Sequence record: PP856017.1
Direction: 5' to 3' (one strand)
DNA: 64,000 bases
In this document: positions 1 to 64,000 of the stretch, piece by piece
Layout of the letters: every line of letters starts with the position of its first letter
How positions within the stretch are numbered: the stretch's first letter is position 1
Notes under the pieces: generated by a model
Databases searched by the model: none
Told to the model about the DNA's origin: nothing
Seen by the model: only the letters and a program-made list of their open reading frames with translations
Position numbers and translations under genes: made by a program

Positions 1-84
1 TGCGACTTCGAAGTGGTTGGTACGATTGTCGTTGCCCATGATTTTATTGATCAGCTTTTTCATTTCGGTTTTCCTTTTGATGCA

Positions 85-110
85 TTTTAAAAGTAGGGGC
101 CGAAGCCCCC
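85..110 (-). terminator. intrinsic terminator, GGGGC-UUCG-GCCCC then U-rich tract
   Basis: Hairpin 96-109 directly after the stop at 121. Confidence 0.75.
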
Positions 111-120
111 GGTTTACTAC

Positions 121-516
121 TTACTGCTTCATCCAATCCGGAATGTTCTCCGGATCGGCGTAGTACTGCTGCTGCGGAAAGCCCTTCGGCGTGGCATGCC
201 AGCCAAGCTTTTCGGGTTCTTTCTGAAACGGATCGATCTCGCGTTCGATATCCACGAACTTAAGAACTTCCGCATCATCCACAGCACGAAACACAGGAAT
301 CCATTCTTCCGTCTCGCGGATGTAGGTCCATTGCGTTTCGCCAAGCCCATCGACCAGTTTGTCCATGGTCTCTTCCAGATGCGAATCCTGGATGGGCACG
401 TCCTTTCCCTCGTGACGGAACAACAAGCACGGAGAATCGCGCAGATACAACTTACTGTTGATATCGGCGAGTGTATAGATTTCGCCATTGCGCGGACGGA
501 TCAGATTCTTTTCCAT
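121..516 (-). CDS. hypothetical protein (131 aa)
   Basis: Natural-looking ORF followed by a cUUCGg terminator at 96-109. Confidence 0.75.
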   Translation of the reverse strand: MEKNLIRPRNGEIYTLADINSKLYLRDSPCLLFRHEGKDVPIQDSHLEETMDKLVDGLGETQWTYIRETEEWIPVFRAVDDAEVLKFVDIEREIDPFQKEPEKLGWHATPKGFPQQQYYADPENIPDWMKQ

Positions 517-580
517 GATGCGTAATTCTCCTAAAAAGGTTTTGAGCGGGAACGAAATGTTCCCATTTTGGTCAAGCTGT

Positions 581-1060
581 TTACATCCCGTACTTCACGA
601 GGAAGTCGTCGAACTTCGAGTAGAAAGTCGAACGCTCCATGATTTCGCCATGAAAGGCGCGCGGCGAAATACGTGCGTCGACATCGACCTTGAATGCCTG
701 AAGCATAACTTCGGCAATCATCGGCTCGATACGTTGGACGAAATTGCGATTATAATCCGCCTCGAAACCAAAGTGATTCAGAATCGTCAGATACGTATTG
801 ACATCTTCGGCTGAATCGAATCGGCCGAGATGGAAACGTTCTTCATGACACTGGCTGCGAAACCGATGCGACATCACCCAGTTATTCACCTTCACGATAA
901 CTTTCGGAGCACCTAGTCGTTCATCATTCATGATGATGAAAGGATTCCATCGCAAATCAACAACGCCGTTTTCTGCGCCGGTGAAGAACGACATCGACTT
1001 CAGAACTTCACCGCCGTATTCCACGACGACGATAGGTTTCTTGCTCATTCCATACTCCAT
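581..1060 (-). CDS. hypothetical protein (159 aa), probable early gene
   Basis: ORF with a TATATAAC promoter-like motif about 45 nt upstream. Confidence 0.75.
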   Translation of the reverse strand: MEYGMSKKPIVVVEYGGEVLKSMSFFTGAENGVVDLRWNPFIIMNDERLGAPKVIVKVNNWVMSHRFRSQCHEERFHLGRFDSAEDVNTYLTILNHFGFEADYNRNFVQRIEPMIAEVMLQAFKVDVDARISPRAFHGEIMERSTFYSKFDDFLVKYGM

Positions 1061-1102
1061 TGTAGAAGGAAGTCAAAGCCTTTGATGGGCTTTATCCATT
1101 TC

Positions 1103-1111
1103 GTTATATAT
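1103..1111 (-). promoter_or_regulatory. early-type promoter motif ATATATAAC
   Basis: Variant of the phiKZ early consensus TATATTAC; recurs upstream of other minus-strand genes. Confidence 0.5.
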
Positions 1112-1132
1112 TACTGAAATAATCTAAAAGCA

Positions 1133-1166
1133 GACATAGACGAGGATAGGGCTTTCGCCCTATCCT
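1133..1166 (-). terminator. hairpin (10 bp, GAAA loop) followed by TATGTC
   Basis: aggatagggc/gccctatcct at 1143-1166; GACATA at 1133-1138. Confidence 0.7.
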
Positions 1167-1176
1167 GTCCTCTCGT

Positions 1177-2559
1177 TTATTCCAAACCGACCAGACCAGC
1201 CTGATTGGGTTCGTCAGCACGTACGAAGATCACGAGTGCAATGAATGAACGAAATCCGTTAGCCAACAGACCTTGTCCATTCATCTTCGTATTGATGTGT
1301 GCCTTCAGCAGTTTGCCGTTTACCTCTTTCACATCACCTTCATTCAAGAACATGATCTTCACGCTCAAGCCAGGTTTGATGAGAGTCGGATCAGCGTTCT
1401 CCCATTCCAGCGTGTAGTAATGACCCTGACTACGCGCAAGACGGGAAGTTGCCAGATACGGGTTAGCAGTAATTGCTTCAGGTGACATACGAACATTGTT
1501 CTTGCCGTTACCGGCTTGTTCGCCAACGAACTCACTGTTGTTCTGACTGCGTCGAACCAGTGCGGTGTTGTTGCTATCCTTGGAGAAGCCCTGAACGATC
1601 TGATTAGCGTCTGCAAACATGACACCGTTACCAGCATTGTCCTGGATCTGACTCTTGTCAGATTGAATCTTCTTGTTACCCGTTGACAGAATGGTCGTGA
1701 TGCCATTCTGAGTCAGGTAAGTCTTTTCGACCTGGGGATAGCGTTTCGCAGGAACAGAGATGATGATGAACTTTTCTTTCGCATCATCGAAGCCTGCTGT
1801 GTCGTAAGGCGGGTAGACATGCCACACCCGATCATGGACATACTGCGCCATGCCAGATGGGAATACACCGCCTGCCTTTTTGTGTACGTAGTCAGCCAGA
1901 TCAGAAAGCATCACGCCGTGGTCAACTACCACCTGCGCCAACTTGTCGGTTGAGGCCGACGGATGCATATCCACACCCAGCAGCTTCAGATCGTCATCGA
2001 GATCGAGCAGGCTGCAGTGATGCGTGATTGCATTCTTGATTACATCTGCCGTGGTCGTGTTGGTGTGGTTGCCACCTACCGTTACCTTGGAGACGTCATC
2101 GAGTAACTTGGGCTTAAGCTGAATGTCGACCGACACAAAATCCATCAGGTTCTGTACCGTCGAGCTTAAGTTTTCCGTGTTGTTGTCTTCCGACATGAAA
2201 GGACGAGCCTTCGGGTCGATAGACACATTGAACGTTTCGACTGTGACCGATCCAGCTGCATCGGACTTGTCGTAGCTTGTGGGATTCAGGAGTTCCGTTT
2301 TCAGGATGAATTCCAAACTCCCACGAGCCGGATAGATCTTCGTGGACCAATCACCCAACATCATGACCACACGAATCATCTTCACAGCGCCGAAGTTCAA
2401 TTCGAAGTCAGCATGCTCGTCCAGATCTGTGATCTTGATCACGTCGTACGTTGCAGAACCTACTTTGAACTGACCAGTGTAACTGTAGTAATTGGGGGTG
2501 AAGCTGGACGTCAAGACTCGTTGAATCTCAAAGTCCAGCGGGGTGCTATCGATAATCAT
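1177..2559 (-). CDS. putative virion structural protein (phiKZ gp101-like by synteny)
   Basis: 460 aa; last gene of an overlapping run within the structural cluster. Confidence 0.6.
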   Translation of the reverse strand: MIIDSTPLDFEIQRVLTSSFTPNYYSYTGQFKVGSATYDVIKITDLDEHADFELNFGAVKMIRVVMMLGDWSTKIYPARGSLEFILKTELLNPTSYDKSDAAGSVTVETFNVSIDPKARPFMSEDNNTENLSSTVQNLMDFVSVDIQLKPKLLDDVSKVTVGGNHTNTTTADVIKNAITHHCSLLDLDDDLKLLGVDMHPSASTDKLAQVVVDHGVMLSDLADYVHKKAGGVFPSGMAQYVHDRVWHVYPPYDTAGFDDAKEKFIIISVPAKRYPQVEKTYLTQNGITTILSTGNKKIQSDKSQIQDNAGNGVMFADANQIVQGFSKDSNNTALVRRSQNNSEFVGEQAGNGKNNVRMSPEAITANPYLATSRLARSQGHYYTLEWENADPTLIKPGLSVKIMFLNEGDVKEVNGKLLKAHINTKMNGQGLLANGFRSFIALVIFVRADEPNQAGLVGLE

Positions 2560-3260
2560 TGAACGCGACCATGAATGCCATTACGGTCCATGTACGACAG
2601 GAAGATGTCGCGCATGGTCGGACGTTCCGGCAACTTCTTCTCTTCTTGCTGAGTGACGGGTTTGGCGTCCACGACAGGATTGGGAGAATAGCGGTTGCGA
2701 ACAGTGTACTGATCGCTTTTGATTTTGCCGCGGTTCTTGACACGGTTGTCCACAGCTTCGAACATTTTGTGCAAGTCGACGATCTCACGCTGCACGCCTT
2801 CAGGAATGAATGTGCGAGCGAACTCTTCGCCATACTCGTGACCAGCGTACTGATACACGGCTTCAGCGAATTCGTCGATCTGGACCAGGTCTTCGAACGG
2901 CACATTGTGATTGAACACAGTGTTCTGAATCCGCCGAGCCCAATCGAACGTATAGTCCTGACAGATCTCGTAGATTGCCTTGGTGTCATCACGCTTGATG
3001 ATGCTTACCATCGTGTGTTCGTGATAGTACTCCACCATCTGCGCAATGGTGATGTATACGGGAGCGAGTTGCTTCATCAGCTCCCGGTCAACGTTTTGGT
3101 TACCCGAAGTGGGCAGGCCATAGCGTTCAAGATACGCCGTACCGTAACGAGCGATACGAGGCACCTTGCAATACCAGACCCGCCCCCAGATCGGATACCG
3201 AGGATCATCCATCGGGATGCTACTCGGGTTAGGTGGGCGTTTCTTTTCTTGTTGGGTCAT
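2556..3260 (-). CDS. conserved chimallivirus protein (gp100-like by synteny)
   Basis: 234 aa, ATGA-coupled to both neighbours. Confidence 0.65.
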   Translation of the reverse strand: MTQQEKKRPPNPSSIPMDDPRYPIWGRVWYCKVPRIARYGTAYLERYGLPTSGNQNVDRELMKQLAPVYITIAQMVEYYHEHTMVSIIKRDDTKAIYEICQDYTFDWARRIQNTVFNHNVPFEDLVQIDEFAEAVYQYAGHEYGEEFARTFIPEGVQREIVDLHKMFEAVDNRVKNRGKIKSDQYTVRNRYSPNPVVDAKPVTQQEEKKLPERPTMRDIFLSYMDRNGIHGRVQ

Positions 3261-4606
3261 AGCCTTCTGAGATTGTATTTGATCAACACCAGGAGCAGAG
3301 GAATGTAATAGAACCGTTCCACATGTCCCCAGTTGAGGATGTCTTCACACAGTTTCAGAATATCGCGCGCGGCGATAATTTTAAAGTCGATGTAATTCAA
3401 CAACAGACTTTCGAGCAAAGACAGATTCGTGTTGTCCCGTGTATAGAACGCACTGGAGAGGACGTAGCCGTCCAGCATGTTCACGGGTTTGATGAGAGGC
3501 TGCGTGCCCACTGTGCCATCCGACGGAGGCGGAGGAGCTACGTAAGGCGGCATTGTCGAGACAATGTTCACCGGCAACACAGGCTTCTGGATTTCTTTGG
3601 CCATCATGAAATCCACGTTGGTCTTCGCATCAAGCGGATACACCACCTGACCGATTCCCGTATAACGCATGGAACCCATGAGGCCCGAGCGATGGAAGTT
3701 CACGCGAGAGGTCACACCAGTTTTGGTGTAGATCATCTTCATGAGCTTCGCATCGCGATTGGCAATCATCGTCCACAGACTCAACGCCGTGATCGCACCA
3801 TCGTCACCGATGTTCAATTCACGGATCGACTGGATATGAACGTCGTCGAAAGAATTCATGATCGACTTGACGAAATCCACGATGCCATGGTCGTACGTCG
3901 GTACGTCCTGCATGGGAACGACGATCGTCATGAATTCACGACTGAAGTACTGGTTGAAGTATAACTGGATCGTATCGTACCAGTACTCGGTGAGTTTCTT
4001 GCTGTTGTGGTAATCTTCTTCGACAAGCAGAGGATTCTGCAGATTCAGCAGGAAATCCTTGACGAAGTAATACGTCACCAGCGTCTTCTGATCCAGGTCG
4101 TAGATACGCGCCGGATCGTTGATCGCAATCAGCTGATACTCAACCGTGTGGGCGGTATCGACGAAGATCTGCATGGCCTGGACTTTCGTGATCTTGAAAA
4201 GACCTTCACGTCCATCAGCCACACCAGCACGGAACATGTCTCCTTCCTGAGGAACCAGGAAAGGATAGATATTCGACATACCTTGCAGCGTCATTTCGTT
4301 GGTGCCAGGATCTTGAGAGACTTGCGTCAAATCCTGAGTCACCTTGAACTCCATCGACCAGATGCGCCGGTATCCCTGAAGTACCGCTGGCAAGGAACCA
4401 TCTTGGCCTTTGAGTTCACTGTTCTTGTCGAGGATTTGTGAGTAGTAATCTACCACCCACGGCGAACCCTCGATATAAGCCAGCAGATCGCTCTGCGGCG
4501 TATAGGTCGTGTCAATGACCGCCGTCTTCACACCCGGCTTGAACGGACGAACAATATCCGGCCTCGGGTTAGTAGGGGCTGAGTCAGTATCTGTCCAAAG
4601 TGGCAT
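3257..4606 (-). CDS. virion structural protein (gp99-like by synteny)
   Basis: 449 aa in the structural operon. Confidence 0.65.
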   Translation of the reverse strand: MPLWTDTDSAPTNPRPDIVRPFKPGVKTAVIDTTYTPQSDLLAYIEGSPWVVDYYSQILDKNSELKGQDGSLPAVLQGYRRIWSMEFKVTQDLTQVSQDPGTNEMTLQGMSNIYPFLVPQEGDMFRAGVADGREGLFKITKVQAMQIFVDTAHTVEYQLIAINDPARIYDLDQKTLVTYYFVKDFLLNLQNPLLVEEDYHNSKKLTEYWYDTIQLYFNQYFSREFMTIVVPMQDVPTYDHGIVDFVKSIMNSFDDVHIQSIRELNIGDDGAITALSLWTMIANRDAKLMKMIYTKTGVTSRVNFHRSGLMGSMRYTGIGQVVYPLDAKTNVDFMMAKEIQKPVLPVNIVSTMPPYVAPPPPSDGTVGTQPLIKPVNMLDGYVLSSAFYTRDNTNLSLLESLLLNYIDFKIIAARDILKLCEDILNWGHVERFYYIPLLLVLIKYNLRRL

Positions 4607-4614
4607 TGCGTCCT

Positions 4615-6171
4615 CTATTTCTTCGTAATTTCGTAAACGCCATTAACCGTCGCAAACTGCACAGTCTTCATGGCTCGATTGATGGTTCGTCCCTTCAGAC
4701 ACTCTGCGAACTTGTCGTAAGCGGCAGGCGTCAAACCGTTGGCGATGATCTGATCGCACGGACGGTAGGGAGCCGAAGTTGTCGGACTGATGTAGCCCAC
4801 AATCTGGTCGAATGCGCAACGCTGAGCACGCAGGCGAGCTTTGGCGTCTTCCGTGATGTACGTCAGGTCCGTCGTTACTGCAATGCGGACATGATAGTAC
4901 TTACGCTTGTTCAGAGGCTTCGTACTCCAGACGTTCAGGTTTTCATCCACTCGAATCCACGAAGGATCCATGAGCAGACGTCCCATGTAGAGGGAAACCG
5001 TCACAGCCGAGTTACGCGGCTGGGTCACGTACTGAGCTTCAGATGCAATGAACTGCTTCATGCAGTCACTGAATTTGAACCCGTATGCATCCTGTTCCAG
5101 ATCTGCCAAATTCATGAGCAGGTTCGGTTGACCTTCCGGCTCGTCACCAACCAGAACGAGAGTCGTCACCATTCGCATCGTCCTGTCAGGAACGTTACGC
5201 GGCATGAACTCATCGAAGGTCGGAAAGTAACGGCCCGGGAAATCACGATAGACCTGAGCAACATTGTTCATCGACTCGAATGACTTCAGATGAGCCATCG
5301 ACCAGGTACGCGATTGTTGATGATCCTGCAGGCGCTGGAAGCCTTCTTCGTTACGATACTTCTTACCCAGGATTTGATTGTGAATCACGATCGGGTACAT
5401 GAAGTGAACCGCCTTCGGCTTCTCGTAACGGAGTACATACGGGATTTCAACTTCCCACACGTCCGTCTCATCTTTACGCTGACCGAAGTCAGGTTCAGAG
5501 CCGATGTCAAAGTAGCCGATGCAACGCATCTGGGTTTCTTTGAAAACACCCAACGTGTTCTTGCCGACCTGATCGGTCAAAAGACCGTAGCGTGGGTTGA
5601 CCCACTTGTTAAAGAAGGTCTCAAAGTCGTCACCATAGCCATCCACAGCCTCTGTAAGACGATGGATCTCCTTAAGGATGACCATGTATGCCTCAGGCAT
5701 GGAAAACGAGTACTGAAGCGTATGAAGCCACGTATCTTCACGATTCGGGATCTTCATGATCATGTAATCGTACCACCGACGAGCGTCGGTTTTGTTCTTG
5801 GCACGATAATGGATCGTGAATTTCATCTCCACACTGGCATAAATCGGACGCATCTCGATTTCGAGATCGCGATTCAGAAAGAGCGGAATCTGTTCGGGTT
5901 GCTTGGTTACCATGGCGGGCAACCAGTCATTCACGTAGTTCTCCGTGATCTCGATAAAGATCTTGTCAGTCGTCGGAAAACGAACGCTTTCGTATTTGTT
6001 GGAAATGTAACCGTGTGGCTGAGCGACCGTATCCGAATAACCCGGATAGTTGATGTTCATGGTGGGAGGCAAACCCATGCGGTCGATCAGAATCTCCTGG
6101 ACTGTCGCCACGGCAATAGCACGACTAACCGATTGATCGGACTCCAGGATAGGACGTTCTACTTTAGGCAT
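4615..6171 (-). CDS. virion structural protein (gp98-like by synteny)
   Basis: 518 aa in the structural operon. Confidence 0.65.
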   Translation of the reverse strand: MPKVERPILESDQSVSRAIAVATVQEILIDRMGLPPTMNINYPGYSDTVAQPHGYISNKYESVRFPTTDKIFIEITENYVNDWLPAMVTKQPEQIPLFLNRDLEIEMRPIYASVEMKFTIHYRAKNKTDARRWYDYMIMKIPNREDTWLHTLQYSFSMPEAYMVILKEIHRLTEAVDGYGDDFETFFNKWVNPRYGLLTDQVGKNTLGVFKETQMRCIGYFDIGSEPDFGQRKDETDVWEVEIPYVLRYEKPKAVHFMYPIVIHNQILGKKYRNEEGFQRLQDHQQSRTWSMAHLKSFESMNNVAQVYRDFPGRYFPTFDEFMPRNVPDRTMRMVTTLVLVGDEPEGQPNLLMNLADLEQDAYGFKFSDCMKQFIASEAQYVTQPRNSAVTVSLYMGRLLMDPSWIRVDENLNVWSTKPLNKRKYYHVRIAVTTDLTYITEDAKARLRAQRCAFDQIVGYISPTTSAPYRPCDQIIANGLTPAAYDKFAECLKGRTINRAMKTVQFATVNGVYEITKK

Positions 6172-6205
6172 AATTGTACCGTGTTAGTTCTAAGTCAAAA
6201 GATGG

Positions 6206-6622
6206 TCATTCATTTCGACGCATGTATTCAGGCAGATCAGGAAACGGCAAGATCTTTCCCTTCAATTCGTGAGAGCAGTCTGACAGAAAGAACACTTCTC
6301 CAGGCTTCGCGCCATTACATCCTACCCACGTATGGCAGAGCGTGCATTTGAAATCGTGTTCGTCTTCCGGATGCTTCTCGTTAAACGTACACCAGCAATC
6401 ATCTCCTGGTTTATGACTGCTACAGAAGTGGCCGGTCTTGGTTACGACACTCGGACCAAAGACGGGGTTGTTCACGTCTCCATTCCATGTCCAGTTCTGT
6501 CCCGGACCACCACCCTTAAGTGTTACCTGATGCGATGTCTCGCACCCCTGACACCAGTACATCAAACCACTGCGGCCGTAGCCATCGGCCCAGCTGCGCA
6601 GTTTTGAAGAAAGCAGTCCCAT
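6206..6622 (-). CDS. Cys/His-rich metal-binding protein, DUF6527-like
   Basis: YWCQGCETSH, WTWNGDVNNPVFGPSV, CHTWV and FLSDCSHEL motifs; likely start ATG at 6622. Confidence 0.65.
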   Translation of the reverse strand: MGLLSSKLRSWADGYGRSGLMYWCQGCETSHQVTLKGGGPGQNWTWNGDVNNPVFGPSVVTKTGHFCSSHKPGDDCWCTFNEKHPEDEHDFKCTLCHTWVGCNGAKPGEVFFLSDCSHELKGKILPFPDLPEYMRRNE

Positions 6623-6702
6623 GATCTTCTCAATAAAGATTAACCAAAGGATCAACACTACCAGTAGCCTTGCGGCTACTGGTAGAGGATCTTGCGTTTG
6701 CT

Positions 6703-6963
6703 TTAGTCGTCGCCGCGTGTGCGTTCACGGAAAGAACTGTGGCCGTTCATGCGAGCTTTCAGGTCCGAATTGCGACCATCATGAATCAGCTTGCGTGCAG
6801 TACCACGAACTGCATCGCCTACAGCACCGGCTGCCACTTTCACCGTGCCTTTGGCGAGTTCCTTGACGTTGTTCACGTCGTCTTTGACAGACTGCTTGGC
6901 GCCTTCCCAGGAGCTCAGGGAAACCTGGCTCTTGCGCGGCTTGTCGATTTGATAGAAGCCCAT
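6703..6963 (-). CDS. small hypothetical protein (86 aa)
   Basis: Starts 2 nt after the upstream stop (TGA TC ATG). Confidence 0.6.
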   Translation of the reverse strand: MGFYQIDKPRKSQVSLSSWEGAKQSVKDDVNNVKELAKGTVKVAAGAVGDAVRGTARKLIHDGRNSDLKARMNGHSSFRERTRGDD

Positions 6964-6965
6964 GA

Positions 6966-8276
6966 TCAGTGTCCGTGTTTCTTCAGTTCAACGTGGTTAC
7001 CGTTCGTGCTATTGAAATGCAGAACGTACGTCGAGAGGTTGATGAACCCGTTGACCACCTGGTCCACGAGACCGAAGTACATCAAGCCCGGCTGATCCAT
7101 CGTCTTCTGGAAGAACTTCAGATCGTACATCATGAAGTCACGTTCAGCCTTCTTGTCCTTCGAGGAGAACAGATTGGCGCCGTGCTGCTTGATCTTGGCT
7201 TCCACCGCTTTGACGAAAGCTTCCTTGTCGCGCTGGTATTGTTCGATCTTCTCAGTGACTTTCTCGATCTGCATATTCAGGAACTGAATGTTCTCGATCA
7301 GCTTATCGGGGTTTGCGAAGTCGCCATCCAACACAGCGAATTTAGCGTAGTTGACAACGCCTTCGACTTTCGTCTTGGCAATGCGCAACTCGTCAACCCA
7401 CTTCAGATTGGCCTTCATCACATCGTCTTCTTTGTCGCCATACTTCGGCGGCTCGGGCATCTGGATGGTCACGAACGTGTTATCGCCGAATTCTTCCGAC
7501 GCATACACTTTCATGTTGCCGTTCTTGCCACGGGTAGCGGCGAGAATCTTACCGTCGTGCGTTTCGGGGAACGCGATGGGCATCGGTTTGCTCGATTGCG
7601 AATCTCCGATGATGCTTTCCTTAGCCGACTTGTTCATCTCAGCCTGCGCGGAAAACACTTTGATCAATTCGCTACCGATCTTCGCCAGATAGGTACCATT
7701 CATGATCCCTTCGTGCGTGCAGATAGGCTTGAGGATTTCAGGTTTGGACAGGTCGACCTTGACGAAGAAACCATCTGCGCCACGCTGATACGGAGCGGTC
7801 TTCTTCTCTTCGTCAGTGAGGGATTCCACCTTCTCCTTGACTTCCTCTGCCTTTTGTTTGAGTTCAGCAGTCTTCTCTTCACGGTCCTTGTTGCGACCGA
7901 AGATCCGCTTGATCAAACCCCACACCCACTGGAATGCCTTCTTGATCGCATTGATGATCGACATGAAGACATTCTTGACACCTTCGCCGAAGCCTTCCAG
8001 CGCCACCTGACTCAGGTCATGGGGAGCATAGGCTTGCAGATCAGGCATCACCTTATTCGATGCATAGCCGATTCGTCCCATTCGCAAGAACGATTCAACC
8101 GAATGCTGGACGAGTTTGTAAGCCGTCTCATCGAGTCCCTTGTCGCCGTCAGCCATCAAGTCCTGTGTTTCCGTCAACGACTCCAGGGACAAAATTGCTG
8201 TTTCGACTTTCTCGTTATCGTGAGCATACGCCTGGAGGTCCAATTCCAGATCGTCGGCATAGCGGTTTGCGCTCAT
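6966..8276 (-). CDS. internal head (inner-body family) protein
   Basis: Acidic propeptide with SLE/ALE prohead-protease sites, then IINAIKKAFQWVWGLIKRIFG helix typical of the phiKZ gp93-97 paralog family. Confidence 0.75.
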   Translation of the reverse strand: MSANRYADDLELDLQAYAHDNEKVETAILSLESLTETQDLMADGDKGLDETAYKLVQHSVESFLRMGRIGYASNKVMPDLQAYAPHDLSQVALEGFGEGVKNVFMSIINAIKKAFQWVWGLIKRIFGRNKDREEKTAELKQKAEEVKEKVESLTDEEKKTAPYQRGADGFFVKVDLSKPEILKPICTHEGIMNGTYLAKIGSELIKVFSAQAEMNKSAKESIIGDSQSSKPMPIAFPETHDGKILAATRGKNGNMKVYASEEFGDNTFVTIQMPEPPKYGDKEDDVMKANLKWVDELRIAKTKVEGVVNYAKFAVLDGDFANPDKLIENIQFLNMQIEKVTEKIEQYQRDKEAFVKAVEAKIKQHGANLFSSKDKKAERDFMMYDLKFFQKTMDQPGLMYFGLVDQVVNGFINLSTYVLHFNSTNGNHVELKKHGH

Positions 8277-8296
8277 CGGTTTACCATTAAGTAGAC

Positions 8297-8337
8297 GTCA
8301 TAAGAGATACTCAAGGGGCCGAAGCCCCCTGAGTATC
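8297..8337 (-). terminator. cUUCGg hairpin followed by TATGAC
   Basis: gatactca..ggggc-cgaa-gcccc..tgagtatc; GTCATA at 8297-8302. Confidence 0.7.
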
Positions 8338-8383
8338 CCGTTTGACAGACCTAAGTCAGTCTACCTGCATCAGGCGCGGAAGC

Positions 8384-9697
8384 TTATTCCTTGCCCGAGT
8401 ACTGGCGTGCCGACAGTTCGGCGTACTGCAGAGCCGAGCTCATCGCGCGGATCGAGTGCGATGCGTACGACGCCGCCGGCTCGTCCATCAGCTTGCGGAA
8501 GATCGTCGCGTTTGCCTTGGCCACCTTTTCGTTGGTGTCCTTGCTTTCGCCCGCGTCCTTGCCGGCGCCGGTCATGTACTTCTCGACCTTGGCGATGAAC
8601 TTCGACTTGTTGTCGTTCACAGCCGTCAGGCCTTGCTTGTACGAGGCGACTTCGCCAGCGAACTTCTCGACGGCTTCCGCGAAACCGCGGATTTCGTCGA
8701 CGCCCAGCGTCTTCAGCGACTTGCCTTCTTCCTTCTTCTCGCTCAGGCTGACCGAGCCCGCCTTGATCTTGCCGGCGAATTCGGTTGCGCCCTTCGCGTC
8801 AGCGGATTCCGACTTCGGCATCGCCAGGTAGACGACGCTTTCGCCCGGGAAGCGCGAGGTCACGAACACTGCGACGTCGCTTTCCGCCGTCACGCGCTTC
8901 GCGGTGCCTGCGTCGGCCGGCTTCAGGCCGTACGATGCCGGTGCCGGCGTGATCAGGTCGCTCAGACCGATGTCGTTCACCTTGCCGTACTTGTCGGTCA
9001 GGTCCTTCTGCGCCTTGAACAGCGCCGCGCCTTCCTTGCCGAGTTCTTGCAGGTTGGCCGCCGAGACCGGCTGACCGTTCACGCGCACGGCGTTGAACAG
9101 CGAACCGTTTTCGATGTTGGCTTCTTCCGGCTGACCGCTCAGCTTCGTGGTCGATTCCTTCAGCTTCTGCGCACGGCGCTGGAGGTTCTCGGCCGCGCCG
9201 AAGATCTTGTTGAAGAAGTTGCGGACCCACTCGATCGACTTCTTGATCGCGTCGACGATCGCCTGCCAGATCTTCTTGGCGGACAGTTCGAGGGCTTCGA
9301 CCGTGGCCTTGCCCAGCGCGGCGCGGTTGTTGCGCGACTTGAACGACTCGCTCGACGGGATGCCGAGCTGCTTGTACGTCACGCCGATCTTCGCGACCTT
9401 GAGCAGTGCTTCGACGGACGTTTCGATGATCTCGGCCGTGTTCTCGTCGATGCCTTCGCCTTCGTTCGCTTCCGCGACTTGTTCAGCGATGGTTTCCAGG
9501 CCGTCGGCTGCCACGGCAGCTGCGTCGATCTGCGTGTTGCCCGTGTTGATCGCGGCTTCGTCGGCGTTGATTTCCGACACGGCGCTCGCCAGGGTGTTGG
9601 TTTCGTCCGGAGCGATTGCGTCTGCGCCGGTCATGGTGTCAGCAGCGTCGAAGTTTTCGTTCGAGTGCAGGATGCCCGATTGGGGAAGGAAAGACAT
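8384..9697 (-). CDS. abundant internal head (inner-body family) protein
   Basis: Propeptide with SNE/GLE/ALE sites, IWQAIVDAIKKSIEWVRNFFNKIFG motif, strongly GC-rich codons. Confidence 0.78.
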   Translation of the reverse strand: MSFLPQSGILHSNENFDAADTMTGADAIAPDETNTLASAVSEINADEAAINTGNTQIDAAAVAADGLETIAEQVAEANEGEGIDENTAEIIETSVEALLKVAKIGVTYKQLGIPSSESFKSRNNRAALGKATVEALELSAKKIWQAIVDAIKKSIEWVRNFFNKIFGAAENLQRRAQKLKESTTKLSGQPEEANIENGSLFNAVRVNGQPVSAANLQELGKEGAALFKAQKDLTDKYGKVNDIGLSDLITPAPASYGLKPADAGTAKRVTAESDVAVFVTSRFPGESVVYLAMPKSESADAKGATEFAGKIKAGSVSLSEKKEEGKSLKTLGVDEIRGFAEAVEKFAGEVASYKQGLTAVNDNKSKFIAKVEKYMTGAGKDAGESKDTNEKVAKANATIFRKLMDEPAASYASHSIRAMSSALQYAELSARQYSGKE

Positions 9698-9831
9698 GTT
9701 GGATTACTCCATTGCAATGAAGAGGTTACTAAGAGGCCCTTAGTTTAAAACACCTACTCGCGTAGGATCCGGAAAAACGTGCATTCTAAACTATATGCCT
9801 AAAACACACGCTTTAGTTTCTCACCAAACGA

Positions 9832-10413
9832 TTAAGAGCCGAAAAACACGCGAAGCGTGAACAGCATGTCACTGATACCGTCACGCTGACCCAGCCACGT
9901 ACGCAAGAAGTCCCGGATGAGAACGGGTTCGTTGCGATAGTTTACGAGATATTCGCGAGTCGCGACGCCAATCGTCCAGGCATTGTGTTTGCCGATCGTG
10001 CAAGTGTCGAGGTAAATCGACGGATGATACTTGCGGAACCCGGTATACACGTAACAGACCGTCTCGTCAACGAAACGATTCTGCATCGTGTCAAAATATG
10101 GGTTTTGTTTTTGTTTTTCGATCCAGTCATTGATCGTAAGCGTACCGAACGCACGAAGACCGGCCACATAGAGACGCTCGCGAAAAGCGTGGTCCCGTTT
10201 GAGGATGTCCTCGTGCTTCGTGGTCTCTTTCCAGATCTCTTCGATTTCCTGGTTAGGCGCCATGTCGGTGTCTTCAGGCTCCAGGCTGATGCGTCGCATC
10301 GCCGTACCTATAAGATCCACCTGAATGGGCTGACCCACCTGAGCCTTGCGGTACTCGATGGGTGCACCCAGAAAACCATTCGGATAGAGCTTCAACCCAC
10401 CGAAGATTTTCAT
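9832..10413 (-). CDS. conserved protein (gp91-like by synteny), about 193 aa
   Basis: Start MKIFGG overlaps the upstream stop (TAATG at 10411-10415). Confidence 0.65.
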   Translation of the reverse strand: MKIFGGLKLYPNGFLGAPIEYRKAQVGQPIQVDLIGTAMRRISLEPEDTDMAPNQEIEEIWKETTKHEDILKRDHAFRERLYVAGLRAFGTLTINDWIEKQKQNPYFDTMQNRFVDETVCYVYTGFRKYHPSIYLDTCTIGKHNAWTIGVATREYLVNYRNEPVLIRDFLRTWLGQRDGISDMLFTLRVFFGS

Positions 10414-11303
10414 TACTGCATCTCCTCTTCGGCCTTGTTGATTTTGTAAATCAACCCTTCCGACTTGTCGCGCAGGATTTTGATTTCCTTCTCGACTTGC
10501 GGGTTGGACTTGCCGGCATGCGCTTCTTCCAGGAGCAGGATGCGCGACTGGATGCGGCGGAGGTCTTCCTGCGCTTCCTTGTAACGCCATGCCTGGAATT
10601 CAGCGATCCACTTGCCGATGTGGAAGAACGGGTTCAGGCTGACCGGGATGAAGCCCAGTTTGAACGGGTCCATCTTCAGCCGGCCGAACAGCGCGTTGTT
10701 GTCGTCGCTGTCCACGTCGACCTTCACGTTCGGGATGTCGTCGAACTTCTTCTTGAAACCGTCGTCCGACAACGATGCGAGAACTTCCAGGAAGTACGGG
10801 AAACGAGCCTCGATCCAGGCAGCTTCGCCCTTCGTGAGGTTGTCCTTCTGGTAGTCTTCGTACATGCCGATAGCGTCGGTCTCGTACACCGTGACAGCCT
10901 CGATGAACTTGCGGATAAAGCGGTTCAGAAACGCCGCATTGTCCACCATTTGCATCATGACTGCCGAGCGATGGTCGATCGTCTGCTGCGACACCGTTTC
11001 GGGCATCGACTTGTGGATTTCCTGAGCCAGGATATCCAGGTTCTTCTGAACCTTATGGATGCGATCCTTCAGGTCTTCGATGGTCGACGCGTTGCGTCCC
11101 AGACGGAATGCTTCGCGATACCGCTCATCGTAACCGATGACCACTTCCGACTTCGGCTTGATCGTTTTGAATGCCGCCGAGGCTGTACCGACGATGGGAA
11201 CGACTTTGGTGCTCAGGTCTTGCTGAACCACGTCCAGCGAGTTGAGCACCTCGTCCTTACTCGTCACACCCTTGAGCGACTTGACGTATGCGTTGATGTT
11301 CAT
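10413..11303 (-). CDS. head/inner-body protein (gp90-like), about 296 aa
   Basis: Start MNINAYV at 11303; follows the gp89-like gene. Confidence 0.7.
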   Translation of the reverse strand: MNINAYVKSLKGVTSKDEVLNSLDVVQQDLSTKVVPIVGTASAAFKTIKPKSEVVIGYDERYREAFRLGRNASTIEDLKDRIHKVQKNLDILAQEIHKSMPETVSQQTIDHRSAVMMQMVDNAAFLNRFIRKFIEAVTVYETDAIGMYEDYQKDNLTKGEAAWIEARFPYFLEVLASLSDDGFKKKFDDIPNVKVDVDSDDNNALFGRLKMDPFKLGFIPVSLNPFFHIGKWIAEFQAWRYKEAQEDLRRIQSRILLLEEAHAGKSNPQVEKEIKILRDKSEGLIYKINKAEEEMQ

Positions 11304-11320
11304 GTTGGCGCGCCTTGCAG

Positions 11321-12418
11321 TTAGAAGCTCGGAGCGTTGCCGAGCTGGTATGCTTTCAGAATATCGGTGATCGAGGCACCTTCCTTCTGGTTGGACGCCT
11401 TGCATTCACGGATCGACAGATCGGACACCGACGGAATGCCGGTCGTGTAGAACTGCACACGGTCGTATTCCGGATCCATGACTGCCACGATGAACAGACC
11501 CGTCGCGTCGAACAACTTCTGACGTGCCTTGAAGTTGCTGAACTTGTCGTTCATCATGAGCTCGACCTTCTTGATGGTTTCCGTGGTGGTCACCATGAGG
11601 TTGGTCGAATTCGCAACCGACGGGTTCAACGACAGCAGGCCGGCGAAACGGTTGTTGCGACGTTGGTTCGAAAGAGCCGTGTAGACGCCGGACTTGTCCG
11701 ACATCAGGTTCTTCTTGTGCTCTTTCACCAGGTCACGTGCCGTGAGCAGATCGACCAGATTGATCTGACCGCTACGGTACTTGATCCAGCGCGTGGATAC
11801 GTCGTTGTCCACATGGCCCGTCGAGAGCAGCTTCGCGACGAGATCCGGCACCATCGTCGATGCTTGCAGACGGATCATGATCGGCAGCGTGCCCTTGTTG
11901 CCACCGGCAGAGATCTGAACTTCCAGAATCTTGCCAACGGACAGATTGCTCGCTTCTTTGATCACTTCGACCGAACGCCCCACCAAACCGCCCGGTTCGG
12001 AGATCTCGTTCGCACCGCCCAGCAGTTCCGTCGCTTCGTTCGAAACGGTGAAACGCGGCAGACGATGTTTGAAGCTTTCGTTGGACATGCTCCAGATTGC
12101 ACCGGCCGTATCGATCGCACTGTCCTTCGGCGAACGATTCGGGTTGAGTTTGTCCAGGTGGCGGGCAACGGCGATGTTGTCGATGGTGGCCTGGAGCATG
12201 TTCCAGGACAGCAGATAGTATGCCGAAAAAGCCGAATGCAGTGACTGGGTCACTGTGGGCGTATTTTCGTTGAAGAGCACACTGGAGTCGACGATCATCA
12301 ACGGCTCGACACGCGACGGACGGGTGTAATCGACGTACGAATCGGCAGTGCCCGAACGCAGTGCATCGATTACCTTGCCAGCCGTAACCAGGCCGGCTTC
12401 TCCAAGCTTTTCAAGCAT
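11321..12418 (-). CDS. head/inner-body protein (gp89-like)
   Basis: 365 aa; SNE processing-like sites (MSNES, VSNEA); divergent from the gp88-like gene. Confidence 0.7.
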   Translation of the reverse strand: MLEKLGEAGLVTAGKVIDALRSGTADSYVDYTRPSRVEPLMIVDSSVLFNENTPTVTQSLHSAFSAYYLLSWNMLQATIDNIAVARHLDKLNPNRSPKDSAIDTAGAIWSMSNESFKHRLPRFTVSNEATELLGGANEISEPGGLVGRSVEVIKEASNLSVGKILEVQISAGGNKGTLPIMIRLQASTMVPDLVAKLLSTGHVDNDVSTRWIKYRSGQINLVDLLTARDLVKEHKKNLMSDKSGVYTALSNQRRNNRFAGLLSLNPSVANSTNLMVTTTETIKKVELMMNDKFSNFKARQKLFDATGLFIVAVMDPEYDRVQFYTTGIPSVSDLSIRECKASNQKEGASITDILKAYQLGNAPSF

Positions 12419-12450
12419 GATTTCATTCCTCGGGATAACAGGACTTTAAA

Positions 12451-13719
12451 GTGGATAACAGATTAGATCTCACGATTGACCAGATCTATTCACTCGGTAA
12501 GAACGGGTCTGAGACCTTGCAGGCCGGGCTGGACCGAGTGTATAACTCGACCCCGCTCGGTCCGCTGCCGAGTAATATGGTCAACACGATTTACGGTATT
12601 AACCACCGACAGACTCAGCTGGCTTTGCCTTTCAACCGCGACAATTATGGTTTGACATTTTTTACGCGGCCACGGATGAACCTGACCACGAACAATCTTC
12701 GTTTTGTTAGGCAAATGTATCCGTTGTTGAACACGGAGCCAAGGTCTATTCAGCGGATTATTCGCTGCCTGCTGGATCCCTCACTGGCATATCCAGACAC
12801 GCAGTATACCAACATCCAACCTGTCAAATCGCCCTATGTGGACGATTTGAATATGTTTATTCCACTGCTGTCAAACCTTTGTCTGACAATTTCCGGCTGG
12901 CCTGATTTCGTCGTAGATACTCATACGACGCCCGAGGGACATTACCGGGAATCGCACAGCATGGTCGACAGCAGTGTAGAAATTAAAAACACATACGAAT
13001 TGTCGGCGTCCTTTCGGAACATACCGAATAATCCGGTCACATTATTGTTTTATTTCTGGATCTTCTACGCATCGAAGGTCTTCGAAGGTGAAATGATTCC
13101 GTACGGTTCTTCGCTGTACGAAAATGAGATCGATTACAACACGCGAATCTATCGCCTGGTTCTGGATCCAACCAAGCGTTACGTCCAGCACATCCTGTCG
13201 ACTGGAGCGGCTTTCCCCCTCAATGCTCCTGTTGGTGCGTTGGGTAACTTCGACCACGATCAGCCCTTCAATGAATCAGGGGACAACGTCAACATCCGCT
13301 TCCAATGTATCGGAATGGATTACAACGATCCGATCCAGATTCAGGAGTTTAACGCAGCTGTTGCGATCATGAATCCTGGCATGGACGACGCATACCGTGA
13401 CCAGTATTACATCAAGATTCCTTACCAGGTCCTCTCGTTCTTTAACATGCGCGGTTATCCTCGCATCGAAAAGAGCACGATGGAACTGGAGTGGTATGTG
13501 TCTTATGCCATGTTCCAGTCGTACGCTACTCAGTTGGCAGACTTCTCGAACATTGCTGGGGTACGCAACCAGACGTTCCTGCAATATATTTCCGCATCTG
13601 ATTCGTCTAATTATAAGCAAGCATTGGACAATCTGGATACCCAGAATCCGAATCAGTCGTTTAACGGTGGCATCATCCAGACCCCCGTCAATGGCGACAG
13701 TGGTTCATCACAGACTTAA
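12451..13719 (+). CDS. virion structural protein (gp88-like, putative tail/baseplate)
   Basis: 422 aa; GLTFFTRPRMNL motif; divergent arrangement as in phiKZ-like phages. Confidence 0.65.
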   Translation: MDNRLDLTIDQIYSLGKNGSETLQAGLDRVYNSTPLGPLPSNMVNTIYGINHRQTQLALPFNRDNYGLTFFTRPRMNLTTNNLRFVRQMYPLLNTEPRSIQRIIRCLLDPSLAYPDTQYTNIQPVKSPYVDDLNMFIPLLSNLCLTISGWPDFVVDTHTTPEGHYRESHSMVDSSVEIKNTYELSASFRNIPNNPVTLLFYFWIFYASKVFEGEMIPYGSSLYENEIDYNTRIYRLVLDPTKRYVQHILSTGAAFPLNAPVGALGNFDHDQPFNESGDNVNIRFQCIGMDYNDPIQIQEFNAAVAIMNPGMDDAYRDQYYIKIPYQVLSFFNMRGYPRIEKSTMELEWYVSYAMFQSYATQLADFSNIAGVRNQTFLQYISASDSSNYKQALDNLDTQNPNQSFNGGIIQTPVNGDSGSSQT

Positions 13720-13733
13720 ATTGGAGCCAGTTA

Positions 13734-16652
13734 ATGGGCACTATCCGTGACTTCATGGACGACGCGCTGGCCGCGTCGTATGACCCCAGCGGTCAATTCC
13801 GGGCTGCGATGCGAACGGTTACATCGATTATGAATGGAGAGATTGACGATATCTCTCCTGCCAATCCGGTGGTACTGTCGCTCGAAGTCCAGGCAGCACT
13901 CATTGCAGCGTTCACCGAGAACATGCAATCGGAAACGCGGCGGCTGTTGCAGGTAGCGGCCCTCACCCCCGAGGATCTCTATCCGCATATGGCGGACGTC
14001 CACTTCACCAACATCTTCAATCTGCCGGCAAGCACGACGTTCACACTGATTCTGGATAAGAAGGAAATCCTGAATGCGATGGTGCCCGTGCCCGGCACGA
14101 TGTCGAGTAAGGTGACGATTCCTCGTGATTCGTACTTCACGATCTCGGATTACGTCTTCGGTATTCACTATCCGATCGACATTATCCAGATGGTACACGG
14201 CGGCATTCGTGTTTCGTACGACACGAGCGAGCTCACCAAGCTTCAGGCGCTGTCGACCAACATCCTGAAGACGCGCGAAGTTCAGCGCGACGGCGTGACG
14301 TATCTGGCGATCGACATCGAGGTGTTTCAGTTCAACATCACGAGCAAGACGCCGACCGTTACGCAAGGTACGACTTTCAGCTACAACGTGGCGATCACGG
14401 ATCTGTACTACGCGACTCGTGTTTACATCACGAACGCTGATGGTTCGATCAGTGAGATCCCGGTCACCTACAGCACAAAGATCTACGACCCGCTGAATCC
14501 GTGCGCGGTGGTGCAGTTGCTCGATGGAGTGGTGAACGTTTCCATTCCTCAGATCTACATCAACAACCAGCAAGTGCTGGGTCAGTTGCGCATCGATGTC
14601 TACACGACGAAGGGTCCGCTTCAAACCGATTTCTCCAGCTATTCGATCGGCTCGATCGGATATCGCTTCAGAGACCTCGATAAGACGGCGGATACGACGT
14701 ATACGGCCCCGATGCAGCAATTGGATACCTGTACCATACTCGGCGAACAACCGGTCTCTGGCGGGGCTCTGGGCATGTCGTTCGATGAACTGCGTGCTGC
14801 GGTGATTGCTGATGCAATTGGCGATCCGACTCTGCCTATCACGCCAGCTCAGATCCAGAATTTCATCACGCGTCTGGGTTACGATGTGATCAAGAACACC
14901 GACATCGTCACCGACCGTGTGTTTCTGGGTACGAAGAACATGCCTGACCCGACGGATCCGACGTTGCTGACAGCTGCGAATGCTTCTATCGAAACGATGA
15001 ATGCAGCGTTCACGGATCTGATCGGCAATTCGGCTGTCATCGACAACACAGCGGATTCGAATTCCATCACGCTTAAGCCTTCGGCTATTTACCAGCTGGT
15101 AGACGGCATGCTTCAGTTGGTGGACGATTCGGTCCTCGCTTCGATCAATGCAATGCGCAGCGATCTGAAGGCAACTTACGTGACGAATGGGAACTTCCTC
15201 TATTCGCCGTATTACTACGTGCTGGATAAGAGCAACAACCAGTTCCGTCTTGCGCCTTACTACCTCGACAACCCCACGGTTGAGTCGCAGACATTCGTCG
15301 ACGACAACGAAGGTACGCTCTTGCAGGTCAACACCAACGGCTACACGCTGGTGAAGACCGATACGGGCTACAAGCTCCAACTCACAGTCAAGTCCAACGA
15401 CGACTACAAGGCTTTGCAGGACACGGATGTTCAGTGTCTGCTGGGCTTCACGTCGCCGACTGAAGAAGACCCGTGCTGGCTGATGGGTACACTCTTCGGA
15501 ACGGATCCGACCAGCAAGGAACGGATCTGGGAATTCGACCTCACGAGCCAGTTTGCCATGGACGTGAACGATCGGATTGATTTCCGTAACTTCAAGATGT
15601 ACGACACGACCAACAAGACGATCTATTCGGATCTCTTGCAGGACTTCACGGTTATCTATGCGACGCAATCGCAAATGGGTAACCTGTTTGTGCCGGGACT
15701 GATCGACGCACTGCTGCCGCGTTATCTGACGGGCATGAACAGCAAGGCTATCTGCCAGGAAACCCTCTCGTTGCAGTTTGGTCAGGCTCTGTCGAATCTT
15801 TGGGCTCGTGCTCGTTCGGTTGCTTCCACGATCGAATACGAAACGTACCCGACCGATCAGATCTTGCGCTATCCGGACGATGTGTATAAGGTCGATCCAG
15901 CTACCAACAGCCAGATCTTCATGGTTGATGGTAAACCCACTCGTATTCTGCTTCATGCGAAGGGAGATCCTCAACTGGATGCAGATGGTAACCAGCAGAT
16001 CCAGTATCCGGCAGGTTCCATCGTCTACGACTACACGCAAACGCCTCCGGCGCCTATCGTGAAGAATGTTCGTTACCTGAAACACCGGTTCGAACTGTTC
16101 CTGATCGAAGGTGTGTATGCGTTCAGTAACGACGACATCGCTATCGCCTATCGCAACACTGTCGCTCAGACAGTGGCTTCGTGGGTGACGACGGACATGG
16201 TGGCGGTTCAGAAGGCTTCGATGGACAAGACGAATGTCTACTTCTATCCGAAGACCATCTTTGGCACCATCGAGGTGACGGTCGCTGACGGCATCATCCA
16301 GCAGATCTCGGCAGGTCAGCGTTTCGACGTGGCTCTGACTGTATCGAAAGAAGTCTATCAAAACGACGTGCTTCGTGCACAACTGGAAACTCAGACGACG
16401 ACAACCATCGCCACTTATCTGAAGAACCAGACGCTGGCAAACAGCGACATCGTTGAGAATCTGCGCATTGCGTATGGTGACGATGTGATGGATGCTCAAG
16501 TATCGCTCTTTGGCGATTCTGCGAACATCCCTGTCATGCAGTTGGTGAATCCGGTTCACTGTTGCGGTATTCGTAAACGCCTGGTTTCTCGTGATGACGA
16601 TAAACTGGTCGTGGAAGAAGACATCAACGTGACCTTCTCGATGATCCAGTAA
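13734..16652 (+). CDS. large virion structural protein (gp87-like, putative baseplate wedge)
   Basis: 972 aa with natural composition; followed by a bidirectional hairpin. Confidence 0.7.
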   Translation: MGTIRDFMDDALAASYDPSGQFRAAMRTVTSIMNGEIDDISPANPVVLSLEVQAALIAAFTENMQSETRRLLQVAALTPEDLYPHMADVHFTNIFNLPASTTFTLILDKKEILNAMVPVPGTMSSKVTIPRDSYFTISDYVFGIHYPIDIIQMVHGGIRVSYDTSELTKLQALSTNILKTREVQRDGVTYLAIDIEVFQFNITSKTPTVTQGTTFSYNVAITDLYYATRVYITNADGSISEIPVTYSTKIYDPLNPCAVVQLLDGVVNVSIPQIYINNQQVLGQLRIDVYTTKGPLQTDFSSYSIGSIGYRFRDLDKTADTTYTAPMQQLDTCTILGEQPVSGGALGMSFDELRAAVIADAIGDPTLPITPAQIQNFITRLGYDVIKNTDIVTDRVFLGTKNMPDPTDPTLLTAANASIETMNAAFTDLIGNSAVIDNTADSNSITLKPSAIYQLVDGMLQLVDDSVLASINAMRSDLKATYVTNGNFLYSPYYYVLDKSNNQFRLAPYYLDNPTVESQTFVDDNEGTLLQVNTNGYTLVKTDTGYKLQLTVKSNDDYKALQDTDVQCLLGFTSPTEEDPCWLMGTLFGTDPTSKERIWEFDLTSQFAMDVNDRIDFRNFKMYDTTNKTIYSDLLQDFTVIYATQSQMGNLFVPGLIDALLPRYLTGMNSKAICQETLSLQFGQALSNLWARARSVASTIEYETYPTDQILRYPDDVYKVDPATNSQIFMVDGKPTRILLHAKGDPQLDADGNQQIQYPAGSIVYDYTQTPPAPIVKNVRYLKHRFELFLIEGVYAFSNDDIAIAYRNTVAQTVASWVTTDMVAVQKASMDKTNVYFYPKTIFGTIEVTVADGIIQQISAGQRFDVALTVSKEVYQNDVLRAQLETQTTTTIATYLKNQTLANSDIVENLRIAYGDDVMDAQVSLFGDSANIPVMQLVNPVHCCGIRKRLVSRDDDKLVVEEDINVTFSMIQ

Positions 16653-16698
16653 CATAGCGAATCATACACACCTGGGCTTACGCCCAGGTGTGTATGCT
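16653..16698. terminator. bidirectional hairpin, 15-bp stem starting CATA and ending TATG
   Basis: catacacacctgggc-ttac-gcccaggtgtgtatg (16663-16696) between convergent genes. Confidence 0.8.
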
Positions 16699-16705
16699 CT
16701 TTCGT

Positions 16706-18523
16706 TTATTCTTTCTGACCAGTGATGATCTTCAAGGCTTTCTGCGCTTCTTCGTGTGACATGGTCACCGACGGCGCGTTTTCGTCGTCATCGTCCGAAC
16801 CACCGAAGGAAACCTTCAGATGTTTGACGGAAACGAACGGCAGCATGTGCTGGTTGACCTGCGACTCACGAGCTTCTTTGCTCAGCTCCGACAGATCGTC
16901 CACAAGCTCTTCCAACGAAGGCGGAACCTGCTCTTTCACCTTGTTGTAAAGCGTCACGATGCTGGCTGCGTTTTTGCGCAGCGTATTGACGACATCAGCG
17001 GCGTTCTTGGTGACTTCCGTGTAAACACGGGAGATTTCCGAATACACACGCATCAGGCCTGCATAATCTTCGGTCAGCATACGCTGAAGCCCGATGATCG
17101 TATTCATGTTTTCTTTTTGAGCATACTTCGCAGCACGCTCTTCGTTCGACATCTCAGGGGTGATTTTGAAGTCACCGCCTTTGACTGCCTTCTGATAATC
17201 TTCGGCTTTCTTCTCCAGTTGCTGGAGAATAGGCTGGGACTTCTTCAGAAGTTCGATGAAGGTGATCATGCCGCGCCAGTCCACTTCCTTCAGACGACGA
17301 ACGCCCATCTGGTAACCGGTAAGCAGTTCTTCCAGGTCGTTGAAGTTAGGCTCGTTCGAACCAGCATCATGAATGCTGTCGCGAAGAGTCTGTGCCCATT
17401 CACCAACCGAATTGAAAGTCTTGGAACCGATCTTGAAAGTAGCCAGGTCGCCACCAGAAACATCAGCAACCGTTTTCAGGAGAGCCTGCTCTTTCACATT
17501 TGCGAAGAGATGCGCGGTATGACCGTAATCCGAGAAGCCGGAACTCATCTCTTTGCCGATGCTGAATGCTTCTTCCAGCGCCTGCAGACGGGAAAGCATC
17601 AGATGGCTGTAGCTGTTGAAACCTTCGAACGAATGGGTGATGAGACTCATTGCGTCGCTACGTTCGAGTGCGAAAACAACCCGTGCGTACCGGCTCGGCT
17701 TTCTCATGTATTCCAGTACTTGCGAACCACCTTCGAGTCCGGTCAGAACGTCGATCAGATTGATTTTCAGGAAGTGTTCATGCTTCGGCTGAGGATCGAT
17801 CTTAACGTTGTCCAACAGATCCGGAATTTCGTCCATGATCTGTTTCTGAAGCGGTTCCGGCAACGATGAGTTGCGGATCATTTCATGACTGATCGCATTG
17901 GGCATGCGAACGTTAAGCGTCTTGCCATGAGCATCGCGAACGGTTTTGGATGTGCGTTCGAGGACCTTTTCCTGCTGGTCCACTTTCTTTTCAGACTCGC
18001 GAATGCCCTGCTCCACTTTGTCGAGTGAAGCACCACCGCCGCTGGACGAACCGCCCGTACCGCCGAACATCCAGTTGATGAACTTGTAGATGATGGCTGC
18101 GAGGAAAGCAGCAGCAGCTGCAATCACGACCCACATCTGAGTGGAGATTGACTCCAGGCTCGGATGATAGCCGACGCCGGAAATGACTTCGGTGAAACCG
18201 TTGGGTTTCACGAATGATTCCATATCTGGCACCAGTTCAAGCAGTTCATAAGCCATACCGCGACTCATGCCTTTGGCCTTCATCATGCGATCATGGAAAT
18301 CGACCAGGCGATTGATGTAGGCTTCAGTGGAGATGATCAGATCGATATCGTCCTTCATGTCCGGGAGTTCGTTGGCGAGCTCCGGTTGTTTGAAGTAATC
18401 GACGTCGGGCATTTCAAAACCACTGTTGGGACCACCCTCAGCTGCAGACTTCATGGCTGCAGCGCGGATGTCCTCGGTATCGTTGAACTTGTCCCACGTG
18501 AAAAGTGAATCACCGTGCATCAT
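16706..18523 (-). CDS. internal head protein paralog with a hydrophobic segment after the SLE site
   Basis: STE/SLE sites, then MWVVIAAAAAFLAAIIYKFINWMFGG. Confidence 0.7.
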   Translation of the reverse strand: MMHGDSLFTWDKFNDTEDIRAAAMKSAAEGGPNSGFEMPDVDYFKQPELANELPDMKDDIDLIISTEAYINRLVDFHDRMMKAKGMSRGMAYELLELVPDMESFVKPNGFTEVISGVGYHPSLESISTQMWVVIAAAAAFLAAIIYKFINWMFGGTGGSSSGGGASLDKVEQGIRESEKKVDQQEKVLERTSKTVRDAHGKTLNVRMPNAISHEMIRNSSLPEPLQKQIMDEIPDLLDNVKIDPQPKHEHFLKINLIDVLTGLEGGSQVLEYMRKPSRYARVVFALERSDAMSLITHSFEGFNSYSHLMLSRLQALEEAFSIGKEMSSGFSDYGHTAHLFANVKEQALLKTVADVSGGDLATFKIGSKTFNSVGEWAQTLRDSIHDAGSNEPNFNDLEELLTGYQMGVRRLKEVDWRGMITFIELLKKSQPILQQLEKKAEDYQKAVKGGDFKITPEMSNEERAAKYAQKENMNTIIGLQRMLTEDYAGLMRVYSEISRVYTEVTKNAADVVNTLRKNAASIVTLYNKVKEQVPPSLEELVDDLSELSKEARESQVNQHMLPFVSVKHLKVSFGGSDDDDENAPSVTMSHEEAQKALKIITGQKE

Positions 18524-18534
18524 GGCGAATCACC

Positions 18535-19011
18535 TCAGGTGAGCGAGATCTTGTTGCTGTCGCGAAGCTTGCTGATGAGCAGGTTCGCCAGTTGCAACAC
18601 GCGAGCGGCGCCCATGCCCGTTGCCTTGATCGCTTCCCAGACTTCGACCGGCATGACCGGAGCGAGTCCCAATGCGGTTGCCAGAAAGTCGAATTCCGGG
18701 TTGGCATTGTAGTCGCACGCATCGCCGTTCAGGATACGGCTGCGCAACAGGAACATCATCTTGGCCGCGTCCACAGCACACGGTACGTCGATGAGCAGTT
18801 CCTCGTTCAGGAACGACACCGTACGCGCCACGTTGCCAGCATGCGCATCTGCGAAGACGGTAACCGGATTCAGTTCGTGACCGTACTTCGGGATGAGGTG
18901 ATTGCCGATTGCCATGCCCACGAGCACGGGCAGGATCAAACGGCGGTTCACGGTGTCCGGGAGCATCAATGCTGCTTTGCCCGCGAACTCTTGAATTTCG
19001 AGATTCTGCAT
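18535..19011 (-). CDS. conserved hypothetical protein (gp85-like by synteny)
   Basis: 158 aa between structural genes. Confidence 0.6.
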   Translation of the reverse strand: MQNLEIQEFAGKAALMLPDTVNRRLILPVLVGMAIGNHLIPKYGHELNPVTVFADAHAGNVARTVSFLNEELLIDVPCAVDAAKMMFLLRSRILNGDACDYNANPEFDFLATALGLAPVMPVEVWEAIKATGMGAARVLQLANLLISKLRDSNKISLT

Positions 19012-19027
19012 GATGGGTTACCTGTTG

Positions 19028-20338
19028 TTAGGCGTTGCGGAATTTGTTGGCGTAATAGAAGAGCTTGTTCGATGCCATCTCTTCCAGGCTTTGTTGGAAT
19101 TCGATCTGCTTGCGCTTGTTGACGCCCGACGGAATCAGGTAGTCGTAGACCAGGCCCACCAACTGGGTGTGATCCTTGAATTTTTTGTTGGTCTCATCGA
19201 TGATGTCGATGTCCTGACGGATACGTGCCGAATCTTCCTTCGGCAGAGTCGGATCCTTCAGTTCTTCAACCAGCTGGTTGCGAATGCGCGTGAAGCGCGC
19301 ACCTGCCTTGTCGTACCAGTCGTGATGGCTGTCGGCCAGCAGAAGACCTGCGAGCAGGGCAAACGTCGTGTATGCTCCGTAAAGCTGACCGGTCGCGATC
19401 TCGAACACGCCCAAGGCCAGCACTGCCAGCTTGACGAATTCCAGGAAGAAATAACCCGCCCAACCGCGACGATAGATCGTGCCCTTGTACATCTTGTCCA
19501 GAGCCGTGACGAGGTCCTTGCCCGCACCATGACGCGTAGCGAACTGATCCGACAGAGCTTCGAAGCTGTTGATGTCGTAGCCTTCCACACCTGACTGGCT
19601 ACGGTTCTTGCGTGCCAGGTTCGTGATGATGACCGTGTACACCGTCGTGTTGTTCTTGTTGCTCAGATCGGTTGCATCGACGTTCTGCAAGGAGAGCATT
19701 TCGCCAGCTTCCTTGATGATCATTTCGCGTCGACCATGATCTTGCGTACCGTCGAGTTCACGCGCGAGCGTGATGAGGATCTGGTTGGTCGTGCGGAAAC
19801 GGATCAGGTGTTCATAGAACGACCAGACGTGACCGACTTCGTGCAGGATGATCGCTGAGATTTCCGGGCTCGAATATTCACGGCCATCGAAGATCTTGTA
19901 CAGCAGACCCTTGTTGCCGTAGATCATCGGCGCGTTCAGATACATCTTGATTGGCGGCAGATCCGCGAGGTAGCCGTCTACCCAGCTGGCGTTGGGATCC
20001 AGGAATGCGCGCACTTCTTTGTCCTGGCTCTTACGGATGTCTGCAAGACTGCGCTTGGAGAGCGTGGTGTCTTTCCAGCCGTAGCCTTCCAGCAGCGGGC
20101 TGTTCTTGTCGATGTGCGGGGGTTCCGTCATCATCGGCATATCAGCGACAGTGATGTCGAAGCTGATATTGGTGTTGTCTTTGATGCATTTTGCGACTGC
20201 GATTTCGAGCTCGGTGCGAGCATTACCGTCGCTGCTGGTACGGTACTTGTCGATGATCGCCGTCATCTCGCGGTGAAAGCGATCGTTCTGGAACGCGATG
20301 CTCTCCGGCGAGTAGATGGGGTTGATGGTGTGGAACAT
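19028..20338 (-). CDS. virion protein with zincin HExxH motif, M48-like metallopeptidase (gp84-like)
   Basis: ILHEVGH, downstream EALSDQFA, hydrophobic membrane-like segment. Confidence 0.65.
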   Translation of the reverse strand: MFHTINPIYSPESIAFQNDRFHREMTAIIDKYRTSSDGNARTELEIAVAKCIKDNTNISFDITVADMPMMTEPPHIDKNSPLLEGYGWKDTTLSKRSLADIRKSQDKEVRAFLDPNASWVDGYLADLPPIKMYLNAPMIYGNKGLLYKIFDGREYSSPEISAIILHEVGHVWSFYEHLIRFRTTNQILITLARELDGTQDHGRREMIIKEAGEMLSLQNVDATDLSNKNNTTVYTVIITNLARKNRSQSGVEGYDINSFEALSDQFATRHGAGKDLVTALDKMYKGTIYRRGWAGYFFLEFVKLAVLALGVFEIATGQLYGAYTTFALLAGLLLADSHHDWYDKAGARFTRIRNQLVEELKDPTLPKEDSARIRQDIDIIDETNKKFKDHTQLVGLVYDYLIPSGVNKRKQIEFQQSLEEMASNKLFYYANKFRNA

Positions 20339-20432
20339 TTGGCCGACCTTTTGTCAACGGTAATTAAAAATCAGACGACACAATGATGTGCCCGAAATTG
20401 TCCTATGCCTCATAAAAAAGGTGCGAAACCGC

Positions 20433-22523
20433 ATGGATAATATTCTGCTACTCAATAAGAGAAATAAAACAGCAGTTTACCCTAGTGATCTGCTGGTCAT
20501 AGACATTGATAGAACGTGTCCTATCCTCGGAAATCCTGAACCGATGAAGGACCATAGTGACGAAGAACGAACTCGCGTCATCGAAGTGTTTCGTCGTCAT
20601 TTTGAAAAAGAGTACGCTCTTGGCGGCTCATTAACCAAAAGAATACATGAACTTGCAGACCTGGTTCGCTCTGGTAAGCGGATCGGTCTTCGCTGCTGGT
20701 GCCACCCTAAACCGTGTCACGGCAACATCATCATTTCTAAGATCAAAGAACTCCTGGAAGGTAAAATGTCTGAAGCGCCTAATAAACCGAACAAAGAGTT
20801 TTTGCAATATCCTTTTAACCCGGTTGATATCGACTATACGGAATGTCGTTTCGCTATTCACATGCCGCGGCGTGGGGATAATGGGATCGATCTCCACATG
20901 GTCAAGGAAATCATCCACTTCAAAGACGGGACCGTTAAGCCCTGGATCAAGTACGTGCCGAACTACCAGACCAAGTTCTGGACGACGCGCCCTCATCTGC
21001 GCAAGGGTAACTACGCCCACAAACAGAAGAAGGAATGGGAAAGCCTCGACAATCTCGTCGAAGGTCAGGCCACTGCTTCTGATCTGCCGTTTGCAGTCGC
21101 CCGCGCACTCGACCAGATGCGTCTGGCTGGCCGCTGGTTCGATCTGAAGGATTCGCCTTATCTATACGGCGTGGATATTCCTTCAACGGTGCAGTTGAAA
21201 CACGACTACACTGTTCGCATGAACGGTAAACCCGACACGCCATTTGTAACGGCCTATTCCGATACTGAAACGAACATGCTCGGTATCGAAGATGGTGCGA
21301 GCAAACACATCATCATGCAGTCGCTATTCCACGAGGATGGCAGGCTCTACACGGTGATCCTGAAAGACTTCCTCAAGACACTACCGGGTAACACCGAGAA
21401 GGCCCTGAGGGACCTCTATGACGAACACATGCCCCAACAGGGTAAGGACATCGTCAAAGAGTGGGAGATCGACATCGTTGATCAACCAATCGACATTGTG
21501 AAGGCCATTCTGAAACGGTGTCATTCATGGCAGCCTGACTTCCTGTCGTTCTGGAACATGATCTTCGACTTGGACAAGATGATCGAATGCGTTGAAGACG
21601 CAGGTTATCGAGTCGAAGATATCTTCTGCGATCCGCGTCTGCCGCGTGAATTGCGCTATGCTTTCCTCAAGCGCGCGAATCCGAGCAAGACGTCTGCGTC
21701 GGGTCGACTGATGACCAAGAAGCCGGCTGATCAATGGCATACCTTCTTCTGTCCTGCATCGTTTTACATCATCGACCAGATGGCGACTTATCGTTTTATT
21801 CGTAAGTCGAAACAGCTGGAGAAGAGTTACGGTCTGGACGACATTCTGGGCAAAGAACTCGAAGGTCTGGGTAAGCTCAAACATAAACCTGCTGAAGGTC
21901 TGTCCAAAGCTGAATTCCACATCTTCATGCAGCAGAAGTATCCTGGCGAATACGTGATCTATCACATCTGGGATGCGGTCTGTATGCACCTGCTAACGTT
22001 AAAGACGAAGGACTTGTCATTCTCGTTGCCAGGCACGACTGAGTTCTCGGACTTTACGAGTTTCGAGTCTGAGCCGAAACGCTATATTCACAAATTCCAC
22101 TTCTACGCGTTGGAGAAACACAACTGCGTAACTGGTGTGTCAAGTAAAGCACTGGTGCAAGAATTTGACGAGATGACTATTTCCACCAAAGGTCACATCG
22201 TTACTCTTGAACCTCACTTGACGGTGGATTCTGGGATGAAGATCTTCAATGATTATCCCGGAATGCAAACGAACTTCTACGGCCATAATGCTGACTTGGA
22301 CGTTAAGTCCAGTTATCCATACGGCCAATGGGTTTTCAACATGTCGCGTCAAACGACTGTTCGTGAACTCGTTGAGATCGAAGGTGTGCGAGATCATACT
22401 CGACGCATCCAAGGTCTTAACATCTCAGGTGGACGCAGTAATGCGGTTGAATTCTGTACTGAGATCTTCGGTCTTCCGAGCCTCGCTGAACTCGACAAAA
22501 TCTACGATCAAGCAAATCAGTAA
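20433..22523 (+). CDS. split family-B DNA polymerase subunit (3'-5' exonuclease + motif A; gp82-like) with N-terminal DUF4326 domain
   Basis: ExoI YSDTET, ExoII WNMIFD, ExoIII YHIWD, motif A DLDVKSSYP; N-terminal ILGNP...LRCWCHPKPCHG. Confidence 0.85.
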   Translation: MDNILLLNKRNKTAVYPSDLLVIDIDRTCPILGNPEPMKDHSDEERTRVIEVFRRHFEKEYALGGSLTKRIHELADLVRSGKRIGLRCWCHPKPCHGNIIISKIKELLEGKMSEAPNKPNKEFLQYPFNPVDIDYTECRFAIHMPRRGDNGIDLHMVKEIIHFKDGTVKPWIKYVPNYQTKFWTTRPHLRKGNYAHKQKKEWESLDNLVEGQATASDLPFAVARALDQMRLAGRWFDLKDSPYLYGVDIPSTVQLKHDYTVRMNGKPDTPFVTAYSDTETNMLGIEDGASKHIIMQSLFHEDGRLYTVILKDFLKTLPGNTEKALRDLYDEHMPQQGKDIVKEWEIDIVDQPIDIVKAILKRCHSWQPDFLSFWNMIFDLDKMIECVEDAGYRVEDIFCDPRLPRELRYAFLKRANPSKTSASGRLMTKKPADQWHTFFCPASFYIIDQMATYRFIRKSKQLEKSYGLDDILGKELEGLGKLKHKPAEGLSKAEFHIFMQQKYPGEYVIYHIWDAVCMHLLTLKTKDLSFSLPGTTEFSDFTSFESEPKRYIHKFHFYALEKHNCVTGVSSKALVQEFDEMTISTKGHIVTLEPHLTVDSGMKIFNDYPGMQTNFYGHNADLDVKSSYPYGQWVFNMSRQTTVRELVEIEGVRDHTRRIQGLNISGGRSNAVEFCTEIFGLPSLAELDKIYDQANQ

Positions 22524-22568
22524 GCATAGGTCCCTACTCCTGCCTTTCGGCAGGAGTAGGTCTATGTC
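22524..22568. terminator. bidirectional hairpin with GCATAG / CTATGTC flanks
   Basis: cctactcctgcc-tttc-ggcaggagtagg (22533-22560) between convergent genes. Confidence 0.8.
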
Positions 22569-22571
22569 CAT

Positions 22572-23261
22572 CTACGAAGGAACTAATTCAAGACAAGGCC
22601 GCCACACATACACGTTCGATTGGGCATTGTAACTAACATTGCCGCTACCTGTGATATTAGTCCCACCCCGAAAAGCAACAGCATTAGTTCCAGGAGAACT
22701 GTAAGTATTGGCGCAAAAACTGTTTGATTGAGAACTAAAACCAAGATCGCTTGGCAAGTAAGGATTATCGATCTTTGGTCCAGTATAGGTCGTAATGGCG
22801 GGTTCGGAAACGATCGGATAAAACAAATCATTCCACTCGCAACCTGTCAAAACCGCCGGATCGTTGCCTGAATAAACTGGCGTCGGATTATCGCCAGTAG
22901 AAATGAGGCGGATAATGAAAGTCTGACCACCAATTACAATCTTAGCGGTCTGATTTATCCATCCAGCAGACGTCGGGGACGATACCTGAGTAGTGCCGGA
23001 ACCAAAAACGGCACCCCGATTAAATATGCTTTGCCAATTCAGATTTTGACGATAAGGAAGTTTTGCAACATATAGTTCTTTTTCCTTATACATGAAATGC
23101 AACCACGGACTCGTCGTATTTATTGCCGTGCCTGTCGATAATCCAATGCTAGATGATAGTTGAGTGCCACTTACCAGACTGGAAGTAGGAACTTCCCCAA
23201 GAAAAGTCGATGAAAAATCACCCTGTGGTTTCTTTTGTCCTAATAAGAAAGATTCTAACAT
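22572..23261 (-). CDS. virion structural / tail-fibre-associated paralog family protein
   Basis: FLGEVPTSSLVSG..LSSSIG..GTAIN...WLHF...ELYVAK..RQNLNWQSI..RGAVFG pattern typical of multicopy phiKZ-like virion proteins; AT-rich. Confidence 0.65.
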   Translation of the reverse strand: MLESFLLGQKKPQGDFSSTFLGEVPTSSLVSGTQLSSSIGLSTGTAINTTSPWLHFMYKEKELYVAKLPYRQNLNWQSIFNRGAVFGSGTTQVSSPTSAGWINQTAKIVIGGQTFIIRLISTGDNPTPVYSGNDPAVLTGCEWNDLFYPIVSEPAITTYTGPKIDNPYLPSDLGFSSQSNSFCANTYSSPGTNAVAFRGGTNITGSGNVSYNAQSNVYVWRPCLELVPS

Positions 23262-23289
23262 TCTTTTCCCTAGTAATTCTCACTATACA

Positions 23290-23862
23290 CTACCAAATAC
23301 CATAACCAGATGGCATGGAACCGAAGTACTGCGGAGTATCAGGGATCGTAACAATCGAAGCTCCAACACTACCATGAGGACTTGATGCACCAGCCCAGAA
23401 TGTCGTTACGCCAGCTAGATAGGTATTCATGTTCAACTGGGCCAATGCCACATTGTTCCTGAAGAACTGAATCAGACGAGCATCTAGATCGACAGCAAAA
23501 GCAACCGTATCACCTGTCGCGTATGATCCGTAACTAAATCGGCTATTGGCTCCGTAGATCACCTGCGATCCTGAACCATACCACAACAGTTCACCAGCAC
23601 TTGTCCACGGATCATTGAAAGTTGTACTTTGAGAAACCAGTCCAATCAGAGGCGTAAAGCTACTTTCTGATTGAGTGATTACAGCTTCAAAATACCATTT
23701 GCCAGAACTACGTGAAGCAGTACTGAATGCACAGCCTCCGAGATTACCGAGGTTCGCGGTGCGATTGTTATTTGATAAAGCAACAGCGCTGCTTTTCATT
23801 GCAGGATTAAACGTACTCCCTGCAACGCTAACCTTCTTTTTCAAAAGCATTCCCTCTTGCAT
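23290..23862 (-). CDS. SPRY/B30.2 domain protein
   Basis: SSGKWYFEA, GDTVAFAVDLDARLIQFFRNN. Confidence 0.8.
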   Translation of the reverse strand: MQEGMLLKKKVSVAGSTFNPAMKSSAVALSNNNRTANLGNLGGCAFSTASRSSGKWYFEAVITQSESSFTPLIGLVSQSTTFNDPWTSAGELLWYGSGSQVIYGANSRFSYGSYATGDTVAFAVDLDARLIQFFRNNVALAQLNMNTYLAGVTTFWAGASSPHGSVGASIVTIPDTPQYFGSMPSGYGIW

Positions 23863-23887
23863 AATGAGGCCTAATTAGAAGTTCAGT

Positions 23888-23925
23888 GTCATAGGATTCC
23901 GTACTAGGGCGCAAGCCCTAGTACG
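23888..23925 (-). terminator. hairpin followed by TATGAC
   Basis: cgtactagggc-gcaa-gccctagtacg (23900-23925); GTCATA at 23888. Confidence 0.7.
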
Positions 23926-23931
23926 AGGTCC

Positions 23932-24633
23932 TTAGTTGATGTGTTGAATCAAACTGGCCACCGATTGCTTCACTGCATCCAGATCACGGGTTGCGTCAAC
24001 CGTGTAGAGCGGACCCATTTCGTGATAGGAACGCTGCTGGAATTGTATTCGGAAGTTCTGAACGAGATTCTGGAAGAATTCGTCAGGCTTCGATTCGAAC
24101 GCATCCTTAACGCCGCCCGTTGCCGTAACGCGTTCTTCGACACGCGCTTTTGAAGTAGCCGCGTCGATGTCCAGGAAGATCGTCGCGTACTGTGAGATCT
24201 GCTGATACAGCCAGGCGCGTTTGCTCTGATCGTAATTCACCAGGATGTTGGGCAGATTCAGATGGTAATCGAACATCTGATCACAGAGCTTCTTGGGGAT
24301 GCCCTGGGTGTAGTGCTGGTATACCCACGTCGTATCGTTCCAGCGGTCACTGATGACGATCTGGCCAGCCAGAAGGGCAGGTATGATCTGCTCGGTCAGT
24401 ACACGACGCCGCAGGTAGAGAATGCACGACAAAACAGCCGGCATCGGGATTTTCTGATGAATCCATGCGTCTCGCATGAATGCTGCTTCTGCGTCGTTCG
24501 GATATGCCGCCACGACGATATTGGGGATTCCCTGTCCAGTCAGGTATTCGCCAATGAATTTCGAGATACTCGATTTACCGCTGCCGTCAATTCCCTCGAC
24601 GGTCCAGAAACTGTGAATGTTAGCCATGGTCAC
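23932..24633 (-). CDS. tmk: thymidylate kinase
   Basis: P-loop EGIDGSGKSS, ISDRWNDTTWVYQ, IFLDID, DAFES. Confidence 0.92.
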   Translation of the reverse strand: MTMANIHSFWTVEGIDGSGKSSISKFIGEYLTGQGIPNIVVAAYPNDAEAAFMRDAWIHQKIPMPAVLSCILYLRRRVLTEQIIPALLAGQIVISDRWNDTTWVYQHYTQGIPKKLCDQMFDYHLNLPNILVNYDQSKRAWLYQQISQYATIFLDIDAATSKARVEERVTATGGVKDAFESKPDEFFQNLVQNFRIQFQQRSYHEMGPLYTVDATRDLDAVKQSVASLIQHIN

Positions 24634-24673
24634 CTCTTAAGTTATAGACCAAGTTATCGTCGTATTCGGTAAA

Positions 24674-24712
24674 AAATAAAGCAAAAAAAAATACCCCGGA
24701 GTTACCCGGGGC
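24674..24712 (-). terminator. intrinsic terminator
   Basis: ccccgg/ccgggg stem next to a long A-run on the plus strand. Confidence 0.7.
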
Positions 24713-24736
24713 AAATACACACGCACTGTCGAGACT

Positions 24737-25507
24737 TTACATGCGACGCATGTATTGGCTCAGCGGTACGTAGGACGGATTCACGAAGCGGTACATTGCT
24801 GCGGAGGCCTGCTCTTTCTCACGACAGTTGTTTGCATACCGAACGAAGTACTCCAGCTCTCCCTTGTTCTTGGCCGTGCCGACGTACACACTACCGCCTT
24901 CTTTGAGAGAAGAGTAGTAGACTTCGACACCACCTTCCTTAGATCTTGATCGTGCTTGAACGCCATCGGGAATGATGACGTCATGAACAGTCAAGATGTA
25001 GTTCCGGTTGTACTTCACCGGATACCACAGGCACTTGTTCACCTCGTCCGTGAACTGACGCAGGTTCTCGAAGTAGTAGTTGGCAGCTTCCAGAACCATG
25101 AGCTTGTAGTCCTGGTTATGAAATTCCTGCGCAATGGTACTGCCGCCGAACACGCGGACAATGACTTTGCGAGGACCACGCTGGATCGCAACCATCTTCG
25201 AAGGAAGAATGAAAACGCCATGGCCGGCGATGACTTTGACGCCTTCTTCTTTCTTGTCGAACAACTGACGCAGCTTACCGCGGCCATTAAATGCTTTCGA
25301 CTGACCCAGCGCGACGTTGTACTCGCGGAAGGTTTCAGCTGACACCTGATCATCCACGATCGGCGTGAAGATATGGCTCTGGCGAATCGAATTGACTCGC
25401 CATGCCTTATTCCCCAGGCCGGCATTAATCATGGACAGGTCCTGATCGATAGGAAATTCACGATCGAGAATACGAACAACGTTTTTGCCGACGGAAATCT
25501 GTTGCAT
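24737..25507 (-). CDS. hypothetical protein (256 aa)
   Basis: ORF with RBS, followed by a terminator. Confidence 0.7.
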   Translation of the reverse strand: MQQISVGKNVVRILDREFPIDQDLSMINAGLGNKAWRVNSIRQSHIFTPIVDDQVSAETFREYNVALGQSKAFNGRGKLRQLFDKKEEGVKVIAGHGVFILPSKMVAIQRGPRKVIVRVFGGSTIAQEFHNQDYKLMVLEAANYYFENLRQFTDEVNKCLWYPVKYNRNYILTVHDVIIPDGVQARSRSKEGGVEVYYSSLKEGGSVYVGTAKNKGELEYFVRYANNCREKEQASAAMYRFVNPSYVPLSQYMRRM

Positions 25508-25549
25508 GTCGATTTTATCCTTACAATTTTTTAAAGTGAATACATCGCC

Positions 25550-26275
25550 TTAACCGGCGACTTCCTCAGTTGCTGCTTCATGAGCGTCATGCCCATTCAG
25601 TGCTTTCTGGCGCGCGACGATGATGCACTTCGCCATCTCGACGGCCACCAGGAAGTGAGCGTGAGAAGTTTGGTACGGGTTCTTGGGAACCGACACCGTG
25701 CTTGCCAGACGCCGCGGATCACCAGCTGCTTCATAGTTTTCCAACGGCTCGGTTTTCTGGTAGGCGTCGATCATCTCCTTGGTAGCGGAGATCACCGTGT
25801 CTACCCAAACATACTTCTTCTTCCATGCGGCTTTGTAATACCGCTTGGCATCCTCTTCGGAATAGCCTGCATTGGCGAGAGTCGCCAGGCAGCCTTGTTC
25901 GAAGATCGCGCGAGTGCGCACAGACAGCGGAATTGCCACGATCGTGCGACCAACCTCTTGCTCATCCTGTTTACGGATGTTGACACGGAGCTCCCACTCT
26001 CCGAGCCTGTGGGGTACGCGGCTCCAGCCGTGGAAGAACTGCACCAGATCCTTTTGGCGTCCTTCTCCGACGATCCGCTCGATCTCTGCTACTGCTGCTT
26101 CATCAGCTGCCGATGCGAGAGGTCCTTGATGGGGGCGCGTCGCAGGACGATGCGCCGTGTGGTTGCCTCCGCGACTATAAGTCGCAGTGTGCGGCCGATG
26201 CCGCTGGCCTTCTGAGGATTGGGGCGAATTTTTCTTGTTGCCGCCGAATCGATGGGTCATGTTAAGGAAAGTCAT
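25550..26275 (-). CDS. hypothetical early protein (241 aa), basic disordered N-terminus
   Basis: ORF with GGAG RBS and ATATATAAT about 100 nt upstream. Confidence 0.7.
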   Translation of the reverse strand: MTFLNMTHRFGGNKKNSPQSSEGQRHRPHTATYSRGGNHTAHRPATRPHQGPLASAADEAAVAEIERIVGEGRQKDLVQFFHGWSRVPHRLGEWELRVNIRKQDEQEVGRTIVAIPLSVRTRAIFEQGCLATLANAGYSEEDAKRYYKAAWKKKYVWVDTVISATKEMIDAYQKTEPLENYEAAGDPRRLASTVSVPKNPYQTSHAHFLVAVEMAKCIIVARQKALNGHDAHEAATEEVAG

Positions 26276-26375
26276 AGTTGACTCCGCAAGACTAATTTTG
26301 GTAAGCGAGGAATTCGCTTGTTTTAACCAACAGAACTAAGAACCCAGCAAAAGTTTTAGCCGGAAATTCATTTTG

Positions 26376-26384
26376 ATTATATAT
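26376..26384 (-). promoter_or_regulatory. early-type promoter motif ATATATAAT
   Basis: AT-rich intergenic match to the recurrent motif. Confidence 0.5.
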
Positions 26385-26431
26385 TTGTGATTTAATCTGC
26401 ATTAGATAAGTAATCACACAGAAATAAAACA

Positions 26432-26470
26432 GACATAGACTAATACCAGAGACCTTGCGGTCTCTGGTAT
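26432..26470 (-). terminator. hairpin (GCAA loop) followed by TATGTC
   Basis: ataccagagacc/ggtctctggtat (26443-26470); GACATA at 26432. Confidence 0.7.
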
Positions 26471-26472
26471 CG

Positions 26473-26856
26473 TCATTTCGTTGGCGTCTTTCCGGCTTCT
26501 GTGCGGGCAAGCTGCTGCTCCAGTTTCTTGAGGAATCCATTCCCCTGCCCATACATCTTGGCAGAATGTTTCTTGGCGGAATTCATTACCTTCAAGAAAT
26601 CCCTTCGAGGATAGTGAATCAGTTCATCGAAGGAAAAGCCAAAGATTTCATGCACTCGGTTCTCGGCAAACTGGTCGAGTCGGAAGTCGAGTGGGTCAGC
26701 AACGGCCAGATCCTCACGAGGCGAGCAGAATAGAAGCGGCCAGGGAACTTTTGGATCGTCCGGCAAATCGTGGTTGTAGATTCCAAATGCGGTTTCGTAC
26801 TTCATCCGCATGAACAACTCGGCATCCACCACGTTGGGTAGTTTGGCGGTTGTCAT
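26473..26856 (-). CDS. conserved hypothetical protein, about 127 aa
   Basis: Likely start MTTAKL at 26856 avoids overlap with the upstream gene. Confidence 0.6.
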   Translation of the reverse strand: MTTAKLPNVVDAELFMRMKYETAFGIYNHDLPDDPKVPWPLLFCSPREDLAVADPLDFRLDQFAENRVHEIFGFSFDELIHYPRRDFLKVMNSAKKHSAKMYGQGNGFLKKLEQQLARTEAGKTPTK

Positions 26857-26918
26857 GGCTTCCAATACCACGTTTGCCGGACTCAGTCTCCTGTCTTCTG
26901 CACGCGCTAGTTCGGGTT

Positions 26919-28442
26919 CTAGTCCGATGTGGCCTCCAAGGCTCTCGACGTGATCCCAAGCAACTTCTGCTCGACCAGCTGAAAAAAAACCGAAATCGCA
27001 TCGAGTGCGATCAGGCGCGGCCACTTGTCACCGGACTGGGCGTCCTCGTACTCGTTAACCGAAGTCGTCGCGATGATTGCGACTTGCGTGTTGTTGATGT
27101 AATCGCTGATCGCCTTGAAGAACTTCTGGCTGACCTCGTCAGATGCCGACAGGGACGTGAGCACCTTGTCCACGTTTTCACGCGTGGTGTAGAGCTCGCC
27201 ATCTTCTTCGATCGACTTGACGTAGTGCGAATACTGACGCAGACGCGAAGCCTTAGCCAGCTGGCTAATGTACTGCATGCGCTTCTTTTCATCTGCATCT
27301 GCGCCGAGTGCTTCGTGCACCGAGGCCTGGATCTCGTTGATCCACTTTTCACCGGAGTCGAAGTACTCGCGCAGACTCGGCGTATATAGGTGCAGCTTCA
27401 CACCTTCGCCGATGTCCACGATCGTGTTCTGGTTGAACACGAACTGGTCCTTGTACTCCTTGATCTGCTTGAGCGTCATCGGTTGCTCGATGCGCTTGGT
27501 CATGTGCGCCAGCTGTTCATCCTTGAACATCTTGCGATTCATGAACAGCGCCTTACGCAGATCGATGATCTGGCTGATCTTTTCCTTCGGCAGCTTCGTA
27601 TCTTCCGTGAAGACAGCCCGGGACATCGGGAAGCCATTCGGATAGATCGACGTTGCGATCGACTGAGCAATCAGCGGCAGGTCGTTGATCGTGATGTGGT
27701 CGGGCAGGTTTTCGGCCGGCAGGTCGCTGACAGTCGTTTCGACCAGGCTCGCCGCCCACGATTCGTAAACAGCTTTGGCCGTGAAAACCGAGTTGTTCGC
27801 GAACATGAGACCATGCGTTGCGCGGCCGAGCTTGATCGGCTCGGCAATGACTTCACGCCACAGGCGGATGATGTCGACTTCTTCGAGCGGTTTGACCGTA
27901 CCGTAGAAGCCCGAACCGACGAGAGGAACTTGTACCGGTGAGCCCAGACCCAGACGTGCCTTCACAGACAACATCAAGCGTTCCGAGCTCATCTTCGAGC
28001 CACGACCACGATTCGAGAACTTCGGACGACCGACGTTGATGTTCTGCGAATTGAACGACAACGCATTGCGCCATTCGGCATTCGGATCTGCCAGGGCATC
28101 TTCGAAGACGCCGTGTGCTGGAACCGAACGGAAACCGTTGAGCAGCGTCTGATACCAGTCGACGGATTCTTCGTGAACGTCCACGTCGCCCATCTTGCTG
28201 GTCGTCATGTCGTCGTTAACGCGCGAAGCGTTGTCCGGCAACATCGGAATCAGAACGCCTTGGAACGGCTTCAAGTCGTCTTCGGCCGCGTCGGTCATCA
28301 GCGGCGTTTTACCGCTGTCGTAATTCTTGTCCTGCTTGGGCAGCTGGACATTCTGGGGGTCGATGGCGACCTGAGTCTCATCCGGCATGGTGAGGTCAGG
28401 TTCGTCGTGACCGCCCTGTTGGTCTTCAGGAGCGATAGCCAT
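26919..28442 (-). CDS. conserved chimallivirus protein (507 aa)
   Basis: Long ORF in the core block next to the vRNAP subunit. Confidence 0.7.
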   Translation of the reverse strand: MAIAPEDQQGGHDEPDLTMPDETQVAIDPQNVQLPKQDKNYDSGKTPLMTDAAEDDLKPFQGVLIPMLPDNASRVNDDMTTSKMGDVDVHEESVDWYQTLLNGFRSVPAHGVFEDALADPNAEWRNALSFNSQNINVGRPKFSNRGRGSKMSSERLMLSVKARLGLGSPVQVPLVGSGFYGTVKPLEEVDIIRLWREVIAEPIKLGRATHGLMFANNSVFTAKAVYESWAASLVETTVSDLPAENLPDHITINDLPLIAQSIATSIYPNGFPMSRAVFTEDTKLPKEKISQIIDLRKALFMNRKMFKDEQLAHMTKRIEQPMTLKQIKEYKDQFVFNQNTIVDIGEGVKLHLYTPSLREYFDSGEKWINEIQASVHEALGADADEKKRMQYISQLAKASRLRQYSHYVKSIEEDGELYTTRENVDKVLTSLSASDEVSQKFFKAISDYINNTQVAIIATTSVNEYEDAQSGDKWPRLIALDAISVFFQLVEQKLLGITSRALEATSD

Positions 28443-28454
28443 GTAGCGTGTTCC

Positions 28455-29171
28455 TTAGTTGATACGAACGTCGGACGGTTCAAACGTCGGCCGGCTAGCA
28501 GCACCGGGTTCACGTTCCAAGAAATTCTTCTTGACCGGGTCCATGTCTTCTTCTTGCGCGATTTCGCCCAGACCTTCTTGCGGAGCTTCGAGCGCTTGTG
28601 CTTCGGCCGGTCGGTCGCCTTCTTCGAGCACCACGTCGGTGATGATCGGTTGGTTCGACGCCACATCGATGATGGTCGCGTCTTGCGCTTCCATCAATTC
28701 CTTCAGCGCCTTGTTGTAGATCAGGTTCAACTCGCCGATGATCGGCTGGAACACGTTGAACAGATCGATGTCGAATGCCTGGTAGGCTTCGAAGATGCGG
28801 AAGGCTTGCGTGAGCTCTTCATAGCTCAGGCACAACTTCTTCTTGTCGGCATGGCTGTCCCACAGATCCTGGAAGTCCTTGCCCATCTTCTCGACGAGCG
28901 GCGGGATCGACGCCATGAGTTCGTCGAAACGCGGCTGATCGCCGTTCTTCGCGATCTTCATCAGCACGACCTTGTGGCGGTACTGCGAGATCAAGCCGGC
29001 GAGCTTGTCGATGTTCTTCTGGCTGCGGGAGTGCACGGACTTCAGTTCGTACCAGCAGCGCGAGCTCTTTTCGCGGTCGAACGATTTGTTGCCTTTGCCG
29101 GTCATGCCGGTCGATGCACGGCGTTCTGCGTCACGTTGACGACGGCCGACAGATTTCTTGGTCATTTGCAT
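28455..29171 (-). CDS. conserved hypothetical protein (238 aa)
   Basis: Basic N-terminus, helical core, acidic tail. Confidence 0.65.
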   Translation of the reverse strand: MQMTKKSVGRRQRDAERRASTGMTGKGNKSFDREKSSRCWYELKSVHSRSQKNIDKLAGLISQYRHKVVLMKIAKNGDQPRFDELMASIPPLVEKMGKDFQDLWDSHADKKKLCLSYEELTQAFRIFEAYQAFDIDLFNVFQPIIGELNLIYNKALKELMEAQDATIIDVASNQPIITDVVLEEGDRPAEAQALEAPQEGLGEIAQEEDMDPVKKNFLEREPGAASRPTFEPSDVRIN

Positions 29172-29278
29172 ATCCCCAATAGGAATTTTAGATGGTTCAC
29201 CAGACGATAATCCAGAGCAAATAAAAAAGTATTTATTTATTCTGTTTGTTAGATCTTCTGACGAATAAGGAGAACACT

Positions 29279-30175
29279 ATGCTCGATTCGAGCTTGGACA
29301 ACTTTTTGGAAAACGCGTTACCCGCGGAGAAGTACAGACTTTACGTCGACATCATCCAGTATCTGGAGAGCATAGAATACGACACCATCGAAGGTGAGCT
29401 TCTGAATCTCATCTACATGTCGATCGGTGACGAGAACGAAAAGGTTCCGAAACCGGAGTCGACCTGTGTGGACGAAATCTACGGTCACCTGCGTGAGTGT
29501 ATGATCTCTCAGCTTTCGCAAAGCGGTGTGACCGCAAACGAAGAGGTCAGGCTAAAGGATGTGTACGATTTGGCCATTGGCCTTTTCCACATCTCGACTC
29601 ATGAAGACATTGCAGGCATTGTTGCTTGCTGCAGTCTTGATGAGGCACCGATTCATCAGCTGGCTGAAGTACTCCAACTGGTGACGACGGTTTCAGCTGA
29701 CCACTGGCTGACCATCATCGACGAAATTGCACCCGAAGTCATCAAACGCATTGTTGAATTGAGCAAGCAGACGATCGACTCCGAGTATCAAGAGATGGAA
29801 CAGACGGCTGAATATTTACAGAAGATCCGTCTGTTCTCGGAATACGCGAGTCAGAAAGGCATGGTCGATCTGCGAGTCTTCTCGTTGGTGGCAGAAGTCA
29901 TCCTCGGACAGAACTACACGACGTATCTGGACTCGGGTGTTCTGTCCGAGCTCTTCGAAGGCGATCTGATGGATCGATTGGCCATGGAGATGTACGGCAT
30001 GGCTCTGATGTCGAACGATGCTTCGAAGGATCCGGTGGGTTCTATTCGCCGGGTCATCGAGCAATACATCGAAGACACACGTCGAATCGTCGCACTGAAT
30101 TCGCAGGTTCAGCTGGTTAATGCTGAATTTGTCAAGTTCTATCAAATCAACAGCCAGGGATTAGCAAATGGATAA
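29279..30175 (+). CDS. conserved helical protein (gp79-like by synteny)
   Basis: AAGGAG RBS before ATG 29279; coupled to the vRNAP subunit gene. Confidence 0.7.
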   Translation: MLDSSLDNFLENALPAEKYRLYVDIIQYLESIEYDTIEGELLNLIYMSIGDENEKVPKPESTCVDEIYGHLRECMISQLSQSGVTANEEVRLKDVYDLAIGLFHISTHEDIAGIVACCSLDEAPIHQLAEVLQLVTTVSADHWLTIIDEIAPEVIKRIVELSKQTIDSEYQEMEQTAEYLQKIRLFSEYASQKGMVDLRVFSLVAEVILGQNYTTYLDSGVLSELFEGDLMDRLAMEMYGMALMSNDASKDPVGSIRRVIEQYIEDTRRIVALNSQVQLVNAEFVKFYQINSQGLANG

Positions 30176-31466
30176 GCGCGACTTTTTCATGCTTGGCATG
30201 AGAGAGGGCAAGTATCGGGACAAACGCTGGGTTCTGCGTGCTTTCGCTTTGGTGCGGGAGAACAAAACGCCCGAGACGTCCAAGCCTCTCGACATCATCC
30301 AGACACCGGCCGGGCATTTCTACAAGCATCCGGAATCCGGTGAACTCGAACAGATTCGTGGCACCTGGAAAGCAGGTCGTCCGATGTACGAGATCAAAGA
30401 AAAACTCACTGTGAAAAAAGGTGAGTTGCCCGGTATCCTGAAAGACGAGGAAACCGATTACGGTCGTATCCTCTACTACTGCGTTGTCTTCCTCCATTCG
30501 TTTGACGGGCGCGTGCCCTTTAAGAACCAGCAAATGGACATGGGGAAATTCGAAGATGAACTCGCAGCGAAACTCCAGGACGATGTTGAACCTGGACAGG
30601 AGGAGAACCCGGCTCTATTCTATCCTCGTCAACTCGTACGTTATTACGAGGCCATGGCGTACAGTCGAGGCCTGGCAATGCTGTGCGTACCCGCTGCTTC
30701 TCCGAAGTCAATGACCATCGATCCGAAGGTCTTGAAGCGGCGAGACGAGATCTTCAATGATCCGACCGTTGACCTGAACAACCAGGCAGTGGCCGCATCT
30801 GTGGAGAAGGAACTGGTTGACATGGATCGCGCTTCCTTTGAAGGCGATTCAGCTTCTGGCTTCCTTATCAACAAAAAAGACTTCGCGGTTATCCGTAAGA
30901 AGCGTTTCATTTCATTCGGCTCGGGGGCTGGCCTCACACCTGACTCCAAGACTGCGTATGTTAAGAGTAGCTTGAACGAAGGTGTGGATGTAAAACAGTT
31001 CAAGGACTATAACGATGAAATGCGTACTGGTTCGTATAAACGCGGCGTTGAAACAATGTTTGGCGGCGAACTGGATAAGTGGCTTGTCCGCGAATCCTCA
31101 AACATCCGGGTTCTTCCGGATGACTGTGGTAGCACTGTCGGTATTCCGACTGAAATCACCCCCGTCAACAAACTCCGCTGGCTCGGCTTTAACATCGTCG
31201 AAGGACGAGGCGTTACCAAGCTGACCGAGGACAACATTGGCACTTATATGGGCAAGGTCGTTCTGCGCCGGTCTCCGGCTGCATGCTGGGCACCTAAGCC
31301 GGACTATTGCACGGTGTGCCTGGGCGAAAAGCTCTCGATGAACCCGGATGCGATCTCTATCGCATTCTCGCAATACGGTCACGATTTCATGGGTGAATCC
31401 ATGAGCGCAATGCACGGCAAATCCTTGTCGATCGCGCGCTTCGATCTCGTGGCTGAAGCTTCCTAA
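30168..31466 (+). CDS. virion RNA polymerase beta-prime-like subunit (gp80-like)
   Basis: DDCGS and CWAPKPDYCTVC zinc-site motifs; MSAMHG; MDKRDFF N-terminus. Confidence 0.82.
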   Translation: MDKRDFFMLGMREGKYRDKRWVLRAFALVRENKTPETSKPLDIIQTPAGHFYKHPESGELEQIRGTWKAGRPMYEIKEKLTVKKGELPGILKDEETDYGRILYYCVVFLHSFDGRVPFKNQQMDMGKFEDELAAKLQDDVEPGQEENPALFYPRQLVRYYEAMAYSRGLAMLCVPAASPKSMTIDPKVLKRRDEIFNDPTVDLNNQAVAASVEKELVDMDRASFEGDSASGFLINKKDFAVIRKKRFISFGSGAGLTPDSKTAYVKSSLNEGVDVKQFKDYNDEMRTGSYKRGVETMFGGELDKWLVRESSNIRVLPDDCGSTVGIPTEITPVNKLRWLGFNIVEGRGVTKLTEDNIGTYMGKVVLRRSPAACWAPKPDYCTVCLGEKLSMNPDAISIAFSQYGHDFMGESMSAMHGKSLSIARFDLVAEAS

Positions 31467-31492
31467 CCTTTCTTTTACTGGAGATTATTCTC

Positions 31493-32482
31493 ATGGCGAC
31501 GGACCAACAAGGCGCAGAAGGCGCAACGCAAGATCAAGCAGCACTGGACGCAGCTAAGGCAGCTGCAGCAGATCAAGCGGCTCAGCAACAAGAGCAGCAA
31601 GACAACGCAGGCGATGCTGCCAAGGACACGACGACTTCGGGCGACGCGAAGGGCGAAACGCAGACCATCGCGAAGGAAGACGTTGGCAGCGTGACGGACG
31701 CTCTCGGTCTGGGTCTCGCGAGCGATGCAGCTACTGCCGCAATCGCTGGCGCTCAAGGCAATACCGGTACGCCGGGCGTGCAGGGTGTGGAACAGGCTGC
31801 CCAAACTCCCGCACCGACTCCGACTCCCGTTGTGAAGCCGGCTGCTGTGACCGCACAAGTGCGCAAGACCGTGCAAGTACCGCAAAACAGCAACGCCGGT
31901 GCGCGTGATGCTTCGACGCAACCGACGGCTGCTGCTCAAACGGCTGGTACGGTGAAGCCTGCTGCAACAACCGGTGCTGTGGTGAAGAACACGGCTGCAA
32001 CCGCAGTCGCCGACGATCGTCAATTGCCTGAAGTCGTGGCAGCAATGAAGGTCGCGAAGCCGCAAACGCAATCGGCGCTGTATCAAGTCATCGACTACGC
32101 AGACCGTTTGAACCCGGGCAAACGTGTCGACACGAAGACGATCGAGCAAGCTCAGGTGAACCTGCGCGTTGCGCTCTTCACGATCCTGTCGGCGGAAGAC
32201 GTGAACTTCAAGGTCGTGTACCAGGCACTGCTCGCCATCGTTCGCAAGCACAAGAACAACTGCTTCGCGATCACGGCCCGCAACCGCGGTCTGAACACGA
32301 TCACGCTGCAAGCCATGGACAACAAGAACATGCGCTTCCTGACGAAGATCGTCGATCTGCTCGTTCTGACCGCCGGCACCACCAGCGTCGAAGACGTCAA
32401 GCGTCACTACGACTTCTCGAAGCTGGCTGACTGGTGTCCGAACCAGCGTATCCAGCAGAACCTGACGTCGTACTACGCGTAA
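31493..32482 (+). CDS. conserved protein with Ala/Gln/Thr-rich N-terminal half
   Basis: 329 aa, GC-rich codons, GGAG RBS. Confidence 0.75.
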   Translation: MATDQQGAEGATQDQAALDAAKAAAADQAAQQQEQQDNAGDAAKDTTTSGDAKGETQTIAKEDVGSVTDALGLGLASDAATAAIAGAQGNTGTPGVQGVEQAAQTPAPTPTPVVKPAAVTAQVRKTVQVPQNSNAGARDASTQPTAAAQTAGTVKPAATTGAVVKNTAATAVADDRQLPEVVAAMKVAKPQTQSALYQVIDYADRLNPGKRVDTKTIEQAQVNLRVALFTILSAEDVNFKVVYQALLAIVRKHKNNCFAITARNRGLNTITLQAMDNKNMRFLTKIVDLLVLTAGTTSVEDVKRHYDFSKLADWCPNQRIQQNLTSYYA

Positions 32483-32496
32483 AGCGTAAAGGTGCA

Positions 32497-32544
32497 GACA
32501 TAGACTACCTACTCCCGCAAGGGAGTAGGTAGTCTACTTATGCC
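32497..32544. terminator. bidirectional 16-bp hairpin with GACATA / TATGCC flanks
   Basis: tagactacctactccc-gcaa-gggagtaggtagtcta between convergent genes. Confidence 0.8.
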
Positions 32545-32546
32545 GT

Positions 32547-33395
32547 CTAGGCGTAATTCATGCGCCGTGCTTTCTTGCTCTGCTTTTTAATGCGAGCAGC
32601 ACGTTGACGACGACTTTTCTGATGTTCCTGATTGTCGCGTCGCGCTTGTGCGGAGTAGTTCTCGCGTTCGATGCTCTTCACAGCTTCTGCGAAGTGCTTG
32701 TCAATTGCTGAACGGTAGAACTCTTTCGCAACGGATTCCCAATCCGTCATGTCTTCATCACCGAGGTAATCGAAAGGCTTGGTGGCGTAATCCATCGTAG
32801 TCTTGGCGATGCTCTGTCCGAAGTACGAAAGGATTGCCACAGCCATCGCTTCGCAACGCTCGCTGTAATGCAAATGTTGACGATGACGGTAAAAGACGCC
32901 CTGGATGCCCTTGAGTCGGAAGTTGTTTTCCACGAAGCACATGAGATCGTCACCGATAGCCGACAAACCTTTGTGGCCGGAATACAGAACGATTGCATCT
33001 GACGCATGCTTCATGCAGACGTGGAAGTAGTTCGGCATGTACTGGTCGATCAAGTGCTTCTTCGTGCACTGGTTCTCATACTCGATGATTGCGTCTTCGG
33101 TACGTTCCAAGACTTCTTTGGTGAAGCGGAAGAGAGACCAGTTGTGGATTTTGGCTTCTTCAGCCAGAGCGACTAGGCCGTCCTTGAACTCTTTGTACTT
33201 GAATCCCTGGATGGTCCATTCCTGATCGCGCTTGGCCTCGTAGGCCTTCTTGATTTTGTTTACAGCGGCTACTTCTTTACGGCTTGGTCTCTTCGACTTT
33301 TTGGCGTAGCGATGATTCCTGTAGATTGCGAACAAGCACAGGAGAACAAGGCCGATTACCCCAACACCCACAGCGGTCCAGTTATTCATTTTCAA
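32547..33395 (-). CDS. membrane-anchored hypothetical protein (282 aa)
   Basis: N-terminal TM helix AVGVGVIGLVLLCLFAIY; very basic C-terminus. Confidence 0.7.
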   Translation of the reverse strand: MKMNNWTAVGVGVIGLVLLCLFAIYRNHRYAKKSKRPSRKEVAAVNKIKKAYEAKRDQEWTIQGFKYKEFKDGLVALAEEAKIHNWSLFRFTKEVLERTEDAIIEYENQCTKKHLIDQYMPNYFHVCMKHASDAIVLYSGHKGLSAIGDDLMCFVENNFRLKGIQGVFYRHRQHLHYSERCEAMAVAILSYFGQSIAKTTMDYATKPFDYLGDEDMTDWESVAKEFYRSAIDKHFAEAVKSIERENYSAQARRDNQEHQKSRRQRAARIKKQSKKARRMNYA

Positions 33396-33412
33396 ACTCT
33401 TCTAGGTTTATG

Positions 33413-33817
33413 TCATTCAGGAACGTAGGAAAGTACAACGTAAGCGATACCGGGATTAAGACCAATCTTGTCGCCAAGGATAGGAATCAAACTGATACCG
33501 TCCAGAGTTGACATGTACAGCGCTGTCAGCCCAGCTTTGTCGTCCTCGAATTCGCATTCGCACGTGAATGCTCCATCGTCTTCGACTATTTTGCCAGCCT
33601 TAATGGCCTGGCTAAAATCCGTTTTGTCGGGATTCTTCTCGCGGATGTACTGCTGGAGTGCATATGCCAAACGAGCCGGTCTGGAGCCCTCGTTAAAGGC
33701 TGCAAAGTGCTTTCTCCATTCATCCACAGTGGTCTCGTACTCAGGCGGCAGAAAAATGTCCACGACCTGTTTAGTACGAGACCGGATAGTCTTTTGAACT
33801 AACCGGTCTAAGCTCAT
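33413..33817 (-). CDS. hypothetical protein (134 aa)
   Basis: Coupled to the ACP gene. Confidence 0.65.
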   Translation of the reverse strand: MSLDRLVQKTIRSRTKQVVDIFLPPEYETTVDEWRKHFAAFNEGSRPARLAYALQQYIREKNPDKTDFSQAIKAGKIVEDDGAFTCECEFEDDKAGLTALYMSTLDGISLIPILGDKIGLNPGIAYVVLSYVPE

Positions 33818-33818
33818 A

Positions 33819-34094
33819 TTACTCCTCGTTCAAAAGCAAAAGAATTTTGTCGAAGGCATCCTGCCAGATCTTGAAGGGTGTGTCGGGGAGGGTAATCTCC
33901 AACTCGTCTTCCAGTTCCGTCATGATGTCCATTACGTCCAGTGAATCCAGTCCATCGGATTCCAGGCCTTTCGCAAGAAAGTCACGGAACTCCGTACTGT
34001 TCTCGACCGCGGTCTTTCGGACCGTTTTCGGATCGTAGGAAGATACAACTTGTACAAGCACTCGCCGTGCTTTTTGTGCTTTGGCCTCAGCCAT
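33819..34094 (-). CDS. acyl carrier protein-like
   Basis: GLDSLDVMDIMTELEDELEITLPD aligns with ACP [24 protein letters not shown]; Ser51 is the predicted phosphopantetheine site. Confidence 0.85.
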   Translation of the reverse strand: MAEAKAQKARRVLVQVVSSYDPKTVRKTAVENSTEFRDFLAKGLESDGLDSLDVMDIMTELEDELEITLPDTPFKIWQDAFDKILLLLNEE

Positions 34095-34146
34095 TTTAAA
34101 AACCCCGTCGTTATTTCAAATGCGGTTTCGGTCGAAAACCAAATTA

Positions 34147-34341
34147 TCAGGGTTTCTCTAAGTTGTATAAGTCTTTCAATTCATCATGAAAAACCCTCAG
34201 CTGAATCATCCAGGATTTTTCAATGTCATTGAATTCGAACTGACAATTGAAAGCATGACCGCTTTGATCAACAACTTGACAGAGAATGCTCTTTTCTTGA
34301 GGCATTTTCTTCAGGATCTCAATTAGCTCTGGTGGTCTCAT
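34147..34341 (-). CDS. small hypothetical protein (64 aa)
   Basis: GAGGT RBS; fills the gap upstream of ACP. Confidence 0.6.
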   Translation of the reverse strand: MRPPELIEILKKMPQEKSILCQVVDQSGHAFNCQFEFNDIEKSWMIQLRVFHDELKDLYNLEKP

Positions 34342-34357
34342 TTAAACCTCAAAAAAA

Positions 34358-34408
34358 TAAGTAGACAGCAAAAAGGGCGGGACAGAGAGGCCGAAGCCTC
34401 CCCATCCC
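34358..34408 (-). terminator. cUUCGg intrinsic terminator closing the large RNA candidate
   Basis: GGGAUGGGGAGGC-UUCG-GCCUCUCUGUCCC followed by U tracts. Confidence 0.75.
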
Positions 34409-34429
34409 AAGCCTAAGATGAAACTGAAC

Positions 34430-34800
34430 TTACACCCCAAAGTCGTCGCATCACCACAAGGAAATGACGAGTGACGACGATGGGCTATAAGCTACTCAGC
34501 GAGTGTCTCCCGACATTTCGCATAGCTTACAACTGGTCCCGAAAAGACCCCTACAATCGATGCGGGCTTAACACACACGAAGGCCCGAGTGCTCGTAACG
34601 CAGCCGCGAACGCGCGCGGCTGCGAGTCGGCAAGGCACCCTATTCCATATCGAGGCGGCAACAAAGGCGGCCTAATGGTAAAGGTCGTGCGGGTAGAGGA
34701 CTCGATTTCGAGACCGATCCTCAGCCGCAATACGACGTGTGTGTTTCGCGGGCCTTTCACCCGAGTGAAGAGCTAGGGCGCGTACGCCGACTCTAACACC
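34430..34800 (-). ncRNA. candidate large structured ncRNA (about 370 nt, multi-branch with pseudoknot)
   Basis: More than eight nested helices, G.U pairs and GNRA/UUCG-type loops on the minus strand; no credible ORF; see findings. Confidence 0.7.
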
Positions 34801-34880
34801 TCTGCCTCGAACAGATCTTCAGAAGCCATCTTGTTAAAGAACGTATCTGCTAGATAGTTAGTCTAGAAGATTGCGCGCAA

Positions 34881-35636
34881 TTACTGCGCGGCGGGCGACT
34901 GCTGGTTTTCGTCGGTCGTGCCAGCCGGAGCTTGCGGATCGACGGCTGCCGGTGCAACCGCTTCCTGCGGTGCTGCTTGAGCCGGATCGGTTTCCACCGG
35001 TGCGACTTCAGCAGGTGCAGCTTGCTCGCCAGCGGCGGGATCGACTTCCGGGGCAGCTTCTTGAGCCACGCCTTCGTCGGCCGCGCCGGACGGCTGAGCT
35101 TGTTCCGTGCTCGCGTCTTCTTGCGAAGCGGCGTCCACGGGTGCAGCGGCTTGTTCGGCCGGAACTTCAACTGCCGGGGCGTCACCTTGCGGTGCTGCAT
35201 CGGCGCCGTTGTCCACGGGCGTTTCAGCTGCTTGATCTGCTGCGGGGGCAGCATCGCCTGCAACCGGCGCATCTGCGGGAGCGGCTTCAGCCGTACCTGC
35301 GTCAGCACCAGCTGCCGGATCTTGTTCGACGGCCGGAGCTTCGTCCGTCGGTTGTGCTTGTTCGGCGGCGGCCGGCGTCGGATCTGCGTCTTGAGTGCCA
35401 GCATCTGCGGCGGGAGCGGTCGATGCTGCTGCGACCGTGGTCACGTCCGTCGGTGCGACGATGGCTTGCGTGCCGTCCGGCAGGTTCACTGCGAGCGGCG
35501 CTGCTGCGTGTTGTTCTTCGTGCTTTTCGAACAACGCGACGATGTGTTGTGCGACGTGTTCCGGCAGTTCAGCCAGGGCTTCGAGTGCCAGGAGTTCAGC
35601 GCGCAATGCGCCGATTGCTTTCGAGATGATGCTCAT
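34881..35636 (-). CDS. Ala/Pro/Asp/Glu-rich largely disordered protein (251 aa)
   Basis: Helical first 43 aa then low-complexity acidic tail; GC-rich codons; GGAAG RBS. Confidence 0.75.
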   Translation of the reverse strand: MSIISKAIGALRAELLALEALAELPEHVAQHIVALFEKHEEQHAAAPLAVNLPDGTQAIVAPTDVTTVAAASTAPAADAGTQDADPTPAAAEQAQPTDEAPAVEQDPAAGADAGTAEAAPADAPVAGDAAPAADQAAETPVDNGADAAPQGDAPAVEVPAEQAAAPVDAASQEDASTEQAQPSGAADEGVAQEAAPEVDPAAGEQAAPAEVAPVETDPAQAAPQEAVAPAAVDPQAPAGTTDENQQSPAAQ

Positions 35637-35694
35637 GTTTCTTCCAGGAAGGAGATTGTCAAAGGAGCTAGGCGGCTGCTTCGCTCATACCATT

Positions 35695-35877
35695 TTAGAG
35701 CAAGTGCAAGACCCCACTCGGAGGTTCGTGAAGCCGTGAACCGCCTTGGAGATCGGCGTAACAGTACTGCGGAAAAACCTTACGTTCGTCATGCCAGAGC
35801 CGGCCATCAAAATGCGTGATGTCTTTGCCGCAATGGATGCAAACCGACTTAATAGTGTTCTTCTTTTGTGTCGTCAT
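35695..35877 (-). CDS. small CxxC protein (about 60 aa)
   Basis: MTTQKK...CIHCGK; overlaps the upstream gene by 29 nt. Confidence 0.4.
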   Translation of the reverse strand: MTTQKKNTIKSVCIHCGKDITHFDGRLWHDERKVFPQYCYADLQGGSRLHEPPSGVLHLL

Positions 35878-36187
35878 TTTTGAGTGTGGGCATGAAACCC
35901 AGGTCGACGAAACACTCACCGAATCCGATCGAGAGTGTCGTTGCAATTCGTCCGTGAGGTTTCTTAACCCACATGTCACGTGTGACTTGACGAACTGCGA
36001 ATTTTTTAACGATGGCATCGACTACCGTCTGCGGTTCGCTGGGTTCTTCAATCCAGGGAATGCAAATGATGTCGAAGTCTCTTGCCATGGAACCATGGAC
36101 CGCCATTCCCCAGCCATGGGATCTGGCTATCTCTGCGAGTTCAGGATACAAAGCGCAGTAGACTGGAGCGTAGTTCGCAGGCTTCAT
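35849..36187 (-). CDS. small phage protein with nucleotidyltransferase-like HGSxxRDxD motif
   Basis: IARSHGWGMAVHGSMARDFDIICIPW. Confidence 0.55.
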   Translation of the reverse strand: MKPANYAPVYCALYPELAEIARSHGWGMAVHGSMARDFDIICIPWIEEPSEPQTVVDAIVKKFAVRQVTRDMWVKKPHGRIATTLSIGFGECFVDLGFMPTLKNDDTKEEHY

Positions 36188-36188
36188 T

Positions 36189-36566
36189 TCACATCTTCCT
36201 CAACCACACGTCGATGTGGATGTGACTCATGACGATAAGGAATGCGTAAAGCACCTTACACGCCACATGAAGGAGTTGGTCTCCCATCGCGCTGATACGC
36301 TGTTGTACTCGCACGCAATCGATAACCCAATGAAGCAAGAGTTCTGCGATCGCGATCTGTAATGCCAGAGCCGGATCAAACAGCCACACGATGCCGTATG
36401 TTGCAGCCGCTTGAATCCAGCAGTGCGCAGTCAATCCGAACCACCACGGAAAGACCGGCACCTGTTTGTTCTTGATGTCCGACAAGAACTGGCCTTGACC
36501 TGGAAAGTCAAAGAACCAATGAACGGCGAGCAAACCGCTTAGCACCGTAATAAACGACGTGAACAT
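36189..36566 (-). CDS. DUF3307 family membrane protein
   Basis: HWFFDFPGQ, AHCW, HWVID, DQLLH; GGAG RBS before ATG 36566. Confidence 0.8.
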   Translation of the reverse strand: MFTSFITVLSGLLAVHWFFDFPGQGQFLSDIKNKQVPVFPWWFGLTAHCWIQAAATYGIVWLFDPALALQIAIAELLLHWVIDCVRVQQRISAMGDQLLHVACKVLYAFLIVMSHIHIDVWLRKM

Positions 36567-36590
36567 GTTTGCTCCGAAGAAAGGATGGCC

Positions 36591-36674
36591 CAAGATCTAT
36601 ATCGCCGGGGGAGCGCTTTGTTGGAGCTCGACGCCTGAAGAGGAGGTTGGGGCGTGCGCTCAAACTCGATCTTG
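36591..36674 (-). other. structured element with C-rich loop (ACCUCCU)
   Basis: Nested stems CAAGAUC/GAUCUUG, GAGCGC/GCGCUC, ACGCC/GGCGU. Confidence 0.45.
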
Positions 36675-36678
36675 AACC

Positions 36679-36715
36679 AAAAAAATAGAAGGTGAACTGT
36701 GAAAGCTTCACCCCC
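36679..36715 (-). terminator. intrinsic terminator of the small RNA candidate
   Basis: GGGGGUGAAGCU...AGUUCACCUUC-UAUUUUUUU. Confidence 0.75.
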
Positions 36716-36838
36716 TTATGAAAGGAGCCCAGAACGCATGCCTATATTTCAAGGCGCATCCTGATTGGGTCTGTGTCATCGCCTGCGTGCGCGCTCGCCG
36801 CGTGGCTATGAAATCAAGACGATCGTTCTGGGCAAATC
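36680..36838 (-). ncRNA. candidate small structured ncRNA (about 160 nt) with T-loop-like hairpin
   Basis: 10-bp closing stem 36727-36736/36824-36833, internal helices, TATG just upstream, own terminator. Confidence 0.6.
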
Positions 36839-36867
36839 ATAGCGGATGTAATTATTTTTTTATATCC

Positions 36868-37377
36868 TTAGAGTTCGACGAAGTCGACCTTGGGACCATG
36901 TCGCAGCGATCCGGCCCATTCGCTGCTTTGACTCAATTTCCCATGAATTGTTGAACGAATGATCGATTCGCGATCTGAGGCACGGTAGAATAACCGCGGG
37001 ATCCACAGATCGCATTCGACCGCAATGTTGTCGACCGACACCAGCACTTTGGCGGGAAGCATGTGATCGCGACGACCCATGTTATCGTGATCGTTCAGCG
37101 CTTCCGCAAGCCTCAGGAAGGTGTTACGCTGACTGGTCAGGAAATCATAAGCCGGATCAAAAGGCCCGCAGTCTTGTGACAGCTGGTCGTTTTCATTAAC
37201 GAGTTTGATGCACTCGTCGTAGGAAATGGGGCCGATATTCCTCTTGTAAATCGAGAGCGTCATTTCGGCGCGACGCTTAAGTCTTTCGATGCCTGGGCCC
37301 CGATCCTCCATCAGGTCCTTCAGGTTTTGTTCGCGACGAGCGCGAATCTGTTCTTCTAGTTCCGGTCGGGAAAGCAT
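36868..37377 (-). CDS. hypothetical protein (169 aa)
   Basis: Part of a tightly packed minus-strand run. Confidence 0.65.
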   Translation of the reverse strand: MLSRPELEEQIRARREQNLKDLMEDRGPGIERLKRRAEMTLSIYKRNIGPISYDECIKLVNENDQLSQDCGPFDPAYDFLTSQRNTFLRLAEALNDHDNMGRRDHMLPAKVLVSVDNIAVECDLWIPRLFYRASDRESIIRSTIHGKLSQSSEWAGSLRHGPKVDFVEL

Positions 37378-37379
37378 TT

Positions 37380-38069
37380 TCAGCCCTTGTAAAGTTGGAA
37401 CAACTCGACAATCAATTCCCGTTGGCCGATTTCATCCATCTCGAAATCATTGTAGATCGTGGTAGCTTCCATGTAAAGATCATGGACGTTACCGATGACC
37501 GGCGCACGTTTACCTTTCATGGTAAGCACGCAATGATCCGGGACTTCTTCACCCTGCATTGCCATCAGAAGACGGCCGTTGGTCGGGTGTTCGTAAATCG
37601 ACAACGGTTCCAGGTTCGTCAGCATATCGATACCAACGACGATCTGACTTTCACTGCTTACAGCACGGGCACGTTGAACTGCCATCACGCTCATGCCCAA
37701 CTGGCCGAACAGAACCCGCTTGTCCAGCTGACGCAGGAAATCGAAGCAGCCTTTCATCAACACGCTCGATGCGGGATTGCTCGCAACGAATGCCAGGGCT
37801 TCGAAACCATCCGTCGACGGATGGACAAACAGATGCTGCAGCGGTACTCCGTAGAACATTTCCTTCCACTTGCCAGGATGTTCCTTAACGAAGTGTGAAC
37901 CAAACGGCCCGACGTGAATGAATTCTTGCAGCAAGAAACTGACAAGGTGATCCAGTTCTTCATCTTCGGGAGCTTCAGGGGAACGCATGAACCAGAAGTC
38001 AGTCGAACGAAAGTTAACGTCCTCCTCCATCTGGGCAAAGCGTTCCTGATGTTCAGCGCCTAACAACAT
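37380..38069 (-). CDS. hypothetical protein (229 aa)
   Basis: GGAGG RBS, natural composition. Confidence 0.7.
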   Translation of the reverse strand: MLLGAEHQERFAQMEEDVNFRSTDFWFMRSPEAPEDEELDHLVSFLLQEFIHVGPFGSHFVKEHPGKWKEMFYGVPLQHLFVHPSTDGFEALAFVASNPASSVLMKGCFDFLRQLDKRVLFGQLGMSVMAVQRARAVSSESQIVVGIDMLTNLEPLSIYEHPTNGRLLMAMQGEEVPDHCVLTMKGKRAPVIGNVHDLYMEATTIYNDFEMDEIGQRELIVELFQLYKG

Positions 38070-38084
38070 AGGCCCTCCAAATAG

Positions 38085-38504
38085 TTACTTGATGATGCCG
38101 TATTTACGAGCAGCACCGGCGATTGCGGGATCGACACGTTTCGATTTATATTTCACGCCATCGATCGTTTCGATACGTTGATTAAACGTAACTTCACGTT
38201 CTTCTCGCAGCAGTCGGCCGCCCAAAGCCATATTGATCCGCTGCAAACCTTTTCGGACATGGCCAGACGAGCCTTCGCTGGTATTAGCCAAGTCGCTGAT
38301 TTCTCGACGGAGTTGTTCAGGAAAATCATTGAACTCCTTGGAAATCAATTCAATCACCTCCGGATGACCGCACTGTTTCAGAATAATACGAGCGATTTTA
38401 CGCGCATTATCCTTAGAAATATAAGTACCACGGTCATTCGAGACGAAACTCTTCCACTTATGAAGAGGCTCGTTAACCATTACCATTTTTAATGCGATAC
38501 TCAT
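38085..38504 (-). CDS. hypothetical protein (139 aa)
   Basis: ORF following a terminator and an AT-rich gap. Confidence 0.65.
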   Translation of the reverse strand: MSIALKMVMVNEPLHKWKSFVSNDRGTYISKDNARKIARIILKQCGHPEVIELISKEFNDFPEQLRREISDLANTSEGSSGHVRKGLQRINMALGGRLLREEREVTFNQRIETIDGVKYKSKRVDPAIAGAARKYGIIK

Positions 38505-38553
38505 AAATTATCCTGAACTTAAAAACCACTCAAGTTATTAGGAGTTGGTGTAG

Positions 38554-38585
38554 AAAAAAAATCCCGGAACTTCAGTCCGGGATTC
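38554..38585 (-). terminator. intrinsic terminator
   Basis: aatcccgga/tccgggatt stem next to an A-run. Confidence 0.65.
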
Positions 38586-38603
38586 TCTTAGATGAGGCTA
38601 GGC

Positions 38604-39689
38604 TTATTCAGCCTGTGCGCCTTGCATCTTGCGGATGCGGTTGGTGATTTCCTGTGCGCCTTGCAGACCGATCTCGAAAGCATTCTCGACGCGACGACGA
38701 GGCATATACACCTCATTGCTGCGACGATCGTATTCGAAGCCGAACATACGGCATGCCATCACGAAATCGTAGAGACAGCCTTCAGCCCAGGCCGGCTCCA
38801 TGCCGATTGCCTGACGCGCACAATTCACACCCGTCGTGCAAACGAGCGTGCCAGCGAAACCTTTTTCCGTAAAGCTGAAACGGTCATGGATGATCACGTT
38901 CATGCCGGGATGAACGACGATGATGTACAGACGACGATACGACTTTTCGTCCAGGAACCGAACTGTCTTGGTTCCCGACACAGCGACGCCTTGCTCGTCG
39001 ATGAACACAGCCGAGGTCAACGGATCATAGTAGCCCGTACCATTGCCGATATCTTCGTCTTGCACATCACTTGCTTCGAACTCGTAATGTGCGTGAATCA
39101 ACCCGACTGCAAACAAGTTGTTCAGCCCCACGATCTTCGTGCGACCTTCCTCGTAATTGGACGTCATCTTGGCTTCGACAGCTTCGTCGGAGTTCGTTTT
39201 GACGTTGATCGTGAGAACGTTCTTCTTATTCATCTTCATCTCCCCAGCAGGTGAAATGCCATAAGCGGCATTGATTCGTTCCTGAGTCAGCGTCCGAGTC
39301 GCTTCCAGACGCGCATCGTTCGAATTCATTTTCTCGATGGCTTCTAAACGTTCGTCATCAAAGACGAGCGGGTTTTGTTCCATGACCCGGAACATGTTTG
39401 TGCGAGTCACCAAAGAAAGACCCCACGCGTCCCAGTCATTGCTGTTCTTCGTTTTCTGAAGTTCGCCATTGTTTTCCATGGCGTACAACTGAATGAGAAC
39501 TTCGTCCTGAGTCGCTTCGATCCCAGCCTTCTTGATGTGCAGCTTGATAGCTGCCAACGTGCAGGTGGTTTCCTGACCCTTGTTGAAGAGGGCACGAAGG
39601 ATGACATTGTTCATCTTGATGATGTTTTCGTTATTCATGGTTTTCTCTCCTTGAGAAAGTTTTAAGCGGAATCGAATAGTCGATTCCAT
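38604..39689 (-). CDS. hypothetical protein, possible N-terminal winged helix
   Basis: 361 aa ORF; real start probably MNNENII after GGAGAG. Confidence 0.65.
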   Translation of the reverse strand: MESTIRFRLKLSQGEKTMNNENIIKMNNVILRALFNKGQETTCTLAAIKLHIKKAGIEATQDEVLIQLYAMENNGELQKTKNSNDWDAWGLSLVTRTNMFRVMEQNPLVFDDERLEAIEKMNSNDARLEATRTLTQERINAAYGISPAGEMKMNKKNVLTINVKTNSDEAVEAKMTSNYEEGRTKIVGLNNLFAVGLIHAHYEFEASDVQDEDIGNGTGYYDPLTSAVFIDEQGVAVSGTKTVRFLDEKSYRRLYIIVVHPGMNVIIHDRFSFTEKGFAGTLVCTTGVNCARQAIGMEPAWAEGCLYDFVMACRMFGFEYDRRSNEVYMPRRRVENAFEIGLQGAQEITNRIRKMQGAQAE

Positions 39690-39709
39690 TGTGGTCCTAC
39701 GGGTACTAC

Positions 39710-39964
39710 TTAAGCCAGAGCCGTTTCGAACTTCAGGGTTTCCAGCTTGCCTGCACGATACAGAACGCTTTCAACGCGACGCAGTTGATGACCAAACTTC
39801 TTGCGCATCGTTTCAGCTTCGCCCAGCGTGAGATTCATTCCGCGGGTTGCTTCCATCTTGGCAAGCAGTTCTTCACGGGCTTTGACCAGCTTCTTGACAC
39901 GGATCGAGAAGAGGACGGTATTCTTGAGGATATTCTTAAACATGTTGTTCTCCTGGTGACGCAT
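39710..39964 (-). CDS. small basic coiled-coil protein
   Basis: Start probably MFKNIL after AGGAG; early motif upstream. Confidence 0.6.
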   Translation of the reverse strand: MRHQENNMFKNILKNTVLFSIRVKKLVKAREELLAKMEATRGMNLTLGEAETMRKKFGHQLRRVESVLYRAGKLETLKFETALA

Positions 39965-40006
39965 TTTGGAAGGTATATTCAGTCATCATTGCTGAATGTC
40001 ACCGGA

Positions 40007-40015
40007 GTTATATAT
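40007..40015 (-). promoter_or_regulatory. early-type promoter motif ATATATAAC
   Basis: Intergenic match. Confidence 0.5.
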
Positions 40016-40046
40016 AGCTGAAATTCTTTGCAATGCGATTTTACAG

Positions 40047-40081
40047 CAAAAGAAAATACCGGGAAAATCCCGGTATTTTCA
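40047..40081 (-). terminator. intrinsic terminator
   Basis: gaaaataccggga/tcccggtattttc. Confidence 0.7.
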
Positions 40082-40089
40082 TTCAGTAG

Positions 40090-41166
40090 TTACACCTCGA
40101 CACGATAGTCTTTATCCACAAAACCAAGTGTGTCGATGTTCTTCTTGTTCCTCAGATGGGGATTCCACCAAAAGGGTTTTCCATTCCGGATCTTGACATG
40201 ACCACGAACAAAAGAGGCACGGCGCTCGATATGGTATTTATGCTTACTCGAAGCGGCCTTGACTTCTTCCATGCTCTCAAATTCTTTATTCACTTTGACC
40301 AATGTCAAAACTCGGTAAGTATAGAAAGGAAGCTGACGAACAGGAATTCCCGACGCTTCTTTCTGCGTCGGGGTGTAACGACGTACTGGCGCATTGGCAC
40401 AGTTCAGGTAACGAAGAATCTCGTTAACCTGATAATAATCAGAATTCGACCAATGCCGCGCTGTCGTTACGTATTGAGCGTATTGCGGAGATTGACTGTA
40501 ATCGGCATTCGGTAACCGATGCGACATCTTTCTTGCACCACGCAGTGCCAGCATTTCTTGCTCAGAGAGCACCATGAAATTGGCTGCCTTTATATTCCCT
40601 ATCGCTGCTTGTACAACATCGTCCGGCGAGCCTTCAGCTACGCCCGTAAAGCAGATCGGCAAATTAAGCTCTTCATGTATCGCAAGCGCCATGGCATAGC
40701 GATTATCGATGTTCGAACATTTCGGATAAACGAATCCATCTTTACCGACGGTGAAGACATCGAAGATCCTCAAATCGCTATTGAGATTAGGAGCAATTTC
40801 CTCATCACGATAAGCCTTGGCGTTTTCACGTTCGCCTTTGACCTTGTTCAGAGATCTCTGAACACAGAGAATCAGAATCGATTCATTCTCGAACACACAG
40901 ATGGGAAAGGGCAGCCGGCAGTGTTCCCGGTAATCAGAAAACCGAGAGTTCATCTTCTCGATATCCATATTGGCATCCATCTTCATTCCGTAGATCATTT
41001 CAAACTGATCGTTGTACGGTTCAGAATTGATCAGCTCGTACGGAATCACGAACTTGACGGCTTGGACGATGTACTTACGAATCAGCGCCAGATTCTCTTT
41101 ACTGATCTGATTCGACATGGATTTGATAAAACCCGTCTTAGTGACGACTTGTTGACTAATCAGCAT
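40090..41166 (-). CDS. hypothetical early protein (358 aa) with C-terminal VRGH...WWxPH motif
   Basis: AT-richer ORF; promoter motif at 41228. Confidence 0.7.
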   Translation of the reverse strand: MLISQQVVTKTGFIKSMSNQISKENLALIRKYIVQAVKFVIPYELINSEPYNDQFEMIYGMKMDANMDIEKMNSRFSDYREHCRLPFPICVFENESILILCVQRSLNKVKGERENAKAYRDEEIAPNLNSDLRIFDVFTVGKDGFVYPKCSNIDNRYAMALAIHEELNLPICFTGVAEGSPDDVVQAAIGNIKAANFMVLSEQEMLALRGARKMSHRLPNADYSQSPQYAQYVTTARHWSNSDYYQVNEILRYLNCANAPVRRYTPTQKEASGIPVRQLPFYTYRVLTLVKVNKEFESMEEVKAASSKHKYHIERRASFVRGHVKIRNGKPFWWNPHLRNKKNIDTLGFVDKDYRVEV

Positions 41167-41227
41167 TTTGGCTCTCCAAAGAGAATTTTAAAAGAATGAA
41201 ATTGATTCTTTACAGAATCTCCCATCA

Positions 41228-41236
41228 GTTATATAT
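41228..41236 (-). promoter_or_regulatory. early-type promoter motif ATATATAAC
   Basis: Intergenic match just after the helicase terminator. Confidence 0.5.
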
Positions 41237-41255
41237 GTTTGTCTTATTTTAAAAG

Positions 41256-41305
41256 ACAAAAAAAAATAAGCACACTACCATGCCCGAAGGCATGGTAGTG
41301 TATGC
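41256..41305 (-). terminator. cUUCGg intrinsic terminator of the helicase gene
   Basis: cactaccatgcc-cgaa-ggcatggtagtg (41273-41300) with A-run. Confidence 0.8.
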
Positions 41306-42945
41306 TAGATTCCCAACGTTACGTTGTGATGCATCGTCGTACTGATCAATGCTTTCTCTTTCATCAAGTCTCGCTTGGACTTGTGATAGGTCATGTGCTT
41401 CGAGATGTTTGTACACACAAAGTACACAAACGTCGGAACACGATCCGAACCGTAAAGCTTTTTGAGATCGCGCAAGCGACCCAGGCTTTGGAGGTTGGAC
41501 TGAATCGAATCGATAGCAACTGTCAAAATCACTGTCGTCAGATTCGGAATGTCGATAGCGGTGCCTGCCTTTTGCAAGGTAGCGAAGATAACGTCAGACT
41601 GCAACGCATCGGCTAGCGAATCCCCCTGGTTGTATTTTGCCAACTTCAAGTCAGGCATGATCTGCTTGTAGTACATCATTGCATCTTCGCACATCTTTCG
41701 AGTTGCAAAGTAGATGAGGCACTTCTCGCCTGGCTTTCTTTCAAAGAAGTACGTCTTGCGCATTACCTCGTAAACCATCAAGTAGTATTGCTTGTATAGT
41801 TTCGTAGAACGCTGCAACGATTTCTCAAACTCCACATGGGAATACGACGTTCTTCCACGAGCCGTTGTCTTGATTCGACGAGGTTCATGAATGTCATACA
41901 GCCATGCGATAGATCTGATATACTTCCTGTACTCAGGAACCTTCATCCGATTTTCCATCGGATAGGCCATCTTGTACATGTCCACAATAAACGAGTTGCG
42001 GTGAAGCAAAGTCGCCGACAGGGACAAAGACTGCTCGACATGTGTAAACAGATCGAACAGGAAGTTCGCATGAAAGTCCTGATGCGTTTCGTCAATGATC
42101 CGGAAACCAAAGCCGCACGCTTGCATGAACTCCCACGGGAAGATACGGAACCCAGGAACATATTCTCCGGGCGGCATCTTTTCTTGTTCGGAGATCCAGT
42201 TACGCATCGTGGCATTCGAAACGAACACGAACGTTGGCTCCAACCAACCGTCCATCAGTCCATTGATCAGCCAGATGAGTTTTTCTGAACCGCCTTTATT
42301 ATTCTCGCCACCGATCAGGAGGATCTGTGTCGGCGCAATGTCGCATTGCTTCATGACATCATCGCGCCATTTATCGAGATAGCCAGGCTTCATAAAGCCG
42401 ACAGTTCGATAGCCCCAATGTGCGGCGGCGAAGATCGACAAAGCCGATTTGCCACCACCAGTCTGGAGTCCCAACAATTTTGAAACGATCTCGGGGTTCT
42501 TCAACTGTTCGTAGATTGCGACTTGCTCATCGAACGGCTTGAAGTGATCCTTGATCTTGATTTCTACCTTAACCGATTCGTAGACCGGTTCAATTGTGTA
42601 AGATACGTCCTCAGGTCTGGCGCCTGCCTTATTCAGGATGTCCTTAAACAGAGGCAAGCTGTTGATGTGAAAACGATACTCCATGTCCGGATGATTCCAA
42701 TCGGTCTCAAGCGGAGGAGCTTCCAGTTTTGCTTGTGTTGGCGGCGAAGAGTAGGAATCCTGGAAGGCTTCAAATTTCTCACCTCCCGCTTCTTCCCAGT
42801 CCCAATACTCGAACCAGGAAGCGAATTTCGCCACGATCTTTCTAGCCGCCGGAGAGTGCTCGCCAAACTTTACGCTGAAGTGATGGCTGAACACACGGAC
42901 GTTTAGCTTACTCATCGTGCAAAAAACCCCATAGGCATAGCTCAA
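41305..42945 (-). CDS. SF2 DExH helicase (gp75-like)
   Basis: Walker A LQTGGGKS, IIDETH, SLSAT, QSLGRLR. Confidence 0.9.
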   Translation of the reverse strand: MSYAYGVFCTMSKLNVRVFSHHFSVKFGEHSPAARKIVAKFASWFEYWDWEEAGGEKFEAFQDSYSSPPTQAKLEAPPLETDWNHPDMEYRFHINSLPLFKDILNKAGARPEDVSYTIEPVYESVKVEIKIKDHFKPFDEQVAIYEQLKNPEIVSKLLGLQTGGGKSALSIFAAAHWGYRTVGFMKPGYLDKWRDDVMKQCDIAPTQILLIGGENNKGGSEKLIWLINGLMDGWLEPTFVFVSNATMRNWISEQEKMPPGEYVPGFRIFPWEFMQACGFGFRIIDETHQDFHANFLFDLFTHVEQSLSLSATLLHRNSFIVDMYKMAYPMENRMKVPEYRKYIRSIAWLYDIHEPRRIKTTARGRTSYSHVEFEKSLQRSTKLYKQYYLMVYEVMRKTYFFERKPGEKCLIYFATRKMCEDAMMYYKQIMPDLKLAKYNQGDSLADALQSDVIFATLQKAGTAIDIPNLTTVILTVAIDSIQSNLQSLGRLRDLKKLYGSDRVPTFVYFVCTNISKHMTYHKSKRDLMKEKALISTTMHHNVTLGI

Positions 42946-42992
42946 AGGATTGGGCTACTGTATGTTTTATCGAGGTTCGATTAGAAAAATTA

Positions 42993-43017
42993 ATGGGAGA
43001 GCCGAAGCCCTCCCATC
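42993..43017 (-). terminator. cUUCGg hairpin after the nvRNAP beta-prime C-terminal subunit gene
   Basis: atgggagagc-cgaa-gccctcccat (imperfect stem). Confidence 0.6.
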
Positions 43018-43021
43018 GCGT

Positions 43022-45028
43022 TTACACCCTTGGCAACAACTCCGGATGGAGAATCGCCGACATCGGATGATCCGGACGATTCTTGTAGATGAAGCTTTCC
43101 ACCGAACTGAAAACGATTGTATGTTTTTCGAACGCCATCGTTGCAGAGAGATCGCGCATTGCCATCGCACGACTCATGACGCCGATGCCTTTCTTCGACC
43201 AAGGCTTGGGTAGGGCGAACTGTCCGTTGGCAGCAGAACGAATCATGATACCATACACAGCCACAGAAACCTGTGCCATGTTGATCTGCAACTCGCTATT
43301 GAGCAGTTCGTAGGTATCGATCAGGAATGAATCCACGTCGGTGAATTGATCGCGAATCTCTTCCCGTTTCACTTCCGACTCGATATGGGATTTGAATCCC
43401 AGCGAGAAGTCGATAAGCGAATCGTTCTTCATCGGGACAAAAGCGAAGGGCTTACTGCAATCCCATTTGCTCATGTCGATCACGAAGTTGTTCTTCGCGT
43501 CGATTTCCCAATACTGCTCCTTCACGTACTTGAGCATCTCGTGAGAGAAACTTGCCATACGCTTGCCGGTGCCAAGAATGAACGGACGACGATCGATGAA
43601 CTCGATCTTGCCACGGTTCAGGATCTCCAGAGACATCGAGCCAATCTCCGTAATCCGACTGATCGAAACTCGATCGATTTCGGTGAGATACATCACGTCT
43701 GTCAAGGATTTTCCTTCCTCGTGACCGATGATCATCTTAAACGGCATGCCCTGCATCTCTGGCGTGAAGTAATACGAGATCCCGTCTTTACCAACGGCGA
43801 GATACTTCGCATCTTCATCCACCACTCTCAGCTTCTGCACCACGCTGTTAGCCAGGTAATGCTTCTTCGACAACTGACGCTGAATAATAAACGCGTACAG
43901 GTCGGTGGTCATCAGCTGACCGAGATTGGTACGTTTCGGGATCGTGAGACTGATCGCGCCCAGGCAACATTCACACACGCCGTTCGGATCAGGATGCGCA
44001 CAATGCAGAATGTTCCGCATGTGAATGATCTGACCGATCAGGTGTTCGTCCGTCGTCTTCAACTCCATGAGCGTCTGAGTCGGGTCACGAGGATCGTAGT
44101 AATATACGCCCTCGTTCAGTTCCAGATCGCTGGCAGTTAAGCCATTTTCTTCCCTGATCTTGAACGGAATGAATCCCGTCGTACCACAGTCGCCCGGATG
44201 CACGTTCATCAGGATTTCATTCAAGATCTCCTGACGCCGCGACTGATATACCGCATCTTCCAGTTCAGCTTTGGTAGCCTCAATGGCCTGCGATGCCTTA
44301 CGCGACTCGACCATGTTGTCATACAGACTCCGATGGCCGTCGGTATAATTCGACATCAGCGGATACTTGAAGATCTCGCCACCGAGATCCTCGATGTAAC
44401 CAGTCGGCGCAATTGCCTGCACCAGCTGATTCGTCTTGATGACGCCCGCTCGTGCCATACGGACAGCACGATTGTTCTTGATTTCGGGGATTTCCGATTT
44501 CGAGATCAACCGCGTGATGCCTTGAGTCGTTCCCAACACCGACTCTTCCGTAGGCCGCATGTTCTCCAGAAGCTCAGCGACTTCGGGCACCTTGAACAAC
44601 TTCATGACATCCTTGATGGACACGGTCGAAACCGACGTACCCATCTTGACTGCCAGCAGGTTGTACATGACATTGCCATACTCGTAAAACTCTTTGGTGA
44701 GTTCTTCAAGCAGGTCATAGTCACCAAAGCGTCCATTCTTCTTGTACGCTTCGTAGATGTCCCAGTGCATGATGTTCAGCAAGTCCATGTGCATGTTCTT
44801 GTTGAACGTCTTCTTTTTCATCGAATGCGAGATGTGATGTCGCATCTTCAGCGGGATAGGACGCTTGCGAATCCAATCCCACATCGGCATCGTGAAGTTG
44901 GTTTCACGATCATTGGTGAACAACTGGCCGTCCTCGAACTCCAGATAAAATTCACCAGTCAGTGTATCGGCGAGTTGTCTCGGCGAATACTTCAGCAAGT
45001 CCTCAGCTGGAAAGATAATGTCCGACAT
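43022..45028 (-). CDS. non-virion RNA polymerase beta-prime C-terminal subunit (gp74-like)
   Basis: HPGDCGT, CAHPDPNGVCECC zinc site, QRQLSKKH; synteny. Confidence 0.88.
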   Translation of the reverse strand: MSDIIFPAEDLLKYSPRQLADTLTGEFYLEFEDGQLFTNDRETNFTMPMWDWIRKRPIPLKMRHHISHSMKKKTFNKNMHMDLLNIMHWDIYEAYKKNGRFGDYDLLEELTKEFYEYGNVMYNLLAVKMGTSVSTVSIKDVMKLFKVPEVAELLENMRPTEESVLGTTQGITRLISKSEIPEIKNNRAVRMARAGVIKTNQLVQAIAPTGYIEDLGGEIFKYPLMSNYTDGHRSLYDNMVESRKASQAIEATKAELEDAVYQSRRQEILNEILMNVHPGDCGTTGFIPFKIREENGLTASDLELNEGVYYYDPRDPTQTLMELKTTDEHLIGQIIHMRNILHCAHPDPNGVCECCLGAISLTIPKRTNLGQLMTTDLYAFIIQRQLSKKHYLANSVVQKLRVVDEDAKYLAVGKDGISYYFTPEMQGMPFKMIIGHEEGKSLTDVMYLTEIDRVSISRITEIGSMSLEILNRGKIEFIDRRPFILGTGKRMASFSHEMLKYVKEQYWEIDAKNNFVIDMSKWDCSKPFAFVPMKNDSLIDFSLGFKSHIESEVKREEIRDQFTDVDSFLIDTYELLNSELQINMAQVSVAVYGIMIRSAANGQFALPKPWSKKGIGVMSRAMAMRDLSATMAFEKHTIVFSSVESFIYKNRPDHPMSAILHPELLPRV

Positions 45029-45033
45029 ACGAC

Positions 45034-47304
45034 TTAACCTTCCTTCGTAAAGAGTTTTCTAAGATACGACGAAACCCGTTTCACAGCGTTCGTGGCCGTT
45101 CGCGCCATCCGTTGGAAGGTGCTGGTGGATTCGAACAGATGCTCGCGGTTCTTGTCGATGTAGGAGTCGCGGTATTGGATTTCCGGATCCTTGTATTTTT
45201 GGAAGACGAACTTATACCCGTTGCAGTCCAGAATGTGCTTGAACAGTTTAAGGGCCCGATTGTTACCAAGCGGGATATGGTTTCGATCGACACCACGTTC
45301 GATGTTGGTCGGCGTTTCCGAATCCAGGACCGAATACACATACTCGCGGTGAGTTGCGAGCGAGTTGTTACGATCCAGCAGGTCTGCTGCAACTTGACCG
45401 CCACAATACGACATGATGATCCGCAGTTCTGCTTCGGAGATTGCCTTGACTGCCTGAGTCTTGGCCGGGTTCGAATACTTGTCCGAACTCGTTACCTGAC
45501 CGAGAACACCCAGATGCTGAACCTTCGCGGTATTCGTCGCGATCCAGTCATCAGAGATCTTCTCCAGCAGCATGAAGTACTTGTGACCCATCTCGATGTC
45601 TTCTTCAGTCCATACCCACTGACCGGAATAATCGCGATACTCCACAGGCCCAACACGTGGCGGGAATTCTGCTTCACATGCTTCGACGGCTTGTCGCCAA
45701 GCTGTCATGTTGTGTGTCGGACTGAGGATGTGAATGCACGGGAACTTCAGCAGCCACGACAAATGCAATGCACGCTTCTCATCCGAGTCAAATTCCTTAC
45801 TCGAATAATGATCGTACATCGTCGGACTGAGAATCTCGTACAGACGAATCAAGTCGCCCCAGACCTTGTCATACGCCCGAGCTTGCTTGGGCATATCTTC
45901 CTGGATCTGCTTCTGGGTCGGCTGTGCTTCAGGTCCGATCTCGATCGTGTTACGAACCGTCGTCAGGAACTCGCGAGTCACCTGATTGAAATACGGCTCA
46001 TACAGACCGCCGAAGTTTTGCCGGTTAAACGGCGACTCCGGTGACATGACCACTTCAGCGCGAACACCGAACTGATTACGCGGCATTTCGTCGTCAGGCA
46101 GAACGTGACACACAACGCCCTTGTCGCCCGCACAACCAGTTGCCTTGTTACCGATGTTCGGCAGCACCGTATACTGGATCTTGAACTCGACTCGCCAATC
46201 GTCGATCGGTGCTTTGTGATACAACTTCTGCACCACATCGCCGATGTCATAATCGGTCATCGCGCATGCTTCCAGAACGAGACGATGGAATTCGTCCGTC
46301 AGATACATCTCGCCCCGACGAGCCTTGAACTGGATGTTGTACTCTTCGAGGATTTCGCGATAGAACCGATCCGTCAGATCCTTGTAGAACTCGACCTGAT
46401 CGTTCATGCCATTGGGCAGGGAACGATTGTCGTGATAGACCATGACGTCGATGATCTCGCCTTCACCTGCACGAGTATACAACTTTTCATCGTACGTCAT
46501 ATCCAGCATCATGGTATCGTAAATACCCATGCTGCACACCGAGAGTCGCTCATCGAACTCTCGGGTAGCCATCAACAGACCGTCAGGACGAATGCGTTCG
46601 CCCACATCTTTGAAGATTTTATAACGTTTGAGAGGGTCTTCGGACCTCGGGTCACCGAACAGATTCAGACCGTAACGATTCTGACCCCAGCTGGCAGTAC
46701 GAGTCTCAATCATGTTGAAACTCATCTTCTTCAGAGCGGATTCGGAAATCAGAATACCGTCTTCAGACACTGCTGGGTGACTCATGTTGGCGAACATGAG
46801 ATTCAGACCGTAACCATAACCACCGCCTTGCTTAATCGATGGCGATGTCAGAAACTCAGTTCCCTCCTCGAAACTTGCTCCTTTCGCAATGCGGCCGAAG
46901 TCGGCCGTCTTGTTATACCGGAAACCAAAGTACTGGTGTTCCAGCGAATAGTCACGCAGGTCCAGACAACCGATTTGACGCGTTTTCAAATCAACATAAA
47001 TCGCGATCCTTTGAGGATTCTTGATTGTTCGGTTGACAGTACGTGAACGTGGAAAGCGATCGACGACACGAAGAATCTCGATATCGCTCGGTGCTTTGAC
47101 GGAAAAGCTATACTCCCCGAATCGTGCTTCGGTTCCAGTTTGCCAATAACGCTCTTCGGAACCTGAGATGACAAGTGCTTGCGGCAAGTGCCCAGCGAAC
47201 ATCACCTTCCGAGGACCGCTATTTACATCGACCCACGGATCCATCGAATTGTTTGAAAGAAACTCTGCGTAGAGCTCGCTTGGATGACGTGCTAATGTTG
47301 TCAT
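45034..47304 (-). CDS. non-virion RNA polymerase beta subunit C-terminal part (gp71-73-like), uninterrupted
   Basis: HPAVSEDG, GNKATGCAGDKGVV, NRQNFG, KAISEAE; likely start MTTLARH at 47304. Confidence 0.9.
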   Translation of the reverse strand: MTTLARHPSELYAEFLSNNSMDPWVDVNSGPRKVMFAGHLPQALVISGSEERYWQTGTEARFGEYSFSVKAPSDIEILRVVDRFPRSRTVNRTIKNPQRIAIYVDLKTRQIGCLDLRDYSLEHQYFGFRYNKTADFGRIAKGASFEEGTEFLTSPSIKQGGGYGYGLNLMFANMSHPAVSEDGILISESALKKMSFNMIETRTASWGQNRYGLNLFGDPRSEDPLKRYKIFKDVGERIRPDGLLMATREFDERLSVCSMGIYDTMMLDMTYDEKLYTRAGEGEIIDVMVYHDNRSLPNGMNDQVEFYKDLTDRFYREILEEYNIQFKARRGEMYLTDEFHRLVLEACAMTDYDIGDVVQKLYHKAPIDDWRVEFKIQYTVLPNIGNKATGCAGDKGVVCHVLPDDEMPRNQFGVRAEVVMSPESPFNRQNFGGLYEPYFNQVTREFLTTVRNTIEIGPEAQPTQKQIQEDMPKQARAYDKVWGDLIRLYEILSPTMYDHYSSKEFDSDEKRALHLSWLLKFPCIHILSPTHNMTAWRQAVEACEAEFPPRVGPVEYRDYSGQWVWTEEDIEMGHKYFMLLEKISDDWIATNTAKVQHLGVLGQVTSSDKYSNPAKTQAVKAISEAELRIIMSYCGGQVAADLLDRNNSLATHREYVYSVLDSETPTNIERGVDRNHIPLGNNRALKLFKHILDCNGYKFVFQKYKDPEIQYRDSYIDKNREHLFESTSTFQRMARTATNAVKRVSSYLRKLFTKEG

Positions 47305-47368
47305 TGAACCATCCATTCTGTTTTGAAAGTTATACTGTTGGTGAACTCTTGACAGTATCCAATAGATA

Positions 47369-48004
47369 TCAGGGTTCGATATAATAATATATGCCGCTGA
47401 ATTTTGACCCTGGTTTCTTGGATTCTGCAAAACGCCACATGAGGGTATTGAGGTTAACCCCTAACTCTCTTGCTGCTTGACTTATAGACGGGTATACTAC
47501 ACCGTCGATCGAAACAGCTTTGCTGGTGGATTTCCAGGCCTTTTCCATCTTACCTGTAATCGCGTTCCGTTTTCCAACCTCGCTTTGTTTTAATTTGTTT
47601 TCCGGTGACCATTTTCCACCATGACCGGCAACCGCTGAGTTGGTAAACACATTGAACAATTTTCCTGATCCAATATGTTTGTCGAGTAATAGCTGCTCGA
47701 TTTTGTAACCTTCATCGCGGTCTGCTACCCGAATGAAACTTATTCGAAGTGCTTTATTTTTGGCAGCATTATAATGTTTCTGAAACGAACTGTTTCCATG
47801 CTCGTTCCTTTTCAGGTCAAGAGTGTGGGCATAGATTCGTTTATAAAGATCATTGGTGCTGCCGATATAATACATGTCGCATTCTTCCAGAAGAAGAATG
47901 TATACGGCATGAATAGAATGCGTTTTGCGGTGGAGCTTCGTTTGTCCATTCTTGACAGCAGACAGCTCGGTAGAAAGAATTTGGTCAATCCGATCTTGAT
48001 TCAT
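47369..48004 (-). mobile_element. free-standing GIY-YIG homing endonuclease
   Basis: AVYILL...YYIGSTNDLYKRI..H, conserved E/N, C-terminal IDGVVYPSISQAARELG DNA-binding module; AT-rich. Confidence 0.88.
47384..47392 (-). promoter_or_regulatory. early-type motif ATATATTAT inside the endonuclease 3' end
   Basis: About 80 nt upstream of the nvRNAP beta start. Confidence 0.45.
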
Positions 48005-48039
48005 TTCCTTTTTAAATAGTCAGGATAGTATTCCCAACA

Positions 48040-48048
48040 GTAATATAT
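48040..48048 (-). promoter_or_regulatory. early promoter ATATATTAC
   Basis: Exact phiKZ early consensus TATATTAC, 36 nt upstream of the GIY-YIG ATG. Confidence 0.65.
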
Positions 48049-48073
48049 TTCTCAACTTTTTTACAGGAAGACT

Positions 48074-48415
48074 ATGCCATCCATCATCGACAACATCGAT
48101 AATCAGGGTCCGGCGATCTATTATTCGGACACATTCAGACAGATGATCGAAGATCACCTGGATGTACTCAAAACGATGTCTACGACACAAGTTCGTGCGA
48201 TCACCGACGATGATTGGGCGACGTTGTACAAATATGAAGGTGACTTCTACGGTCTTCTCGGAGCGTTACAGTTCGATCGTCGGTACCACTGGACGATCAT
48301 GCGCATGAACGGTTATCGTAGCCGGTTCGAAGCTACGACCGATATCTCTACGCTCCTGTTGCCCGACTGGTCCTACGTGGACAAGCTTGCACAGCTGAGT
48401 AAAGAGAAGAAGTAA
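48074..48415 (+). CDS. conserved small protein, possibly LysM/gpX-like virion component
   Basis: YKYEGDFYGLL...WTIMRMNG...LLLPD; AGGAAG RBS. Confidence 0.55.
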   Translation: MPSIIDNIDNQGPAIYYSDTFRQMIEDHLDVLKTMSTTQVRAITDDDWATLYKYEGDFYGLLGALQFDRRYHWTIMRMNGYRSRFEATTDISTLLLPDWSYVDKLAQLSKEKK

Positions 48416-48430
48416 ATAAACAAAAGAAAA

Positions 48431-48471
48431 TACTACTGGATCCCAAGCGGGATCCAGTAGTACCTTATGCC
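48431..48471. terminator. 14-bp hairpin followed by TATGCC
   Basis: tactactggatccc/gggatccagtagta between convergent genes. Confidence 0.75.
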
Positions 48472-48474
48472 GTC

Positions 48475-48950
48475 TTATCGACGGTAGTAGCGGTCACGCC
48501 GATCGTAGCGATCGTCACGATCGTAGTCACGGTCATCACGACGACCGCGATCGCGGATGTCACGAATTCCACGACGACGATCATCGCGGTCATCACGATC
48601 ATCCCGATCATAACGCCCACGACGACGACCACGATACGATTCACGTTCTTCATCGCGCAGTGCATCACGCAATGCCGGATTGTCTTCGAAGACGTCTCCA
48701 GTACGCTCACGTTCACGACGACGTTCGTCACGATCATAATCCCGATCGTCACGGTCCCGATCCCTACGACGGTCATCGCGATCGTAGTCACGATCACGGC
48801 CACGACGATCATCATAGTCACGCTCGCGTCGACGCTCGTCGCGTTCACGCCGTTCTTCTTCACGGCGCTCACGTTCAAGAGCTTCTTCACGAGCACGCAA
48901 CTCACGCTCACGCGCTTCGAGTTCACGACGTTCACGTTCTGCTGCACTGC
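48475..48950 (-). repeat. low-complexity RD/RE/DY coding repeats
   Basis: Imperfect repeats such as RDYDRDD and RRRERER in the protein tail. Confidence 0.8.
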
Positions 48951-50097
48951 GGGCTTCACGTTCGCTCGTTACTGCCCGATCAGAACCGGAAGCCTCGCGG
49001 GTTCGGTCGGGCATCGCTTTTCCCAGGCTTTCTCCAGTGGACTTCGCTGCCGGAGCACCGAGGACCATCCGACCACGAGGAGCTTGAGATTGGCTCGAAG
49101 ATGCAGGAGCGCCGAGCACCGGACGTTCTTGACGAACTTCCGAAGCACGACCCATGTCGCGTTCAGGACGACGATCGGTTTCCTTTTCGCGATCCATTTC
49201 TTCGCCATCTTCATTGGCGTTGAGTGCAGGAATCGTGCGAGCCAGACGTTCGACCATGTCCTTGCTGTCGAAGATTTCCTTCCACATCCCGATTTCTTCC
49301 GGGAACTGGAGGATTTCCGGCAGATCGACTTTGTCCATATAGGGCGCAGCCGTTTCCACGAGAGCATCGACGACATTCAGAGTGACACGAACGAGTGACT
49401 CGATGAACGGAGCACTGCGGCTGTTCACGCCGACGTTGAAGAATTCCGAATCGGCTTGCAGTTCCGGGAAGATGAACTCGTACAACTTGATGAGCATTTC
49501 CCGGTTCTTGTTCGACAACTTCACACCGTTGACCGGTTCCTTGTCCGGGTTCTTCAGTGCTTCATAGATCGGAAACGTCACAAGGCCGGCGCGACCATAC
49601 GTCACTCCCTTCACGATGCCGCCGCGGCGGATGAAGATGTTGATGAACATGTCCGCGTTGTTGCGCGACTTCGTGTTCTTCTGCAGAGATTCGAAGTCCT
49701 TCACCAGAGTTGCATCGCACTTCGACAGTGCGTTGAGTACCTGGGCTTGTTCGGTGCTCAGGTTCTTCTGGTTGTCCTGATCGTACGCGATCGCAATGAG
49801 CTCCTTCATCAGGTAAGCGATCGACGTGTTCAGGCGCTGAACGAACTGGTCCCGCAGACTGGCCACCATGTCACTGATACCCAGATTGAATGCTTCGCGC
49901 AGCGGATGGAAGCCGACGCGATTGTCCCAGTTCTTGTTCTTCATCTGCTCACGAGTGGGCAGAATTACACGCTTGCCATTGATCGTGGCAGGCATGAGTT
50001 GATCCCCGAGCTTGACCGAAACGTTGCCGTCTTCGTCAGCCACCATCCAGCCCAGCTCAAGCAGAATCTTGTAATAATCGATAATTTTATCACGCAT
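48475..50097 (-). CDS. gp70-like nucleus-block protein with long Arg/Asp/Glu mixed-charge tail
   Basis: 540 aa, directly downstream of picA. Confidence 0.75.
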   Translation of the reverse strand: MRDKIIDYYKILLELGWMVADEDGNVSVKLGDQLMPATINGKRVILPTREQMKNKNWDNRVGFHPLREAFNLGISDMVASLRDQFVQRLNTSIAYLMKELIAIAYDQDNQKNLSTEQAQVLNALSKCDATLVKDFESLQKNTKSRNNADMFINIFIRRGGIVKGVTYGRAGLVTFPIYEALKNPDKEPVNGVKLSNKNREMLIKLYEFIFPELQADSEFFNVGVNSRSAPFIESLVRVTLNVVDALVETAAPYMDKVDLPEILQFPEEIGMWKEIFDSKDMVERLARTIPALNANEDGEEMDREKETDRRPERDMGRASEVRQERPVLGAPASSSQSQAPRGRMVLGAPAAKSTGESLGKAMPDRTREASGSDRAVTSEREARSAAERERRELEARERELRAREEALERERREEERRERDERRRERDYDDRRGRDRDYDRDDRRRDRDRDDRDYDRDERRRERERTGDVFEDNPALRDALRDEERESYRGRRRGRYDRDDRDDRDDRRRGIRDIRDRGRRDDRDYDRDDRYDRRDRYYRR

Positions 50098-50110
50098 TTT
50101 TTAATTTACC

Positions 50111-51562
50111 TCAATAGCTGAAGCCGCGGCCCGGTTGGTTCGCACCAAGACCTGTTGTGGAAAGAATTTCATCGAACAGGTCGTTGAACTGACGAGTCGT
50201 ATGGCGAACGTCTGCACGATCATCAGTGACGATCGGCGACATGAGGGAATTGCAGAAGCACGGGAACACATAGCGTCCCATGTCTCGCCCGTCGAAGAAC
50301 AACGTGAAGTCCACTTCCCCGAATACGCGGCACTTCACTTGCAAGCCGATGTCGAACCGATCATCGGCAGTCATCGGATACAACAGTTCGTCGATCAGAC
50401 GCTCTTCGAATTGATCCACGAACCAGGACAGATCCACATCCTTCACGAACGACTTGGCATCCGTCGGAACGAACACAAAGCCGCCATCCGGCGACTGATT
50501 GTGAACCTGGAAGTTGATCGCATGCAAGCCCGTTTCCATCATCAGTGCAGGAACTGCGATCTGTACCAACGACGCCAGCTGATCTTCACGCTCTTGACCA
50601 TCGGTCGGGTTGGAATCCCGATCGTACATCGTCAGTTCACGAGACATTTCATCGAACAGCTTGGTTTCGGTCCGGCGTTCTGCTTCCGGATCGAGCTTGA
50701 GCAGATCGTCGAAGATGAAGGTGTCGACAGTCGTGCTGGTCCCACGAATGTTCGACATCGCGCGCAGGAACAGATCGTCGGAAGTATAGGACTCCTGCAC
50801 GTAGCCCTGAGCCGTCGCATTGACGTCCAACACCGAGTTGTTATACTCCATGTTGTCGATTGCCTTACGGCGCGCATCGAGAACCCGCGACATGTAACGC
50901 GAGCCGATACGATTGGAGGTTGTCGACTTCACGGCGTTCTTCGACAGAGTCGTACGCAGATCCGTTACGTCTTCCACCAACTGCATCGTTTCTTCAGCAT
51001 CGAGTGCCGAATAGACGTCTTCCGGGCGCATCGTGTACAGCTTGTTGCCACGCTTGCGCAGGCCCGCATTGTCGCGATCCGACAGAACGTCGTTCGAATG
51101 GCTCGGCATGAACACCGAACGATAGCCACCACGACCATTCGGGATCTGACGTTCTTGAAGCATGAACGTATTGTTGACATAGAACTCCATGTCATGATCC
51201 ACGTTACGAGTGGTGAAGCCGACCGAGTTGGTATAACCCATCACGACCTGCTTCATGCGATCGCCCGTGCCGATCTGGATTTCCAGAGTCAGAATGAAAC
51301 GACCACGACGCTCGGACCAGCCCGACGGCACTTCGATAACGCCGCGCGGGTGCATGTCCGGCACCATGAATTGTCCAGCGATTTCGGCGAGCAATGACGG
51401 CGTGAAACGACGGGACTTCTGGAAACGCTCATCGATACGATCCAGCAAATCCCCACGCAGTTCCGGTTTGTACGGACGAAGAACCTGATCATGATACGTG
51501 CCGGATTCAACGATAACCAGTTCTTCAACGTAAATCTTGATGTCTTGACGACCTTGACGCAT
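50111..51562 (-). CDS. picA: phage-nucleus protein import factor PicA/Imp1 (gp69-like)
   Basis: 483 aa immediately after the gp68-like gene; ESGTYHDQVLRPY, GWSERRGRFIL, YVNN and RPEDV motifs. Confidence 0.78.
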   Translation of the reverse strand: MRQGRQDIKIYVEELVIVESGTYHDQVLRPYKPELRGDLLDRIDERFQKSRRFTPSLLAEIAGQFMVPDMHPRGVIEVPSGWSERRGRFILTLEIQIGTGDRMKQVVMGYTNSVGFTTRNVDHDMEFYVNNTFMLQERQIPNGRGGYRSVFMPSHSNDVLSDRDNAGLRKRGNKLYTMRPEDVYSALDAEETMQLVEDVTDLRTTLSKNAVKSTTSNRIGSRYMSRVLDARRKAIDNMEYNNSVLDVNATAQGYVQESYTSDDLFLRAMSNIRGTSTTVDTFIFDDLLKLDPEAERRTETKLFDEMSRELTMYDRDSNPTDGQEREDQLASLVQIAVPALMMETGLHAINFQVHNQSPDGGFVFVPTDAKSFVKDVDLSWFVDQFEERLIDELLYPMTADDRFDIGLQVKCRVFGEVDFTLFFDGRDMGRYVFPCFCNSLMSPIVTDDRADVRHTTRQFNDLFDEILSTTGLGANQPGRGFSY

Positions 51563-51579
51563 TGCTATAGCCCTCTATT

Positions 51580-53145
51580 TTAAAAAGTGTACAAGGAGAT
51601 GAATTCTGCATTTCTCATCTGTACGTATATGGCGTAATCAGCCAGCCTGATCCGAATGTCGTACCCCACTCGGTATGTTTTGTTTGCAGCGCTTCCGCGA
51701 AGCTCTGCGATTTGCTCCTCAGTCAGATTCAGAAACCACGTGTGATCGGACAGCATCTGTGCCAGATCCATGATTTCATTCACTGCATCGTTGTTGGGTT
51801 TCACCGTCTTCTTCGTCGGATGACGACGGTAATACGGATAAAGCTCGTTAAGCCGATCGATCTTGTCTTTCGGAATATGCGCACGAGACTCGGAACTGTA
51901 CGAGCCATAGCCTTCTGCATTCATGCTTCGTGCAGTCGGAATGCCCGCGAGATCCTTGAATCCCGTATTCCACAGGACGTACTGTGCGATGGCGGCCAGC
52001 CGCAAGATGCTGGACTTGTTGATGTCCCACATCGAACGCGCCGTGACGATCGGATTGACCACCCACTGAATCATGCGGATCTGACATTCTTCGAGCGTGT
52101 GACTGCTCATCAGTTCTGCCGAATCGAGTGCTCGGTCGAGATCAACGATCTCTTCAGGCGTGAGCTCATTCTTGAGCAACAGTCGCGCCGTAATTTCCCG
52201 ATAGTACTCCGTCCACTTTTCAATCGCAGTAAACTCGCCCGGCGGTACGAGCGGTTTGTTCTTGTACTTCTCAGCACGCGACGAAGAGTCTTCCGACGAA
52301 TCATCTTCGTTCGGATTGATCTTTTCGAGAATCGCATTTTGATGACTTTCATTCTGCGAGAGTCGGTTGCGAAGCGCTTTGTGGATGATCTGCACCAGAT
52401 GCGTATCCGACGGATGACGCGTAAAGCTTGCGATCACCAGCGCACGAACGAGAATGTTCGCCACCAGGTTCGTCTGGAACACATCGGAGCCGATACCATC
52501 GATCGACGAACGAATGTTGATGTCGTCCTGCTTGACGTTCTTTGCCACATAGTGACTCAAACGCTGCATTGCCGGAGACTCTTCGATCGACGACTTCGAG
52601 ATCGTGAAATACGTATTCAGATCCCGGAACGTCGGGCCGGATTCTTTCTTGGTAATCTCGGAGAACTCGCCCCAGATCGGCGCAATCGAGCGCAGTTTGA
52701 TCACCATGAATACGAGTTCCCAATAGTCGGCGACCAGATACGTCTGTTCGCGGCTACCCGGTTTCTCGTGCGTAAACTTGTACTCCACATCCAGGTCCTC
52801 AGGGATCCAGATGCCTCCGTGAAATCGAGTCCACCGCTCGAAGTCTTCCGTATCGTGGAGATTGATGATCTCGTTGATGATCGGCCGCAATTGGAGAATC
52901 AGCGGATTGACATTGAACGTCTCGTTGAAGATGTTCTTTGCCTGGCGATACAGATCGAAGATTTTGTCCTGAACATCCAGGTCGATCCGGGACCAGTACT
53001 TATTGATTTGCTGAAACGGTTCGTACGTTCCTTTCTTGAATGCTTGACCATAAACCGATCCGCTGAACTCCAGTGTCTCACCACGGTGTTCAACCAGGAT
53101 CATTCCATTACCCGCGACGCCAGCGTGTTGGAATTTTGCTTGCAT
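51580..53145 (-). CDS. nvRNAP promoter-specificity subunit (gp68-like)
   Basis: 521 aa; position between chmC and picA; PIWGEF motif. Confidence 0.78.
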   Translation of the reverse strand: MQAKFQHAGVAGNGMILVEHRGETLEFSGSVYGQAFKKGTYEPFQQINKYWSRIDLDVQDKIFDLYRQAKNIFNETFNVNPLILQLRPIINEIINLHDTEDFERWTRFHGGIWIPEDLDVEYKFTHEKPGSREQTYLVADYWELVFMVIKLRSIAPIWGEFSEITKKESGPTFRDLNTYFTISKSSIEESPAMQRLSHYVAKNVKQDDINIRSSIDGIGSDVFQTNLVANILVRALVIASFTRHPSDTHLVQIIHKALRNRLSQNESHQNAILEKINPNEDDSSEDSSSRAEKYKNKPLVPPGEFTAIEKWTEYYREITARLLLKNELTPEEIVDLDRALDSAELMSSHTLEECQIRMIQWVVNPIVTARSMWDINKSSILRLAAIAQYVLWNTGFKDLAGIPTARSMNAEGYGSYSSESRAHIPKDKIDRLNELYPYYRRHPTKKTVKPNNDAVNEIMDLAQMLSDHTWFLNLTEEQIAELRGSAANKTYRVGYDIRIRLADYAIYVQMRNAEFISLYTF

Positions 53146-53184
53146 CGAGACTCCTTTTTAAAAATCTGTAGGCATTACTTTGCA

Positions 53185-53193
53185 ATGATATAT
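53185..53193 (-). promoter_or_regulatory. early-type motif ATATATCAT
   Basis: 40 nt upstream of the gp68-like start. Confidence 0.5.
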
Positions 53194-53222
53194 GTTTGTG
53201 TTTTTTTATAAACAGGGTTTAC

Positions 53223-53250
53223 CACTGAGGAGGCCGAAGCCTCCTCAGTG
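53223..53250 (-). terminator. 12-bp cUUCGg hairpin after chmC
   Basis: cactgaggaggc-cgaa-gcctcctcagtg. Confidence 0.75.
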
Positions 53251-53272
53251 TGTGGTTACGTTGGTCTACTAC

Positions 53273-54040
53273 TTAAAACGAAATGTCTTCGAAATCGGAA
53301 CCCCCGCCACCGGAGAAGCCGCCACCCGAAGAATCGGAATCGTCGCTGTCGTTGCCCCAACCACCACCGCCGCTGCTACCGCGATTGTTGTTGCCACCGC
53401 CCTTGTTCCAGTTCCCACCACCACCACGGTTACCACCGTAGCCACCACCACCGCCCGGTTGCTTCGGTTCCGGATGCTTGTACGTGATGACCGACACCTG
53501 CGTCATGATGCGTGTGACGAGGTTGTACAGACCACGCGCAACCAGCACGGACGTTTCTGCTTCGGACAGCCGTTCGCCGTTGCGTGCCAGATGATGCCAG
53601 TACGTCGGCGCGAACGGGAAGTAGATCTTCGGCCGACTGGAGTTTTCCAGGTCTTCGACCATGATGTACACGACGCCGCCGGGGTTCTTGCCGACTTCGA
53701 CACGTGCCACGTCTGCTTTCTTCTTGTCCTGACCGCGCGGGGACTGGCAGAAGCTTTCGAGCTTGATCGGCTCTTTCGAGTCGGTCACGGCCTTCAGCTG
53801 TTCCATCAGAACCTGGAAGTCGAGGATGCCGAACTTCGCCTGAATGCGGCCGAAGTTGTTGTCTTTGTCGGCGGGGTCACGAGTGTACACCGTGATGCCG
53901 GGGTTGTCGTTGTTTGCGTAGAAATGCAGTTCCGAGAAACCCTTTACGCCCTTGACGGGACAAGGAACGGAAAGCACGATACGCTTCGAATCGAGCAGGT
54001 TTTTGTCCCGAGGTTTCGGGGTGAATTTGCCTTCTGCCAT
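53273..54040 (-). CDS. chmC: nucleus-associated RNA-binding protein ChmC (gp67-like)
   Basis: 255 aa directly upstream of the gp68-like gene; folded domain plus Gly/Asn/Ser-rich tail with acidic tip. Confidence 0.7.
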   Translation of the reverse strand: MAEGKFTPKPRDKNLLDSKRIVLSVPCPVKGVKGFSELHFYANNDNPGITVYTRDPADKDNNFGRIQAKFGILDFQVLMEQLKAVTDSKEPIKLESFCQSPRGQDKKKADVARVEVGKNPGGVVYIMVEDLENSSRPKIYFPFAPTYWHHLARNGERLSEAETSVLVARGLYNLVTRIMTQVSVITYKHPEPKQPGGGGGYGGNRGGGGNWNKGGGNNNRGSSGGGGWGNDSDDSDSSGGGFSGGGGSDFEDISF

Positions 54041-54105
54041 GGCTGCCTCAGTCTTTGAAAAAGGTTGTTGTCGGACTCCAGATCATAGATAGACCTGGTA
54101 AAACT

Positions 54106-54942
54106 TTACATCATGTCCTTCACTGTCGCAGTGAAGAACGGATTTTTAAGCTGGTCCAGGTTCATCCGGACACGAGCGTCTGTTGTCAAAGCACTCCAGC
54201 CATACTTTGTTCCCAACTCGACAAGGGCTTTGCGCAGCGCGCTATCCATCGGCGAGAAGAACTCTTTTTCGCCAAATATCCGAGCGAAGTATTGGGTGAA
54301 GGGAATCATCGAAAGATCTTTTCCGTTGTTTAACTTCGTGTACCACAACGAACGATTCTTGATGGCACCCGTATGCGATTCGATCAGGTCCAGTTCCTCG
54401 AAGGATTTATAGGACAACAGATCCCACGCAATGTGTGTTTGGATCAGAAAGTTTCCATCTTTCTTCTCCGGAGCGATATCGGTATCGAACCCTTTAACAT
54501 AGTCCTTACCCACATCCGCCAGAAATTGCTTGATGGAATTTTCCATACGGTCACGCTCTTCCACCTGCTTCGGAGTTGAATCCGATTTAAAGATGGAGTG
54601 ATGGCGATAGCGCGTATAGATGGATTTGTAATTGCAGAGGTACAAGGTCGGATCGATCTTGGTATCTGCGAGAACACGCTTTACTGCTTCCCATTCGTCA
54701 TGCATGAGTTCTGCAATGACCATGGGCTTCAACATACTGTTAATGTCGGCCGAGAAAGAACCGACGATGTTGCGGTAAAGCGTACGGGCATTCAGCCAGT
54801 AATGATCATACTTCAGGTGAGGTGACTCATCCCACTTACGTTCCGGATGAATGTTCATCAGGGATTCGAGAGCAAGAGAAGTCGGCACATTCACCGGATA
54901 CTGGCCACGCGCCATCTTCTCAGTGAATGTGAAGACGTTCAT
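54106..54942 (-). CDS. conserved core protein (gp66-like), possibly nuclease-fold
   Basis: 278 aa; WLNARTLYRN motif; synteny. Confidence 0.6.
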   Translation of the reverse strand: MNVFTFTEKMARGQYPVNVPTSLALESLMNIHPERKWDESPHLKYDHYWLNARTLYRNIVGSFSADINSMLKPMVIAELMHDEWEAVKRVLADTKIDPTLYLCNYKSIYTRYRHHSIFKSDSTPKQVEERDRMENSIKQFLADVGKDYVKGFDTDIAPEKKDGNFLIQTHIAWDLLSYKSFEELDLIESHTGAIKNRSLWYTKLNNGKDLSMIPFTQYFARIFGEKEFFSPMDSALRKALVELGTKYGWSALTTDARVRMNLDQLKNPFFTATVKDMM

Positions 54943-55130
54943 GTTCTTTTCTTATTCCATGCCGCAACATATTTAAAGAAGAAAAGCGGATCGTCGATGC
55001 ATTTCTGGACGATCAGCATCTGCATCTGCCGTCTTATCGCCAACATGGATTCCGGTGTTCCATAGGGCGACCCAAATGACACGCCCGGCTGGGGAATCAC
55101 AACCGGAAGAGAACGATCCAGATTGATCAT
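54939..55130 (-). CDS. small hypothetical protein (63 aa)
   Basis: ATGA overlaps with both neighbours. Confidence 0.55.
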   Translation of the reverse strand: MINLDRSLPVVIPQPGVSFGSPYGTPESMLAIRRQMQMLIVQKCIDDPLFFFKYVAAWNKKRT

Positions 55131-55612
55131 GCCATCACCACAATGCTGTTGATCCAGTCTTTGATGAAGCGATATTCGCCTTGGGTGACGTCAGTCGGGA
55201 AAGTCTGAAGACGACGAACTGGCGTTCCATTGAATACCCGATGCGCGAAATGCGGAACAGTCGGATCGCCAAACGGCATCTCATCGCTGACGTCCCGAGG
55301 AATCGTGCCCTTCAACCAGAAGCGGGGAATTCCTTCAGGCGGCCTCGGATACTTGCGAATCAGACCTTCGAGCATCTTCACCTGATAGAAATTGGTGAAG
55401 AACTTCGTCATGTCGCCGAACGACAGCGACTTGCCGACGTTACTCGGCTGGACCAGAACACCTGCTCTTGCCCACGAAGCAGCTGCATCTTTCTCGATGA
55501 AATGGCCGTTAGGCAGCCACTCGACATCGGTAACTGGCTGAGGTTCTGCCTTAGGCAACGGTTCGTGACCGTTGCGTTTAAACTGGTTGATGTGTGCGAA
55601 GTTCTTTTTCAT
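55127..55612 (-). CDS. hypothetical protein (161 aa)
   Basis: GAGGT RBS, coupled in the operon. Confidence 0.6.
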   Translation of the reverse strand: MKKNFAHINQFKRNGHEPLPKAEPQPVTDVEWLPNGHFIEKDAAASWARAGVLVQPSNVGKSLSFGDMTKFFTNFYQVKMLEGLIRKYPRPPEGIPRFWLKGTIPRDVSDEMPFGDPTVPHFAHRVFNGTPVRRLQTFPTDVTQGEYRFIKDWINSIVVMA

Positions 55613-55618
55613 ACTACC

Positions 55619-56815
55619 TCACATAACGGATGTCATCAGTTCGTCAAAGTACTCACGCTCAGCATCATTGTTAAGCGTAATCCCAAGACGTTCCATGATG
55701 ATTGTTTTAATGTTCGACGAATCAATCGTGAACGGCACGTAATCAGACTCGTCGGTTGTTTCTAACACAGTCGTCGTATCGACCTCATCTTCATCCAGAA
55801 CTTTCTTCGAGAAATGAATGAAGGGGTACTTCGACTGGTACGAATCTATCGCAGCCAGAACAGGATGTCCACGACGAGCAGCAAGCCTAAGGTGACTGTG
55901 AGGGCGCAGAGAATCACAGGTATCCAATACCTGTTTGTTCGCCACATCAAGATCCTCATCAATCTCCAGCGTTTTGAAAACCATTGCATGTTCGTTAACC
56001 TGGAACGTAGCAGTAAAGTTCCCGTCACGATTAACTACTGCATGTACAAACCCTTTAGGAGTTTCCATGCCATGACGTTGACGATCGGGTGAACCCTGAA
56101 TGATGATTCGTCCCTTCTGCTGAAATTCATGGTCATGACCAGTAAAGGTCAAGTAGCGCACTAATTTCAGATACGATTCCGAATCGTGGAATCGTGAATG
56201 CCGACCAACCGGCACCTGGAATTCAAAGAAGCCGTGAACAAGACCAAAGTCCACTTTCTCAAGTGCACGGGCTTCCATCATGTCTAGGACTTGTCGATAC
56301 GTGACCTCGTCCGACGTATTCTTTTCGTCAGGAATACAGAGAAGATGAACGTCGTACTTCTCGATGTACTCGATTGATACTTCCTTCACATAACGCAGTT
56401 CACATTTGTCAGCGGGTTCCGCAGCGTCATTAATTGCGACAAACAGATGTGATTGCAGTCGGTCATGTGAGGGTGTCCCTTCCAGAACAACGACCGTGGT
56501 ATCCGTACGAGCGCAGCGCGCCAGCAGTCTACGGATCCACGATACGATAAACGGTACATCCCGATGATTAACCGGGAGACCTCGATCAAACACGTCACCC
56601 ACGATGAAGAGAATATCGATCCCTTTCAGAAAGTCGTAGGTCAGCATTGCATCGAGGCCTTTGACCATGAACTCGGCAGGATTGGACGCGCATCCCAGAT
56701 GAATGTCCGAGATGCTGGCAACCTTAATCTGTGTCCAGTTCGTAGTCGCTGACGTCTGCAGAGTTTCCACTGCTTGCGCCACCGAGGTCGACAACTTTGT
56801 TTTTGTTGGGGTCAT
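55619..56815 (-). CDS. SbcD/Mre11-like metallophosphoesterase nuclease
   Basis: SDIHLG, VGDVFDR, EGTPSHD, HG, GHDH. Confidence 0.88.
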   Translation of the reverse strand: MTPTKTKLSTSVAQAVETLQTSATTNWTQIKVASISDIHLGCASNPAEFMVKGLDAMLTYDFLKGIDILFIVGDVFDRGLPVNHRDVPFIVSWIRRLLARCARTDTTVVVLEGTPSHDRLQSHLFVAINDAAEPADKCELRYVKEVSIEYIEKYDVHLLCIPDEKNTSDEVTYRQVLDMMEARALEKVDFGLVHGFFEFQVPVGRHSRFHDSESYLKLVRYLTFTGHDHEFQQKGRIIIQGSPDRQRHGMETPKGFVHAVVNRDGNFTATFQVNEHAMVFKTLEIDEDLDVANKQVLDTCDSLRPHSHLRLAARRGHPVLAAIDSYQSKYPFIHFSKKVLDEDEVDTTTVLETTDESDYVPFTIDSSNIKTIIMERLGITLNNDAEREYFDELMTSVM

Positions 56816-57443
56816 TTTCGAGGAGATTTCCCAGATTCAGGATCTTGTCGCGCTTGCCATAGCGCTCGAAGATTGCATTCCAGACACGCATGTTCGCGTA
56901 GAGTTGCTCGGTCGGCTCAGCTTTGATGTGCAGACCCGAGAGTTTCTTGCTCAGGAACTGCTGGGAACCGGCCGCATCGAATTCCTTCAGACGCGAGTAA
57001 TGACGTTCGATGAGAGTCATCGATTCGCCACCGGGCTTCGATTGTTCCAGGATCGACGTATCGAACAACGGCGGAACGGTAAAGAGTGTATTGCCATTCG
57101 CATCGACGATGTCGACCGCGACCTTCTCGCCACCAGCGACCTTTTCGAGCCAGGTCGTGTAGTTCACCTGCATGGTCGGCTGGACTTCGCCTGTAAAGAG
57201 CGGCAGGAAATGTTCAACGAAGAGTTCTTCGGGGAACTTCGAGTTCATCTCGATCTGCGTCAGTTGGTTGGCGATGCCGCGGATGTCGATCCCGATACCC
57301 ATACGGCGTTGTTTCTGGAAACGCTCGAACACTTCCATTGCCTGCTTTTGCCGCGGATGCGGTTGGGCAACGTCAGTGGGTTGAGCGACTTGACGCGGAG
57401 CAGTGCGGTCAAGCTTATTGTCGAGTTCGTTCTGGCTCATCAT
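56724..57443 (-). CDS. conserved core hypothetical protein (239 aa)
   Basis: LPEELFVEHFLPLF-type motif; overlaps the SbcD start by 92 nt. Confidence 0.65.
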   Translation of the reverse strand: MMSQNELDNKLDRTAPRQVAQPTDVAQPHPRQKQAMEVFERFQKQRRMGIGIDIRGIANQLTQIEMNSKFPEELFVEHFLPLFTGEVQPTMQVNYTTWLEKVAGGEKVAVDIVDANGNTLFTVPPLFDTSILEQSKPGGESMTLIERHYSRLKEFDAAGSQQFLSKKLSGLHIKAEPTEQLYANMRVWNAIFERYGKRDKILNLGNLLENDPNKNKVVDLGGASSGNSADVSDYELDTD

Positions 57444-57853
57444 GGGCTTCCTGTTGCATCGACGTTATAGATGCGCTGGACTTGAGTGCCCAGCAATTCA
57501 ATAGCTCGCGCAATCGTGTACGGAACACCGTCTGCGACGAAGCTACATCCTATCGTAATCGTCAGTGAAGTATTATCGGAAATCCCATCCGAACCAGCCA
57601 CATTACAGTCCATTTGGACCTGATCGAACTGAGTCGAGAAGTAGTTGTTCAGATAGGAGTTGAGGTTTGACGTCAGTTCACCATTGGAACCAGCGTCGGC
57701 AATCAGTGACTGATACGAAGTCACGTTCAACTTGTCTTTGTAGAACTGCGTCTGCGACTTCTGCGTGGTGAAGAAGTGCGCTAACATGAAGTCCGCTTTT
57801 TCAAGAGGATTCGTTACAAAGCCGTTGGGAGAGAAGGTCGGTAGCACGGACAT
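57440..57853 (-). CDS. conserved core protein (137 aa)
   Basis: ATGA-coupled; natural composition. Confidence 0.65.
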   Translation of the reverse strand: MSVLPTFSPNGFVTNPLEKADFMLAHFFTTQKSQTQFYKDKLNVTSYQSLIADAGSNGELTSNLNSYLNNYFSTQFDQVQMDCNVAGSDGISDNTSLTITIGCSFVADGVPYTIARAIELLGTQVQRIYNVDATGSP

Positions 57854-57868
57854 TTTGGCACCCGCAAA

Positions 57869-57907
57869 GCAAAAAAAATAAGGCCAGGGATTTCCCCCAG
57901 CCTTATT
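57869..57907 (-). terminator. intrinsic terminator
   Basis: aataaggc..ggg / ccc..gccttatt stem with A-run. Confidence 0.6.
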
Positions 57908-57914
57908 CCGAACA

Positions 57915-58577
57915 TTACATGTTCTCGTTCAACACCGAAGTCGGATCTTTCTTCTTCGCTGCGTAATGTGCTTCGAGCACATCCCAGGTTGTGAAGATGT
58001 CGCCTTGCTCGATCACATCCAGAGGACGTTCGTCGTCCACCGGAACATTCAGATCGTGATAGGCAACCCATGCGTTGTCGTCTTTACCAAAACGATCGAA
58101 GTTATTCTTGATGCCATGACGATCTTCCGTCCAGATGACACTGTCGATAACGCGCATGAAGTCCGGATCATCGAACCCACGACGACCAGGGTTGGGATTG
58201 CGATAGCTGTCCGAATAACCATCGATGCACTGGATTTCTTCCAGAATGCGTGACATGATGTTGGCCATCAAGTAACGCTGCATCGTCGGCTTGGCGCGCT
58301 GGATTTCCTCGATCGACCGAAGCGGTCGAATGATATCCTTACGCATCGGATCGCCAGAATCGCGAACACGGGCACGGATGCGCCGAAGCGCACGTTCACC
58401 GTTGAATCGTTCGAACACTTCGCGCGAATCCTCAAAGAACCCATTGAAGAGTTCTGTGATTCTCGGCGCATAACGCTCAACCCGTTCTCTCAGATAACCG
58501 AGAGTTCCCTGATGGGGTTCTCCAAACAATTCGGCGTCGATATCTGCTTCGCTGATATAACCGCCTCTGATTCCCAT
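57915..58577 (-). CDS. conserved core protein (220 aa)
   Basis: Coupled (TAATG) to the nvRNAP beta-prime gene. Confidence 0.7.
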   Translation of the reverse strand: MGIRGGYISEADIDAELFGEPHQGTLGYLRERVERYAPRITELFNGFFEDSREVFERFNGERALRRIRARVRDSGDPMRKDIIRPLRSIEEIQRAKPTMQRYLMANIMSRILEEIQCIDGYSDSYRNPNPGRRGFDDPDFMRVIDSVIWTEDRHGIKNNFDRFGKDDNAWVAYHDLNVPVDDERPLDVIEQGDIFTTWDVLEAHYAAKKKDPTSVLNENM

Positions 58578-60208
58578 TAGTGTAACGTCCTTATGTTAAA
58601 CATTTTGTGCATCCGGTCCAGTCTGACTGGATCGGGACGGCGCGCTTCTGCGGTGTAGTTGTACAGGTGATTCACCACCGACGAGACGATCGGTTTAGGC
58701 AACGGCATGTTGTCGCCGATCTTGCGCGGGCCGGACAATTTCCACGCACCGAAGTGCGGAGCCAGATAACGGAGTTCGTCCGTCGTCCAGTTGTCCATAG
58801 TCAGGAAGCCGAACATCTGATCGCCATCGAAGTCCGCGTTCGGGCCAGCAACCGAGATAATCGGATAGCTGATCGACATGATCTTCGGATTGGTCTTGAT
58901 CTTCGTAATGAACATCCGCTGAATCGAAGTACGATACATGGATGGATTACGACCGAAGATGCAGGGAATGCCACGCTTCGGAGGATACTTACGGGCGTCA
59001 TATGCGCCTTCGCCCAGATCTTTACCAACCAGCTTGCCGTCCTGGATCGATGCTTCGATCGTCGGCGACAATTCATACGGCGATTCATCCAGAAGCTCGT
59101 CGAAGAGTTCTTCAAGCAACGGATGATGGACATGCGTGTGCGCATTCAGGAAGTACGCGGCGTCGTTGTGACCGAAGCCACGGCGATACAGTTTACCCAT
59201 CAGGTGCAGACGGAACGTCGTGACGGCCAATGCCCACGGCAGATGAATCTCATCGTGATGATGCGGTTCCGTGAGCGAGTTAATCACTGCGCGGAAACTG
59301 AACCAGCACCGAGTTGCATAAACGTGTTTTCGTACCAGACCAGGTTTGCCGGCGATGAAGTTCTTTTCGTAGTCACGCCCGAACTCGGACAATGCCTCGG
59401 AAAGCTTGGACGCACGATTTTCCTTTTGGGAGATCGAGAAGTCCTTGATCTCGCTGTCGATGCCGGAGATGTTCCGGACCGCATCGATGATCGTTTTCAG
59501 CGTCGTATCCATGTAAGTACCGAACTTGGTGTTTTCAATCACCAGGATGGTCTTGTTGTGAATCGGTACGTGCTGCGAGAAGATGCGATCGCGATACATT
59601 GCGATGAAGATCTGCATCTCCTTGAGTTTCTCTTTCTTGTCCCTCGTCGAACTGAATTGTGGAAACTCACAAAGCTGACCGATAATCCAGTCAAAGTTGT
59701 GATAGAAGAAGTTCAGGCCGCGCACGATCTTGCGATTTTCGAGCTCGTCCATCCAACGACCATGATGCTGGCGATTCGGACGATAATCCGTATTCGTCAG
59801 ATACTTGATGATGTTGAACTTCTGGTTGCTGTTGTTCGAGAGACTGAAGAAGTCCGAGAGCAGCCGCCATGCCTGAGGGTTAATCAGTGCATCGACGCCT
59901 CTCGGCGCTTCAACCCAGATGATGGGCTCAAGCGGTTTATCCAGCATCGGCTGGACCATCGTTTTACATTTCCGACAGATGGTCCCCTTACCTTTTCTGT
60001 CGATGTGATGCTGCCCGATGGTGTGTCCGCATGAACACTTCGGAATAGTGTCCAGCAGATCGGTATCGTTATACGTCACGAAGAAGTTCTCATCGAACGC
60101 CGACTTCTCCGTTTCCAGCGTATCGAGAACCTTGTTGACGATGATCGGGTCTGATGTTATCTGCGAGAATAACTCGTCATAGTTCTGCATTTCCAAATGT
60201 GTGCCCAT
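58577..60208 (-). CDS. non-virion RNA polymerase beta-prime N-terminal catalytic subunit (gp55-like), uninterrupted
   Basis: CSCG...CRKC zinc finger, GRNPS, catalytic NADFDGD. Confidence 0.93.
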   Translation of the reverse strand: MGTHLEMQNYDELFSQITSDPIIVNKVLDTLETEKSAFDENFFVTYNDTDLLDTIPKCSCGHTIGQHHIDRKGKGTICRKCKTMVQPMLDKPLEPIIWVEAPRGVDALINPQAWRLLSDFFSLSNNSNQKFNIIKYLTNTDYRPNRQHHGRWMDELENRKIVRGLNFFYHNFDWIIGQLCEFPQFSSTRDKKEKLKEMQIFIAMYRDRIFSQHVPIHNKTILVIENTKFGTYMDTTLKTIIDAVRNISGIDSEIKDFSISQKENRASKLSEALSEFGRDYEKNFIAGKPGLVRKHVYATRCWFSFRAVINSLTEPHHHDEIHLPWALAVTTFRLHLMGKLYRRGFGHNDAAYFLNAHTHVHHPLLEELFDELLDESPYELSPTIEASIQDGKLVGKDLGEGAYDARKYPPKRGIPCIFGRNPSMYRTSIQRMFITKIKTNPKIMSISYPIISVAGPNADFDGDQMFGFLTMDNWTTDELRYLAPHFGAWKLSGPRKIGDNMPLPKPIVSSVVNHLYNYTAEARRPDPVRLDRMHKMFNIRTLH

Positions 60209-60261
60209 CCAACCTCCTTCTAAGCACGATTGTAAAAGTGTTACTGCGGCAACTCATACCT

Positions 60262-60270
60262 ATGATATAT
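60262..60270 (-). promoter_or_regulatory. early-type motif ATATATCAT
   Basis: 54 nt upstream of the catalytic subunit start. Confidence 0.5.
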
Positions 60271-60368
60271 CTCTGTGCTTTTTTACATATAGATGTTTGT
60301 GTATTAAAAAACATAGAGATACACCAAAAGAAAAATCCTCAAATTGCGTGGACTTTTCTATCGACTAC

Positions 60369-60563
60369 TCAGCATCGAGTAGCCTCGCGCTCATGTTCCT
60401 TATTCAGGATACTGAGTGCGGCCGCGACTTCCCTGATCGGAATCTTCGGAAAAGATCTGATGATCAGTTCTTCGATAGCTTGTGTGCTTTTGCCTTTGTT
60501 CCTTTCTGCGATGTACATCGTTCGCATATCACCAAAGGCTGCCACACTGGGATTGGTGTTCAT
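60369..60563 (-). CDS. small helical protein (64 aa)
   Basis: AGGGA RBS; lies between the chmA terminator and the gp55-like promoter. Confidence 0.55.
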   Translation of the reverse strand: MNTNPSVAAFGDMRTMYIAERNKGKSTQAIEELIIRSFPKIPIREVAAALSILNKEHEREATRC

Positions 60564-60582
60564 GTTGTTTCCCTGGTTGACA

Positions 60583-60624
60583 GCAAAAAAGAAAATAGAG
60601 AGATCCCCGAAGGGATCTCTCTAT
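60583..60624 (-). terminator. 13-bp cUUCGg terminator of chmA
   Basis: atagagagatccc-cgaa-gggatctctctat with A-run. Confidence 0.8.
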
Positions 60625-60657
60625 CATTGAAGTACTACTGGCTTAACGCCCGACTGC

Positions 60658-62601
60658 TTACCAGCGGTTGTCGTTGCGATCGCTACGATCGTAGTAACGA
60701 TCGTCGTAACGGTCACGCGACTGACGCTGATTGCGGTACAGACCACCGCTACCCGGACGCGACAGGATCGAGTCGATGTTGCCGTACGTGGTACGATAAC
60801 GATCGCTGCCGTCGCGGCTGGACGACGTCGGATTGAGCGACAGCTTGCAGCGGTTGATCGCTTCGATGAGCGCTTCGTCGAAGCGGATGTCGAAGTTGTA
60901 ACGCTGGTGGAAGCCCGTGATCACGGCGGTCGGCACGAAGTCACGGATGATTTCGTAGCGTTCCGACTGCGACAGGGTGCTGTCTTCGTTCGTCGCTGCG
61001 GCCATGCCCCACTTCTGGATGAGCATGAGGTCGTCTTCCTTTTCCGGACGCAGCATGTTCAGCAGCGCCAGATAGTCGAAGTCGCGCAGGTCGAGGCGCA
61101 TGCCGCGATCGCCTTCCGTGTAGTAACCGGCATGGATACGCTCGACGTGGCTGTCGACGATCGGATCCGTACGGTCGTACAGGTCTTCGAAGTGGCCGTC
61201 GGTCAGCACGCAGGCCGCATCGTAAATGCGATCCATCGCACGCTGGTTGCCTTGAGCCGCGGCCATCAGGTCCACATGTTGCCACGTGGCTGCGCCGCAT
61301 TCCGGCACGTCGATCGAGTGGATCACGCCGGGACGCACGGTCGTGCGCAGGAGAGCTTGACGCTTCGCAGCGGTGAAGCTCGCGTTCTTCGTTTCCAGAC
61401 GCTCGCCGAAGCCGCGCTCCATGTCCTGGAGATTCGGTTCGATGGCCAGCGCGCCGATGTTGCGCATGTCGTCTTCACCGACCGAGAGGTTCGGTTCGAA
61501 CGCACGCATGACTTCGGCCGATTCACCGACCGCATGAGCCGTGGCGTGAGCCAGCAGCATCGTCGTCGGCGAGAAGTCGACGGTGTCGGTGAACGTGTTG
61601 ATGAAGCGCAGTGCATACAGCTGGCACTCTTCGTTGCGACGATCGCTACGGCGAGCGTAGAGGTCGTTGCGCGAGGACGCGCCGTCGGCCGGAGCGTACA
61701 CGAAGTCGAAGTAGCCGCCGACACGCGAGATGCGGGTGCCGGTGACCAGCTGGTCGATCGGATCGCGGCTGTTACGGCCACGGTTTTCGCGGGACACGAG
61801 GTCGATGATCACGTCGGCACGAACCGGCAGATGGCCACGATCGTAGATGTGGTTCTGGCGATGCTGGATGTGGACGGCGTTGTAGCTGTCGTCGTCTGCC
61901 GACAGACGCAGTTGCGGCGCGTCTTGATCGTTGCGATCGATTGCCGTCTTGATGGCGGCGAACGAGTTTTTCACGCAGTCGGCGATCGCTTGCGGATCGT
62001 CCTTCGCGTTCGGGAAGCCGTTGTAGATCACTTCGGCATCGGCGGTGAACAGGTTCTTGCCCGGATAGGCATTCGCCAGCACTTCCTTGACCACGTCGCG
62101 AACCTTCGAGTCGTAGCCGTCGCCCGGAACTTGAACGATGGTCACGCGGCTGCCGCGGAAGCTTTCTTCACGCGGACGCAGGTCTTCGGCCGAACCTGCG
62201 AGCAGGAACGTATGATAGCCGACGCCCAGGCTTTCGCGACCCTTCTTGGTACCCGCCACGACGATGCACGAGAACGGGATGCCTGCCACCGATGCGTCGA
62301 TCGGGAACACCTGGCAGTTCAGCATGTTGCTGTCGTCCTTCGCCGGCATTGCTTCGACGAAATCACGACGGAACAGTTCGAGCGCTTCGGCCGTACCCGA
62401 CATTGCGATCGGGGTCGGGTTCATGCGACCGATGTTCGACAGCGACGCATAACGCGCACCGCCGCTGGACGAACGGCTTTCGTCGCGACGCGACGTGCGT
62501 TCTTCTTGTTGTTGCGATTCGCGGCGTTCGCCACCTTGCTCTTGCGCACGGCGCATTGCGTCACGAACTTGGGACGGCTGGTCTTTACCTTCGATGCTCA
62601 T
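60658..62601 (-). CDS. chmA: chimallin, major phage nuclear shell protein
   Basis: 647 aa, upstream of the nvRNAP beta-prime gene as in all chimalliviruses; disordered termini; highly expressed codon bias; exact early promoter. Confidence 0.85.
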   Translation of the reverse strand: MSIEGKDQPSQVRDAMRRAQEQGGERRESQQQEERTSRRDESRSSSGGARYASLSNIGRMNPTPIAMSGTAEALELFRRDFVEAMPAKDDSNMLNCQVFPIDASVAGIPFSCIVVAGTKKGRESLGVGYHTFLLAGSAEDLRPREESFRGSRVTIVQVPGDGYDSKVRDVVKEVLANAYPGKNLFTADAEVIYNGFPNAKDDPQAIADCVKNSFAAIKTAIDRNDQDAPQLRLSADDDSYNAVHIQHRQNHIYDRGHLPVRADVIIDLVSRENRGRNSRDPIDQLVTGTRISRVGGYFDFVYAPADGASSRNDLYARRSDRRNEECQLYALRFINTFTDTVDFSPTTMLLAHATAHAVGESAEVMRAFEPNLSVGEDDMRNIGALAIEPNLQDMERGFGERLETKNASFTAAKRQALLRTTVRPGVIHSIDVPECGAATWQHVDLMAAAQGNQRAMDRIYDAACVLTDGHFEDLYDRTDPIVDSHVERIHAGYYTEGDRGMRLDLRDFDYLALLNMLRPEKEDDLMLIQKWGMAAATNEDSTLSQSERYEIIRDFVPTAVITGFHQRYNFDIRFDEALIEAINRCKLSLNPTSSSRDGSDRYRTTYGNIDSILSRPGSGGLYRNQRQSRDRYDDRYYDRSDRNDNRW

Positions 62602-62703
62602 TTTCTGCTTTCCTGTTTTGGAAGAAATAAAAAGTAGGTGCGGGTACCAGAATTAGTCACGCACGATAAAGAATTGATCGCATTACTAACGCAGATCAAC
62701 TTT

Positions 62704-62712
62704 GTAATATAT
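62704..62712 (-). promoter_or_regulatory. early promoter ATATATTAC for chmA
   Basis: Exact TATATTAC about 100 nt upstream of the chmA ATG. Confidence 0.65.
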
Positions 62713-62900
62713 CAATGAAATTTGTTTAAATCGCACTGATATACCTACCACGCGAACATAGCTGCTAAGACATGCAGATGGTTTCATCTGCACAGTATAG
62801 GGGAAAAACAATAAGTTTTTATTTCCCTGTACTTTATCCCGACGCATGTTCATGCTATGACTACGATTGCTAGAAAATTACCTTTCACGGATGTGTTCGA

Positions 62901-63980
62901 ATGCTCAGCATCTTCAATGACCTGAATCCCCGAGAGAAGGGTGTCATCAAGTTTCCCGAGTGGACATATATCCGTGACGGCCTGATGATGAACCTGGAAT
63001 CAACAAACAAGTACTACCGCAGTGGTGCCTATGCGGTAAGTTCCGACCACGAACTCATCAAGCTGTTGTTTGGTCTGACCACCAGTACCGAACTCGATCT
63101 TGACACCTATTACAAACGTGTTGACGCAAAAGCGTTAACGGTTGCCCAACAGCTTGGCTATACGACTTCTATTAGTAAGGGACGCATGTTCAGTAATGTG
63201 TTCTTTGGTGGTAAGAGTCGCGAGGTCATCATTGTACACAACGAAGACTTCGATCCTGTTACAGTAACGGAGTACTGGCGAGATGCTCAGCCGATACGGA
63301 TCCTGCGGCACGGCTTCGACTTCATTGACTGCTTTCCCACTCACGGGGAATTGGACAGTAATGGAATCAGCGTCTTCGCAATCAACCTCTCGATGCTTGG
63401 CGTTCAGTACCGGGCATTCCGTCAGTGGCAGGCAAAGATCGCAACAGAAGAGACTGGTCGTGCATCGATCTACCACTTCTGTTTCTCTTACCCACTGAAC
63501 AACATGATTTACGATGCGATGGATCACGCGGTGTTTAACCGTCTGGTTCGTTTGAATCAGAATCTTCCCACGAGCGATAACCAGTATCATCATCCGTTCC
63601 ACGTGACGAACTTCACAATGCGTTGTGACCGGATCCTCATGAAGGTACTGGAAGTTCTGAAAAGCAATCCGCTTGACCTGTTCAACATGTTGATGTCTAT
63701 TCCCATGGTGAATCAGGGTAGTGCAGAATCTCTCATGAAGCTTCCCGACATCTACGAGTCGCGCAATGTCAACTGGGCTATTTACATGGCTCGGATCGAT
63801 ATGCTGCTATTCGTTCTGAGTTTCGAGGAGAATCTACGCAAGATGAATCAGAGCGAACTGAGCAAGATCAAATACAGCCTGAAGTTGTACCTGAAAGATG
63901 GTACGATTCATTCGGCTATTCCTGCTGATCTGTTCGCCAAACAAAAAGCTGTCATCGAACGGCTGGTTGAAAAGATGTGA
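62901..63980 (+). CDS. conserved protein divergent from chmA (gp52/53-like, putative virion protein)
   Basis: 359 aa, complete ORF; synteny. Confidence 0.65.
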   Translation: MLSIFNDLNPREKGVIKFPEWTYIRDGLMMNLESTNKYYRSGAYAVSSDHELIKLLFGLTTSTELDLDTYYKRVDAKALTVAQQLGYTTSISKGRMFSNVFFGGKSREVIIVHNEDFDPVTVTEYWRDAQPIRILRHGFDFIDCFPTHGELDSNGISVFAINLSMLGVQYRAFRQWQAKIATEETGRASIYHFCFSYPLNNMIYDAMDHAVFNRLVRLNQNLPTSDNQYHHPFHVTNFTMRCDRILMKVLEVLKSNPLDLFNMLMSIPMVNQGSAESLMKLPDIYESRNVNWAIYMARIDMLLFVLSFEENLRKMNQSELSKIKYSLKLYLKDGTIHSAIPADLFAKQKAVIERLVEKM

Positions 63981-64000
63981 ACATATACCACTCTGGCGCA

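Follow-up and report, generated by a model that had tools for sequence, protein, structure and literature searches.

Does the 540-nt gap between two genes of a nucleus-forming phage encode an RNA, and if so, of what kind? The sequence record in question, PP856017.1, is that of Burkholderia phage vB_BgluM-SURPRISE13 (Chiangmaivirus, Chimalliviridae), of which we analyzed the final 64 kb (64,000 nucleotides; hereafter the window, in which position = record position - 163,647). SURPRISE13 has an average nucleotide identity of ~84% with RSL2, RSF1, FLC6, and FLC8 and encodes a nuclear-shell homologue (PMC11898562), in keeping with an original prediction, made from the letters alone, that had placed the gap in a nucleus-forming phage; the published annotation of SURPRISE13 comprises 236 proteins and zero RNA genes (PMC11898562). 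That prediction had read the gap as a large, multi-domain, pseudoknotted noncoding RNA of about 370 nt on the minus strand, the strand that carries every gene neighboring the gap. Large noncoding RNAs of complex fold are uncommon, and new classes of them have often brought unexpected biochemistry to light. The comparison of homologues described here indicates that the gap very probably does encode a genuine structured noncoding RNA: a large, multi-domain minus-strand molecule that has compensated helices and a terminator of its own and is conserved in 9/9 genomes, but differs in extent and in part of its architecture from what was first proposed.

The absence of a credible open reading frame (ORF), the starting point of the original prediction, is borne out by the homologues. 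Their longest ORFs vary in position and strand and none is conserved; variable sites are spread over the three phases (50/62/63), and indels of 1, 2, 5, 6, 16, and 17 nt are not confined to multiples of three. With neither a conserved ORF nor three-periodic substitution, the gap is noncoding. The idea that the conserved 5' block encodes a leader peptide was also discarded, as the ATG is missing in RsoM3USA and the substitutions are non-synonymous.

By blastn, the region is found in all 11 Chiangmaivirus records, which correspond to nine genomes and about five distinct RNA lineages, with 72-85% identity across >92% of the RNA length. In 9/11 GenBank records it carries no annotation. Invariant blocks are interleaved in the alignment with unalignable stretches. 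Searches beyond these records were uniformly negative: three different invariant motifs, used to scan IMG/VR, recovered RSL2 and RSF1 only, and 41 further IMG/VR loci with the P8 motif failed the covariance model; a metagenome scan gave 18 loci, each a chance match of 30-50 nt, and a scan of GTDB genomes gave a single, chance-level match; tblastn with the flanking proteins produced no records beyond the same 11; and the whole genome of RP12, the nearest outgroup (from the sister genus), held no nhmmer or covariance-model match. The remainder of the SURPRISE13 genome contains no paralogue. To judge from these searches, the RNA family is restricted to Chiangmaivirus among the databases and genomes covered.

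Dense folding of the minus strand had been a central claim of the original prediction. A 481-nt stretch does fold better than its shuffles, but the plus strand does so equally (z = -3.76 and -3.87), and because the z-scores are equal on both strands, single-sequence folding is uninformative. Comparison across homologues is strand-specific: RNAalifold yields -132.8 kcal/mol for the minus strand versus -95.3 kcal/mol for the plus strand, an asymmetry of 37 kcal/mol, and G·U pairs, which had been said to favor the minus strand, occupy 191 cells there versus 57 on the other. In an uncurated MAFFT alignment scored with a 136-pair model, 25/136 pairs are altered on both sides, versus 15.2 +/- 2.2 in shuffles, and 0/500 shuffles reach 25, counts that are not to be read as probabilities; 83% of model cells are paired, versus 37-48% when partners are slid. 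Compensatory and wobble changes confined to one strand are the general hallmark of a conserved structured noncoding RNA and are found here, albeit over only about five independent lineages, for which reason the covariation statistics are weak. Bulk conservation contributes nothing to the case, the fraction of invariant columns being 0.50 in the RNA and 0.51 at third codon positions of the neighboring 134-aa gene, so the argument is built on compensation together with the way in which invariant blocks cluster.

The same measurements bear on the possibility that no functional RNA is made and that the gap is a DNA-level element (an origin, packaging, or regulatory site) or a decaying spacer with incidental hairpins. 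Mean conservation equal to that of synonymous sites and better-than-shuffled folding of both strands would fit such a gap. However, the compensation is strand-specific and G·U-rich, with the 37-kcal/mol asymmetry in the same direction; invariant blocks alternate with rebuilt arms that still pair; and the element is retained in all genomes. We consider this the least probable of the explanations discussed here.

The structure model (Table 1) combines RNAalifold with per-arm and full-length folds for each lineage and register-corrected helix tables. Covariance-model realignment left the register of the P9 tip uncorrected, and explicit per-lineage helix tables were used instead. In these, compensation occurs in P1, P3, P4, P6, P6.1, P7, P9c, P10a, and the terminator, and the helices that scored low in the pair count (P6a/b, P7a, P8, P9b/c) prove to be alignment-register artifacts.

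Table 1. Window positions of the proposed RNA gene, its modeled elements from 5' to 3', and the flanking genes
Feature	Position	Strand	Remarks
Whole proposed RNA gene	34366..34843	-	~460-478 nt; from 5' block to end of terminator U-tract; all 9 genomes
Block CGUUCUUUAACAA, just 5' of P1	34831..34843	-	Invariant 8/8; candidate promoter/start region or RNA 5' leader
P1 hairpin, GCUUCUG/CAGAGGU	34798..34826	-	7 bp paired 8/8; U·G to G·U in RSF1
P1 loop, AAGAUCUGUUCGAGG	34805-34819	-	15 nt, invariant; holds palindrome AGAUCU
P2, hypervariable local hairpin	34769..34794	-	Outer stem, asymmetric loop, 4-bp tip
P3 hairpin, (C)GGGU-GAAAG-GCCC(G)	34750..34762	-	GNRA-like pentaloop; G-C to A-U on both sides in RSF1
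P4 5' strand: GC extension, GA internal loop, AACACACACG	34736..34749	-	Partner 34566-34579
P5 arm: CGU/ACG, GCGG/CCGC, GAGGA/UCCUC, tip	34686..34734	-	Distal stem rebuilt per lineage
P6 arm: ACCUU/AGGGU, CCAU/AUGG, AGGC/GCCU	34637..34685	-	Invariant CGAUAUG
P7 arm: base GCC(U)/(G)GGC, variable middle, 10-bp GC-rich tip	34583..34636	-	Invariant CGCGUU loop
P4 3' strand: CGUGUGUGUU, AA, GC	34566..34579	-	Partner 34736-34749
Junction CCCGCAUCGAUUGUA and P8 hairpin GGUCUU-UUC-GGGACC	34535..34565	-	Near-invariant
P9, three-tier hairpin	34486..34531	-	Invariant GGGA (GNRA) tetraloop, 34508-34511
P10 arm: CCCA/UGGG, GUCGUC/GACGAC, dispensable tip	34436..34484	-	CCCU/AGGG in 3 sequences
Tail, UGUAAGUUCAGUUUCAUCUUAGGC	34411..34434	-	24 nt; predicted single-stranded; identical in 6/8
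Intrinsic terminator	34357..34409	-	14-bp stem and UUCG loop (34378-34409), CCCUUUUUGCUG, then UCUACUUAU; from terminator scan
Downstream neighbor, 64-aa gene	34147..34341	-	Outside RNA; protein-level conservation in 5 genomes
Upstream neighbor, Ala/Pro/acidic low-complexity gene	34881..35636	-	Outside RNA; from ORF list

The best-supported helix is P4, a long-range pairing that closes a predicted three-arm junction (P5-P7). Its 12 pairs are formed in 100% of cells, with C-G exchanged for U-A (5 versus 3 sequences) and a U·G in RSF1, and without constraints the minimum-free-energy fold of each lineage contains it. Within it lies the 10-bp AACACACACG/CGUGUGUGUU pairing of the original prediction; all sequences can form it, and it shows a single compensatory change and a single wobble. 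Its description as a pseudoknot fares less well: the helix is supported, but it is nested in every minimum-free-energy fold, and the stem that it would cross, CGGGC/GCCCG, does not covary. That stem has five Watson-Crick pairs in SURPRISE13 and RsoM3USA and is complete with one U·G in RSF1, while only three invariant G-C pairs are left in the remaining 5/8 sequences; the nested alternative, GCC/GGC, is paired in 8/8, also without covariation. Because neither GCC/GGC nor CGGGC/GCCCG covaries, covariation does not separate the nested from the pseudoknotted form, and P4 need not be a pseudoknot, since it can close a nested three-arm junction.

Every helix quoted in the original prediction can be found in SURPRISE13 at the positions given there, although G34736 had been assigned to two of them. 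Not all are shared by the relatives. The two outer helices that had been proposed to enclose the junction, GAGUCGGC/GCCGACUC and GCGCCCUA/UAGGGUGC, exist in SURPRISE13 but are not conserved (58.9% and 73% of cells paired, respectively), and a CUUCAC/GUGAA hairpin, likewise present in SURPRISE13, is 75% paired and broken in the FLC lineage. Several pairs in the non-conserved outer-helix region are broken in 4-7 of the 8 sequences; in place of these helices and the CUUCAC hairpin, relatives carry the local hairpin P2 and P3, as CGGGU-GAAAG-GCCCG. Once the outer helices are removed, P4 is no more than a nested long-range helix of the ordinary kind. In SURPRISE13, P2 and 34624-34642 are complementary to the extent of -33.3 kcal/mol, a value that 1/60 shuffles reach; in the other lineages the complementarity is no better than chance. 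In the model, pairing of P2 with the P6/P7 junction may be an alternative conformer specific to SURPRISE13 or a coincidence.

The comparison supports several further arms of the original prediction. Its long arm at 34684-34736 is P5, in which GCGG/CCGC (P5a) becomes GUGG/CUGC, giving two G·U pairs that are possible on the minus strand only. The base stem of P6 is ACCUU/AGGGU in SURPRISE13 versus AUCAC/GUGAU in relatives, which also have an extra hairpin, P6.1, that is not present in SURPRISE13 (UCC/GGA or CUC/GAG, two double changes). The GC hairpin corresponds to the tip of P7 and exists in three versions, CGCAGCCGCG, CGGCGCCGCG, and CGCUGGCGCG, each with a matching 3' strand; the middle stem of this arm reads UGC-CG, UGACGU, or GCUU, again with matching partners. 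P8 varies so little that its pairing lies beyond the reach of covariation. For P9, the UAAGCU/AGCUUA stem with its GGGA loop is supported by the homologues: the tip stem occurs as UGUC/GACA, CGUC/GACG, and CGUU/AACG, with double changes at two positions, and the outer stem varies through wobble pairs only. Homologue comparison also supports the UCGUCG/CGACGA stem. RSL2 has lost the tip of P10, and RSF1 has a rebuilt one.

The extent of the RNA has to be enlarged from about 370 nt to about 460 nt, as the range first proposed omits both P1 and the 24-nt tail. The tail differs from the common form by three substitutions in RSF1 and a 1-nt deletion in RSL2. A helix closing the 5' and 3' ends, AAGAUGG with UCAUCUU, was rejected, being broken without compensation in RsoM3USA and, separately, in the FLC lineage; a candidate pairing between AGCUUAUA and the tail shows one compensatory and two disruptive changes in RSF1. 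Palindromes occur in two segments that are invariant and unpaired, namely the P1 loop (AGAUCU) and the junction (AUCGAU), and kissing contacts through them are possible in principle.

The 3' end of the RNA is predicted to lie at an intrinsic terminator. The cUUCGg terminator of the original prediction was detected by the terminator scan, and its stem is compensated across lineages (two double changes and one wobble). With a GC-rich hairpin, a U run, and a recurrent form, it is of the type used by this phage: the layout of hairpin, U run, and GCUG or GCUU is common to terminators after other genes. Each of the four exact genomic sites of TCTACTTA lies 0-12 nt 3' of a hairpin of -24 to -31 kcal/mol, and CTTATGCCGT is read at two of these four sites, each time after the hairpin. 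The tail of the phiKZ terminator motif, YTTATKYYGT (PMC10914365), is matched by CTTATGCCGT at those two hairpins and nearly matched by CTTATTTTTT after the RNA.

No recognizable promoter for the RNA was found, and the AT-rich ATATATAAC-like element of several other intergenic regions is absent upstream of it. The block CGUUCUUUAACAA is invariant, whereas the SURPRISE13 sequence farther upstream is unrelated to that of relatives; the block is not a recurring motif, its near matches elsewhere in the window sitting within coding sequence. We also examined CGTTCTTTAACAAG as a repeated promoter and set it aside. Since neither a recognizable promoter nor the AT-rich motif lies upstream, the RNA could be the 3' UTR of the upstream gene. 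That gene, which varies from 251 to 450 aa across relatives and gave zero matches in a Pfam search, is followed in relatives by an 11-bp covarying hairpin and then UCUCGUUCUUU, which from their sequences could together be its terminator.

Downstream, the RNA is followed by a co-directional operon of the 64-aa gene, an acyl carrier protein (ACP)-like gene, a 134-aa gene, and a 282-aa gene; PP-binding and DUF3307 are the sole Pfam matches among the neighboring proteins. Between the end of the terminator and the ribosome-binding site of the next gene on the minus strand lie ~25 nt, in which no promoter is recognizable. This arrangement recalls phiKZ, in which abundant short RNAs arise by termination upstream of genes (PMC10914365, PMC8545117): here too a terminator sits within the 5' UTR of a co-directional gene.

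The arrangement also invites a reading in which the RNA is a cis-acting leader, a protein- or ligand-sensing attenuator or riboswitch-like element that sets read-through into the operon. Like attenuating leaders such as riboswitches, T-boxes, and protein-binding leaders, it places a structured domain and a terminator immediately ahead of an operon that is read in the same direction. In every genome compared, the RNA is succeeded by the ACP-like and 134-aa genes, and the 5'-UTR terminators of phiKZ show two modes, yielding either a short RNA or read-through (PMC10914365). On the other hand, the ~430 nt ahead of the terminator far exceed the size of known leaders, no riboswitch or T-box model or other family model matches, and the gene directly downstream is dispensable: FLC6, FLC8, and FLC4-11C lack the 64-aa gene and retain the RNA with its terminator. 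Nor is there a detectable antiterminator. Changes in the 5' strand of the terminator are compensated solely within the terminator, and where the terminator varies, the competing candidates (P10 tip and tail, inspected by eye) are uncompensated. A leader is the main rival reading, but an unlikely one. Together, the phage-form terminator, its retention where the 64-aa gene has been lost, and the lack of an antiterminator suggest that the RNA may be an independent unit.

Searches for known families were likewise negative. Across the whole window, Rfam 15 (4227 families) gives 0 matches at gathering thresholds, and at E <= 10 the interval 34300-34900 and four homologous loci return chance-level miRNA and sRNA matches only, far below threshold and none common to homologues. 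Models for RNase P, tmRNA, SRP, 6S, group I/II introns, GOLLD, ROOL, OLE, HEARO, riboswitches, and T-boxes have no match, and ARAGORN finds 0 tRNA or tmRNA genes in the window and no tRNA-like domain or tag. The original prediction, which saw no signature of RNase P, tmRNA, SRP, or group I/II introns and proposed an Rfam search, is upheld on these points. To the depth of these comparisons, this is an undescribed RNA family without detectable relative.

Large ribozymes typically have long-range helices, GNRA loops, and invariant junctions, and the size and features of the present RNA fit that description; like RNase P RNA, group I/II introns, and tmRNA, it has a long-range helix closing a multi-arm junction and an invariant core with a variable periphery. 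It might accordingly be imagined as a self-cleaving or self-processing ribozyme, or as the RNA subunit of a catalytic ribonucleoprotein. Unlike those RNAs, it matches no Rfam ribozyme or intron model at E <= 10 and shows neither a tRNA-like domain nor a tag; it does not qualify as an intron, since no gene is interrupted; and the genes near it include no associated enzyme, with no reverse transcriptase, nuclease, or recombinase among them. Catalysis of this sort appears very unlikely. Marginally less probable still, in our view, is antisense regulation, with the tail or the P1 loop serving as the seed for base pairing with mRNAs of the phage or the host. Invariant stretches of 24 and 15 nt that are predicted to be unpaired would suit such a role, but no target stands out in the phage genome, where the best non-self duplexes (-24.1 and -20.6 kcal/mol) fall within a continuum of similar matches, and the window holds no near-exact complement of either segment.

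While the family lacks detectable relatives, its general kind, a large structured phage noncoding RNA with a terminator upstream of genes and no described function, has precedents. In the literature on phiKZ-like phages, we found only short noncoding RNAs (71-250 nt; PMC10914365, PMC8545117, PMC13282480) and none for Chiangmaivirus. Those of phiKZ have one or two stem-loops (PMC10914365) and include Grad-seq candidates (PMC8545117). The SURPRISE13 RNA resembles them in belonging to Chimalliviridae, in its intergenic and co-directional position with a hairpin terminator just upstream of a gene, and in genus-level conservation; unlike them, it is predicted to be ~460 nt long, to form >10 helices, one of them long-range, and to carry a GNRA loop, and it shares no sequence similarity with them. 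GOLLD and ROOL occur in phages or prophages. Together with OLE, they are large, ornate RNAs that form homo-oligomers (PMC12286853), and they share with the present RNA its large size, intricate fold, many arms, conserved loops, and lack of a known biochemical function. In contrast to them, it is not matched by their Rfam models, is smaller, and is confined to one phage genus, and its only hint of oligomerization is the palindromes.

We tentatively favor, at somewhat less than even confidence, a genus-specific gene for a stable, independently terminated, highly structured RNA that would bind a partner. Transcription of the minus strand would start near 34826-34843 and end at the phage-type terminator near 34366-34375. 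Termination would free the RNA to act as a folded particle, and in the model it looks like one, with its GGGA tetraloop, GAAAR loop, long-range helix, variable arms, and invariant unpaired stretches. The exposed invariant segments, namely the P1 loop, the 3' tail, and the junction between P4 and P8, may then contact a partner, most probably a protein of the phage or its host, such that the RNA would serve as a ribonucleoprotein scaffold or a decoy. The original prediction had suggested a ribozyme, a scaffold, or an anti-defense decoy as candidate roles. Termination at this point, directly before the co-directional ACP-like operon, would in addition restrict read-through into these genes. This mechanism and the cis-leader reading are not mutually exclusive, since the phiKZ cases show both.

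A bolder version of the RNA-gene reading would make this a previously unseen class of large functional RNAs found only in nucleus-forming phages, in which the fold is the machine: a ribozyme, a homo-oligomeric architectural RNA assembled through its palindromic loops, or an RNA with a part in the phage nucleus. We hold this to be distinctly improbable, though less so than either the catalytic or the antisense reading. Roles envisaged in the phage nucleus include the retention or export of transcripts and the sequestration of host factors.

No noncoding RNA of comparable size has been described in nucleus-forming jumbo phages, those of phiKZ being short, simple terminated fragments. Transcription and translation are separated in these phages, and an untranslated RNA therefore raises questions of destination and partner; Chiangmaivirus phages are already in culture, which makes both testable. 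The ~480 nt left empty in 9/11 GenBank records merit annotation as an RNA gene. The family also illustrates, in compact form, how arms can be exchanged as modules about a core that stays the same: variation is almost absent from the cores, while arms at the periphery have been replaced, extended, or deleted and yet are predicted to remain hairpins. P2, for instance, reads AGAGU/GCUCU, CAGGAU/AUCCUG, or GGAA/UUCC depending on the lineage, unrelated sequences with one predicted shape.

The RNA, the predicted structured non-coding RNA of the minus strand, persists across Chiangmaivirus genomes, and parts of its fold are specific to single lineages. For example, the outer helices of the original prediction correspond to two adjacent 8-bp complementarities between hairpin P2 and the P6/P7 junction (34774-34793 with 34624-34642, minus strand), which are present in SURPRISE13 alone, where the complementarity beats 59 of 60 shuffles, and absent in the relatives. 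Hairpin P6.1 is missing from the SURPRISE13 lineage alone. The RSL2 copy (L009 1517-1976) is a mosaic, with a P2 hairpin of RSF1 type, a remainder of FLC type, and the 17-nt tip of P10 lost. Such a pattern points to arms exchanged as modules, or to recombination, inside the gene for the RNA.

A UGUAAG-like hexamer occurs three times on the minus strand: in the junction before P8 (34550-34554), in the P9 5' strand (34526-34531), and in the tail segment beyond P10 (34430-34434). Since AGCUUAUA (34486-34493) can pair with either of two of these copies, P9 and an extended P10 are predicted alternative structures, between which covariation does not decide.

The genes flanking the RNA vary as well. 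The 64-aa gene on its 3' side gives way to a 4-codon remnant (L003 2014-2028) in FLC6, FLC8, and FLC4-11C, and in FLC4-4C/5C its annotated start is pushed back into the terminator of the RNA. The protein encoded on the 5' side, for which a Pfam search returned no match, ranges widely in size, from 251 aa in SURPRISE13 to 353-450 aa in relatives.

Features of the SURPRISE13 genome (window positions unless stated)
Feature	Position	Strand	Remark
64-aa gene, 3' of the RNA	34147-34341	-	Conserved in SURPRISE13, RsoM3USA, RSF1, RSL2, FLC4-4C/5C
Gene 5' of the RNA	34881-35636	-	Product low-complexity, Ala/Pro/Asp/Glu-rich
229-aa ORF	22572-23261	-	Intact; inside 767-nt gap; unannotated in GenBank record
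GIY-YIG endonuclease gene	47369-48004	-	Adjoins RNA polymerase beta-subunit gene
TCTACTTA sites	8288-8295; 32533-32540; 34358-34365; record 125342	-; +; -; -	Exact matches
AT-rich element regions	26276-26473; 39944-40090; 41167-41305; 48005-48074; 53185-53225	-	Resemble ATATATAAC or ACATATATAACT
594-nt stretch	PP856017.1 154602-155196 (L043 4903-5497)		Unannotated; outside window; GGAGGCUUCGUGCCUCC hairpin, possible small ORFs

The genome has four exact copies of TCTACTTA, each of them preceded by a strong hairpin. At two of these sites the sequence is TCTACTTATGCCGTC, a match to the tail of the published phiKZ terminator motif (PMC10914365). Placed after hairpins, TCTACTTA/TCTACTTATGCCGTC looks like a terminator signature common to Chimalliviridae. 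An AT-rich element like ATATATAAC or ACATATATAACT lies downstream of terminators in several intergenic regions and may be a phage promoter motif; none lies upstream of the RNA.

The other large gap of the region separates the DNA polymerase gene from a lectin-like gene and measures 767 nt. Since it holds an intact ORF that the GenBank record leaves out, a gene overlooked in annotation is more probable there than an RNA. Homing endonucleases have been described in other Chimalliviridae, and the position of the GIY-YIG gene recalls them.

Follow-up and report, generated by a model that had tools for sequence, protein, structure and literature searches.

The 301-nt gap between two minus-strand genes of Burkholderia phage vB_BgluM-SURPRISE13 (S13) holds a very stable RNA domain, here called RNA1, which is set between a conserved promoter-like element and an intrinsic terminator in nine related phages. 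What would such an arrangement be for? The explanation we prefer, with confidence a little short of even, is a genus-specific short non-coding transcription unit that yields a terminated leader or sRNA of ~160 nt, of the kind found in phages phiKZ and 201phi2-1, with read-through supplying a second RNA domain (domain 2) and the gene behind it, which encodes a DUF3307 protein. Transcription would start from a bipartite promoter-like element (an A-tract and TAT(G/C)AT) at or just after G36838, and a long-range helix, P1, would close the very stable domain formed by the first ~110 nt. After a pyrimidine-rich linker, a Rho-independent terminator would stop most polymerases near position 36680 and release an RNA of ~155–165 nt; the same terminator would end the transcripts of the upstream 213–211 operon. 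Domain 2 and the DUF3307 gene would probably be expressed by read-through of this terminator, because no promoter is recognisable between the terminator and the next gene. Taken together, RNA1 and its terminator would gate transcription by termination close to the promoter, with a short and abundant leader RNA as the product, as mapped for P112-T102 and TU237 of phiKZ. An earlier note on this DNA had proposed a stand-alone structured RNA with a T-loop, possibly a riboswitch; the stable fold between promoter-like element and terminator survives comparison across the nine phages, and the T-loop and riboswitch parts of the proposal do not.

The analysed window, a stretch of 64,000 nt, is 100% identical to S13 (PP856017.1), a 227.6-kb phiKZ-like jumbo phage related to the Chiangmaivirus phages RSL2 and RSF1; window position x corresponds to position x + 163647 of the record. 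The gap (36567–36867) lies between the upstream gene SURPRISE13_211 (36868–37377, minus strand), which encodes a genus-specific hypothetical protein, and the downstream gene SURPRISE13_210 (36189–36566, minus strand), which encodes the DUF3307/phrog_2470 membrane protein. These two genes and all others for ~30 kb around are on the minus strand. A synteny-based homologue search found proteins 211 and 212 to be genus-specific.

The fold of RNA1 and its terminator

Reading along the minus strand, four bases (ATTT) separate TATG (36841–36838) from GCCCAGAACG, the 5′ strand of P1 (36824–36833), which in S13 pairs perfectly with the 3′ strand CGTTCTGGGC (36727–36736). P1 encloses a three-way junction, which ViennaRNA returns as both the MFE and the centroid structure of the 113-nt core. 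One of the enclosed arms, P2 (36757–36821), consists in the MFE folds of a stem pairing 36821–36812 with 36766–36757, a nested P2a/apical hairpin and a 9-nt bulge on the 3′ side that contains AGACCC. Within this stem UCUUGAUU (36819–36812) is paired with AAUCAGGA (36766–36759), and in the nested arm CAUAGCC (36810–36804) pairs with GGCGAUG (36783–36777). The other arm is the P3 hairpin GCCU-UGAAAUAU-AGGC (36740–36755), which is hypervariable among relatives. The TATG, the 10-bp closing stem, the three-way junction, the nested arm and the GCCU/AGGC hairpin had all been described in the earlier note; each is present on the minus strand at the positions given here, in agreement with the MFE and centroid structures.

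How stable is this fold? The 113-nt core reaches −48.4 kcal/mol compared with −32.6 ± 3.5 for dinucleotide shuffles (z −4.57), and none of 200 shuffles was as stable; the 176-nt unit gives a z of −3.48. Fold energy is similar on the two strands and hence uninformative for strand assignment. Coding explanations for the same stretch were rejected: a plus-strand open reading frame (36718–36954) and a minus-strand one (36508–36711) are broken in relatives by indels that are not multiples of three, and an eight-codon frame starting at the TATG loses its ATG in RSF1.

P1 is followed by a C/U-rich single-stranded linker, UCCUUUCAU (36718–36726, minus strand). The linkers of other variants are of the AACCCCCCUUU type, so that the pyrimidine-rich character is kept and the sequence is not. 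Next comes the intrinsic terminator (36679–36717, minus strand), a 12-pair hairpin (36717–36687; −11.8 kcal/mol) followed by an A and U7 at 36685–36679, which places the end of the U-run 163 nt from TATG. A simple terminator scanner missed it; ViennaRNA folds the hairpin in every context tested. The earlier claim of an intrinsic terminator can be extended beyond S13, as all variants show the features of Rho-independent termination, namely hairpins of 8–12 bp (−11.8 to −15.1 kcal/mol) and then U7–9. Two unrelated hairpin sequences serve this purpose, one in S13 and RSF1 and the other in RsoM3USA, FLC and RSL2. Since the hairpin has been replaced and yet a hairpin with U7–9 is always present, selection appears to act on termination itself.

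The promoter-like element and the upstream operon

The conserved module begins exactly at ATAAAAAAATAA, which is identical in nine out of nine phages, and this boundary is the same in RSF1 and RSL2 despite the different gene inserted upstream of it there. At this 5′ boundary lies an invariant A-tract block, TATAAAAAAATAA (36852–36864, minus strand), at about −26 to −15 relative to G36838. It is the sole exact copy in the window, and the combination of A-tract and TATG is unique in the S13 genome. Behind it follow a variable spacer of 10–11 nt, the conserved TAT(G/C)AT (TATGAT at 36836–36841, minus strand, in S13), which is a candidate start-site or −10-like element, and 15 invariant bases, among them the entire 5′ strand of P1. 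Two invariant blocks held apart by a variable spacer of fixed length, with the module boundary falling exactly at the A-tract, make a promoter-like pattern of conservation. It is because of this bipartite conservation and this boundary that a promoter at RNA1 is judged likely from the sequences; the predicted start site is 36838 or a position up to ~10 nt downstream.

Which kind of promoter would it be? The earlier note had assigned it to the late promoters of phiKZ. The core of these is TATG, with G as +1; every base of it matters, substitutions are crippling in vitro, and beyond the core it is the downstream sequence that most determines strength (PMC4666361). The TATG and the 15 invariant bases that follow would fit these rules (PMC4666361), and four of the five RNA1 variants have TATG; the fifth, RSF1, has TATC, which does not fit. 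The intergenic DNA of S13 is twofold enriched in TATG, and at 24 of its 54 intergenic TATG sites a hairpin with 7 or more bp ends within the 8 nt upstream, against 11% of control positions. The TATG of RNA1 has no such hairpin and has the A-tract in its place. With the core present in most variants, RSF1 deviating and the usual hairpin missing, the late-promoter assignment is not established.

The 24 hairpins at intergenic TATG sites have no U-tract and, with the TATG, may form a cassette in which terminator and late promoter are combined. Other S13 hairpins make up a second class, with long T-runs, and tend to precede ATATAT-type motifs.

Another recurrent motif of S13, of the early-promoter type, has ATTTCAG or an A-tract, N6–9 and then TATAT[AC]A[CT]. 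A position weight matrix for it was built from eight intergenic sites, and its highest score in the genome scan was 43.3 bits. At RNA1 the best scores were −2.7 to 9.1 bits, with the matches falling on the A-tract and not on TATGAT, and by this measure the site does not match the early type. By eye, TTTATCAT of RSF1 agrees with the early-type core at seven of eight positions. A sigma-70 reading is possible but was set aside: TATGAT has five of the six bases of a −10 hexamer, yet it lacks a −35 and a TGn element, and a promoter scanner makes no call. What speaks for this reading is that RSL2 and RSF1 are rifampicin-sensitive (PMC5468394).

Transcripts from upstream have to be considered as well. 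No other terminator is found on the gene strand between gene 211 and the RNA1 terminator, so transcripts of the 213–211 operon would end at the RNA1 terminator too. On the other side, 113 nt separate the terminator U-tract from gene 210, and a search between the terminator and this gene for TATG or the early-type motif gave nothing recognisable.

Variation among relatives and competing explanations

Among about 50,700 phage records searched with blastn and tblastn, the locus is found in nine phages only (S13, RSF1, RSL2, RsoM3USA, FLC6, FLC8, FLC4-4C, FLC4-5C and FLC4-11C), which carry five distinct versions of RNA1 in the same intergenic gap. RNA1, terminator and domain 2 are always inherited together, with insertions only outside this block, and in six phages the three also fold independently of one another within the complete 5′ region. 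A stable domain closed by P1 is present in five of five variants (z −2.9 to −4.9), each time with a P2 stem and a small apical hairpin, and the length of P1 is 10–13 bp. Three substitutions have occurred in the 3′ strand of P1; two of them lead to G-U pairs (RSL2, FLC) and one to an A·G mismatch (FLC). The G-U substitutions keep pairing only on the gene strand. The 5′ strand of P1, which lies within the invariant 15-nt stretch ATTTGCCCAGAACGA, and the five preceding bases are invariant in all variants while the 3′ strand tolerates G-U, which argues for an extra constraint on the first ~20 transcribed bases.

The interior of RNA1 is far less constant. Its core measures 83–107 nt, with an apical arm 16 nt shorter in RsoM3USA, FLC and RSL2. 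The strand sequences of P2 differ in FLC and RSL2, and RsoM3USA has one compensatory change in P2 from U-A to C-G; AGACCCA is found in four of the five variants and is missing in FLC. The junction is three-way in S13, RSF1 and RsoM3USA, whereas FLC has two hairpins nested in an extended stem and RSL2 a single irregular hairpin. RSF1 and RsoM3USA keep the P3 stem, with one compensatory change from U-A to C-G, but its loop is completely different in each phage (UGAAAUAU in S13, GCGGCGAC in RSF1, CUUAAACAA in RsoM3USA). RSL2 lacks the arm, and FLC has a different hairpin elsewhere. Covariation in RNA1 is thin: two changes are double-sided, and 124 of 500 shuffles do as well. The support for an RNA structure comes from the stability retained through large sequence change and from the G-U pattern, and not from compensatory-pair statistics. 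Of the structural conservation that the earlier note had looked to, the stable P1-closed fold holds in every variant, and a constant topology does not.

Comparison of S13 with RSF1 shows nearly identical RNA1 and terminator sequences between flanking proteins that are only 66–77% identical; from the P3 loop through its 3′ side (window 36740–36755), 10 of 13 bases are replaced. RsoM3USA has an S13-like P2 and P3 joined to an apical hairpin and terminator like those of FLC and RSL2. The unit looks mosaic, with one hypervariable loop. Judged from these natural variants, P3 and the apical arm are dispensable, and the first 20 nt, P1, the terminator and domain 2 are fixed.

Is a promoter needed to explain this pattern? 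RNA1 might have none of its own and be the 3′ untranslated end of the upstream operon, either protecting the 213–211 mRNA from 3′ exonucleases or serving as a processing site in the manner of the RNase III hairpins of phage T7; this is the main rival, and we regard it as rather unlikely. Upstream transcripts must enter RNA1 in any case, as there is no terminator after gene 211, and an extended, irregular hairpin whose lower stem is conserved while the upper part is free suits a nuclease substrate or a protective structure. Moreover, the A-tract (36852–36864) is complementary to the U-tract (36679–36685), and for a transcript that starts upstream the MFE structure pairs the two in RSF1, RsoM3USA and RSL2, three of the five variants, which would account for the conservation of the A-tract without a promoter. 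However, this helix is marginal, and the predictions for S13 and FLC6 lack it. Two further observations sit badly with a 3′ untranslated end: the invariance of TAT(G/C)ATTT and of the P1 5′ strand is left unexplained, given that the 3′ strand varies, and the unit of RSF1 and RSL2 follows other, inserted genes and yet starts at exactly the same base. A stand-alone trans-acting sRNA, in which the structured 5′ domain would give stability, the linker or another unpaired segment would pair with purine-rich ribosome-binding sites and the terminator with its U-tail would be an Hfq-type 3′ module, shares the conserved promoter-like element and terminator with the preferred explanation. The 5′ structure, the single-stranded C/U-rich stretch and the terminator with its long U-tail are indeed present in all variants. 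Against this, none of the unpaired segments has a conserved sequence in all five variants (of the linker only the composition is kept, and AGACCCA is missing in FLC), and the matches to RNA1 segments found in a search of the S13 genome for trans targets lie in coding regions, in both orientations, and look compositional. We consider such an sRNA unlikely.

A ligand- or protein-sensing aptamer that controls the terminator would correspond to the riboswitch alternative of the earlier note; in its favour, RNA1 lies on the gene strand with a terminator behind its three-way junction. A candidate competing hairpin, CUCCUU/AAGGGG, overlaps the 5′ half of the terminator in S13 and RSF1, but it is absent from the other three variants, so that no antiterminator alternative is conserved across the family. 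The junction and loop nucleotides are not conserved either, topology and length (83–107 nt) vary, only two pairs are compensatory, and Rfam gives no match even at E ≤ 10. The riboswitch reading of RNA1 appears largely refuted by these comparisons and is extremely improbable; attenuation ahead of the DUF3307 operon, the other alternative of the note, remains a candidate as part of the preferred explanation. The T-loop has fared no better: it amounts to a UGAAA match to a degenerate 5-nt pattern in one loop, and that loop differs or is absent in the relatives. Could the fold be a product of chance, or an element acting as DNA (an inverted repeat bound by a protein, or a MITE-like insert bounded by GCCCAGAACG and CGTTCTGGGC) with no role as RNA? 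The arms of P1 do form a perfect inverted repeat, and the similar fold energies of the two strands and the thin covariation speak for it as well. It is nevertheless very improbable, as the element is a single copy at a fixed position in nine phages, without paralogues or MITE-like copies in the 227-kb genome, its stability survives large interior changes, the G-U pairing in P1 works on the gene strand only, and the terminator is oriented with the genes. Counting against the preferred explanation, a terminated leader with read-through, are the TATC of RSF1, the lack of a hairpin upstream of TATG, the poor early-motif score, the want of a conserved antiterminator alternative (S13 and RSF1 alone have a candidate), the thin covariation and the strand-neutral fold energy.

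Domain 2, known systems and neighbouring gaps

Directly after the U-tract lies domain 2 (36587–36680, minus strand), a 94-nt three-way junction whose helices are an outer stem, the long hairpin A and the short hairpin B. With 86% column identity it is the most conserved part of the gap. In the alignment 96% of cells are paired, compared with 27–37% in slid controls, five pairs are changed on both sides, and the covariation score is reached by none of 500 shuffles. Frame-breaking indels among relatives show domain 2 to be non-coding. FLC4-5C has a CDS annotated across domain 2 and the inserted leader (753–986 of the extracted locus), which is probably spurious because of these frame-shifting indels. 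A covariance model finds domain 2 once in the S13 genome, and it has no match in Rfam.

The loop of hairpin A contains an invariant CCAACCUCC (36652–36636, minus strand) with ACCUCCU, which is identical to the anti-Shine-Dalgarno core at the 3′ end of 16S rRNA. Does this loop have a partner? It is perfectly complementary over 10 nt to AGGAGGTTGG (60218–60209, minus strand), which lies immediately ahead of the start codon of SURPRISE13_233 (58577–60208), a gene for an RNA polymerase beta-like subunit, and is the ribosome-binding site of that gene. Four of the five variants keep this site; RSL2 has one mismatch there, for which its loop does not compensate. With three copies in the genome against about 1.7 expected, the 9-mer GGAGGTTGG shows no enrichment, and by our estimate such a loop would match some ribosome-binding site by chance roughly once in ten cases. 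The match to SURPRISE13_233 may serve as a lead and is not a finding. It could be imagined that RNA1 and its terminator gate a two-part device, in which read-through releases domain 2 and its loop occludes the ribosome-binding site of SURPRISE13_233, giving an RNA-based timing of the phage transcription machinery; we hold this extension to be quite improbable.

Between domain 2 and the DUF3307 gene, five of the phages have an additional gene of 114–115 aa (phrog_8792) with its own leader of ~85 nt, and four do not. It is located at 1885–2229 in the extracted RSF1 locus and at 1881–2228 and 1879–2223 in those of two further relatives, and it shows weak similarity to an integrase phrog. This gap is a hotspot of gene insertion. 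DUF3307 homologues in phiKZ (PHIKZ197) and Xanthomonas phage PhiXhv-12 have no leader at all, which argues that the module is not a general regulator of DUF3307 genes.

How does the locus compare with known systems? Short RNAs of less than 250 nt, whose start site is closely followed by a terminator, have been confirmed by northern blotting in phiKZ and 201phi2-1 (PMC10914365; PMC11512511). In phiKZ, P112-T102 gives ~71 nt before PHIKZ221 and is more than 90% terminated, and TU237 gives a northern-confirmed RNA of 141 nt before PHIKZ302; 201phi2-1 has 11 sRNAs (PMC10914365; PMC11512511). Most of these transcripts stop at the terminator and a minority read through (PMC10914365, PMC11512511). 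The S13 unit shares with them the setting in a nucleus-forming jumbo phage and, as a prediction, the layout of a start and a terminator within 250 nt, on the gene strand and upstream of a gene. It differs in that no sequence or structural homology to them was found and the neighbouring genes are different, and in its second conserved RNA domain behind the terminator, which has not been described for phiKZ.

A more distant parallel is the PR′-tR′ region of phage lambda, where a constitutive promoter produces the terminated '6S' RNA of ~190 nt directly upstream of genes that are expressed only on read-through, under antitermination by Q. The resemblance is one of layout only: the polymerase transcribing RNA1 is probably the multisubunit enzyme of the phage, and we know of no Q-like factor or qut-like site for the S13 unit. 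Like riboswitch and T-box attenuators, RNA1 places a multi-helix junction and then a terminator before a gene; unlike them, it has no conserved aptamer core, no conserved terminator/antiterminator alternative and no Rfam match. RNAs with T-loops (the T-arm of tRNA, RNase P, YrlA) come to mind as the P3 loop of S13 begins with UGAAA and fits the pentamer pattern, but the loop is replaced in every relative, and there is no match to Y RNAs or YrlA, no tRNA-like element and no neighbour of the Ro or RtcB type. As for domain 2, sRNAs with anti-Shine-Dalgarno loops include the 'cuckoo' RNAs of alpha-proteobacteria, whose loop is CCUCCUCCC, and the C-rich RsaE/RoxS. Domain 2 resembles these RNAs in its invariant hairpin loop, which displays ACCUCCU, without being homologous to them, and its location is different, after a terminator inside a phage 5′ region.

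Searches for a known family or for further homologues returned little. The earlier note's proposal of an Rfam comparison produced no credible match: Rfam 15 gave none in the whole window at the gathering threshold, only a spurious opposite-strand snoRNA match at the RNA1 locus at E ≤ 10, and nothing credible for the five homologous loci at E ≤ 1. ARAGORN found no tRNA or tmRNA gene in the window. In IMG/VR the 19-mer TATGATTTGCCCAGAACGA occurs in RSL2 alone, and a degenerate 18-mer had 25 matches in metagenomes (one of them inspected by eye), all without the second arm of P1 or the rest of the module. A 19-mer from domain 2 recovered RSL2 and RSF1 from IMG/VR and GTDB, together with chance matches in coding sequences, none of them confirmed by the covariance model. 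The same model confirmed none of the matches of a gapped domain-2 pattern in IMG/VR, which came mostly from two unrelated and highly redundant coding families. The RNA1 family is absent from Rfam and unmentioned in the S13 genome paper; its kind, the short terminated leader or intergenic RNAs of jumbo phages, is already known.

The non-coding RNAs of nucleus-forming jumbo phages are almost unexplored, with few short terminated transcripts mapped in phiKZ and 201phi2-1 and none of known function. The RNA1 locus is a clean example conserved throughout the genus, from phages under development against pathogens of rice and solanaceous plants, and it suits two questions: whether phage polymerases use promoter-proximal termination as a regulatory gate, and whether the anti-Shine-Dalgarno-like domain 2 acts on translation. 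If it is only a leader with a terminator, it is an ordinary regulatory detail.

Two other gaps in the window deserve mention. Within a 786-nt gap (34095–34880, minus strand) lie a further CTATG (about 34524), some structured sequence and a hairpin with T-runs (34403–34347); this is probably the 'first' small RNA of the earlier note. After this hairpin comes an unannotated 64-codon open reading frame (34341–34147), and a G+C-rich stretch of ~430 nt lies upstream. It has no sequence similarity to RNA1. Between a DNA polymerase gene and a lectin-like gene there is also a stretch of 766 nt (22524–23289) without an annotated gene.
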